This document shows, in pieces, positions 1 through 64,000 of a stretch of DNA of 64,000 nucleotides. A program made the position numbers and the translations under genes. The notes beneath the pieces were generated by a model. That model was not told the DNA's origin. It was given only the letters and a program-made list of their open reading frames with translations, and did not search any database. Origin of the DNA: Octopus vulgaris (lineage: Eukaryota); assembly GCA_951406725.2 (NCBI GenBank), contig OX597819.1:21700001-21764000 (forward strand), written 5' to 3'. Within the stretch, counting starts at the first letter, position 1. Each line of letters opens with the position of its first letter.

Positions 1-335
1 TCTCACAGGATTTTCCAAGTGTCCGACTCCGACACTTTCTGCGGTTTGTACTCATGCCACATCTATCTCTTTATAGACACCACGTTTCATATAGTTTCCA
101 ATGCAGCACTTTCACTGCCGCATTGTGACACATTAGCTTATATTGGTTTGGGGCTAGTAGAGAGCATTCTAATTGGTAGAACTCTTCGTTTCTTCGTTCA
201 TATTCCGTGCGTCACAATAGTCATAAACCTTTTTTGAGACAAAAATTTTATATTAATAAAGCCCCAGGTCTGATGAACGTGGCATGTAATTTACTTCAGA
301 TTAGATAATCCATAAATAAAGCCAAGTATGTAAGG

Positions 336-450
336 AGCTGTTCTATATTTAAGAGATGAGGAATTACGTAATTATTTACATTATTTATAGTTGACGGATA
401 TTTGTCCTCATCTTGTTTGTTGTTAACACAACGTTTTGGCTGATATACCT
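336..450 (-). mobile_element. Possible truncated Penelope-like pseudo-LTR fragment
   Basis: Minus strand reads GGTATATCAGCC-AAAA-CGTT-GTGTTAACAAC, resembling the 3' half of a minimal hammerhead (GAAA mutated to AAAA, ACGT palindrome). The 5' half is absent. Partly based on recall of a cephalopod repeat. Confidence 0.3.
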
Positions 451-1899
451 TGCGTCGGAAAAAAGCGAGTCGAGTGATTTGTGATTTGCAAAGTGTTACA
501 ATTTTGGTAGATGATTGGTTTAATGGTTAATTCAGAATTTGGCGAGACTGTGAACATGTGAAAGGAGGCTTGCAATTTGTGTAGAGATAAGAGGGTGCTA
601 AGTAACTTTGAATGGAGTTATTATACAGTCAGTTAACTCTATGGTACAGGGGCATTTGTAGAAACAGCATGAAAATCCCACTAAGGAGACAAATTACTGT
701 GAGACAAAATTTGGTAACTGCGTCCTTGAGACTAGCTGCATCGATGGCTTATTTATTATATTAGCCGCATTCTTGGTTGTTTGTATAACAACAGCGCTAC
801 ATCACATGTTGAAGCGTTATACTAACTTCGGTCTCACTGGTAATTTGTAGAGAACGAGCTGTTTTTTGTGGTGGAATCATTTTGTGATCCTAAAGAGGAA
901 GACGAATCTCTGAAAGATTGTTGTCTGTTTTAACAAAAGCTCACCAAAGCATTTGTAACATGATCGAGTTATATTTTCATTTTGTCCAAGGCTGAGGTGG
1001 ATTGGTTATTAGTTATTTGCAGTGATTTTCACCTTGAGCTGTTGAAGGAGACAAGGATGAGGATGTTCTCTTTAGAGAATGTTTCGTTAATGTGAGCAAA
1101 TTTTTCTTTAGAAGTCTAAGATGAATATACTGATGCCAGTCTGCGGATGGTATAGAAAGCGTTAGAAATATAATTCTTTTGCACTGGAGTACGAACTGTT
1201 AGCGGTAACAAGTAAACAATTAATAGGTATACTGGAACGCTTAGGTAATATAACATAATCGTGGGGTTTACAAGAATTGATGAAACATCTTAGTGTCTGT
1301 GATTAAAATAAAATCTTCACATGTAAGGAGAACGAATGCTTCGAAAATGTTGGGGAAACAATAAATTGAGGTCAAAATAATCCATTTAATTTTGTTGATT
1401 AATTCTTTTTTAATATTTCCTTTATGTGGACATTATTTAAAAGTTTAATTTACAGATCATTGAATTTCGCTTCGATTATTTCTCAATCGAATTTCTCACT
1501 CCGGTGGATGCAAACATCAACAAAGACATCTGAAAGCCTCGTCTCTATCTATATTGTTCATTACACTTTTCTTGTTTCTGATGATCAACTGACAACACAG
1601 ACACACAACGACACCGATACATACACCAATTAAAGACACTTCACGTATTCAAACTAGTTCCCGTTAAAACATTGATATTGCCACTTGTTCAAAGTATCGA
1701 TTGGCTAGCCTTATGAGAGTTTGTCTTGCAGTTATGTACTTCTTTACTATTCCATTTCTGCTTTTTTTTCTTTCTTTTTTTTTTGTTATTTTCCACTCTA
1801 GTCATTTGCGTCGATGTCTCCAGTCTATCGGTGTGCCAGGCTTTCCTGTGTCGGTCCTGATAAGTAATGAGAAGAGAAGTTATGTCATTTTAAAAATCC

Positions 1900-1972
1900 T
1901 CATCATCCTTATTATTATTATTATTATTATTATTATTGTTATTATTATCATTATTATCATTATTATTATTAC

Positions 1973-2029
<57 letters not shown>

Positions 2030-2095
2030 CATTATTATCATTATTATTATTAATTATTATTATTATTATTATTGTTATTAATATTATTATTATTA

Positions 2096-2141
<46 letters not shown>

Positions 2142-2185
2142 CATCGTTATCATCATCATCATCATCATTATTGTTATTATTATTA

Positions 2186-2280
<95 letters not shown>

Positions 2281-2297
2281 GCTATTGTTATTACTAT
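1900..2297. repeat. Imperfect (TTA)n/(TCA)n trinucleotide array
   Basis: Directly visible; source of the poly-I/L/Y ORFs. Confidence 0.97.
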
Positions 2298-2397
2298 ATA
2301 GCTCCGGCAGGAATTCAATAATATTTTACACGGTTCACCGATTACGAAAATATGAATTCTTTTGTTTTGTTTTGTTTTGTTTACACACACACACACA

Positions 2398-2962
<565 letters not shown>

Positions 2963-2984
2963 CATATATTGTTATATAGGGGTA

Positions 2985-3365
2985 AGAATAACTGTGTGGC
3001 TGGCTAAAGTGTCCAATGAGCCAGCTTTCCAACCATATTCTTTCGGATTCTATCTCGCCACGCAACTCCTTGGGCAACTGTCACCTATCATAACCCCGCG
3101 ATGACTAAAACCTTGACACCCTGAGAGAATTTTTTACATGGAAATTGTGTGAAAGACCGAGTACTTAGGTGCTTGTGTGTGTGATTTGTCCTCCGGTAGC
3201 ACGTGACAACCGGTATTAGCTTCTTTGCGTCATCTTACACATGCGGTGGTGCAAAAGATCTCGATCGAACAAATGCTAAACATGTCTACGGCGCCGATTC
3301 CTTCGACTAAAACCTTTGATGTGCAGACAGAGCATTGCTGCAATCCAATAATCAAACAAGTAAAA
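2985..3365 (+). mobile_element. Old decayed S1-type SINE
   Basis: Colinear degenerate matches to S1 copies: ctgtgtgg, ttgggcaa, tgacaaccg, gccgattccttcgactaaa, agcattgctgcaatccaa, aaacaagtaaaag. Confidence 0.6.
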
Positions 3366-3412
3366 GGTATATTAAATTGGGATACACACGCACACGCACA
3401 CAAACACACAAA

Positions 3413-3449
<37 letters not shown>

Positions 3450-3451
3450 TA

Positions 3452-3540
3452 TTTAATGGGTAACACCAAACAAAATTCTGGTGCATCTAAATTAAGTACC
3501 ATATTCATTTGAATCTAAATTGTTGCTGAACTTATATAGA
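3452..3540 (+). repeat. Short interspersed repeat ending in (TA)n; second copy at about 43170-43250
   Basis: aaaattctggtgcatctaaattaagtaccatattcatttgaatctaaattgttgctgaacttatata aligns by eye with the 43185-43250 sequence. Confidence 0.75.
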
Positions 3541-3556
3541 TATTTATATATATATG

Positions 3557-3606
<50 letters not shown>

Positions 3607-3860
3607 TATGTATGTCTGTATGTATGAATGTATATATGTATATATATATACAGAGAGAGAGAGAGAGGAAGAGAGAGAGAGAGAGAGAGAGAGAGTGATT
3701 GTGAAAATAATAAGGTTATTACAAGTTAAAATATGCTTTGGGTCATATTCGAAACCGTAAGAAAGTCATCGATTTTTTTTTGTCATGGAGAAAATTTCTT
3801 CCGGTAGGCAAATGTTGTAAAGAAACTGAAATGTGCTCGCAGCGCTCCCTGTCTGGTATT

Positions 3861-3906
3861 TATGACTGATGATGGGACAAGTACTCCGAAATGCTTACCT
3901 CTCATA
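3861..3906 (+). ncRNA. Type I hammerhead ribozyme-like motif with decayed stem III
   Basis: TATGA-CTGATGA-T-GGGACAAGTACTCC-GAAA-TGCTTACC-TC-TCATA: perfect 5-bp stem I, canonical core, short stem II, mismatched stem III. Confidence 0.55.
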
Positions 3907-4527
3907 GTCTAGGTAGGTGGCACTCCGAGCTGATTTTGGTGCTTTCTCCCCATGCGTCTACGACGAGAAATTGCTGACATAGTGAATGGTTTGATATGAG
4001 TTTCAATATACCACAAGCACATTGGGGAAATTACAAGAGATCTATAAATTCGGTGGCGTGATGTACCTAATAGTTGTGATATATACAGGCATTCTCATGT
4101 AGACACGATGAAGTTTACCATTGTCAAAATCGTGGCACCTCTGTATCATGGAGTCACAAACTAAACTGTACTTTATAAACCAGTTCTGAGTAATATATTT
4201 ATCAAAATCAATTACAAAGTCATTAACCAATACTTTTTTTTCTGAATTTGGCTAAACTCTCTGTCTGTAAAATTATCTGATCAATTCGCATACTTTGTAT
4301 TTTTGTTTTAAAGCAATTTAAAGTTTAAAAATCTTAAAGATAACAGGCACTTCTGATATCAGAACGATTTCAATATTCAGCTAACTACCTGTGGCCAACT
4401 TTGAGATAATTAAGATTTCTCAACTTCTTTAAGCGAAGCCGCTTATATATAGATTAACTGCTGGATTATATCCTTTAAAAGATTTTGGAAATCTGATAGA
4501 ACAATTGAGAATATTTTGTGGCACGTA

Positions 4528-4862
4528 TACTCTTTACTCTTTACTCTTTTACTTGTTTCAGTCATTTGACTGCGGCCATGCTAGAGCACCACCTTTAGTC
4601 GAGCAAATCAACCCCAGGACTTTGTAAGCCTAGTACTTATTCTATCGGTCTCTTTCGCCGAACCGCTAAGTTACGGGGACATGAACACACCAGCATCGGA
4701 TGTTGGGAGGACAAACACAGACACACAAACGCACACACATATATATATATATATCCATATACACGACAGGGCTTCTTTCAGTTTCCGTCTACCAAATCCA
4801 CTCACAAGTCACTTGCCCATGTGGTTGGTAAGCAAGCTACTTACAACACAGCCACTCCTGCG
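4528..4862 (-). mobile_element. S1 tRNA-derived SINE with internal deletions
   Basis: Near-identical to 32707-33120, (AAAGAGT)n-type tail, internal CA/TA microsatellite; the B-box region is deleted around 4808-4820. Confidence 0.9.
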
Positions 4863-6112
4863 TATATAACAATTAAATCTAAAAGTGTTTCTAGTCTCGC
4901 TTTAAAACAACGTCGAGATTAGAATAAGTACACGATGGATTACGTATTTTCGTTTATATATGTTCCAAAATGTTTAGTTAGTTTGTTGTCGTCGCTTTTA
5001 TAACCATGCATGTCTATAACCACGCATATATTTACAACCACTTATATCGAACTTTAATTTATCCACCAATAGCCATAACAACCCGCCTGACAAAGATGTG
5101 ACAATTAGTGTGAGAAAGGAAATTGTATAACACTCCACAGAGCATATGGATTAATGTTATTATTCGAAAGCAAAGCTCGGAACGTAATCGTACATAGAAT
5201 TAATTAATTTCCATTCTCAATGGTGTGATACGTAATTATCACTTTATATGATACGATTATATTAATATTGATGTAACACATTCAGCCTAAATGTCCGCTG
5301 TATGTCAAAAGTCTAAGAGAAAAATAAATGACGCAAAACTCAACTCGGCAACAGAAATCATTACATCAGTTTCTTAAAATAAAATTTTGTTGTCAAATCA
5401 GCGATAATTATTTAGCTGATGTCTCGATTCCCTAAATCCTAAATGCAGTAGCTAAATCTCCCACAAATTACTGTGATATTGAAAGTACAACTACGGAGTA
5501 ACCCGAACTCCAAGGGAACCCTTACACACATGTACACACACACTCACACTCACACACGTACATACGTCACGCACATATGCATTTCTATTGATATGAATGT
5601 ACATACTTTGGTGCATACTTTGATATATATATATATATATATGTGTACGTATGTATATATATATGAATGTATGCATATGTGTACGTAAATTGCGCTAGAG
5701 TTTAGTATGCTTTGGGCTCAAAAGAAATCACGAAATGCGACTAACTAAGTTAATGGAGTTAATTATAGTCGTGACGTGATATAAACATTACAAAATCACC
5801 AGGAGACAGAAAAAACAATCGGAAGAGGAATTCATTAAAATATAGAGCAACATTTTCCGAAAATAGTATTTAGAGATTTAATGTTTTAGCATCTTCGAGA
5901 AGTCTTCAGTTTGTGTCAAATGTATTTAAAACATCGGTGCTTACCCCCGTTTCAGATAATAAACCGGATGTTAGTGTTAACGTTGATATTTTAGGTTTGC
6001 AGGCAATAGAGGTTACAATTTCATGCTTTTTTTTTAACTACTACCTAAATTCCCCTATTTTCAACAATGATGTTTAAACTGTTATTTATGTTACTTTTAA
6101 AGATAAGATTGT

Positions 6113-6359
6113 GGAGGCACGTGGCTTAATATTTAGGGTGTCAGCACCATGATCGTAAGACTGTTGTTTCGATTCCTGGACCGGGCCACGCGTTGTGTTC
6201 TTGAGCAAAACACTACATTTCACGTTGCTCCAGTCCACTCAGCTGGCAAAAATGAGTAACGCTGCGATGGACTAGCGTCCCGTCCAGTTGGGAAACACAT
6301 ACGCCATTTAAACCGGGAAACCGGGCTCATGAGCCTCGCTAGGCTTTAAAAGGGCGCAT
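6113..6359 (+). mobile_element. S2 tRNA-derived SINE (tail type 1)
   Basis: A-box-like gtggcttaatatt and B-box-like tttcgattcc, then ttgtgttcttgagcaaaacact...ctccagtccactcagctggcaaaaatgagt, shared with 25621-25947 and 53090-53421. Confidence 0.85.
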
Positions 6360-6429
6360 AAGGGAAAGTAAAACGTTGTTGTTTCTTAACTCTTCAAAAT
6401 ATCTGTGATTCAGAAGCGCGCTCTGCAAC

Positions 6430-6740
6430 GTCTTGGAGTTGTTCCCACTGCATGGCACCTTTGGAAAGTGTCTTCTACTACACTCTCAGTATGACCAATG
6501 TAAGGTTGAAACTGTGTGTCATATGTGAGTGAGTGTATGTGCCAGTCAGTCTTGACCTCCAATATTGATTTGTTTATGCAGCCATAACCTAGCGGTTCGG
6601 CAAAGGGTTACCTATAGAATAAGTTTCAAACTTTAAAAAAAATGATTGTACTGGGGTGGATTTGTCTGACTAAATGCCCTGCCCTACGAGGCAGTGCCCC
6701 AGCGTGGCCAGATTTTATGAGAAAACAACTAAACTATGAA
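6430..6740 (+). mobile_element. Old decayed S1-type SINE
   Basis: cccactgcatggcacctttgg, gtgtcttctacta, tagcggttcggcaa, tagaataag and gtgccccagcgtggcc match S1 in order. Confidence 0.7.
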
Positions 6741-7289
6741 AAATAAGTGATATTAATACAGCGCAGTATGACGAGTGACATAAATTTATCGATCTCTTCC
6801 TAATTGCCTTCCTAATTGCCACTGTAAATTGCTCTGTACTTTTGTATAGAAACGTTTTTTTGGTTTTTTATATTCTTATATTGTTTATCAGATCAGGCTT
6901 TGTAGTTTATAGCAATGCAGTGTAATTAGATCGTTACTGAATCATTCAATACCGGGCTAGAGTCCAATGCGAAGAGCCAAAGCTACAGTGTTTAGAGCCA
7001 TATCCTGGAGATGATGAAATGACAAGCAGTAAACTTTGAGAGATTGAAACCAGGAAGGATTATTGTTGTTGTTGGTGGAGGCGCTGGTGCTCTTGTTCTT
7101 ACGACAAATCTTTCCTTCGTAACTACTGTAACTACACATTCTTGTGGCGTTACCCAACACCCGGGGTATATAACACAAACGATGTCCTTCATACACTGGA
7201 TGATTATATAACGTTGAGATGCGCTACAACTGGATGAATGTCAAAAATAGCGCGTATATACAGGCGTGCTCAATGAAAATGCTATGCTC

Positions 7290-7302
7290 ATTATTATTAT
7301 TA

Positions 7303-7375
<73 letters not shown>

Positions 7376-7491
7376 CATTATTATTATTATCATTATTATT
7401 ATTATTATTATCATTATTATTATTATTATTATTATTATTGTTATTGTTATTATTATTATCATTATTATTATTATTATCATTATTATTATTA

Positions 7492-7525
<34 letters not shown>

Positions 7526-7568
7526 CATTATTATTATTATTATCATTATTATTATTATTATTATTATT
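7290..7568. repeat. (TTA)n array at the 3' end of the R4/Dong element
   Basis: Directly visible; abuts the element 3' UTR. Confidence 0.97.
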
Positions 7569-9606
7569 CAGTAGTTTTAATTTTATAGCATGCCTTCACT
7601 TCACTACCGAGCGCAGCTCTGTGTGCCTTGAGTATGTGCTGTGATTTGTTGTGATGCTCTGATGGTTATTGTAAGGAAAGTGTTCTGCGTAGGATGTGTG
7701 CAGTGACTAGTAGTGCAATTTTCTGTATGTTATATGTGTTTGTAAGTCCTGGTGTTTTTGTTATATATTTGTCTGAATAATTTTTTATCATGCCTAATGC
7801 AACTACTATGAGAGGAATTGTTTCTGTTTTTAGATTCCACATTCTGGTTACCTCTATTTCCAGGTCTTTGTATTTTGAAAGTTTCTCCATTTCTTTTCGA
7901 GGCACATTGTCATCTGTTGGTATTGATACATCAATTAGAAAGCACTTTTTTTCTACATGATCTCTGACAACTATATCTGGTCTGTTGGCCTTAATTTCTC
8001 TATCTGTGTGTATCGGCATATCCCAGAGTATGGTTGCTTTCTCGTTTTCTGTGACCTTTTCTGGTGTGTGCCTATAACATCTTTTTTCTGTTGTTATTCC
8101 ATAATGTTGGCATAGCTTAAAGTGTATGTAGGTCCCAACTTTATCATGTCTGTGAATATATTCCTCCTTAGCCTGGACTGAGCAGCCAGAGATTATATGA
8201 TTTATTGTTTCTTGTCCATCTCCACATTTTCTGCAGTTACTTGTTATATTTCTTTTCATTACATGTTTTTGGTAATTTCTAGTGGGGAGGCTTTGGTCTT
8301 GTGCGGCAATTAAAAATCCCTCTGTTTCTGCTTTGAGTCCTGAGCTTCTCAACCATTGCTGGGATTTTTCTTTGTCTATTTCTTTTGCATTTAGTTTAAT
8401 CCAGTATTGACCATGAAGGGGGCTTTTCTTGCCATTGTTTTATCATGGTTCTTTGCTGTTCTAGTTTTAGTTTGGATTCCATTTGTTTTATAGCTTTTGT
8501 TGTTTCTTCATCTTCTTCTTCTACTTCTTCTTCTTCTTCTTCATATTTGTTAGGTGGTATGATTTCTTGTTTGTATCTGTCAGCTTCCTTAAATACTGAG
8601 AACAGTTTTTTGTTTTGCTCGTGTTTTGCCGCTATTTGTATCAGTTTTCCTTCCTTCTGAAGTAGATATTTTTGCAGTCCTATGGTGGTTATTTTATAAT
8701 AGTTTTCCAGCTGTATAAGGCCTCTACCACCTTCTATACGTTGTATATATAGTCTTTCTATGTCAGATTTTAGGGTGATGCATCCTAGATCCTGTCATTA
8801 TTTTTCTTATTTTCCTATCTATTTTGGTCAGTTCATTTAGTGTCCAGTTAAGGATATTGTAACTGTAACTTATAACTGGGACAGCTAAAGTGTTAATACC
8901 TATTATCTTGTTTTTAGCATTGAGCTCTGTTTTTAGTATTGATCTAACTCGTCTATAATATTCTTTTTTTATTTTCTCTTTCATTTGTGTGGGTTGTGTC
9001 TTATCTATTTTATAGATTCCTAAGTATTTGTAAGTTTGGCTTTGGTCTAATTCTTTTATTTCATTGGTTTTATCTAGTGTGATGTTGCTACTCTTAACTA
9101 GTTTTCCTCTTTGCAGGGTTACTTTGGCGCATTTTTCTAATCCATATTTCATATCTATTTCTTTGGTAAATCCATGAACTGTCTTTAATAGTGTTTCCAG
9201 CTGTTTGTCATTTGCAGCGTACAGTTTTAGGTCATCCATATATAAAAGGTGGCTGATCGTTTTGCCGTAACATTTATATCCGCATCCAGTTCTATTTAGC
9301 ATATCAGATAGAGGTGACAGTGCCAAGCAGAAAAGGAGTGAAGAGAGCGTGTCTCCCTGGATTATTCCCCTTCTAATGGGGATGGCTTTGGTTTTCATGA
9401 GTCCCTCTTTTGTTTTGTGCTGTAGCACTGTTTGCCATTTATTCATAGAGTGTCCTATGTATTTTATAATTCTTGGTGCTACTTTGTTAATGGCTAGTGT
9501 TTCGAGGATCCATGTGTGGGGGATGCTATCAAACGCCTTTTTGTAGTGTTTCGAGGATCCATGTGTGGGAGATGCTATCAAACGCCTTTTTTGTATCAAA
9601 CGCCTT
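7569..9606 (-). mobile_element. R4/Dong-clade non-LTR retrotransposon, family A, 5'-truncated and frameshifted
   Basis: ORF 8763-9599 has RT motifs YKKAFDSIPH, GIIQGDTLS, YMDD, YKYLG. ORF 7666-8352 has CRKC..HIISGC, RHD, RPDIVV, LIDVSIP, KLSKY (RLE). Frameshifts near 8765 and 8420. Flanked by (TAA)n on both sides. Confidence 0.93.
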
Positions 9607-9636
9607 ATTGATCATTAGTTGATCTTTACAGCCATA

Positions 9637-9683
9637 TTTATTATTATTATTATTATCATTATTATTATTATCATTATTATTAC

Positions 9684-9723
<40 letters not shown>

Positions 9724-9736
9724 ATTTTTATTATTA

Positions 9737-9781
<45 letters not shown>

Positions 9782-9796
9782 TTATCATCATTATTA

Positions 9797-9854
<58 letters not shown>

Positions 9855-9856
9855 CA

Positions 9857-9891
<35 letters not shown>

Positions 9892-9925
9892 ATTATTATC
9901 ATTATCATCATTATTATTATTTTTA

Positions 9926-9965
<40 letters not shown>

Positions 9966-9997
9966 CATTATCATCATTACTATTATTATTATTTTTA

Positions 9998-10028
<31 letters not shown>

Positions 10029-10070
10029 CATTATTATTATTTTTTTACTATTATTATTATTATTATTATT
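9637..10070. repeat. Imperfect (TTA)n array
   Basis: Directly visible. Confidence 0.97.
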
Positions 10071-10074
10071 TACT

Positions 10075-10190
10075 TTTAATCTGCATGTCATTTGCCGAGA
10101 CTCACTCTGCTCTGGGGCGAGTGAAGGATAAGAAATGTTGCAGCATGACTGAAATCTTGAGGAGAGGAAATAGCGAAATGTCTTGGGGTT
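10075..10190 (-). mobile_element. R4/Dong family E 3' UTR fragment
   Basis: tggggcgagtgaaggataagaaatgttgcag matches 34968-35000 and 52636-52670, which lie downstream of RLE coding remnants. Confidence 0.65.
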
Positions 10191-10611
10191 TGGATAATTC
10201 CCATTTGGAAAATCGGTGTTTTGTTCAACATCCTTAAATAACCCTTATTCATTGACCTCTTGAGCGGCATGGGCTACTAGTCTTGCAGAAAATTCTAACT
10301 GGGCTCCACCTGCAAGATCGTGTGCTGTTAATCTTGATATAAGGTCACCATGTCGCGCACATATGGTAGTGATGCATGTGCCTGGTGCACACTCGTCAGA
10401 CTGGTAGTCATGATAGGTATACCGGATTTCGTATATTTTACCTCGGTGTCACTTTGATAGCTTGCACTGTTCTCTCACTCAATAATTTAAAATGATAATA
10501 TTGAGGAAATGAAAACCAGTGTGCCAGCTGTTTTCATAGGGGTAATAAAAACAAAAGGAACAGAAATATGAGGGAAGGATGAAACTTTTGAAGCTGGAGT
10601 AAAATATATAT

Positions 10612-10842
10612 ATTTCTTTACTACCCACAAGGGGCTAAACACAGAGGGGATAAACAAGGACAGACAAACAGATTAAGTCGATTACATCGACCCAAGTGCG
10701 TAACTGGTACTTAATTTATCGACCCCGAAAGGATGAAAGGCAAAGTCGACCTCGGCGGAATTTGAACTCAGAACGTAACGGCAGACGAAATACGGCTACG
10801 CATTTCGCCCGGCGTGCTAACGGTTCTGCCAGCTCACCGCCT
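10612..10842 (-). mobile_element. S3 tRNA-derived SINE (Meta-core-like), full length, 17-bp TSD
   Basis: TSD TGGAGTAAAATATATAT at 10595-10611 and 10843-10859; B box GTTCAAATTCC; core GAGGTCGACTTTGCCTTTCATCCTTTCGGGGTCGATAAATTAAGTACC. Confidence 0.92.
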
Positions 10843-10884
10843 TGGAGTAAAATATATATTTTTGTTATTACTACGTTAGCCGTT

Positions 10885-11100
10885 CAAGTCGGTGTCATGA
10901 CCAGGGTGCCATATTTTGGTTTTGCACAAAGTAGTGTTCTAGAGAATATTTGTGAAAACATAAGAAAATTAGATGTTTTGTTCTGGAAATAATTTGATTC
11001 TAGATGATCGTGTGATGTTAAGATGACAGGGAAAGGTGTTTGTTATTTTGTATATTTAAAAGTTATTTTGATACTGTTTACAGATTAAAATATTTTGCGG
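10885..11100 (-). mobile_element. R4/Dong family C 3' UTR fragment
   Basis: agggtgccatattttggttttgcaca..gttctagagaat matches 53569-53615. Confidence 0.7.
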
Positions 11101-11101
11101 G

Positions 11102-11157
11102 TTCTTCTTCTTCTTCTTCTTCTTCTTCTTCCTCTTTTTCTTTTTCTTTTTCTTCTT

Positions 11158-11238
<81 letters not shown>

Positions 11239-11317
11239 TCTTATTTTCTTTTTACTTTTTCTTTTCTTCTTTTTCTTTTTCTTCTTCTTTATCTTCTTCC
11301 TCTTTTTCTTCTTCTTC

Positions 11318-11399
<82 letters not shown>

Positions 11400-11420
11400 C
11401 TTCATCATCATCATTATTAT
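11102..11420. repeat. Alternating (TTC)n and (TTA)n arrays
   Basis: Directly visible. Confidence 0.95.
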
Positions 11421-11424
11421 CAGG

Positions 11425-11880
11425 GGTGGAGGGTGAGGTGGCAGAAGCATTCCCACGCTAGACAAAATGCATAGCGGCATTTCGTCCGTCCTTGCGTTGT
11501 GAGTTCAAATTCTGCCGAGGTCGACTTTGCCGTTCACCCTGTCCTGGTGGAGAGGACGAAAGGAGGAAGAAGGCACTTACATCGACCCCACTGTCTATCA
11601 AGTACTGCAGCCAATAAATCCATTTCCCCTCCCCTCTAAAACTGCTGCCCCTTATCAAAATTTGAAACTTTTAAGGTGGCGAACGGACAGAAGCATTTGT
11701 ATGCCGGACAGAATGCTTAGCGGCGCTTCGTCCGTCTTTAAAGTTCAAATTCCACCGAAGTCAACATTACGCTTCGACATTTCGGACTCTATGGAATATA
11801 TACTTGTTGAGCTCTGGAGTTCGATGCAATCGAGTAGCCCCTCCCCACAAATGTCAGGCCTTGTAACAGAGATCAGCAAT
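11425..11880 (+). mobile_element. Two tandem decayed S3-type SINEs
   Basis: Two successive heads: gagttcaaattctgccgaggtcgactttgc at about 11500 and aagttcaaattccaccgaagtcaac at about 11741. Confidence 0.75.
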
Positions 11881-13694
11881 TTTGAGAGGGTGGAGGCTAA
11901 GTCAATAGGGTCGTCCCCATTACTCCATTGATTGTTAGATATGTCGTCCATTTTGGCTTGAAAGGCAAGTTTAAGCTTTGGTAGAATTGGAAGCGAAAAT
12001 TTGAAAATCTTAAGAGAAATCATAAACCATTTTGTTTCTAACGAATCTTTGACGCTGATAGAATGGAAGAATCTTTGATGTGCAGCTTCGATCATCACAA
12101 ATAATGTTCTCTTATCTATCTCCATCTATTTACCGACTGATTTAATCATCATCATTTCTCCTCGTATATTCTAGACTCCTGCGTTTCTTCTTCCACCTCC
12201 TTCTCCTCCTCCCCGTCCCTTTCTTTATATTTTCCTGCTTATCCTTTTCTTTTTCTCCTTTTTTCTACTCCTTCTTCTTCTTTGTATTCTCCTCCTACTT
12301 CTTCTTTGTTCCTCTCCTGTTTTCCTCATATCTCCACTCGTGTTTTAGCTTTCTCCCTCTGTCGCCAGTTTTTTTCTCAAATATTGTTACAACCACGAAA
12401 CAAATGATTAAAAAACAGCAAGAAAGAAACAAATAAGTTATTAAACAAAATGATAAAAAAATACAGAAGGTATATAATAATAAAAAAAAGTACAACGATC
12501 GAGTGCAACAACAACAAGAATAATCACAGAAGTTCAGGAAACAAAATGAAACATTTTAATCATTATTTTATACAAGATTATGGTAAGTATTAATTGAATT
12601 CTGTTGTACATGACATCCAGCACCTTCAGCTCTCCATTGCTGTTGTTCATTGTGTGTGTGTGTGTGTGTGTGTATGCGGTTATGTGTTTGTGCGCGTGCT
12701 TGGTTCTATGTATGTATCTGTGTATGTGTGTGACAGTGTGTGTGGATGCGTGTACATACGCATAAGCGTATTTATATATGTATAGAAGTGTAGGTATAAA
12801 TATCTATAGATCCATTTAAGTATATTATAAGGTAAATATATGTGTGTGCATATATATGTATGTGTGTGTGTGTGTATGTATAAATACATGAATATATTTT
12901 CATGGATATAATATATATATATGTGTGTGTGTGCACGTATGCTTGCGTGTGTGCGTCTGCGTATTTTTCATGTATATATGTCTATGCGTGTGCAAGCGTG
13001 TGCATGTATGCACGTGTATATACAAAGAGAAAGTGAAAGAAAAATAAGATGGCGCACGCTCATGAGCAATAGTTTTATGTGAATAGCAAATAATGTCTTA
13101 CTCTCAAGGTGTAAAATATATATATATATATATATACATATATATGTAAGTATACGCATATACGTATACTTATTTCAGTGCGTTCACGTCCACACACACA
13201 TGCACAAACATACACAAACACACGCGCATGCACACATATATACATATATGTATAAAGATATATAGACCACACTGATATATTCCTGTAATAAGTCCAACTC
13301 TAGTGGAGGAGCCGAGGAGAAGTCTTCTGCCAGTTAATCTTTGATCAAGCCTCTCCATACCACGCAAAAAGACAATCTTATGCTGCTGTTCCAAGTCCTT
13401 GCTAAATTCTACGACTCTCCTGAATAATCAGAGAATATCAGTTGAATAAATAAAGTTTAAGAGACGAATGTATGTGTAATACATTGCCCGTTCCACAACA
13501 CCAGTTAACTTCTGGTTATCTTTAGTATATTCTACTCTGTGACGAAAAAATTAGAGCTTGAGTCATCAGACAAACAACCATTTTGGTATCCTACATAATT
13601 TCAAGCGGTACATTTAGGGAACAATCTCGCCAGTCCGACAGCGCTAGCTACAGATCTGATGAGTAATGCGCCTCCTTCTCTCATTTATACATGC

Positions 13695-13829
<135 letters not shown>

Positions 13830-14679
13830 CATGCGTAAGTTAAATTTGTGAATTATTGAACTGGAAAATAGCAATCGAAATAGTAAAGATATATCCAGTT
13901 AAATAGATCAACGATCAATGATGCATTTGTGTCCAGGAAATTAGGAGACGGATGTTCATTGTCCTTATATTGATCCTCTACCTGTGTGGTTAGTATCGGT
14001 GTGGAACTTGTAATTTTTTGCTTTTATGCGAGCTTTTGAAATATTATTAACTATGTCAGACTATTCTTTATTTTTGCTGGTTTCTTGCCAATATAATGAT
14101 TTCATCAGAGATTGGCATTAGGCCACTGTTCTCAAGTAGCAGAACTTATTTGGTACAATAAACATTTACGGTATTACTGGTATGTATTCCAGGGACCCAG
14201 GAACCAAGAATTTCAAAGTTGACTCAAAATCGATTTGAACGCACCTGACATGGCCATGTGATTGAGAAGTTACCCATGCAACCGTGTCAAACTGAGCTTA
14301 ATGCCATTGCCCGGAATTAGGGGAAGTGATATTCTTCTATAGAATTGAGTCCAACCGAAGCCTTGTAAATGGAATGGTAAACAGAAACTTACTGAGGTCC
14401 GCCCAGGGGATTTTACCTGAACATCAACAGACATAAGACAGCACCTACTTTTCTTTTGAATGCTTTTAGCGAAGTTCATTATGGTGCAGTTATTCTGATC
14501 AGGTATTTAGTCTGTTCCTTTACCTACAACAGTGAAAAGCGTAGCGTAGTCTGTGCTCGATTCAATGGATGATACCCTTCCCCTAGAGATGGTTCCTTTG
14601 AAACTAAGTTGGCAATAAGTATTATTTCCAGCACATCAAATTCTTACTGAAGTTGGTTTTCTCTCTCTCTCTCTCTCAG

Positions 14680-14726
<47 letters not shown>

Positions 14727-16149
14727 ACGTGTGTGTGTGTGTTACATAAATAATAAGAAACCAGTATGTGCCAGGTGTTTTGATTCGTGAAAAGTTATTG
14801 GACCCTATCAGTGCATTTACATACATGTACAAATCTTCAAAATAAAAATAGGCAATTCTTCACAAGAAAAAAAGAACTTCACTTGTGTATCTGAAAACCT
14901 AATCTATGCAATTATATACTCAGGGCGTGGAACAGACTACATTGGCCCAACTCTTATATCCTTAAGACAACGCATGACACTGCAGAAATCAATCACACGT
15001 TTTTCACAACTGAATACATACAAATAGAACTTCATAAACATATAGCCACATGTGTTGGTAACAAATCACCAAATACTACACATTAGCAACGCCTCAGAAC
15101 GATAAAAGTTTCGTAGCCAAATACCGATCACACACTACAGCAAGGACAACGACAACCAATAAGTTTGCTATTGCTGATGTAGTTGATGTTGTTGCAACAC
15201 TCCCACTACATCTACGGCTTTTACCTATACCACCAACACTAAAACCATACCTGCTGATTAAGCTGCTACTGCTTATTTTGGTTTGAGGCTGATTCAGCCG
15301 CTATTCCGTGAGTCACTGCTTTTGCTGCTGCTACTCCTAATAGGCACATCTTAATAACATCATTTGCTGAAAGGAAATAGTTTGCCAAAGCTGTTACTAT
15401 TTACAACGGCCTTGCAGCCATCAGAAGGAAACTCATTACAAGCTTCATGTCAATTTTTAATGCAAAACAGGCTAACTTTCAGAAATGATATCATGAAACA
15501 TTAATTTAAATTCTCCTTTGTTTAATTTAAGTTCTCTTTCGTTGCCGCATGACTAAATCTTATTTCAAGAAGTTTGAAACTGGTAGCATATTTTTCTAAA
15601 CATTCTATTTTTTTTTTTAATACACGCGTAAAAGTGCGTGCAAGCACACACACACATTTTACTTAATTTTTTGTATGCACTATATCACAGAGCACAAATT
15701 GTCTTCAAATTTTTACCGAAGAATGCATCATGGTTTATATTTTTGTTTAAATACGCAGTCGCAAAAACCTGTGTTGGGAGAGTGTATTGCCTTGGACAAA
15801 ACATCCTATTTTCTTTTTATTAATATTACGAAGGTCCCGCTAACAGATCCTATTATTTACATCCAACGATTCTTAATCTAATGAAAATTTCCTTACCAAA
15901 GTAGTAATAAGAAACGAGAGAAATCAATGCAAAATTTACCGTTTTACAGAATAAGCGGAACGACATAATATATTAAGGCACATAAGTATATCATAATATA
16001 TTGTTCTGTTTTGATTTACGTATTTTTACAAACGATATCACGTTAAGCCAGTCAAATGGGCGGCCATTTGTCTGTTTATCGGAAGCAATATCGTACTAGA
16101 CAACTTTTAATTACGTGTGTGTGTGTGCATGTCTGTATTGACGAGTACG

Positions 16150-18925
<2,776 letters not shown>

Positions 18926-19182
18926 GAGGATACACAATTACGAGCGTATGTCTGTTTGCATTGGGTTTCTTTTCAGAAAATTCTTTAAAACACTTTTCTA
19001 TCAATCTTTTCAATAAAAATCTATAGACATATATCCTACATGTATTTCGCTTTAAATACATTTAACGTTCTCTGTTTTTCTGTTTGTAATTTTTTCAACT
19101 TTTCCTTTTCTTATCATCTATTAAGCACAAACTCTACATAGATAATATATAATCTCGAAGTGGTCTACACGTTTCTTTATCT

Positions 19183-19213
<31 letters not shown>

Positions 19214-19999
19214 CTTCCTCCCCCTCTCTCTCTCTCTCTCTCTCTCTAGTTCCCTGTATCTTTATTTCTTTCCATTTTCTTCTCTATTTCTCTATCACAC
19301 ACGCACACACTCACATACCCACATGTATGTGTTTCTGTGTGTAAATGTATACAAGTGTATCCATGTATCTATATGTGTGTGTGTTTGTGTGTGTGTGTGT
19401 ACAATGTGCTTCCTTCGATTTTTTTCTTGGTATGACTCATTGGAGACGCTTTTCAACAATTTTCACTAAATCTCCATTATGTTGCAGTATTCTGTTTTAA
19501 TACTTTTGTCTTTGTTTATTTTCCTACAGAATTCTCTCCCTTTTTGCCCTCTTTCTCCTGTTAAGCATATTACTCTTTTTACAAACTCTGTATTTTTTGA
19601 CTAATTGAAATATGGGGATAAATCCTCAAAATAGTATATATATTTCTTCTAGACTATATAAACTCTCCCTATTTGCAGCAAACTAAAAGAAATAATGCAA
19701 ACAAACTGCAAAATTGTGCTGAAATATATATTTTCTTGTGGGTCACAGTCGCTGACGCCGACGTACGTGTTTTATTCTTTGTTTATAATTAACTGACCGA
19801 AACGAATTTCTACCTCCAGTGTGAATAGGTATATAATCTCTACCATTATGGTCTGACGTGTCATCGGTAGGACTAATAGCCTCATGGATGCAAAAATATT
19901 GGTCGCTCTATGACTGGACACATATTCTTAACTGCATATGAATATAGTATTGATCTATGCTTTAGTGCGTGCTTCTTTTTCGGATATATGAAACACTGA

Positions 20000-20320
<321 letters not shown>

Positions 20321-20499
20321 CTGACTGGCGGACAGAATGGTTACACAAGAGTGCGAAGAAGTAGGGGAGATAACAAAGTAAAGATGACCCCCAACACGAA
20401 GGAGCGTGTGTGTATAAGAGAGTATGTATGTGCGTGTGAAAGAGGGCTGGTGGTCTGGACGTGTGCGTGTATGTATATGTGTATATGTAGGTATGAATT

Positions 20500-20543
<44 letters not shown>

Positions 20544-20544
20544 T

Positions 20545-20618
<74 letters not shown>

Positions 20619-20779
20619 ACTTCGTTTTTCGAAGAAGTCTGTTAACGAATAGATCGTAATTTACCTCCTGTCCTTTCTCATATTCCTTTATTACAGTAGT
20701 ACCTCGGTTTACGAACGCTTCTGATCGCGAATAAATCGTGCTTCATCATGCTCTATCTTGACAGAGCGGGGTCATTCCA

Positions 20780-21145
20780 AATTAGTGGTGCCAGGAGCGT
20801 CATCATGCGTAGAGATGTCCATGTCCACCAGTGCTCTCCATCGCTGGCGCCCCGTGTCAGGCCATCTACATCCTCCAAGGTGACATCAAACTTCTGGAGC
20901 TGTTCTTCAATCATGTCCAAACATCTGGTGTGAAGCCTTGCACGGGATCTCTTCCAGCTCACAGCTGCGTCGAATGAAAGTAAAGCCCTTGTAGGACGAT
21001 ATAGTAGGAGACAAGAATATATCCGTACCAGCACATGCGACGGATAGGTATTGGCCTCGACCTAATGGAGTTTGTCAGCTCCTTCATCTACCTGGGCTCC
21101 GCAGTCAGCATCAATGGAGATCTGTTCCCGGAGATCAACTACACG
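20780..21145 (-). mobile_element. RTE-type LINE 3' remnant with inverted 5' segment
   Basis: Minus 20780-21045 encodes RMCWYGYIL and WKRSRARLHTRCLDMI (RTE C-terminal style). Plus 21065-21142 encodes MEFVSSFIYLGSAVSINGDLFPEIN (RT YLG motif). Confidence 0.7.
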
Positions 21146-21279
21146 TGTGTTCTGCTTTCAACGACGAAAGCAGACAACTGATGAGGGTTTAGACTTCTTT
21201 TGGTATTTTGTCCCTTATGTGCTTCCCTATTTTTCACTCGTTGGTGGATATCCTGTTCTTATTATATATATTTTGTGGC

Positions 21280-21406
21280 ATCATCCTTTCGGGGTCGATA
21301 AATAAAGTACCAGTTTCGCACTGGGGTCGATGTAATCGACTTAATCCGTTTGTCTGTCCTTGTTTGTCCCCTCTATGTTTAGCCCCTTGTGGGCAGTAAA
21401 GAAATA
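21280..21406 (+). mobile_element. 5'-truncated S3 SINE
   Basis: tcatcctttcggggtcgataaataaagtacc...gccccttgtgggcagtaaagaaat is the S3 3' half. Confidence 0.88.
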
Positions 21407-21494
21407 TTTTTTTAATGGTATTTTGTCCTGTACTTATCTCTCCTGTGTTTATGTATCTTCCACTCGTTGGTAATATCCTGTACTTGATGTATTT

Positions 21495-21593
<99 letters not shown>

Positions 21594-22226
21594 ATAGTAG
21601 AGTATAGATGTACCTCGATAATTTGGGCTAAGTTTTTGCTACGGGAAAATACAAATCGAACCGTATGCCGATTGAAGATCCTAATGTACTTACACGAAGC
21701 AAACGAATTAGAATGGTTATGTGTCCACAGTTTTTATTATTCCAGTCATTTATACAGCATAGTAAATTAAAATTTCTGTTCGACATGTGTTTCTTCTACT
21801 GCATGGATATCACGTAATGTTGTTTTTATTTCCATCCTGTTTGTCTGCATCGAGATGTCATTTCCGTTATAAACATGCAATTTTATTTAACGTGTTCACA
21901 CTAATAAAGTTCGAAGGGAACTGAAGTGTAATCCGCGAATAAGGACATGTTTAGGAAGAATGAAAAATATAATAATGCGTTAGCAAAAGCAGGATATAGG
22001 TATAGGTAAATATATATCCATTGGAACCTAATGGAGGAATAGAAATAGGGTCCTGAACATAGCTGTTAATGATAACAAAACTAGTGTAAATAATGGGGGG
22101 GGGGGGACAACCGTTCATAATGGAAATTTGAACTCCTCTCGCAGCGTTCGGAACTTCTATAATGTAAATATCGCGTAATGGGTCGTGATAACAACATAGA
22201 CAATACTGATATAGGCAAGCACGATA

Positions 22227-22461
22227 TATTTCTTTTATTGCCCACAAGGGGCTAAACATAGAAGGGACAAACAATGACAGGCAAAGGGATTAAGTCGATT
22301 ACATCGACCCCAGTGTGAAACTAGTAATTTATTTATCGACCCCGAATGGAAGAAAGGCAAAGTCGACTTCGGCGGAATTTGAACTCACAACGTAACGGCA
22401 GACGAAATACCGCTCAGCATTTCGCCCGGCGTGCTAACGTCTCTGCCAGCTCGCCGCCTTA
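22227..22461 (-). mobile_element. S3 SINE with 18-bp TSD
   Basis: TSD ATATAGGCAAGCACGATA at 22209-22226 and 22462-22479. Confidence 0.92.
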
Positions 22462-22549
22462 ATATAGGCAAGCACGATAACGAAAATGCAAGTGAACTCC
22501 TTAGCCAAACTGGTAATCTAAGACATACTAAGACATGCACCAGAATATG

Positions 22550-24000
22550 AGCAACCCTTCTTCATGGAAAGAATATATCTAGCGACACTGATATACACAG
22601 GTGCCATCGAAAAATAATGGGTAGCCACACCTAAAAATCAGAGAATTTTCTTTAAAATAAACCAATTAATGACTCCCATTGAAGAATAGATAAATCGAGG
22701 TTTATGCTGTCGTACGGTTTTCGGTTGGCAAATAGACTCTATCATTCCCACAAAATTTTTAGGAGCTTTCTAAGAAATCGAATAAATACTATAGGATCTT
22801 CAATCGGCTCCCGATTCCATTTGCATTTTCCACAAACAAAAACTTTACCCAAATTATCGCGGTGTATAATATTAGGAGAATATCTGCATTCCATAATACA
22901 AATCTTATAAATCGGACTAAAAAAATAAAAATCTTAATGATAACAAACAAGAACAACGAGCGTAAATGATAAATAGTGAATCTGGAGGGACTTCGAAAGA
23001 TACCGTACTTGATGTGAGTGGAATATATAGACTTCTGGAGGTCAGCAGGGAAAGGATGTCAGCCGATACAATACTAAACACAAAGCAATCAACAATAATT
23101 ATTTTAGACAAGTAAAATTGCGAATTCAGGAGTGTAGCCTACATGAAAATGCAAGAAGATCATGAGGAAGAGATATGGAGGAGAAACCCATTAATGGAGA
23201 TCAGAGCTAATATCACTAAACCTCCTTGTAGCTGAAGCAAGATAATGTGTTCTCTCAACACAGTGTTTGAGGAAGAATATAGTTTGTAGATGTAAGGTTA
23301 TTTAGGTGGGATTTCATACTATTATATAGGGGAATGCTCAACTACCCCCACTTGAAGGTGAGGTTAGGTGATCACCTAGCTTCCTTCAAAATAGAAAGGA
23401 AATAGAGAATACGAGCTTAAGTGTGTTTGTTAGGTCACTGAATGACAGAGATACTAAATTTGATATGAAATAGGAAATTGCAGCCGGGATAAATCCTTAT
23501 TAATCGGAAGTAACAATTGCAATTCATGTCAAAATACTAATTGTTAAACAATAACCAAGAATTAGCCCTGAATTATTGCGTACTATCACAGAAAAAAATA
23601 TTCAAATATTGCCTGAGAAAAAAATATTTGAATATGTAAATATCACGTAGATTGGAGATTTTATGGACAATATTAATGCATTAAGTAATTTGCCTTATAT
23701 TCTCGAACTGTCCTTGATATTATTTTTAATAATATCTATCCTGGACATTCTAATTTTTACCATTAGTTACCTATTTCGTAAGCGAGTCGACTCGCTTGGG
23801 ACTTAAATCCTTCGACTGTAACACTTCCCATATCGAATACTATTTATATACCTAGGAGGAAGTTATCGACGTTTAGATATAAGATTGTGCTGTACAGTAA
23901 AAAATTCTGATTTCACCATGGGTGGAAGTAATCTACCATATTGTTTACTGCTGCTTACAAGTAAATTCTGTGTATTTTATATTTGTAAATTATCAGTGAA
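22550..24000 (+). pseudogene. Highly decayed Penelope-like reverse transcriptase remnant
   Basis: Scattered peptides in the expected order across frameshifts: KAINNN (~23082), FMDNI as a degenerate YxDD (~23660), NNIYP (~23728), LDIR (~23873). No intact ORF. Confidence 0.45.
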
Positions 24001-24414
24001 ATTTATTCATACTTATTTCCCTTAAGGCCAATGAATGAAATATATTCTGAGCTAGTTTAGTACCTAGCATTTATGATTCTAAATACGAACCTTAGAGTGA
24101 TCCTAGGTTCAATTTCATAACGGACTTTAGAAATGCTGTTCCCGCGTCCCGTAAATATAATGAAGATAGGATTTTTTGTGGCTTTCAGTGTTAAGTTTTT
24201 GACTGTTATTTTTAGCAATCGTTGGTGCTATTTTGCACCCTTACTTTATTATTTCCGTTTTGGTTTTTTAATTGCTAGCGAGCCACTTTCGCAATAATGC
24301 GTTTAATATATCTTAATATAGTAATATATCGTCGTAGTGTCTTTTTGTATTCATAATATATATGCATGTATGTGTATGCGCGTGTGTATGTTTATACATA
24401 CACATTGTATTTTC

Positions 24415-24715
24415 AGGCATGGCTCTCTGGTAAAGAGCAAGGTCTTACATTCCGTCCAACTACGTGTTTCCTTGGCAAGGATATTCTATGGTCCACAGCT
24501 GTCTAAAGACTTGTGTAACGAATTAGAAGGCGGAAATTAAAAGAAACCCGTCGCGTATATAGATATGTGTGTGTGTGTTGGTTTGTTTACGTTCCGTAAC
24601 TTAATGGCTCAGCAACAAGAGAAGGAAAAGATAAGTGCTGCGGTCGATTTGCTCGAATAAACACTTAAAGTTGGTGCCCCAGCATGGACACAGTCCAATG
24701 ACTGAAGCAGAAGAT
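24415..24715 (+). mobile_element. Old decayed S1-type SINE
   Basis: catggctctctggtaag, cttggcaag, aagaaacccgtcg, gtcgatttgctcga, gtgccccagcatgg and atgactgaa match S1 in order. Confidence 0.7.
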
Positions 24716-24878
24716 ATATATTTTAATTAGTATAACTTGACCTCAAATAGCCGATCTAATGCCATCATACATTTTAGATTTCTTATGCTTAAAATCCCTC
24801 CTGATGATCACTAATCGATTTATACTGAATGGTGAGGGATAGTGTTGTGTTTGTTTATAAACTTTCTTTAAATTCTGT

Positions 24879-25036
24879 GAGTGGCTGTGTGGTAAGTAGC
24901 TTGCTAACCAACCACATGGTTCCGGGTTCAGTTCCACTGCGTGGCATCTTGGGCAAGTGTCTTCTGCTATAGCCCCGAGCTGACCAATGCCTTGTGAGTT
25001 GATTTGGTAGACGGAAACTGAAAGAAGCCTGTCGTA

Positions 25037-25081
<45 letters not shown>

Positions 25082-25291
25082 TTGTGTGTCTGTGTTTGTC
25101 CCCCTAGCATTGCTTGACAACCGATGCTGGTGTGTTTATGTCCCCGTCACCTAGCGGTTCGGCAAAAGAGACCGATAGAATAAGTACTGGGCTTACAAAG
25201 AATAAGTCCTGGGGTCGATTTGCTCGACTAAAGGCGGTGCTCCAGCATGGCCGCAGTCAAATGACTGAAACAAGTAAAAGAGTAACAGAGT
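24879..25291 (+). mobile_element. S1 tRNA-derived SINE, near full length
   Basis: A box TGGCTGTGTGG, B-box-like GGTTCAGTTCC, internal TA/TG microsatellite, AAAAGAGT tail; near-identical to 44177-44571. Confidence 0.93.
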
Positions 25292-25620
25292 ACATATAAG
25301 CTAAAGTGGGGAGTATATATTCAGGGATATAATGGCAACAAAAATATACTATAATTAACAAAGCAGATTAAACAAAACGTTCTTTCCCTTTGTTTGCTGT
25401 TATGTCGCAATACTACACAGTGGTTGTGTGAGCTACGCAATCCTCGTTGCCACTGTTATATCGAACGTTGGGATGACTTCTACTCAGCTCGACTCTCTAC
25501 CTATCCGTGACGTCTAGACTTCTCCCTCTATATATCTACGTGTTGGGCTAGTCTACTTCATCGTCTGTGGGCGTCCACACAACACTAGCATACAAGAGTC
25601 GAGTTTAGATATGTTTACGT

Positions 25621-25947
25621 TAAAAGACTCCGCCGGTTACGACGACGAGGGTCCCAGCTGATACGATCAACGGAACAGCTTGCTCGTGAAATTAACGTGC
25701 AAATGGCTGAGCATTCCACAGACACGTGTACCCTTAACGTAGTTCTCGGGGATAATCAGCGTGACACAGAGAGTGACAAGGCTGACCCTTTGAAATACAA
25801 GTACAACTCATTTTTGCCAGCTGAGTGGACTGGAGCAACGTGAAATAAAGTGTCTTGCTCAAGGACACAACGCGTCGCCGGGAATCGAACTCACAACCTT
25901 ACGATCATGAGCCGAATGCCCTAACCACTAAGCCACGCGCCCTCACA
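25621..25947 (-). mobile_element. S2 SINE (tail type 2) with 12-bp TSD
   Basis: TSD ATATGTTTACGT at 25609-25620 and 25948-25959; minus-strand A box TGGCTTAGTGG and B box AGTTCGATTCC. Confidence 0.92.
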
Positions 25948-26375
25948 ATATGTTTACGTAGATTTATGTGGTTATGTACGAACATCTATTGCAAGGGTTG
26001 TAGTTGGAGACAAGTAGACTTTGAGATAATTCCTGAAGTACTTGCTTCTGTGAAAGTGTAAAGCTGTAAGAGTGATTTAAAAAAAAAAAAAATTTATATC
26101 ATGGTGATGATACCAGAAAAGGGGTTGGAGATGTATTTAAAAGTTTAGCCGTTATAAAAAGATTTTTCGCTTGAAGTATTTTCGTGTCTGTAAGATTTTG
26201 TCCTTGCATTTAGAGACCAAATCGGTTGCCGATTTGGCTCATGAATGTTAGCATGTGATAGGATTCGTTTGTTCAAAATTGGTGGGTTTTGTTATTCCCG
26301 TAGTATGGTTGTTGTCTGTGAGTATTTTCCATTTGATACTAAACCGAGTGATTTTAAAAATGCTATTTTAATTGC

Positions 26376-26598
<223 letters not shown>

Positions 26599-26954
26599 AC
26601 ATTGATGTATTATTTCTTCTGTTTAGGCTGCGACAACATCTATATCCTCGTTCATTTCCCACAGGATATTCACTGAAGTTATTCCTATTGTTATTGATAA
26701 TGAAAGATCCAGAAAGGAAGCTTGTAGATTGTTCACTTCAATCAATCCGCCCAGAAATTCATCTTAGTTCTGTCAAATATCCACTTACAGGCGGATATTT
26801 CTCTGTTTTTTATGAAACCGTAATTTTTTTTGTTTCTATAATGCTGGAGTGTTCGTGTTATTTACATTTTAGGCAACACCACAGCGGTGCGATTAGCGTA
26901 CAACGTTCAGAATACAAGTCTGAAGTTCCATGTATTTGTGGGAAAGCATGGACA

Positions 26955-27600
26955 GATCGATCCACCGACCAACCAACCAACCAGCCAACCAACCGACCAA
27001 CCAACCAACAAGCCGACCCACCGACCAACCAACTAACCAGCTGACCCACTGACCAACCAACCAACCAGCCGACCCACCGGCCAACCAACCAGCCAACCAA
27101 CCGACCAACCAGCCAACTAGCCGATCCACCGACCAACCAACCAGCCAACCAACCGACCAACCAGCCGACCCACCGACCAACCAACCAACCAGCCGACCCA
27201 CCGACCAACCAGCCAGCCAGCCAACCAACCGACGAACCAACCAACCAGCAAACCAAACGACCAACCAACCAACCAGCCGACCCACCGACCAACCAACCAT
27301 CCAGCCGACCCACTGACCAACTAACCAGCCAACCAACCGACCAACCAACCAACCAACCGACCCACCGACCAACCAACCAGCCAACCAGCCAACCGACCCA
27401 CCGACCAACCAGCCAACCAACCAACCAGCCGACCCACCGACCAACCAACCAGCCAGCCAACTAACTGACCAACCAACTAGCCGATCCAACGACCAACCAA
27501 CTAACCAACCAGCCAACCAACCGTCCAACCGACCAACCAGCCAACCAACCGTCCAGCCAGCCAACCAGCCGACCCACCGACCAAACAACCAACCAGCCGA
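26955..27600. repeat. Complex (CCAA/CCGA/CCAG)n tetranucleotide satellite with higher-order unit
   Basis: Recurring AGCCGACCCACCGACCAACC blocks within a 4-bp periodic array. Confidence 0.95.
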
Positions 27601-27769
27601 TGCATTACGGAATGATGTTGTGCAGTTTTCTTTGATTCAGGATTGGCAGAAATAATTATCTGTTGCAGTTGAGATACGATAGAACAACGATAAAAAGAAA
27701 CACGCATGGTTCCGGTTGTTCTTGGTGAAGAAAATGTAACGAAAGCTGGCCCAGAGGAGAAGAGATCTT

Positions 27770-28180
27770 GGATCTTTTCGGTTTGAACGACAGTTTTTAA
27801 CATAATTTCTAGGTAACTAAAAAATCTTAAACTTCGTATACTGGTAGAATGTTTTTATAAAACATCTTTTTCTTTGGCTTTATTGAGAAAATTCTATAGT
27901 TTGTAAGATATTTGTTTTTTTTCTTCAATTACTGCAATTTCAACCGATCAATGACGTCCATTGAGGTAAACAACATTCTCTGCCGTATGAATACGTCCCT
28001 CGTTTAAGAAACAGATTGGGTTTATTTACATTTGTGAAGAAAAAATATACCCTTCCCCCACCCCCAACCCTAACCCTAAAATAGATTGAAATGCAATAGA
28101 TCGATACTAGGGTCATAATTATGGGTGACAATTTCATAAGACACCGCTAGAAAAAACTGCCGTTCAAACCGAAAAGATCC
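27770..28180. mobile_element. Non-autonomous DNA transposon (MITE), 411 bp, 29-bp TIRs, 8-bp TSD
   Basis: TIR GGATCTTTTCGGTTTGAACG(A/G)CAGTTTTT at 27770-27798 and 28152-28180 (1 mismatch); TSD GAGATCTT at 27762-27769 and 28181-28188. Confidence 0.93.
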
Positions 28181-29763
28181 GAGATCTTTTTGATAACTAT
28201 ATAACTCAAGAGACGGCACATGCCGTATTTCATAGCATAAAATAAGCACGGGCACCGCAATCTTAGCGGTCAATATTTAGGAGAAGTATAATATTAAAGT
28301 GTCGGGCCAGGTAGAAGGGATCATCAGGATTAAAATTAGCCTATAGTAGTGAGTGTCAGGCACAACATTAGCATACATGCAGCCCAACGCCATTTATGGG
28401 ACTCAGGCTGATTTTATAAATTTTTAAGCGGGGAAAACGTGTGCTTTTTATGCCATTAAAAACGGCTTGTAGACCAATTGCTGCTGTGTGTTCGTGACTT
28501 AACATTTAAAGCAATCACACTGTAGGCTTTCTTTTAAATTTAATCTCATTTACGTGTGTATTCAGCAACAGCACTGTCCCATACATATAAGTAATAGTTT
28601 ATCTTTGAGGATTAGCAACTAACCATGACTGAAGTATTTCTTTGCTCTAATGAAGAATCTAATTAAATATCTAAATAGTCTTTTGATACGTTGTTGATGA
28701 TGAAGAATAACCGCGGAATTTCATTGATTGCTAATTCTTATATTTGTTGCTGTACTTGACAGCAACGAAATCGAAAACCGTGACTTGAATAATAAAGACA
28801 TCTTCCGATTTAAGCAGTGGTGAATACCGGAACCATCTTGGGATATTCGTCGCTAAAAAGACCAAATTATATCGAAACACTGTGCGTGGTGATCCTCCAG
28901 CGTTCCGAATGAAATGCTGTAATTTTAACTACAAAGAAGAACTGATGTATATAACCCCAAGAAAAAACATCATATGCTTAGTGCTCTGTGTTATTTCTAA
29001 TATTTAAAAAAAAAAAGGGATCGCGAGTGATTTACTTTTATTTGCCAAAATGGGTTCAGAAGAGTCAGAATGTAAAACATATTCTCTTCTCAAACGAGAA
29101 TTCCTCGTAATGCAGATTGTGCACATTAAGGACTACTTTGTGGAGATTATTACACCGCAAGATTTATGCATGTATGTACGTGTGTATGCACGTATGTGTG
29201 CTTATGACTTGAAAGGCTTATTCCAGTGAGCAAGCATGTTGGAGTTGGTAAGTCTATGTATATAAAAATATTTGCAGGCTTATATACGTTCAACTTATAT
29301 ATGGTATGTATATATGTATCGATCTAGCTAACTAAATACAAACATCTTTATATAAATAAGGATAAGATCGTTAATTTAAAATTAGTGTAATTTTAACTTG
29401 GTACTACAATTTCAGGATACAATCTGTCATCAAGAAGTGTTGGTTCTGCTTGGAGACTTCTGTCTATCGACGATTAGATCATATGGATGGGCAAGATCAC
29501 AAGTTGTGTTGCTGTGATATGAACTCGTGAACACTTAGCCTCAAGGTAGGCCACTTACATTATTGTCTCATGTACTATCTGAGCGACTCTTACTCTAATC
29601 TACTTCAAAAACGATAATATAATGTATTTTGAGAAGATATGTTCAACAAGGTTAGACAAAGCAAAAAGTCAATTTATGGGTACTTTGAGGCTCCCATATT
29701 ATCAGTAACACGCACATACACTATTATATATACGTGCGTGTGTGTGTGCCTGTCTGTGTGTGC

Positions 29764-29815
<52 letters not shown>

Positions 29816-29908
29816 ATGTGTGTGTGTATATATATATATATATGTGTGTGTGTGTATACATATGTAATGTCCAAACAACACGTTGAGAGGGCACGATCAT
29901 AACAGAAG

Positions 29909-29951
<43 letters not shown>

Positions 29952-30552
29952 CAGTGTTAAAGAAGATAGGGGTGGGCAGCAGGCATATGGAACAGTGAAC
30001 GACGAAGAGAGGGAGCAGAACACATAGAAACAAACAGATCGATATCGGTCTATTTGTCTGCAGGATATTGATTTCGTTAGACCTAACAACGTAACAATAC
30101 ATATACTAAAATAAATAGAATCTACAAATTAAGCTTTTTGATTGAATTACACTTTTCTACCATTCTCTTATCGTGACTTGCTATTGTTTCGGGTATTTTC
30201 TTTTTAACAGCTAGACAGAACTTGTTAAGAACGAAGCGCTTCCGTTGAGTGGTCGGAGTATGACATCAAACATCTGGCGAGCCTACTTTAGCCGAGATAA
30301 GGCGGCTTCCATTGTTTTACCTCACTCACTCCGTACAAGACAAGACGGAGCAGCAACTTGAAACGTAAAAATAATTATTTTAATTATTAATTTAACCCCT
30401 TTCCCCTACCCATATATGATCACAAACCCCAACTCTTCCATCTCTCACTCTCTCTCTCTCTCTCTTTCTACAAACATATGCGCATACATACATGCATATA
30501 TAAATATATATATATATATACACACATGTATATATATATATATGTATATATA

Positions 30553-30592
<40 letters not shown>

Positions 30593-30625
30593 TATATAAA
30601 TACACATATATATACATATATATAC

Positions 30626-30696
<71 letters not shown>

Positions 30697-31219
30697 GCGT
30701 ACACCCATACACACACATACACACGCGCGCGCAAATAAACATATACACAGGCACGCATACACACTTATACAATAAAAATACACGGACTCACGAATAGACA
30801 TGTACACATATACACGTACAAATTTCACATACACATTAACACACAGACACGCAAGCACTCAAATATTACACGCACAAAGCAATACAGACGGAATATTGCG
30901 AAAGAGACCAACGTGAAACTAATTAACGCCCAGCAACGAGATCATATATATACAAACACGGATGCGAGGTGGGTTGGGCGGCGTATCTATGCTGCTCTAC
31001 ATTCATTCATATATACATATATGCAAACACACACATACTTATATATATATATATAACTATATATTTGTATATATGTATGCATATATGAATAATTTTATGT
31101 ATGAGTTTATGTACATATATATATATATATAAATGTATGTATGTATATCTATGTATAAATATACGGGTTATATCTATACACACACGCGTGTATATAAATA
31201 TATATATACACAAATAAAC

Positions 31220-31258
<39 letters not shown>

Positions 31259-31719
31259 ATAAGTATTTCTGTGTGTGGGTGTAAATTAGAATCTTTGTAT
31301 ATGCATATGTATGTGTGTGTGTGTGTGTGTGTGTGTATATAAGGGTTCATTTGTGTAACTTGCTAACATCAGCCAAGACTTACATGTAGAGAAAACAAGG
31401 TAGTCTAGGAGTGATTCACATAGATACACACGCAAACACACACGCACACACACACACACGCATACATAGTACATTGTATCAATGCACACACACACACACA
31501 CACACACATACACGCGCGCGACGCTCTTTTCTGCGAACGTGTATGTGTGTGTGTGAATTTTTATATGAACCATGAATGGCTAATGATTGCATAATAATGA
31601 CTATTGGAACATCATTAGCATAAAAATAGACTAATTTATAGAGATTCGGACAGTTTGTAATTAATTAATTAAAGTGAAAATAACACACTTGAAAGTGAGC
31701 AGACGAATTCATGGCCATT

Positions 31720-32140
31720 GATGATGGCGATTTCCGCGGGTGGTGGCGATGGTGTCGATGGTGTCGATGATGGTGGTGATGACGACGACGATGGTGGCGG
31801 TGGTGGTGGGTGGTAGTGGTGGTGGCGGCGGTGGTGGTGGTGGCGGCGGTGGTGGTGGTGGCAGTGATGATTGATGACGGCAACGACGAAGATTCATCAT
31901 GACGGTGACGGTGGTGACGATGGGGAAAAGGAGGAGGTGGTGGAAGAGATGGAAGCGGTGGAGAAGGAGCAGGGAATGAAGGAGGAGAAAGGAGGCTGGG
32001 GAGAGGGAAGAGGAGGAGGACGACTAAAACAATGGCGACGGCGGTACCGGCGATGATGACGATGTTGACGACGGTGATTTTGGCCCCGGCGACAGGTCTG
32101 ATGAGGAGGAGAGGGGAAGGATGAGGAGCAGGATGACTAC
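31720..32140. repeat. G-rich low-complexity triplet region (GGT/GGC/GAT/GGA)
   Basis: Directly visible. Confidence 0.85.
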
Positions 32141-32706
32141 GATCGATCAATAGGCTAGAAATACCAGTCAAATCGCTTTGAAATCAGCATACTCTCTGAA
32201 AAAATGGAGGACAAATCGGGTAACCTATCAACAGATACATTATGTTTATAAAAATTAGATAAAAATCTCCGTGTTTTAAAAATTTTGATCATAACTGTTT
32301 TCCATCATTGCCACCCAGGGCTAAACAACGCCGATAAGAGAAACGGTCACTTATGATTTTCATTTGCAGCTTGAGCAGAAAAGATTCCACATTAAGCGAG
32401 TACCACCATTAACAAAACCTCAAGCAAAACCAAAACCTCACTCGATCAAATACGTTAACATTGCACTTTAGCGCTCTTTTTGCTTTTTGTACTTCGATGG
32501 CGTCTTTGAGCATTCTTCCTTTATAAATTATATTATAAAATATGTTGTTATTCACTACTATTCGCGTACAACAATAGAGCAATTTCCTTCTTCAGCAAGG
32601 ACTGAACAAGGCTCTGCTCCACTGATGTATTTTAATAAGACCGCAATTTGTCTGCAGTTGTCGCAGTTGTCGGCATAATTGACACAATGCTATTTGTTGT
32701 CTAGCA

Positions 32707-33120
32707 TACTCTTACTGTTTTACTCTTTTACTTGTTTCAGTCATTTGACTGCGGCCATGCTGGAGCACCGCCTTTAGTCGAGCAAATCGACCCCGGGACT
32801 TATTCTTTGTAAGCCCAGTACTTATTCTATCGATCCCTTTTGCCGAACCGCTAAGTGACGGGGACGTAAACACACCAGCATCGGTTGTCAAGCAATGCTA
32901 GGGAGACAAACACAGACACACAAGCACACACATATATATATATATATACATATATTCGACAGGCTTCTTTCAGTTTCCGTCTACCAAATCCACTCACAAG
33001 GCATTGGTCGGCCCGGGGCTATAGCAGAAGACACATGCCCAAGATGCCACGCAGTGGGATTGAACCCGGAACCATGTGGTTGGTTAGCAAGCTACTTACC
33101 ACACAGCCACTCCTGCGCCT
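32707..33120 (-). mobile_element. S1 SINE, full length
   Basis: Reverse complement of 24879-25291, including the 5' end AGGCGCAGGAGTGGCTGTGTGG. Confidence 0.93.
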
Positions 33121-34124
33121 ATGGTTTTATTCGTCACAGAATAAATTATTTCTAATTCACCTGACCGTTCTAACTGCATTAAATATAACTCCAGCTAAAC
33201 TTAGACTTAGAAAACTGCCATGGTAGACATGGAGATAATAAGGAAACTTCTACATATTAGACTACTATTATAAAAATCGTTGTCTGAGCTGCCCCTTAAC
33301 ACTCACATCTCTGAAAAGAGAAACAACATTTTGCATAAAGAATTTTGGATGACAGTTGCCTGAAAAAAAAAGTTGCTTAATATTATAGACTCTGTTTTCG
33401 ATCATAGCTTCTCATTCAGGACTAACAAGTCGCAAAAGAACAACAATAAACTACCTTAATGTTCTTTTTAAATAGTAATGGTTTAATGTGTAGTACCGAC
33501 GTTGATAAGTATCTAAGAAATGATAATGGCGTGCAAAGACTCATGAGATATGTGATTGCTTAATAAATTCTACGTAGACGTAAAACCAAAAATGATATTG
33601 CCCATGGTGAGTGCTCTTCATTGTCCTAATGGATATTTTAATCAACTTCACTTCTGGCACTCTATTGTATTCTTACTTGCGTCCTCAGCTTCTAATGGAA
33701 TATTTATTTATTCAGTTATATTATCTTGTACACTACTCTTCAACATCTACCGCGACATTGAGCCCAGATTTCCTGGTTCTTTGAGGATTTACCTATCGGT
33801 TCTTTTATGTGTTCCATTGATTAAGGCTTGTTTATGGATGTTGAACGAAACACCCATGTTTCCAATGGTGAATTATCCAAACGCCAAATAATTCCTTTCA
33901 ACACATGGCAATGATGCACATATCGTCAGCCACCAAGGGACATGCTCAACTGGTTAAGGTCAAATAACTGACAAGCAAATCTGTGGTATTGAGCAGAATA
34001 TTTGCTGTAGCCCATTTTTTTATATCAAGACAAAACAATGTACATAATAACACTTCCAATCAGTTAAGATCAGAAGCCATCAAGGCATTTAATATTTATT
34101 TATTTATCTATTTATTTATTTATG

Positions 34125-34909
<785 letters not shown>

Positions 34910-34919
34910 ACTTACTGTT

Positions 34920-35330
34920 AATCTGCACGTTTCTTATAATCACTTGCCAAGCCACATCCAGCCTCCTTGGGCGAGTGAATGATAAGAGATGTTACAGAAT
35001 CACTGAAAGTTTGGAGAGGTAAATGGCAAGGGCAGTAGCGAAATATCTTCATGTGATGCAACATAGACATCTATATTGACAGTTTTTTCTAAGGACGAGA
35101 GCAGTACTTCTGAGCAATCTTTTGGATTTCTCTGAGACATGAGTCTCCTGGGATTTATCTAGATGTTGCTTACATCTCTTTTTTATCATACCTAGGACAC
35201 CAACAACAACAGGAACAGTTCTCGCTTTAGGTTGCCACATCATTTGTATCTCAAATTCCAGGTCTTTATATTTACTGAATTTGTCAAATTCCTTTACAGA
35301 TATATTATAATTTATCTGTGGGAAAATTTT
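34920..35330 (-). mobile_element. R4/Dong family E 3' fragment
   Basis: Encodes KEFDKFSKYKDLEFE and MWQPKARTVPVVVGVLGMIKK; 3' UTR shared with 10075-10190 and 52620-52740. Confidence 0.8.
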
Positions 35331-35399
35331 TATCTATTAGTCTACAAGTATTCTCAGTCCTGCTAGCAGCCTTGATATGATTATACATTTGTGCAATGT

Positions 35400-35765
35400 T
35401 TTTTTATTGAATGTGTCTCAGTATAGTATAGGCTTTACTCGTCTCTTGATTGGTTAACCTTCTTAATGTTCCACATAAATTCCATCCCTTCTATATTTAA
35501 TAGATCCAAAATCCTGTCTATTATTAATCGATCTTCATTGTTTGAGAAGTCACTGATCTCAATTCTTTCACAATTCACGGTAGTATATTCTTGTGAACAA
35601 CTGAGCATCTCTTCCACAAAACCACTTTCGTTTCTCGTATCCTCAGCATCATCCGATGTCCTTCTTTTAATAGCTTCTAGCTCCATTTCTGTTAACCATC
35701 CATTCTTTCGTTTCACTCTCGCTTGTTCACATAATTTCTGTTCAGTAATTTCAAAAAAATCCATT
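35400..35765 (-). mobile_element. R4/Dong N-terminal ORF fragment
   Basis: EITEQKLCEQARVKRKNGWLTEMELEAIKR resembles the conserved R4-clade N-terminal domain (EQxLxxQxRxI...WL..ELE.I). Confidence 0.7.
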
Positions 35766-35776
35766 GACGTCCATTA

Positions 35777-36240
35777 TTATTGAGTGTGATAGCAACGCAT
35801 GCCATCAACGTGACACATATATAAGAAGCTCATTTCCATTTCTTCGTACTTAAGAGGGTTGTATTTATCTATCTTTTTGCCTTCCTTTTTGATTATTCGT
35901 GGGTCAAAGAGGCATGAAATATCAACTATATATCGTATGTGGTGCACTTTGTCCACCACCTCTAGGTCTAGTTTATGTTCTAGCACCTGATCTGTTTGGA
36001 TTGGGTAATCCCAGAGGAATTTGCTAATCTCCGACTTTGCCACTATCTGTGGTTTGTGTTCATACCGCGTATTGCCACTCTCTAGGCCCCACTTTTCGTA
36101 CAGTTTCCAATGTAGCATTTTCTCTACCTGAGCGTTTAACTAATACTTGCTGTGATTTTGGGCAAGTCTAGAGCGTTTGCAGTGGTTGCGTCCACTCTAT
36201 TACAGATGCGGCACAGCGGAGAAACGTGACCCTTCCTAAG
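35777..36240 (-). mobile_element. R4/Dong zinc-knuckle/RLE fragment of a further family
   Basis: LHWKL..YEHKP..FLWDYPIQTDQVLEH..IVDISCLFD..KIDKYNPLKYE; upstream SPLCRICN. Confidence 0.8.
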
Positions 36241-36712
36241 GCATTATTATCATGATCATAATCATTATTAACATAAAAGCACAACCAACCGAGAAACAGG
36301 CGTGGTTGGTCGCCAACTTCTCATCAGTTATCGGGCAAACGGGTCAATCGCAATTTCGCAACTAAATGATAATAATGCATCCCTTACAAGAAGGAGAGAT
36401 AATCATGTACGTGTATGTGTGTTTTTGTGTGTGCGTGCTTGTGTGTGTGTGTATGTGTGTGTATAGACAGATTTGTAGATATATGTGCGTATCTCAAAGT
36501 GTGCAACCGTTGATGCAAACATATTTTACTCCCTGTTCCATTTTCTCTGGGCATTAAACTAATAAACTTTCTGTTGCTCCTTCACCCGTCGTTATATCAC
36601 CGAAGGGAAAATGGAGATGAACACTGTTCCTCCATCTGATTCGCGTCAAAATTTGTTAAGGTATTAAGATACGTTTTCCTAACATGAAACCAATGGCAGC
36701 CTTAAATCAAAC

Positions 36713-36782
<70 letters not shown>

Positions 36783-36929
36783 GTTGAATGAATTATCTTA
36801 TTATGGATAATTCGGTTAACCTATAACTGGGTAGCAAATTCACGTCAGAAAAACACGGTTGAAGCTACATGCCTAGGGCAGAGATCACGTGCTATCGTGT
36901 GGAAATTTGAGTGTTTTTTTTAATACAAA

Positions 36930-37091
36930 TAAATGAAAGAATGGAGTTGAACGACGAATTAACAAAATTCCTTTATTTTATTTTCGACATATGTTTCGAA
37001 GGCTGCATAGGAATATGCAGCCTTCGAAACATATGTCGAAAATAAAATAAAGGAATTTTGTTAATTCGTCGTTCAACTCCATTCTTTCATT

Positions 37092-37093
<2 letters not shown>
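36930..37093. repeat. Perfect 80-bp inverted repeat with 4-nt GGAA spacer
   Basis: 36930-37009 is the exact reverse complement of 37014-37093; followed by (TA)n. Confidence 0.95.
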
Positions 37094-37145
<52 letters not shown>

Positions 37146-38219
37146 GTATCATGCATACATACATATCCTATGTCTGTATTAACTCTGTACAAGGACAAGG
37201 GAAACTATTATATCATGAATGAGCTATTGAATAACATAGAAATCTGAGAATTTTACTAACATTATTTCAACATTTTCGTTGAACAGCAACAACTTCCTTA
37301 CTGACACACTCCATCATCAACTTAGTAACAATCTGTCAATCGTAAGTCCTTAAACGCCAGCCGAGAATATCTGAGCAATTGTATCTCTGACGAAATGCAT
37401 ACAGATTTAAAGTGAGTTTAATAGTTTGGTATGAAATTAAAGGATTCTTTTTTAATGCAGTTACATTTGGAACAGAGCCGGTTTTCATTTCCCTTCACTT
37501 CCTCTATGTTTTGTTTCCCAGAATATTGACCATCAAGACGGGGCTTGTTCCCCATATTTTCTTTATAATAAGTTCTCGGTTTTTCCTTAGATTTTAGTTT
37601 TTATTTCTTGTTTTAATTTACTCCTTTTTATTCATATTATTTTGTTTTGATAAAAGGTTTTCGGTTTGTTTCCTCCGCGATACGTTTTCTTATTCATATG
37701 CTTAAGGTTCGTAATTCTCACTGAATTTAGGGGAAAATATGCTATTTCTAGTATTTTCGATGAGAATAAATGACATCGTTTATGATAAATGACGTTTTAC
37801 ACCTTCAGGCTTTCTCACAGCATTCTATATATTCTCTAATGCCCTACAATATGTAATAATATCATTTTCACGATTTCAGTTCATGATATCACTTAATAAC
37901 AAATACTGAAATCATATTTGTATCGTCCTCAAGAAATCTAGCTTAAACATTATTCAATTTAGCGAGAATACTTGTTCGAAAATTATTGTTTCGAAAATTA
38001 TTCGTATCATCTCTACAGATTTGAAATAATACGAGTATTTGAAGAATCGGTTGCAACAGTGAGAGCATATTTTCTTTCCGAAACATGGGAAATATTAGCA
38101 TAAATATTTGAAAGAAGTGTGTCCCAATTTGATCCTGTTTGTATTTTGGCGTCTATAAACACAATGTCTGAATCTACAAACAATGCACTTAGACACACAA
38201 ACAAACTCTTACACATTTA

Positions 38220-40915
<2,696 letters not shown>

Positions 40916-42809
40916 GTTACATACATAAGCTGATTCGAAGACTCCAGATCCAAACCATCACTAGAACTGTAAATATGGGTAAAACGTTTCAGAAGTTAAT
41001 CATTTAAGTATATATGTCTAGACATGCAACTATATTGCTGACAAAAATGTGCTGTCGTTGTTGAAATTCCAATGAAGGTTCCTCGTATCTAGGTTGGAAA
41101 CCGCCTTTCTCTCTAATGGCTAGAAATCTTGAAATAAAACTGAATAATGACATACATATATACATACATACATACATACGTATGTATAAATACATAGAGA
41201 CAGGAAATCAGACATGGAAATATATAATTACACACCTATAAATAAAGGTTTACGGAAATATAATTTCTGACACATATACTGTATTTATAAAAGCGGTGCA
41301 ATCTTCAGCAATTCGAAATATCAAGCAAAGGTACCCTTGACTGACGAAGATACTCGACTGCAGGACGAAATTGCATTTCTTGAAATATTTCATTTCCTCT
41401 ATGGCAGCATGCACTGGTGGTGTAATGTTCAGTGAAGAAAAAATCATACAGATTTTTGTGAATTGTCAATGCATATCAATAAAAATCAATAAAAATCAAT
41501 AAATATCAATGAACAAATAAATATACTTTATGTATAAAAGCAATCAGTTTTAAAAGCTATTTTTTCAGCGAGGAGGTTTCGAATTCAGTCCTGTTTCTCA
41601 CTGTCTTGTGGGTCATCTCATATAACCACAGCTTGTGAGTGAATTTGATAGACGGAGAATGTTTGGAAGCTCATCATTCATAAAATTAACTCTAATGATA
41701 ATCCTTCTGAACTAGGTCTCGATTCTGTAAGTACTTACGAATCCGATATCAGGTTATCACCTACCATTAATATTAATTATAATTACAATAATCCCAAATG
41801 AACGCCTAATTCAGAGAGAACGAATAAAAATTCTTTTATCTAGGAATACCAAATACAAGTGAATAAATGCCTATTTAATTGTAAGAACAAGATTGAATGC
41901 CCTTTATAAAATGATTGTTCAAGGAAGAACATAGCTTCTCAGTGTAAGGTAATGACAGGAGACCGTAAGTATTATCATATTGATTCGTCTCTTAGAATTT
42001 AGAAATCTAGATTTCATAATCATTTCTATTCATTGAAGTATAGAAGAAAAAGTAATTCTACAAATCTTAGTAAATGCATTTGTGATTTAATACATAGGAA
42101 CATCAAGTATGATTTAAAGTGGTGCATTATTAGTTATTCACCCTCGAACAATACTGGCAATTCTTGAAAAAATTGATTATATAATTACTTTTCATTTAAG
42201 TTCAATGCAAAAAGTTTACAATAAAATGTTACCATAAATTACGAAAGACATTCAAAAATTTAAAATCTGAACTATAGTAGTTATTCATACATTATATAAT
42301 AAGGTTAATCATTCTAAAATGTTTAATACATTTAATACATAGATAACTAATTGTTGTGAGGTAAAACCTTTGTTACTAATAATCATAACGTAGAATTCTT
42401 ATGTTCCTTTTTTTCTTTAGTTAGCTAGTGACGTCACCATTAGTTGAATACAAAAATAGCCACTTTCAAATTCTATTTCTATGTTTCTAATTGTCGTAAT
42501 GTAGAATTTTTTTGTTTGTTATCTGAGTTACAAAATCAGTGATTGAACAACACTGTATATTCTATAAATTGCAAGCGAGGTTAAACTGCTGCTATGCCTG
42601 GCGAACGAGTTCCCACCGCCGAAGAGAGCCAATACATACAGATTGAAAGCAAATGGTCTAGTGGTCTCAGTGGTATGGTGGCAGGAGTAGTCTCCCACTG
42701 CTATAAATTTTGAGTACGAGAAGAGTACTAAATAAATTAGCTGGTGGTGATGTCTACCTGGGGTTAAATGGTAGTATCGTTTAAAGTGACCATAAATAAT
42801 TATACATAC

Positions 42810-42872
<63 letters not shown>

Positions 42873-42903
42873 CAAAATAAGCAACAGGTATATCCGACGT
42901 AAT

Positions 42904-42989
42904 GTGGTACGATCGTTTCATGCTACTTCATTTTATTAAACACTGTAAGTACTACATCCGTTTTAAAATGTCGGGCAATCTTCAGCCAC
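42904..42989 (-). ncRNA. Type I hammerhead ribozyme-like motif with long stem II, in a Penelope-like pseudo-LTR fragment (about 42870-43010)
   Basis: Minus strand: GTGG-CTGAAGA-[~60-nt hairpin]-GAAA-CGATCG-TA-CCAC; canonical core, GUA triplet, ACGATCGT palindrome; the element ends at (TA)n. Confidence 0.65.
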
Positions 42990-43763
42990 CTATGGAAATT
43001 TTCCAATCAAGCGGACAATGCACATTCTTATCCCTATTTCGTTTGCCAACATTATAAAGAGGGTAGATATACAGACAGAGAGGTTGATGTCATTCGTAAG
43101 AACATGATAGTATTAAATCTACTCGCTGACTGCAGATTTTTAACTTTGTTATCACCTCATGGATTTATATGGATAATACCATATAAAATTCTGGTGCCTC
43201 TGATTTAAGTACCATATTCATCTGAATATGAATTTTGCTGAACTTATATATATATATATATATATATAAACACTCACACATATATACACACATACACTCA
43301 ATTTTAACAGACTGACTATATATATAATGAAGCGCAATGAAGTTGTGTGCATTTCGACGTTCATTGAAAAATCACATTACTACGGCTGTCATGTGGCAAA
43401 CGGATTATAGCATGCAGCGGAAGTTGGGAGAACAATTGAGGGTCTACGCAACTCTTCTACTTTCTATATCTCTACTCATTGAAAAATGTGAGAATGACAC
43501 GAAGCCTTCAGGTCAGAGACGTTTTATACAATTGAACATTCATTAATAAAAGCGAAATGATTACACACTCACACACACACACACTCACACACACACTCAC
43601 ACACACACTTACACACACATGTATGTATACATAATTCTTTCTCAATATATATACATATATATATATGTGTGTGTGTTGGGTGTGTACTTGTGTGGGCGCG
43701 CGTGCCTACTTGTCTTCACATACGTATCAAAATATAGATACGTATTTACATGTATGCACATGC

Positions 43764-43811
<48 letters not shown>

Positions 43812-44176
43812 AAGAAAAAGACAGAAAGAGATAGATTGATACATTCATACATACATTTGTACATAAATGATTACATGCATACATACATGCAAGCAGACAG
43901 ACAGGCTGACATGTTAAGCCTATGTATTAATATCAGAAAGCAAGACTGGATACCCGCTTGCGTCTTGTGGAGGTAATAGCACTGAACTGAATGAGTCATT
44001 GTAATGTATCTAACCCTTGTGAATTATGAGTTCCCTTACACAGCAAATAAAATTCCTGAAACATAAGCGTAATGAAATCTACCTTGAAGGGTCTTACTTT
44101 AACAGATTGACCCCAGGACTTAGTTTTTCGTCTGGTAGTTATTCAATCAATATTTTTACGGACACATAAACAGCCA

Positions 44177-44571
44177 CAGGAGTGGCTGTGTGGTAAGTAG
44201 CTTGTTTACCAGCCACATGGTTCCGGGTTCAGTCCCACTGCGTGGCATCTTGGGCAAGTGTCTTCTGCTATAGCCCCGGGCCGACCAATGCCTTGTGAGT
44301 GGATTTGGCAGACGGAAACTGAAAGAAGCCTGTCGTATATATGTATATATATATGTGTGCTTGTGTGTCTGTGTTTGTCCCCCTAGCATTGCTTGACAAC
44401 CGATGCTGGTGTGCTTACGTCCTCGTCACTTAGCGGTTCGGCAAAAGAGATCGATAGAATAAGTACTGGGCTTACAAAGAATAAGTCCCGGGGTCGATTT
44501 GCTCGACTAAAGGTGGTGCTCCAGCATGGCCGCATTCAAATGACTGAAACAAGTAAAAGAGTAAAAGAGTA
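44177..44571 (+). mobile_element. S1 SINE, near full length
   Basis: A box TGGCTGTGTGG, B box GGTTCAGTCCC, AAAAGAGT tail. Confidence 0.93.
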
Positions 44572-45229
44572 ACCCTCATCGGTTGTCAAGATGTAGAGAA
44601 GAGATGAACGCATACATACACGCACGAACACACACTTACGTACATAAATGCACACACACACACATATATACGATTGGCTTCCATGCAGTTACGGTCTGTT
44701 AGATTTATCCACATGGGGTTGATCTATCCGGGTACATAGCAGGACATATATCACGGATTCTGAACCCGAAACCTCATGGTTGCCAAGCGAGCTTCTTAGC
44801 CATACTGCCGTAAATAATACAGGGTCAAAACTGAAGTGCTGCACATTAAGCATTCCTTGTTATATTGAGACGATGCATGAGATAGTAAGATCTGCAACTT
44901 GAGGCAAACACCGAGGACAATTTTTGACGAGTATTTTTTTTTTTTTTTTGCTGCATCGCGGTGCCTGATATTACACTGCTATTCTCACAGTTGAAATCTT
45001 AAGCAAAAAGAAGAATAAACAAAGAAAAGAAAGAGAAATTTGAACTATTGGGTCATTGCTCATTTTGACTATCAGTATTTTATTTGACTTTGATGGTGCT
45101 CCAAGAGTTTAATGGCGAACAAAGAACCAGGAGCAAACTGCGATAGGTGATTCATTTCTCAGTGGAAGGGATGAAACGTGCAGCCCTTTCGGAGAAATTT
45201 GTACCTAGAACTTAAAGGGAGAAGAAATA

Positions 45230-45685
45230 TATTTATTCCTATTATAGGCCCAATGGCCTGAAATTTGGGGAGATGGAGCTTGTTGATTACATCGAGCTAA
45301 GTCCACAATTGGTACTTATTTTATTGACCCCGAAAGAATACAGCGTAAATTCGACCTCGGCGGAATTTGAACTCAGAACGTAAACACGGACGAAATGCCG
45401 CTTAACATTTTGCCCAGAGAGCTAACATTGTACCAGCTTGCCCCCTTCGGAAAGGATATAATAATAACAATAATTATTTCAAATTTTTGCCACAAGAGCA
45501 GTTTGCGGCAGGAGGTGAGGATGAGTCGATTACATCGTCCCTAGTGTTCAAATGGTAATTATTTTATCGTCCCTGAAACGATGAAAGGCAAAGTCGAATT
45601 TGAACTCAGAATGTAGCGACGGGCGAAATACCGCGAAACCTTTCGTCCCGGTGTGCTCGCGATTCTTCCAGCTTGCCGACTTCAG
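45230..45685 (-). mobile_element. Two tandem older S3-type SINEs
   Basis: tcgacctcggcggaatttgaactcagaacg at about 45351 and ggcaaagtcgaatttgaactcagaatg at about 45587. Confidence 0.8.
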
Positions 45686-46776
45686 AAGGAATATAATAAC
45701 AACAACAATATCATAATAAAGAGATATTGACAAACATTTCAAGAAGAAACCTCGAAAATTGTAACAATAAGTCTGAAAATAGTGTCATGCGCGCATCTAA
45801 TTTAGCCACCGATAAAGACAAACATTAATCCATGACAGATAATTAAGGATTAAACTAGAAAGATGAGTTTCTTAAAGAGTTTAGAAAACTTCTTATTTAT
45901 AACACTTTGTTTCTCTTGTATTCTACCTTTATTTTTTGCTTAATGCATTTATAAGCTATACATGTATAAATGTATGTATATATGTGTATGTATAGATGTG
46001 TTTCCTTGCGAGCGAATGTACGCATGTATATAGAGTTAGATAAATAGATAGATTGGCAGATAGATACATATATGCATATGTATGTGTACGTGCGTGTGTG
46101 TGTGTATGCCTGCATGTATGCCTATATATACACATACTCACACACGCATATATGTGTATATATATATACACACACATATTTATACGCACATATATAGGAA
46201 AGATGATATGTATATATATATATATATATTTATATATGTATGTATATATACATATATATATTTATATGTATGTATGTATCTATGTGTTTGTGTGTGAATA
46301 TGTGTCTGTGTGTATGTGTGTTGGTGTTTGTGTGTATGTGTGGATACAATTCACTTCCGAAACTTAGCGCAATATTTTTATAAGCAACAGACAGCTATAT
46401 TATAACGATGAGATATTATTAAGAAGCCTGAAGAAATGGAAATTCACTAAATCAAATAAAACTGATAAAACTCGTGGAATTATCATTGAGATGTTTGAAC
46501 TGTTCGGTCTGTGAGAGCAGAGACAATGGTGGAAATTGCTTTATTGTGAGTGCAATCTGCACTGGAGTTCATGATCTTGTGAACTTCGCTTTAGCGAAAA
46601 ATAACAGAAATAACTGTTTGAAGCTCTGTAATTCTTAAGATCTGTTTGTTCACTTGTTTATTGGTGTAGTTTGTCTTGTTTTTTTTTTTTCATTTGTGTA
46701 GTTGTTTGTTTATTAGTTCTTGTGTTGGTTTTCTTAACGTTATTGCAAATGTGCTTATGTATATATAAGTGTATGT

Positions 46777-46819
<43 letters not shown>

Positions 46820-46876
46820 CAGCTATGCGTATATGTATTTATATGCATACATAGTAACATGCGTATGCATATATGT

Positions 46877-46916
<40 letters not shown>

Positions 46917-47055
46917 GCATACATACATGCATATATATATATATATATGCGCATACATATACGTATATGGAGAAATACTTATTTTTCTTATATATACACA
47001 TATTTATATACATTAATATTTCCGAATTTGTAAATGTGCTTGTGTATGTATGTAT

Positions 47056-47093
<38 letters not shown>

Positions 47094-47110
47094 GTATATA
47101 TATATATCAA

Positions 47111-47150
<40 letters not shown>

Positions 47151-47212
47151 TACATACATATATGCGTATATATGTATGTATGTATATATATATATATATC
47201 TACATATATACG

Positions 47213-47249
<37 letters not shown>

Positions 47250-47955
47250 GCATATATATATATGCATATTCATTTATATATTTGTATATACAAACATATA
47301 TATCAATGTATGTGTGTATGCATACGTATGTGTCTATAAAGATACGTATGTATATATATTTGTGCGCCTACGTATACGTTCAGATATGCTTAGATCTGTA
47401 TACAAACAAATTTTTATATAAGAGTATGTGTGTGTGAGTGTGTGTATTCGTGTGTATATATGTGTGTGCGTGTGTGTACAACTACATTTATACACATTCA
47501 TTTTACCCCCTGTTTTTAACTTAGTATCCTGTTATTTACAATTATTCCTGTGTCTGTTTTTTTCTCTCTCTCTCTCACTAAATACACTCACACTTTATAC
47601 ATTCAGATACCCGCAGTGATACTCTGACAAAAATAAAAAGAAATCTCTCTTCTTAAATGTTGTTATTGTTTAATGTTGTCAGGAGAAACGGCCAAAAGAA
47701 TATATAAATCGAAGGTGTGAACGTGATAAAGTTACTCTGTCAGATTCCATAATACTTTTCAAATCATGTCTCTATTTTATGAAATTCTTATCAAACATTT
47801 CTTATTCTTGGAGTTAACCAAATGTTAATGGTGTTTCTTTCTATTTCTTTTCGCTCTTTCTTTCTGCCTTTCATTCTTTCTTTCTCTCTTTTCTCTCTTT
47901 CATTGTTATCTCTGATTCTCTCTGCCGTTTCTCGATATATTTCTCTCTCTCACTT

Positions 47956-47991
<36 letters not shown>

Positions 47992-48097
47992 CTTCTTCCT
48001 TTATCTTCTTACTCTGCTCTCTTTATATTACAATTTATCGCTTCCTATTTTCCTCTATCTTTTCAGCCTCTTTCTCTTTTCTCTCTCTCTCTCTCAT

Positions 48098-48135
<38 letters not shown>

Positions 48136-48449
48136 CACTGACGACATTCTACCGCCTTACCGTTTTCTTTTCCTTATCCTGTTTATATTCCTTTTCACCA
48201 CTGCATTTACCTCCCTCATTACATCCCTACCCCTTACTAGCTCTCCTCACACATCCCTCCTCTTTCTATCCTTCTCTTCTTTCTATTCCATTCTTTCGCA
48301 CTTCTTTCCCATTCTCTTCCTATTTTAAATTACTTACTTGACTCTACAACTACCTTCAGACAAAACTTTATGAAATGAATATCAAACATTTCTTCCCTTT
48401 CACGAAACATAAATGTTGGCTCTTTGTATTTCTTTTCGCTCCCTTTCTT

Positions 48450-48485
<36 letters not shown>

Positions 48486-48518
48486 CTCATTCCCCCCCTC
48501 TCTCTCTCAATTAATATT

Positions 48519-48918
48519 CTTTTCTACTCTAGGCATAAGGCCCGTAAGTTTGGGAAGAAGACCAGTCGATAAGATCGATCCAGTACGCAACTGGTACTTA
48601 ATTTATCGAGCCCGAAAGGAAGAAAGACCAAGTCGACCTCGGTGGAATTTGAACTCTTAAAGTAGACAGACGAAATACCTATTTCTATTTCTTTACTACC
48701 CACAAGGGGCTAAACACAGAGAGGATAAACAAGGACAGACAAAAGGATTAAGTCGATTACATCGACCCCAGTACGTAACTGGTACTTAATTTATCGACCC
48801 CGAAATGATGAAAGGCAAAGTCGACCTCGGCGGAATTTGAACTCAGGACGTAACGGCAGACAAAATACGGCTACGCAATTCGCCCGGCGTGCTAACGTCT
48901 CTGCCAGCTCGTCGCCTT
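48519..48918 (-). mobile_element. Dimeric S3 SINE with 16-bp TSD
   Basis: TSD TCTCTCAATTAATATT at 48503-48518 and 48919-48934 encloses two S3 monomers. Confidence 0.92.
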
Positions 48919-51900
48919 TCTCTCAATTAATATTAATAGCAATACACAATTTTACTCCAGTTTATTTGCAATTTTTCCGTCAAAGACAGGATTTAAATTG
49001 TACTCTGCTGGAATTGTATTGACACAATCATGTTCTACAGGACGAAAGCCTGAATAATAATAGAAACACCAATGAAATCTATAAACACAGGAACAGTATT
49101 ATTTCGACAATATCTAGTCTCAATCAGAAAGAGATTCAACTGATATACTGGTCTGAGGCGGAGAGGTTCAAAGCAGATCCATTCACTGCCAGCTCGATTC
49201 ATCTCTAAAGAAACGGAAAGCTTACACCACATATTAAATCTATTAAAACTGCAGCAGGTTTTAGATAGAAAGCACTCTAGTTCGACCTTCAAAAAATTTC
49301 TCCCGGTGGCCATAATGGGGCAATGATAAACGCACATAATCTCGCAAATTCTTGCGGAGTTGGATCCAGCCTGAGGCCACGCATAGTTGTGACCAGCGAC
49401 TTCTAATCACTCAGCCATTGGACTCTCTAATCACATACGGAGTACATATTCAATAGAGGTATACATCGTTATATTCATGGCAAAAATATCTTCATTTAGA
49501 TTATTGCAAGCTGGATGGCAGAAAAATAGATCGAGGCTCAACATGTTTTTGCATGTGTATACCGAAATCTAGACAATAATTTTTGAAGAAGTCTGGTATT
49601 TATTTTCACATGCAAGCCTCCTCTCTCCGCCCCATCTGTCTGTGTTGAGAGGCTTTCAAGATTTCGTATCTGATCAAGAAGAACTGAAACAAATACTACA
49701 AGGCCGACCCTCTTATAGTTCTACCAATTCATCGCCAGGGATTTATTCTTCTTCATCGTCACCTAGAAGGATAAAATGTGAAAGCGACCTCATTGTGAAT
49801 TGAATTAAGAGCGCAGACAGTCGAAACAAATTGGTCGAGACATTATACCCACCTTTCAAGCGAATGTATCAATTCCAAAACTCAAAGAAACAGAGAATAG
49901 AAGTAATATTTTCAAATAAGATGCATATTGTTTCACTGGATTTTATATCAAAGCTGGTGAACCGTGGTGTCGATGGTTATAATTTTCCATGGTAAATCAA
50001 GAGATTCTTTCACATAGAGCGATTAAAAACATAAACCAATGGATCCTTCCATCTTTAGTATGTAGGGTATGATTTGAAAGGTTTGCTGGAATGTAAAGCA
50101 ATCCTAGGGAACACAAAGAAACTCCATGCCTGTGCTTATAGATACCCACGTAAACTGGCGTTGAGGTTTAATTTCTTTACAGCAAATATATGACTTTATG
50201 ATTTCATAATTAATGAAGACAACATAGATAAGAGACGGGAAAAAATCCGGGTTTAGGTGTCGATGCAAGACGAGTGAAGATCCTTGAAGATGTATCTCCA
50301 GCTTGGCCGTCGTACATTGTCTGAAAATAGTAAAATAATAAAATAGTATTGAAACAATATAGATTCACAATAAAAGTGCAAAACATTTTACTTTCTCTTG
50401 TCATCCATTGATAAATTTCGACATTACTCGTTGGACATTTTCCCAAATCGCTTCAGCTGATATCTGGTAGAATATTTTAGATTTGAGTTTTTGGAAGTAT
50501 CTACGTTCTCTAGTTATTGTTTTTGTTGTTTAAAACCCAGATCAAACTTGATAGAGCATACATATGATCAAAGACTTTCTGACCGTGACCAACCTACTTT
50601 ATTTTTCAGACAGTGGAACATAAATAATTTAAAGTGTCATTGCTATTTATATGGAAACAGCGTGTAATTTAAAGGAAATTTTGGCTTCAGTCATCCTGAA
50701 CAAACTTGTAGAGAATCACTTGTTGGTTCTTCCAAAAATGTATTTGTTTGGTTGAGTAGACCCGGGACAACTCAGGATGAACATTTCCATGATGTGCAAG
50801 TTGTGGGGCTGACAGCAACACAAGGCCTACACTTTCATCCTCTCAATTATCCTATGTTTATAACTAGCTGACGACTATACTGTATTCGCCAACACACATT
50901 CACGGATCTTATCAGACAGAGAGTGTGACGGGTTGGATGTATTGCTCAATCTTCAATGCCGTCCAGTCTATCTCCGTACGCTCTTAGATTCAGACTATGG
51001 CTACTTAAAGTTAGAGATCGTATAATTGTCATAAGTTTCACGTTCTCCAATTGTCCAGTCCGCTTCCGTCTGCAGATCTTAGTAAAGGCTCCCTTGGTTG
51101 AAGGGATGTGGAGTCAATAAGAGCGTGACACGTGATTGTCCACTGGTCTGATTGTTTAAGATGGATCTAAGGATTGATCCCAGATACTGGGAAATTGAGT
51201 GTCGCTACGACTAGATGTAAACTTATGAGTACGTTGATTCATTTCTAGGTATCTGACAGTGATTCAATCCCAAGGTATTTAAGGATGTATATTTCGGATT
51301 TAAACATCTTAAACTGAAAGCTCTGAGAATTTTAGATATTCATATTCCTTTTTTTATGTCTGATAAAAGAGGTTGAAACCGTCGTCTAAATATGTGTATA
51401 TTTTTCATTTTTACTCCTATTGCTGTGATGGGCTTTGTGGCTGGTTTACGAGAAATTTCCGATAAGGGAGTTTTCTTGCTGTTTCAGTACAGTGATATCA
51501 ACTGAAACAGCTACTGTGATATGGAAGTTTGAGTGGTTGTTGCTGTTGCTGTTGTTGTTATGCTGCTAATTACAATACATATAACGTTTTACTGCCAGTT
51601 TAATGGTTTACAGTAGATACAAATATTTGCTAGTTTTCTCTTTTCCTACGGTTATTTTCTCTCTTCTTTCTTTCTTTGATGCTGCGTTGTATTTCAGCTA
51701 TATGTAGATTTGCTGTATTATGTTTGAGGTTGACTCTGGTTTTTATGAGACTCATTATTTCCAGTCGGTAATTGTGGTTGTACTTTTTATATTTTATGTC
51801 GAGATGGATATGTCTTTTAGAAGCATCTATAATTATTTTACTAAATATATTCACAGCCAAACTTTACTATACTGACAACGGCGTTGTCCAGCTATATAAA

Positions 51901-52619
51901 ACCTTGATTTTTGATTTTTCATTCAACTCAGGCCCTTTCATTTTTTTTAAAAATCTGTTTTAAAAGTGTGTTGGAATGGTAATTGATGGGTGACCCAGGC
52001 AAGTTAAGAATCGTTTTCCTGGCGGTTTTGGTAGCGAGATGTCACGAGTTATTTCGTTATTTATTTTCGTATGTGCATTGTGAAAAACTTGCCTCTACTC
52101 TTGTGCAAGGCGAGGCGAAAAAGTAGTGGCTATAGAGATGCGATACAAACCTAGACTCAGTTCAATTCGTCAGGCTAATTTGCATGAGTATTTCGTTGAA
52201 ATGTAGTTACCTCATTCAGAAAGAATGGTTATAAATTTTAACACATGGCCAGTCATTTTATGTTCAAGTGACGGTCAGAAAAGTAAACTCCCGGAGTTGA
52301 TGAGAATGAGGATGAGGGCAATGACGACGACACCAGTGACAACAATGATGAGGATGCTGGCATCGAAGACGACTTTAATGACAAAAGCTATGAGGATGAT
52401 AGCAGCGAAAACGACGTTAAAGGGAGTAATGACGAGGATGATGGCAACGACGATGACGTCAAGGATAATAATGATGGAAAAAATGACGACGGGTTTGTCT
52501 ATTTCTTTTCTGTTTAGCGTAACCCAATATTTGCCAGAATGGGGCTTTTCTTGGCATCGTTTTTTCCTGATCCGTTGCCGTTCCAGTTTTAGTTTGGATT
52601 TCAGTTGTTTTACAGCTTT

Positions 52620-53075
52620 TGCACACCCACTGTCTTGGGGGTGAGTGAAGGATAAGAGAAGTTACAGTTTGAATGAAAGCTTGGGGAGCGGAGTTGGCAG
52701 AGGCAGTAGTGAAATAACTTCATGTAATACAACACAGACATTTAAATGGATAAAGTTTTCCCAAGGATGAGGGCAGTACTTGTCAACACAATGTTTTCGA
52801 TTTCTGTGAGACATGGTACTCCTGGGATGTTAATCAAATGTGTCTCACAAAAACAGCAGCGGTTCTCGCTTTAACATGCCACGTCTGTTATATTTCAATT
52901 TTCAGGTCCTTATATTTACTTAATTTGTCAAAATTCCTTTACAGTTATATTTTTATCTGTGAAGACACGTCTATTAGTCTACAAGTAATTTCTTCCCTGT
53001 CTTTAATAATTATGTATGTTCGATTGGATTCTTCTGTCGGTGTTGACTCGAAAATCCCAGAGGATAGTGACACTT
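52620..53075 (-). mobile_element. R4/Dong family E decayed 3' fragment
   Basis: Encodes KEFDKLSKYKDLKIEI and LIDVSS; 3' UTR gagtgaaggataagagaagttacag as at 34974. Confidence 0.75.
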
Positions 53076-53089
53076 TTACCTTAGTATTT

Positions 53090-53421
53090 TTGAGGAGGAG
53101 ACCCCCTTCGGTCATGAATGACCATGGGATTGCAACTAGAAAGTGACCCTCCGAGGAACAAGTCCGGGTAAGGTTGTTTATGGACGGCCAGCAGTCGCCC
53201 TTGCATACCAGCCTCCCCTCTGCACACCACTGATGTTATCCAAGGGAAAGGTAAAGGCCGATACAGCATGATACCAGTGATGTCGCAATTCATTGAGTGA
53301 ACTGGAGAAACATGAAATAAAGTGACTTGCTCAAGAACACAACATGCAGCCCGGTCCGGAGATCGAACTCACAACCTCACGATCGTAAGGTCGACGCTCT
53401 AAAAACTGAGCCATGCGCCTT
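53090..53421 (-). mobile_element. S2 SINE (tail type 3)
   Basis: Head (gagttcgatctcc, ttgtgttcttgagcaagtcactttatttca) is shared with the other S2 copies; the 3' part is unrelated. Confidence 0.82.
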
Positions 53422-53430
53422 TACTATTAC

Positions 53431-53471
<41 letters not shown>

Positions 53472-53719
53472 CTTTGACTTTTGCTTTATATTTGTACAAG
53501 ATGACTCCAAGCCTCACCTAGAGACCTCAAGAGACAACGAGTTGGAATTTCATGTTGGTGTTATGCATAGGGTGCCATATATTTGGTTTTGCACATAGTG
53601 TTGTTCTAGAGAATGTCTAAGAAAACAAGAATATTGTGTTATTTGTTTTAAAATTTGAGATTACATAGACAGTATTTTGCGTAGGATATGGGCAATTCCC
53701 ATGAGCACTATCTTTTGAA

Positions 53720-54013
53720 GCGTGGAAGGTGTTTATAAGCTATTAAAAAAAAAAAAAAAAAACCGTTAGATTCACTTCAACATTTAAATTTAATTTATCA
53801 AAATATTTTCGTCGCTTTGTTTTGTCAGTGAACAGGCCGCTGTCTTAAAGCGACGAAAATATTTTGACAAATTAAATTTAAATGTTGAAGTGAATCTTAC
53901 GGATTTTGTGTGTCTCTTAAATGGCTTATAAACACCTTCTCCGCTGCAATTGTTTTCGTTCCACACACGATATCCGATCAGGTCACTTGCTATGCAAGTA
54001 CATCACCGTAACA
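53720..54013 (+). mobile_element. 294-bp fold-back element with 10-bp TSD, probably derived from a Penelope-like pseudo-LTR
   Basis: TSD ATCTTTTGAA at 53710-53719 and 54014-54023; ~100-bp imperfect inverted repeat; removing it restores the host frame AEIQKIVLMGIAHILRKILSM*. Confidence 0.88.
53821..53871 (+). ncRNA. Type I hammerhead-like motif with G3-C8 covariation
   Basis: TTTGTCA-GTGAACA-G-GCCGCT-GTCTTAA-AGCGAC-GAAA-ATAT-TT-TGACAAA: 7-bp stem I, 5/6-bp stem II, AATATT palindrome. Confidence 0.65.
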
Positions 54014-54733
54014 ATCTTTTGAATTTCTGCCAATTATGGGTTTCCTGGTATCTGACCTAGGTAGCAATCAGCCCCTTTTGCTATAATTCCCAGGGCACCT
54101 ATGACAACAGGTATTGTTTTAGTCTTCAGGTTCCACATTTTGCCGATTTCTATTTCAAGATCTTTATACTGGCTCAGCTTTTGGTATGTCTTGACAGATA
54201 CGCTTATATCAAAAGGGACAGTCATATCAATGAGGAGACATGAATTTTTGTCTGAAGTCCTTCAATATTATGTCTGGGCTATTTGCATCTATCTTTCTGT
54301 CAGTTTGAATGGTGAAGTTCGACAGGGATGAGATGTGATCATTTTCAAGCACATTTTTTTTATCATGGGCAGGTCCAGGTTTTTGCAAATTACCCAGTGA
54401 ATATATTGTGCAGTTCTATCATGCCTGTTGACATACTCTGTAGGCGCAAGAAGACTGCACATGGAGACAACATGATCAATGGTTTCATGTTGTTGTTGAC
54501 ATAAACGACATGTGTAGCTGCCGTTCTTCAATATGATGGCCTGGTAGTTTCTTGTAGGTACACATTGATCTTGGGCTGCTATGATAAACCCTTCTGTTTC
54601 TGATTTTAAGCCAGAAGCCATTAACCATTGATGGGTAAGATCTTTGTCAACATCAGCATTAATCGCTCTCTTTGGGTATTTCCCATTGAGAGGTTTTCCC
54701 TGCCATGTATAAGTAAGAATATCTTAGGCAGCA

Positions 54734-55021
<288 letters not shown>

Positions 55022-55024
55022 CAG

Positions 55025-55205
55025 TCGGCGTGCTGGTAGAATTCTTAGCACGCCGGGCAATCATCTTCCGTTTTTACGTTGTGACTTCAAATTCCTGCGA
55101 GGTCGACTTCACTTGGTATCCTTTCCAGGTCGATGCAATCGACTCTCTCTGCCCCATCCCCAGGACATGATGCTGGCCTTGTGTCAAATTTTGAAACCAT
55201 TATTT
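55025..55205 (+). mobile_element. Decayed S3-type SINE
   Basis: gctggtagaattcttagcacgccgggc..ttcaaattcctgcgaggtcgactt. Confidence 0.75.
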
Positions 55206-55219
55206 TAGTCGTTCGTTGT

Positions 55220-56489
55220 ACCTCTTGCTGTTGTTGTTGTATTAGTGTCCTTTTTTGAGTTATTGCTTTGGTTGCTCTTGCGGATTACATTTTCGTTTTT
55301 CCTTATTATTGTAGTTGTTGTTGCTAGTGGCGATGGTGGTGGTGGTGAGGCTGATGGGGATGATGCACATAACGATATCGATGCTTTCACTGTTGCTGCT
55401 GCTGCTGCTCCTGCTGTTGTTTCGCTTATTACTATTGTTTTATTGTTGTTATTGTTGTTGTTGGTAGTGGTAGTGGTGGTGGTGTCGTTGTTGTTGGGGT
55501 TGTTGTTGTTGGTGGTGGTGGTGATGGTGGTGGTAATGGTTGTTGTTGGTAGTGGTAGTGGTGGTGGTGTCGTTGTGATGGGGTTGTTGTTGTTGTTGGT
55601 GGTGGTGATGGTGGTGGTAATGGTCGTGGTGTCCTTGTTGTTATTGTTGGAGTGATGTTTGTGGTGGTGGTGGTAGTGGTGGTGGTGTGTTGTTGTTGTT
55701 GTTGTTGTTGATGGGTTTGTTGTTGTTGGTGGTGGTGGTGATGGTTGTGGTAATGGTCGTGGTATCGTTGTTGTTGGTGGTTGTGTGATTGTTGTTGTGG
55801 TGGTGGTGGTATCGTTGTTGTTGTTGTTGTGGTGGTGGTGGTGGTGGTAGTGGTGTTGATGTTAGTGGTGATGATGGTGGTGGTGTCGTTCATGTTGTTG
55901 TTGTTTGGGTTGATGTTGTTGGTGGTGGTGCTGATGTTAGTGGTGGTTGTATCGTTCTTGTTCTTATTATTGTTGGGGGTTGGTGGCAGTGAAGGATATA
56001 GCATTGCTTAATTGTTGTTGTTGTTGTTGTTGCTATGCTGTCCTTGACTATTTTCTGTTGTTTGTGTCATTGTTGTTTACATTGATGCTGTTGAGGCTCT
56101 TCGTAATGTTTGTGTTGTTGTTGTTGTTGTTGTTGCTGTTCTTCTTGTTTTTGCTGATTTTAGTGTTGTTCTTAATACACTTGTTTTTGTTGCTTCTGTT
56201 ATTAAAGTTGCTATCATTGTTACTATCATCATCATCAACTTCATCATCATCATCATCATCATCATCGTCACCATCATCATCATCATCATCGTCGTCGTCG
56301 TCATCATCATCATCATCATCTCCATCATCATCATCGTCATTATCATCATCATCATCATCATCATCGTCGTCGTCATCATCATCATCATCGTCATCATCAT
56401 CATCGTCATCATCATCGCCATCATCATCGACGTCGTCATCATCATCATGATCATCATCGTCATCATCATCGCCATCATCATCGTCGTCG

Positions 56490-56521
<32 letters not shown>

Positions 56522-56526
56522 GTCAT

Positions 56527-56557
<31 letters not shown>

Positions 56558-56707
56558 TTCATCATCATCATCATCATCATCGTCATCATCATCACCATCG
56601 TCATCATCATCATCATCATCATCGTCATCATCATCATTTAACATCATCATCATCATCATCATCATTATCATCATCACTATCATCATCATCATCATTATCA
56701 TCATCAC

Positions 56708-56746
<39 letters not shown>

Positions 56747-57860
56747 TATTGTTGTTGTTGTTGTTACTATTACTATTGTTATTCTCATTATTGTTGTTGT
56801 TGTTGTTGTTGTTGCTGCTGCTGTTCTTGCCGGTGTAAATGCTACTATTATTTTTGTTTGTATTGCTATTTTTGCTGCTGTTGTTGTTTATTATAATCGT
56901 GGTTGATATTGCTGTTGATGTTTTCGTAGTCGTTACCATTCTTGCTATTGTTCCTCTTCCTGTTGTTGTTGTTGTTGTTGTACTGTTGTTGTTGCACTCC
57001 ATGAACAGCGCTGAAGTTATGAAAGGTTTTAATAAGGTCAACCTAAAGAAAGTCTTTTTTAGCGAGGTTTGTTTGATGCATGATATAACAAGCATTGCTG
57101 CTCTCACATTGGCATTGTGAACATCTGATCTCATTCTCTGTTCATTGTTAGTCCTGCCTATGCAAAACAACAACAACAACAACAGCAACAACAAGAACAA
57201 CAACAACATCAACTCGATCAGGAACAACGTCGAACAGCAAATACAAACACGAAAATAAATAACACCATCGACAGAAACTCAACGCATAGAAAAGCATGAA
57301 CGGAGGAGAAAGCCAAATACGATGGCGGCGGGTTGGGGGTTGGCGGCGGACAGCAATAATAATAACTGTAAGAACTGCCTTAACTATGTCAGTAACAACA
57401 GCCAAAACAAAAATAATAAAACAATTAAGAACAGCAAAACAAAGCAACAGCAACAACAACAACAGCGACGACGACGATAAGAACTGCACTTGCAATATCA
57501 AGAATAATTACATCATCATCATCAACTATAACATCAACAATAAACAGCAAAAAAAATTTTTTAAAAAAACAATAGACATTAACAACAGCAAGAATTTCTA
57601 TCAACAACGATAATTACAATATCAGCAACAACAACAAAAATAACAATATGGACGATAACAACAACAACAACACAAATAAGAAGTAGGCGACGAGAACAAC
57701 AACAACAACAACACGAACACCGTATCGCAAAAAAAAAGCTAAATTAGATAATAGGTTAAAAAAACAACAATACATTTAACAAAAGAAGCAGGAACAAAAA
57801 CAAACAACAACAAAAAAACAATGAAAGCACATTAATAAGATCAACAGCAACAACTCTTGA
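55220..57860. repeat. 2.6-kb mosaic of trinucleotide repeats: (TTG/TGG)n, (TCA/TCG)n, then (AAC)n
   Basis: Directly visible; source of the poly-D, poly-S, poly-V and poly-T ORFs. Confidence 0.92.
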
Positions 57861-58239
57861 GTTCAGCCAGAACTAAACAATATTCGGCTGTGCAATTATG
57901 TTCTTTGTAGACAAATTCCTGCAACCGCTCGGCCCTCCCCCATCACATGCAACCCTAACACTTAATGAATGGAAATATTCTTTGGAAAAAATAGCATTAT
58001 ATTTTTATGCTTCTAAATAGACAAATCATCTACCTTGTATATACGAACGCATATGTACACACACACGCACACTTAAACACACTGATTATGTTGTTTTATG
58101 CACACGCGTATATAGTATTTGTTTAGTCTGTGGATAAAATTTATGTACATGTGTGCGCGTGCGTGTGTATTAAACTTTTATTAAAGAGGGATGACTGCGA
58201 CTTTTTTCAAAAGTTTAACAAAAAAAGACTCTCAATATT

Positions 58240-58638
58240 CTTTTCTACTCTAGGCACAGGGCCCGAAATTTTGGGGAAGAGGCCAGTCGATAAGATCGAC
58301 CCCAATGCGCAACTGGTACTTAATTTATCGAACTCGAAAGGATGAAAGGCAAGGGCGACCTCGGCGGAGTTTGAATTTAGAACCTAAAGACAGGCGAAAT
58401 ACCTATTTCTTTACTACCCACAAGGGGCTAAACACAGAGAGGACAAACAAGGACAGACAAACGGATTAAGTCGATTATATCGACCCCAGTGCGTAACTGG
58501 TACTTATTTAATCGACCCCGAAAGGATGAAAGGCAAAGTCGACCTCGGCGGAATTTGAACTCAGAATGCAGCGGCAGACAAAATACCGCTAAGCATTTCG
58601 CAGGGTGTGCTAACGATTCTGCCAGCTCGCCGCCTTAC
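58240..58638 (-). mobile_element. Dimeric S3 SINE with 13-bp TSD
   Basis: TSD GACTCTCAATATT at 58227-58239 and 58639-58651; same two-monomer layout as 48519-48918. Confidence 0.92.
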
Positions 58639-59217
58639 GACTCTCAATATTGAGTAATTCTTCAGGTTAATGATAAATCTATTTTATTGTATAACTTTAC
58701 ATAAAATCTAACATCAATCTCTATGTATGTACGTATGATTTTTTTTCTATAAGTCTTATTTAAGTTCTTCCTGAGAGAATTCAAGTCGGTTAAAAGAGTT
58801 CAAAGCAACAACGAGACTTTATGAGTTAAGAGAGTTCCCGGGTTTTGTCAACATGTGGTTGAGTTGACGCGTTGGTTGAACTGTCGACGCCCAAGTGCGC
58901 GCATCTATTCACATGAAAATCACACGTGAAGAATTTGTTGCAATGTTTTACAAATCTTCACTGTGCCACAAATAGGTTAGATTTGGAAAGGCTATGTCGG
59001 TTTCTTTTGCTCTTTTTTCCGTGAAACCGAAGCTTTTGGGCAAATTTGTTGGTACATAACCCAGTTCACCTATGATGATGCGTACAAATGAGCTGTAAGT
59101 GCCGCATTAATTCGCCATAAATGTTCTCTTTTTCTTGCATTTTCCATTGTACATTCGCATCCTCTACAAAAACTGAATGATTTTTCTTCCTTGCCCTATA
59201 AACAGATATCTATGTAT

Positions 59218-59467
59218 ATTTTTATTCTTTTATTCTTGTAATTGTTTCAGTCATAAGACTGCGACCATGCTGGAGCACCGCCATAATGGGTGTTTAGTTG
59301 AGCAAATCGACACCAGGATTTACTATTTGTAAGCCTAGTATTTATTCTATCGGTTCTTATGCCAAACCGCTAAGTTATTGGGACATAAACTCCAGCATCA
59401 TTTGTCAAGCGATGGCAAGAAGACAAACACAAAATCAAAGACAGACACATAAACACAAACACACACA

Positions 59468-59547
<80 letters not shown>

Positions 59548-59696
59548 GGACTCAAATATGGATAGAAATTGTTAAACCTCACAAAAAATAATTTTTCTCT
59601 TTTTTTAACTATTTTTTTATTTGTATGGACTCCTAACCTCTTTTCAACTATCTATCTGTCTATCTATCTATCCCTCTCTCTCTCTCCCCCTATATG

Positions 59697-59729
<33 letters not shown>

Positions 59730-59892
59730 GATGGATTTCCTTCAGTTTCCCTCTACCAAATCCACTAGCAAGCCTTTCGTCGGCCCCAGGCTATGTTAGA
59801 AGACACTTGTCCAAGGTGCCACGCAGTGGGACTGAACACGATACTATATGCTTAGGAAACAAACCTCTTTTTACATAGCCACGCCTGCACCT
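59218..59892 (-). mobile_element. Older S1 SINE split at an expanded internal microsatellite
   Basis: The 3' half (59218-59460) and 5' half (59730-59892) both match S1 and are separated by (TA)n-rich sequence. Confidence 0.8.
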
Positions 59893-60617
59893 ATGTATGT
59901 ATGTATGTATCTATTTATGTATGTTTTGCATGTGTATGTATGTGTCTATGTGTGTATATGTGTGCGTGTATGTATCTGTGTGACTATGTGTGCGAGCATT
60001 CGCATGTCTATAAGTAAGACACAAAGATACAACATGCTTATTAAGCGCATTTTCTCTCACTTCAGAATAAACGCCATCGCTACACAGAAGGAGGAGGAGC
60101 TTGGGCAATTTTGAAAAGGTAGCGAGATTAATTGTTTCACTCCTATTCAAACGCATGTATGGTATGAGGTTTATCGGTTAAACACAAACTGCAGCTTTGG
60201 AACTACTATTCAAAGCTATGCCTCTGTTCAAGCAAGTCAGACAGTGTTCTGTCGGTAGATTTCCTGCTATCTGTCTTTTGCCAGATTTCCTTCAATCCCA
60301 CTCTACTACTTCCTTTAAGACGTCCATTGACTGCATCAATACAGTCACCTTTTTAAACAAATTTTCTGCTAATCCATTGTAAATCTTCAAAAGATTTCTT
60401 CTGTCGAACTGGCTTCAGACACAATGCAGTCAGTCATGCACTTAGTGTTTCAATTATTCCTGTTATATTTCTTTCATCAATCCTTACGTGTATCACGTTG
60501 AACATTCCTATGGTTAAGCAATGACGTGCATTGTTTCGATTCCCTATAAGAAGGAATCCAGAATAATTCGCTTTTTCATACATGCTCACAAACACTTGCA
60601 TATACCCAAACGTATTC

Positions 60618-60688
<71 letters not shown>

Positions 60689-60689
<1 letters not shown>

Positions 60690-61017
60690 GGTTCAGTAGT
60701 TTTATTTTTATAGCGTGCTTTCACTTCACTACCGAGCGCAGCTCTGCGTGCCTTGGGTATGTGCTGTGATTTGTTGTGATGCTCTGGTGGTTATTGTATT
60801 GAAAGTGTTCTGCATAGGATGTGTGCAGTGCCCAGTAATGCAGTTTTCTGTATGTTATATATATTTGTAAGCCCTGGTGTTTTTGTTATGTATTTGTCAG
60901 AATATTTCATTTTGTCGTACCTAATGCACCTACTATGATAGGAATTGTTTCTGTTTTTAGATTCCACATTCGTGTTACCTCTATTTCCAGGTTTTTGTAT
61001 TTTGAAAGTTTCTCCAT
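60689..61017 (-). mobile_element. R4/Dong family A, short 5'-truncated copy
   Basis: Aligns closely with 7569-7890 (MEKLSKYKNLEIEVTRMWNLKTETIP plus 3' UTR); (TTA)n at 60619-60688 and 61018-61149. Confidence 0.92.
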
Positions 61018-61044
61018 TATCATTATTATTATTATTATTATTAA

Positions 61045-61149
<105 letters not shown>

Positions 61150-63589
61150 TTTTTTTCTTCTTTCAAATTTGCTTCCATTTCTTGCCGAGTGCCTTCCCGA
61201 CTCCTAGGGCAAAGAAACTAATAGTATACATTGGTAGGCCATTAAACCAAACTCAGTAGTTCGTTCACTTTTTTTTTTAAAGTTAAATTAAAATACATGA
61301 GCAGCAACAGTTCTCACATCGACAATGCTCTTCTCAATACGTGTGATGTACCAGTTAAGACAATCTTTTGCACTTCTTGCAGGGATGGTAAGCCAGGGAT
61401 CATTCTCATATAATTTTCGGTTCCCTTCTTGATCATTCCTAGTGCTCCTACGATCACTGGTATTGTAACCGCCTTGAGATGCCACATTTTCTCAATTTCA
61501 ATGAGTAGGTCTTTATATTTTCTGAGCTTGTCAAACTCTTTCGCTGAGATATTATGATCACAGGGGATGCTCATGTCGATCAATAAGCAAACTTTATTGT
61601 TTTGGTCTTTCACAACAATATCTGGTTTATTGGCCTTGATGGTTCGGTCTGTATGTACTGGAAAGTCCCACAGAATGGTTACATTTTCTCCTTCAGTTAC
61701 AGCCTCAGGGTGGTGATTATACCACTTGTCGGCAGTTTTGATATTGTAATGCCGACTTATTAGCCAGTGGAGATATTGGCCAACTCTGTCATGTCTTAAT
61801 TTATACTCCACTGGTGCTAAGACTTTACATCCAGAGATTAGGTGGTCCACTGTTTTAATCATGTCGTTGCAGAATCGGCATTTTGGGTCTGCTCCATTTT
61901 TCATCACATTGGCCTGGTAGTTCCGGGTTAATAGGCTTTGATCTTGAGCAGCCAGGATGAAACCTTCGCTCTCTGCTTTTAGCCCTGAGCTCCGTAGCCA
62001 CTGATGGGTTTGCTTCTGGTCAACATCAGCTTGTTTGCTGCGGGTCACATATTTGCCGTGCAGAGATTTCTCCTCCCACCTATCAGCCAATTGCTCGTGC
62101 GCTTTTTTCATTGCCATCATTTTCACCTTCTTTGCAACAATAGTTGCCGTACTTCCCTCGGGTTGTTCAGTTTGGGTATCCTGCACGAGATCAAGAGCAA
62201 ATTTTTTGCTTTCCTTTATGATAGAGTGAAGCTTCTTTCGTCTCTCGTGATTTTCCACGAGCTTTAGCATCCAGTCATTCGATATTTCGAGATATTTGGC
62301 CAGTCCAATTGTGGTTGTTTTGTAAGCTAGTTCAAATTGGATCAGGCCTCGACCTCCTTGGGCTCTGGGAAGGTAAAGGCGATCTACGTCTGCCTTTGGG
62401 TGGTGCATCCTATTACAACTCAGCAGCTTGCGTATTTTTCTATCTATATTCTTTACTTCACTCATATTCCAGTTCAACACATTGTAGCTATAAGTAACAA
62501 CTGGAACTGCTAAGGGATTTATAGCTAACACCTTGTTACGTGCATTTAGTTCAGATTTCAGGACTGCACGAACTCTCCTATAACATTCCTTCCTGATTTT
62601 CTCTTTCATGCTTGAATGCTGAATACCAGAGCCTTCATTTATCCCTAAATATTTGTATGTTTGTTCTTGCTCAAGCTCTCTTATGACTGTGTCAACATCT
62701 AACACGACTGAATTTGTGATCTTCACTTTCCCTTTCTGGAAAGTGGCCTTGGCACACTTCTCAAGTCCAAACTCCATCCCGATGTCATCGCTGAATGCTT
62801 TCACGGTGCGCAATAGGCCTTCAAGTTCATTATTGTCTTTACCATAAAGTTTTAAGTCATCCATATAAAATAGATGGCTTATTTTTTTATTGGCAATCTT
62901 ATACCCATACCCTGTTCTGTTTAATTCACTTGTAAGGGGTATTAGGGCTATGCAGAATATTAAAGGTGAAAGTGAGTCACCTTGAAAAATTCCACAGTTG
63001 ATGTTTATATTTTCTGAGGCAAGTACTCCATTAGAGTGGTATAATTGGAGATTCGTATTCCACAACGACATATTGTGCTTCAGGAAGTTTGAAATCACAG
63101 GGGAAATTTTGAAGATGTCCAGCGATCTCAAGATCCATGGATGAGGTATACTGTCGAAGGCCTTTTTGTAGTCAATCCATGCGGTGCTGAGATTTCTGCG
63201 CTTGTTGTGACAGTTCTCAAGGATCATACGATTGATTAGCAGTTGATCTTTGCATCCGTAAGAGCCTCGGCGGCACCCTTTTTGTTCAATGGGGAAAATA
63301 TCGTTCTTCTTTAACGGTTACTTTCTCCTTCCCTATTTCTCTGTAGAGTTTTTTGGCATTGGATGTGAACAGCTTATTTTGCTTGTAAAACTTGTTTCTC
63401 TTCTCAAATCTTCGTATTCTTTGGGCTTTTGCTTGGACTTTTTGTTTCAGCGTTTCTTTTATTGATATCAGTTCTTCTCTTGGTGAGGATCCAAATTTTC
63501 TCTTCATCTTTCTTCCTGTTCTGGATCTTACATCATTTCCACATATTAGTTCATTTAATATTGATATTTCCCCTCTCATAAATTCAATC

Positions 63590-63590
<1 letters not shown>
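61150..63590 (-). mobile_element. R4/Dong family B retrotransposon, 5'-truncated with internal deletion, inserted in (TAA)n
   Basis: Long RT-RLE ORF, ~165-bp 3' UTR ending in A-rich sequence then (TAA)n; upstream ORF piece 63286-63579 is in another frame; (TTA/TTG)n at 63590-63720. Confidence 0.95.
61314..63227 (-). CDS. Partial reverse transcriptase / CCHC zinc knuckle / restriction-like endonuclease polyprotein (R4/Dong clade)
   Basis: WIDYKKAFDSIPH, GIFQGDSLSPLIF, HLFYMDDLKLY, YKYLG, CRFC-x8-H-x4-C, RHD, KPDIVV, LIDMSIP, KLRKY. The frame stays open upstream to about 63317 (KNDIFPIEQKGCRRGSYGCKDQL), so the Met is internal. Confidence 0.93.
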   Translation of the reverse strand: MILENCHNKRRNLSTAWIDYKKAFDSIPHPWILRSLDIFKISPVISNFLKHNMSLWNTNLQLYHSNGVLASENININCGIFQGDSLSPLIFCIALIPLTSELNRTGYGYKIANKKISHLFYMDDLKLYGKDNNELEGLLRTVKAFSDDIGMEFGLEKCAKATFQKGKVKITNSVVLDVDTVIRELEQEQTYKYLGINEGSGIQHSSMKEKIRKECYRRVRAVLKSELNARNKVLAINPLAVPVVTYSYNVLNWNMSEVKNIDRKIRKLLSCNRMHHPKADVDRLYLPRAQGGRGLIQFELAYKTTTIGLAKYLEISNDWMLKLVENHERRKKLHSIIKESKKFALDLVQDTQTEQPEGSTATIVAKKVKMMAMKKAHEQLADRWEEKSLHGKYVTRSKQADVDQKQTHQWLRSSGLKAESEGFILAAQDQSLLTRNYQANVMKNGADPKCRFCNDMIKTVDHLISGCKVLAPVEYKLRHDRVGQYLHWLISRHYNIKTADKWYNHHPEAVTEGENVTILWDFPVHTDRTIKANKPDIVVKDQNNKVCLLIDMSIPCDHNISAKEFDKLRKYKDLLIEIEKMWHLKAVTIPVIVGALGMIKKGTENYMRMIPGLPSLQEVQKIVLTGTSHVLRRALSM

Positions 63591-63629
<39 letters not shown>

Positions 63630-63651
63630 GTTGTTGTTGTTGTTGTTGTTG

Positions 63652-63698
<47 letters not shown>

Positions 63699-63720
63699 GT
63701 TATTATTATTGTTATTATTC

Positions 63721-63960
63721 ATTGTCTTTGCACAGCATCTAGTGCTGGTGATGTACTGCAGTGTCAGCTGTTCACTACTGGTGAACTAAGGTAATAACCC
63801 CTTATTTTTCGCGCCTAGTCGTAGTTTTATTGCCCTCGTTCACTGCACCATTGTCTGCAGCTCAAGTTAACTTGGGTATCTGCTCTGGTTTGTTCTGGTG
63901 GTGTTTCGTTTTCTACGGCGTTGGAAGTACTTTGCAATATGTGTACTGCCGAGCACATAT
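63721..63960 (-). mobile_element. R4/Dong family D 3' fragment
   Basis: 3' UTR matches 34220-34285; abuts (TTA)n. Confidence 0.65.
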
Positions 63961-64000
63961 CTGTACACATATCTGAGCTTACGTTCGAAGTTCAACTCTA

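What the first reader, a model, noticed from the sequence alone, without database searches (positions are those of the whole stretch)
53821..53871. Hammerhead fold with the C3-G8 core pair swapped to G3-C8
Seen: TTTGTCA/TGACAAA (7-bp stem I) encloses GTGAACA, a GCCGCT/AGCGAC stem II, GAAA, a self-complementary AATATT and a UUU triplet. The inverted left arm reads GTCGCT, fully complementary to AGCGAC. Established: the hammerhead core is CUGANGA...GAAA, C3 pairs with G8, compensatory swaps can rescue cleavage, and Penelope-like elements carry minimal type I hammerheads with palindromic stem III that act as dimers. Inference: GUGAACA is a natural G3-C8 covariant that a CTGANGA motif search would miss, marking a variant-ribozyme retroelement family. 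Predicted cleavage is after 53864.
Basis: partly seen in the sequence, partly recalled or inferred. Interest (0 to 1): 0.85.

Follow-up and report, generated by a model that had tools for sequence, protein, structure and literature searches.

The report
Swapped-core hammerhead in Penelope retrotransposon
This 51-base stretch is one of thousands of copies of the end repeat of a Penelope-type jumping gene, and it has the layout of the small self-cutting "hammerhead" RNA these elements carry but with two paired core letters exchanged across the whole family, so it is likely a natural, so far undescribed ribozyme variant, although cutting is untested and this particular copy is probably a dead fossil.

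Summary
Confirmed and extended. Window 53821-53871 is the hammerhead motif in the pseudo-LTR of a Penelope-like retrotransposon. A full pLTR-ORF-pLTR copy (RT plus GIY-YIG) carries it twice, 4,261 bp apart. The genome has 4,916 exact motif matches (control 0). G3 and C8 are the family state (49 and 46 of 50 copies picked without using the motif), and an older family shares them. Sister families 52-54% identical in protein carry the homologous motif with C3-G8 or U3-A8, and a metagenome relative has C3-G8. Stems I, II and the palindromic stem III change in compensating ways, so the 3-8 pair is kept in three Watson-Crick forms. Papers I could search report only U3-A8 as natural; G3-C8 appears only as a partly active lab mutant. 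This scan noted G3-C8 earlier on other DNA (protist elements, phages; unchecked). Against: cleavage is untested; 0 of 86 copies begin at the predicted cut; a successful sister family has A9 changed to C. This copy has a stem II mismatch and is predicted to be buried in a long hairpin. New variant of a known kind.

The parts
53710..53719 (+). Left copy of a 10-bp target-site duplication (ATCTTTTGAA)
   Evidence: Only two occurrences in the window, one at each end of the insertion
53720..53818 (-). Inverted, 5'-truncated second copy of the pLTR. It starts inside loop II and ends at the first of the family's two 3' end points.
   Evidence: Self-BLAST of 53715-53949 as an inverted repeat; BLAST of the motif query on L001
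53821..53871 (+). Minimal type I hammerhead motif with G3-C8 core: stem I 53821-27/53865-71, core 53828-34, extra G 53835, stem II 53836-41/53849-54, GAAA 53855-58, palindromic stem III 53858-63; predicted cut 3' of U17 at 53864
   Evidence: Sequence, fold, family counts, homologues
53921..54013 (+). First ~31 codons of the element's ORF (starts MAYKHL), with a 1-nt deletion in this copy. It ends at the second 3' end point (the 'tail').
   Evidence: Alignment to L003. In L094 the same start runs on in frame into the RT ORF. 3' ends of 86 copies fall in two groups about 60 nt apart, 34 and 52.
54014..54023 (+). Right copy of the target-site duplication
53600..54735 (-). Host sequence interrupted by the insertion: a decayed LINE-like 3' end. 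The reading frame continues across the two flanks. Likeness to R4/Dong-type elements is recalled, not tested.
   Evidence: Translations of L001 minus strand and of both flanks

Best explanation
The motif is the hammerhead of the pseudo-LTR of a Penelope-like retrotransposon family in which the core pair reads G3-C8 instead of C3-G8, and in intact copies it is likely a real, slow, dimer- or protein-dependent self-cleaving RNA kept by selection on its fold. Shown: element identity, position 93-94 nt upstream of the ORF start, family-wide G3-C8, and homology to C3-G8 and U3-A8 motifs of sister families. Inferred: G8's 2'-OH geometry needs only a Watson-Crick 3-8 pair, so G-C substitutes for C-G at reduced rate; two motifs (the two pLTRs of one transcript, or two RNAs) pair through the AATATT palindrome to make stem III; the cut would fall 3' of U17. 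Reverse transcription likely starts inside the ORF's first ~100 nt on uncut RNA and runs to the RNA's 5' end, which would give the thousands of ~170-230 bp solo pLTRs, often with an inverted second copy. The window locus is such an insertion, with a target-site duplication, and is probably inert.
For: Full element L131 with the motif at 2242 and 6503 around an RT-GIY-YIG ORF; GIY-YIG PF01541 above cut-off; 26 of 30 loci were not needed to see it, but 22 of 30 endonuclease loci show the motif within the 1.5 kb held downstream. 4,916 exact matches with positions 3, 7, 8 free, control 0; 96 of the first 100 listed are G3-C8, counted by eye. G3 49/50 and C8 46/50 in copies picked by the ORF start only. 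An older family has G3-C8 in 14 of 19 matches, with different N7, loop II, stem I and a shorter but still palindromic stem III. Sister family B (54% aa) C3-G8 in 97 of the first 100 of 3,716 matches. Family C (52% aa) U3-A8 in about 82 of the first 100 of 674, with 9 U3.G8. Metagenome relative L146 (47% aa) has a canonical C3-G8 core at the same place before a homologous ORF start. In 16 hand-picked representatives the 3-8 pair is C-G 6, G-C 5, U-A 3, U.G 2, never a mismatch; stem II pairs 2-5 and stem I pairs 1-3 show double-sided changes. The RT-EN tree groups the three genome families with C3-G8 relatives outside. C3G/G8C partly restores cleavage in a Penelope-like hammerhead (PMC11167929).
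Against: No cleavage data. 0 of 86 copies have a 5' end at the predicted cut and 74 of 86 extend upstream of it, so integrated cDNA comes from uncut RNA; the same was reported for a canonical element (PMC11167929), so this neither shows nor excludes cutting. Family B, young and abundant with intact 1,312-aa frames, has C at position 9 in 93 of 100 listed matches and an imperfect stem III palindrome, so core departures are tolerated in this clade. The inserted base after A9 is G here, while the published >80% consensus has H (supplement of PMC4209133). The 16 representatives are related and hand-picked with patterns that fix part of stem II, so the shuffle value (1e-5) is not a probability; the tree implies only two or three independent changes of the pair. 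Several single old copies show weak stem I (1-3 bp in 9 of 16).
Confidence: 0.68

Rival explanations
1. The motif descends from the element's hammerhead and is kept as a fold, for example as a protein-binding or translation or splicing control structure at the start of the RNA, but it no longer cuts at a useful rate.
For: Copies come from uncut RNA. Hammerhead mutants did not affect insertion in vitro (PMC11167929). Sister family B thrives with C9. Elements without canonical hammerheads proliferate well (PMC8557442). The motif sits about 15 nt after a sharp RNA boundary and just before the ORF start.
Against: The 3-8 pair is a tertiary contact of the active conformation (PMC3884650). Keeping it in three Watson-Crick forms, together with U4-G5-A6, GAAA, UH and the stem III palindrome, is more than a plain three-way junction needs.
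Confidence: 0.25
2. G3-C8 is a neutral double hit: the hammerhead died once in the ancestor of this family and two substitutions happened to be complementary, then hitchhiked with amplification.
For: One origin on the tree is enough. C-G to G-C needs two transversions through a mismatch. Copy number reflects amplification, not selection on the motif.
Against: Between the young subfamilies and the older family, N7, loop II, distal stem I and loop 3 all changed while the core, G3-C8, stem pairing and the palindrome stayed. A dead motif should decay at all positions alike.
Confidence: 0.06
3. The fold is a chance product of a foldback (MITE-like) DNA element's inverted repeats.
For: The locus is a long hairpin, and one head-to-head junction recurs at 7 of 86 sampled places.
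Against: The motif lies within one arm, occurs in solo copies and in both pLTRs of a full RT-GIY-YIG element, and is positionally homologous to a canonical hammerhead. Descriptor hits in shuffles: 0 in 100.
Confidence: 0.01

Closest known systems
Minimal type I hammerheads (min-HHR) of metazoan Penelope-like elements (Cervera and de la Pena 2014, PMC4209133; parts 1-2 of 4 read, supplement searched)
   Same: In the pLTR; one extra base between 9 and 10.1; G10.1-C11.1; palindromic 15.2-16.2/loop 3; UH; mostly solo copies and opposite-strand pairs.
   Different: Core pair G3-C8. That paper reports only C3-G8 and U3-A8. The extra base is G rather than H. Stem I is 7 bp rather than 4-5.
Natural U3-A8 core covariants (Perreault et al. 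2011, PMC3088659, passages; PMC4209133)
   Same: Compensated change of the same tertiary Watson-Crick pair. Sister family C in this genome is such a U3-A8 case.
   Different: U3-A8 is reached by two transitions through U.G (seen here in 9 of 100 family C matches). G3-C8 reverses the pair and has no paired intermediate.
Laboratory C3G/G8C double mutant, including the Poseidon element of Anolis carolinensis (Frangieh et al. 2024, PMC11167929, parts 1-2 of 4 read)
   Same: Same core letters. Partial rescue of cleavage in a Penelope-like hammerhead. Two RT start points near the ORF start giving a tail, and uncut RNA as template, match the copy ends seen here.
   Different: Engineered, not natural. 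In that element the ORF starts inside the ribozyme; here it starts 56 nt after the predicted cut.
Neptune / Nematis clades of EN+ Penelope-like elements (Craig et al. 2021, PMC8557442, passages)
   Same: [quoted passage not shown]
   Different: Which of the two clades was not determined, because no named reference proteins were at hand. The tail is about 60 nt rather than 30-40.

Membership tests
EN+ Penelope-like element | Single ORF with RT and C-terminal GIY-YIG endonuclease | tested here: met
   GIY-YIG PF01541 25.1 bits, cut-off 22.6, on the 213-aa C-terminal piece. RT motif YVDD in 839- and 1,025-aa frames. Pfam on the 839-aa frame gave no family, so the RT call rests on motifs and on likeness to P0001-P0005.
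EN+ Penelope-like element | pLTR-ORF-pLTR partial tandem with ORF start inside the pLTR | tested here: met
   L131: motif at 2242 and 6503. ORF start runs on in frame in L094.
EN+ Penelope-like element | Inverted 5'-truncated copies, optional 3' tail, AT-rich targets | tested here: met
   TSD at this locus.
EN+ Penelope-like element | Retained intron in the pLTR / 5' UTR | tested here: inconclusive
   A branch-point-like CTAAC, a pyrimidine tract and YAG lie just upstream of the motif. No donor was identified and no spliced RNA was seen. The same boundary could be the transcription start.
Neptune or Nematis clade | CX2-5CxxC linker before the endonuclease; placement in a reference tree | tested here: inconclusive
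   Linker present. No named references in the tree; motif search of the PMC8557442 supplement found nothing.
Minimal type I hammerhead ribozyme | Core U4 G5 A6 N7, A9, G12 A13 A14, A15.1-U16.1, H17 | tested here: met
   48-50 of 50 copies at each of these positions.
Minimal type I hammerhead ribozyme | C3 and G8 as letters (CUGANGA) | tested here: not met
   G3 49/50, C8 46/50. This is the variant.
Minimal type I hammerhead ribozyme | Watson-Crick pair between 3 and 8 | tested here: met
   G-C here; C-G, U-A, U.G in homologues.
Minimal type I hammerhead ribozyme | Stems I and II with G10.1-C11.1, supported by compensatory change | tested here: met
   Family-type copies fold both stems with probability near 1; double-sided changes across families. 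The window copy has one private mismatch in stem II.
Minimal type I hammerhead ribozyme | Palindromic stem III for dimer formation | tested here: met
   AATATT in the family, AATT in the older family and family C, ATAT in L146. Imperfect in family B.
Minimal type I hammerhead ribozyme | Match to an Rfam hammerhead model | tested here: inconclusive
   No hit at the motif, but the canonical L146 motif was missed too.
Minimal type I hammerhead ribozyme | Site-specific self-cleavage 3' of H17 | not testable with these tools
   Only contigs were available. Genomic 5' ends do not mark the site.
Non-LTR retrozyme | Head-to-tail tandem units that replicate as circular RNA | tested here: not met
   Copies are solo or head-to-head. 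The few tandem runs seen (L025, L114) include flanking microsatellite and look like local duplications.

The most novel reading that the evidence does not exclude
One clade of Penelope-like elements in a single animal genome has kept a working hammerhead through all of C3-G8, U3.G8, U3-A8 and G3-C8 (and possibly C9) cores. The G3-C8 form would be the first natural reversed-pair hammerhead, present in thousands of copies and invisible to CUGANGA searches. Crossing from C-G to G-C through an unpaired state and then holding the new pair would show that cleavage is selected in these elements but weakly, or is rescued by the element's protein, which makes the open question of what Penelope hammerheads do directly testable with natural alleles.
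Probability: 0.55. Interest if true: 0.7.

Novelty: new variant of a known kind. Interest (0 to 1): 0.56.

Why it matters
The role of hammerheads in Penelope-like elements is unresolved: they are near-universal in canonical clades yet dispensable for insertion in vitro. Here sister families supply natural alleles of the catalytic core (G3-C8, U3-A8, C3-G8 with A9 or C9) in almost the same stems, with near-intact proteins, so activity can be compared directly. A natural G3-C8 core also means that descriptor searches fixed on CUGANGA undercount hammerheads, and some elements reported as lacking one may carry a swapped core. It is not a new mechanism: lab double mutants predicted that the swap can work.

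Tried and rejected
Rfam found no hammerhead at the motif; uninformative, since the canonical control was missed too. MIR841/MIR9563 hits reflect the long hairpin only. No RNA holder was listed on record; laying four contig sets could not show RNA ends, strand or splicing, and the shown rows list no other letter at positions 3 or 8 (26 rows not shown). Viral contigs held no relative. PDB sequence search found nothing. Of 10 metagenome loci, a hammerhead-like motif at the expected place was found by script in 1 (L146) and by eye in 2 more (L144 with U4G; distant L148); the other 7 end early or show none. MITE and retrozyme readings were considered and rejected (see rivals and membership). A short upstream ORF over the motif was considered; its frame differs between subfamilies. 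Literature searches for a natural G3-C8: hammerhead+G3-C8 (one paper, a lab variant), +C3G+G8C+natural, +G3C8 (none), +GUGA/core variant, +'G3 and C8' etc. (one unrelated), +Penelope+octopus. Not held, so not seen: Lunse et al. 2017 (PMC5785218), Przybilski and Hammann 2007 (PMC1986816), Martick and Scott 2006 (PMC4447102); one supplement file of PMC4209133 was not searchable. Any of these could list a natural G3-C8. L254 was dropped from the tree (under 250 aligned residues).

Full report
Observation. The letters are as described. Stem I is 53821-27 with 53865-71, the core GTGAACA is 53828-34, an unpaired G follows at 53835, stem II is 53836-41 with 53849-54 (one C.A mismatch), GAAA is 53855-58, the palindrome AATATT is 53858-63 and U17 is 53864. 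The 51-mer folds into stems I and II. A descriptor with any Watson-Crick 3-8 pair hits this site once in the window and never in 100 shuffled windows; I wrote it after seeing the motif, so this is a weak control.

The locus. The motif is part of a 294-bp insertion, 53720-54013, flanked by a 10-bp duplication, inside a decayed LINE-like sequence whose frame continues across the flanks. The insertion is a forward pLTR (53821-54013) plus an inverted truncated copy. A transcript across the whole locus is predicted to form a long hairpin that removes both hammerhead stems (probability 0.0). With the private stem II mismatch and a frameshift in the ORF start, this copy is probably inert.

The family. 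The genome (2.8 Gb; probably a cephalopod, my inference from size and microsatellites) has 4,916 exact matches to a pattern with positions 3, 7 and 8 free, control 0; 96 of the first 100 listed are G3-C8, counted by eye. A 24-mer at the ORF start has 10,027 matches. Among 86 copies taken from the first 100 of those places by that anchor alone, 50 cover the whole motif: G3 in 49, C8 in 46, and 48-50 of 50 at the other core positions. Four coded species labels hold the sequence.

It is a Penelope-like element. L061 links the motif to a GIY-YIG frame. Of 30 loci fetched with that frame, 22 show the motif in the 1.5 kb held downstream. L131 is a full pLTR-ORF-pLTR copy with the motif at both ends, 4,261 bp apart. 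L094 shows the pLTR's ATG, 93-94 nt after G3, running on in frame into the ORF. Frames of 839 and 1,025 aa carry the RT motif YVDD, a CX3CxxC linker and the endonuclease; Pfam named no RT family. The linker places it with Neptune or Nematis (PMC8557442, passages); I could not tell which.

Copy ends. 3' ends fall in two groups about 60 nt apart (34 and 52 of 86), often followed by (AT)n, which is the Penelope tail pattern. 5' ends: 0 of 86 at the predicted cut, 74 upstream of it, and 28 within a few bases of a fixed point about 15 nt before stem I (local alignments to two references, so some ends are approximate). That point follows a branch-point-like CTAAC, a pyrimidine tract and YAG. It may be a splice acceptor or the transcription start; 15 of 32 listed copies that begin there have a non-templated G in front, some explained by the inverted arm. 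This fits the published in vitro picture of internal RT starts on uncut RNA (PMC11167929, parts 1-2 read).

Covariation. A metagenome relative at 47% protein identity has a canonical CUGACGA core, an extra G, a G-C closed stem II and a palindromic stem III at the same place before a homologous ORF start. In this genome, family B (54% aa) has C3-G8 (97 of the first 100 of 3,716 matches) but C at 9 in 93 of them. Family C (52% aa) has U3-A8 (about 82 of the first 100 of 674), with 9 U3.G8, 6 C3.A8, 1 C3-G8 and 2 other (counted by eye). An older family related to ours has G3-C8 in 14 of 19 matches with different N7, loop II, distal stem I and loop 3; I linked it by pLTR and ORF-start likeness, not by its RT. 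In 16 hand-picked representatives the pair is C-G 6, G-C 5, U-A 3, U.G 2. Stem II reads GTCGC/GCGAC, GTCAC/GTGAC or GTTGC/GCAAC, and stem I and the 15.2-16.2 pair also change on both sides. These rows are related and were found with patterns that fix part of stem II, so the shuffle value is not a probability. The tree (24 rows, L254 dropped, rooted on the two most distant rows) sets our family apart with 100% support, groups B and C at 100%, and places C3-G8 relatives outside the three at 93%. G3-C8 is thus most simply derived once. I ran no formal one-clade test.

Mechanism. Established: C3-G8 is a Watson-Crick contact of the active core (PMC3884650, passages); minimal Penelope hammerheads cut slowly and as dimers (PMC4209133, parts 1-2); C3G/G8C partly rescues a Penelope-like hammerhead that needs the element's protein to cut (PMC11167929). 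Inferred: the family motif cuts 3' of U17 when two copies pair through AATATT or when the protein folds it, and cutting is not part of making the integrated cDNA. I put this at 0.68, a non-cutting conserved fold at 0.25, and neutral drift or chance at 0.07.

Novelty. The papers I could read report U3-A8 as the only natural covariant (PMC3088659, passages; PMC4209133, supplement searched). Searches for a natural G3-C8 found none, but three key papers were not held. Other papers touched: bioRxiv 2026.07.22.740005 (part 1 of 5), PMC6765202 and PMC10085705 (passages). This scan noted G3-C8 cores before in protist Penelope-like elements (with an extra core base) and in phages (unchecked leads, not support); nothing was on record for this genome or sequence. 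What this case adds is an otherwise regular core, thousands of copies, a full element, and sister families with the other pair states. Verdict: new variant of a known kind, interest 0.56.

Noticed in passing
L251:5215-5265 and about 3,700 genome matches: Sister Penelope-like family B, young with many intact ~1,312-aa frames, has C in place of the nearly invariant A9 and an imperfect stem III palindrome. It is either another natural core variant or a decaying ribozyme in an active family.
   Followed up: partly
L253:4670-4720 and at least 674 genome matches: Sister family C has a U3-A8 core, with a subfamily showing U3.G8, a plausible intermediate from C3-G8.
   Followed up: partly
L171, L175, L202, L203, L205, L206, L211: The same head-to-head junction of two pLTR copies recurs at 7 unrelated places among 86 sampled copies, so a palindromic unit seems to have been amplified as a whole.
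   Followed up: no
L131:2190-2225 (just upstream of the motif): A sharp 5' boundary of solo copies coincides with a splice-acceptor-like sequence. An extra G in front of many copies hints at a copied cap and hence a transcription start. Not resolved.
   Followed up: partly
L144:1735-1785: A metagenome relative has a U4G core (CGGACGA) at the homologous position; single contig, may be an error or a dead copy.
   Followed up: no
L114:1740-3100; L025:1190-1620; L284: Local head-to-tail runs of pLTR pieces that include the hammerhead motif. These would be natural dimer substrates if transcribed.
   Followed up: no
window 53600-54735 (minus strand): Decayed LINE-like element that received the insertion; the window is otherwise rich in microsatellites.
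   Followed up: partly
L136 (minus strand, about 5558-8420 from its end): An LTR-retrotransposon-like coding stretch sits inside a copy of the element.
   Followed up: no
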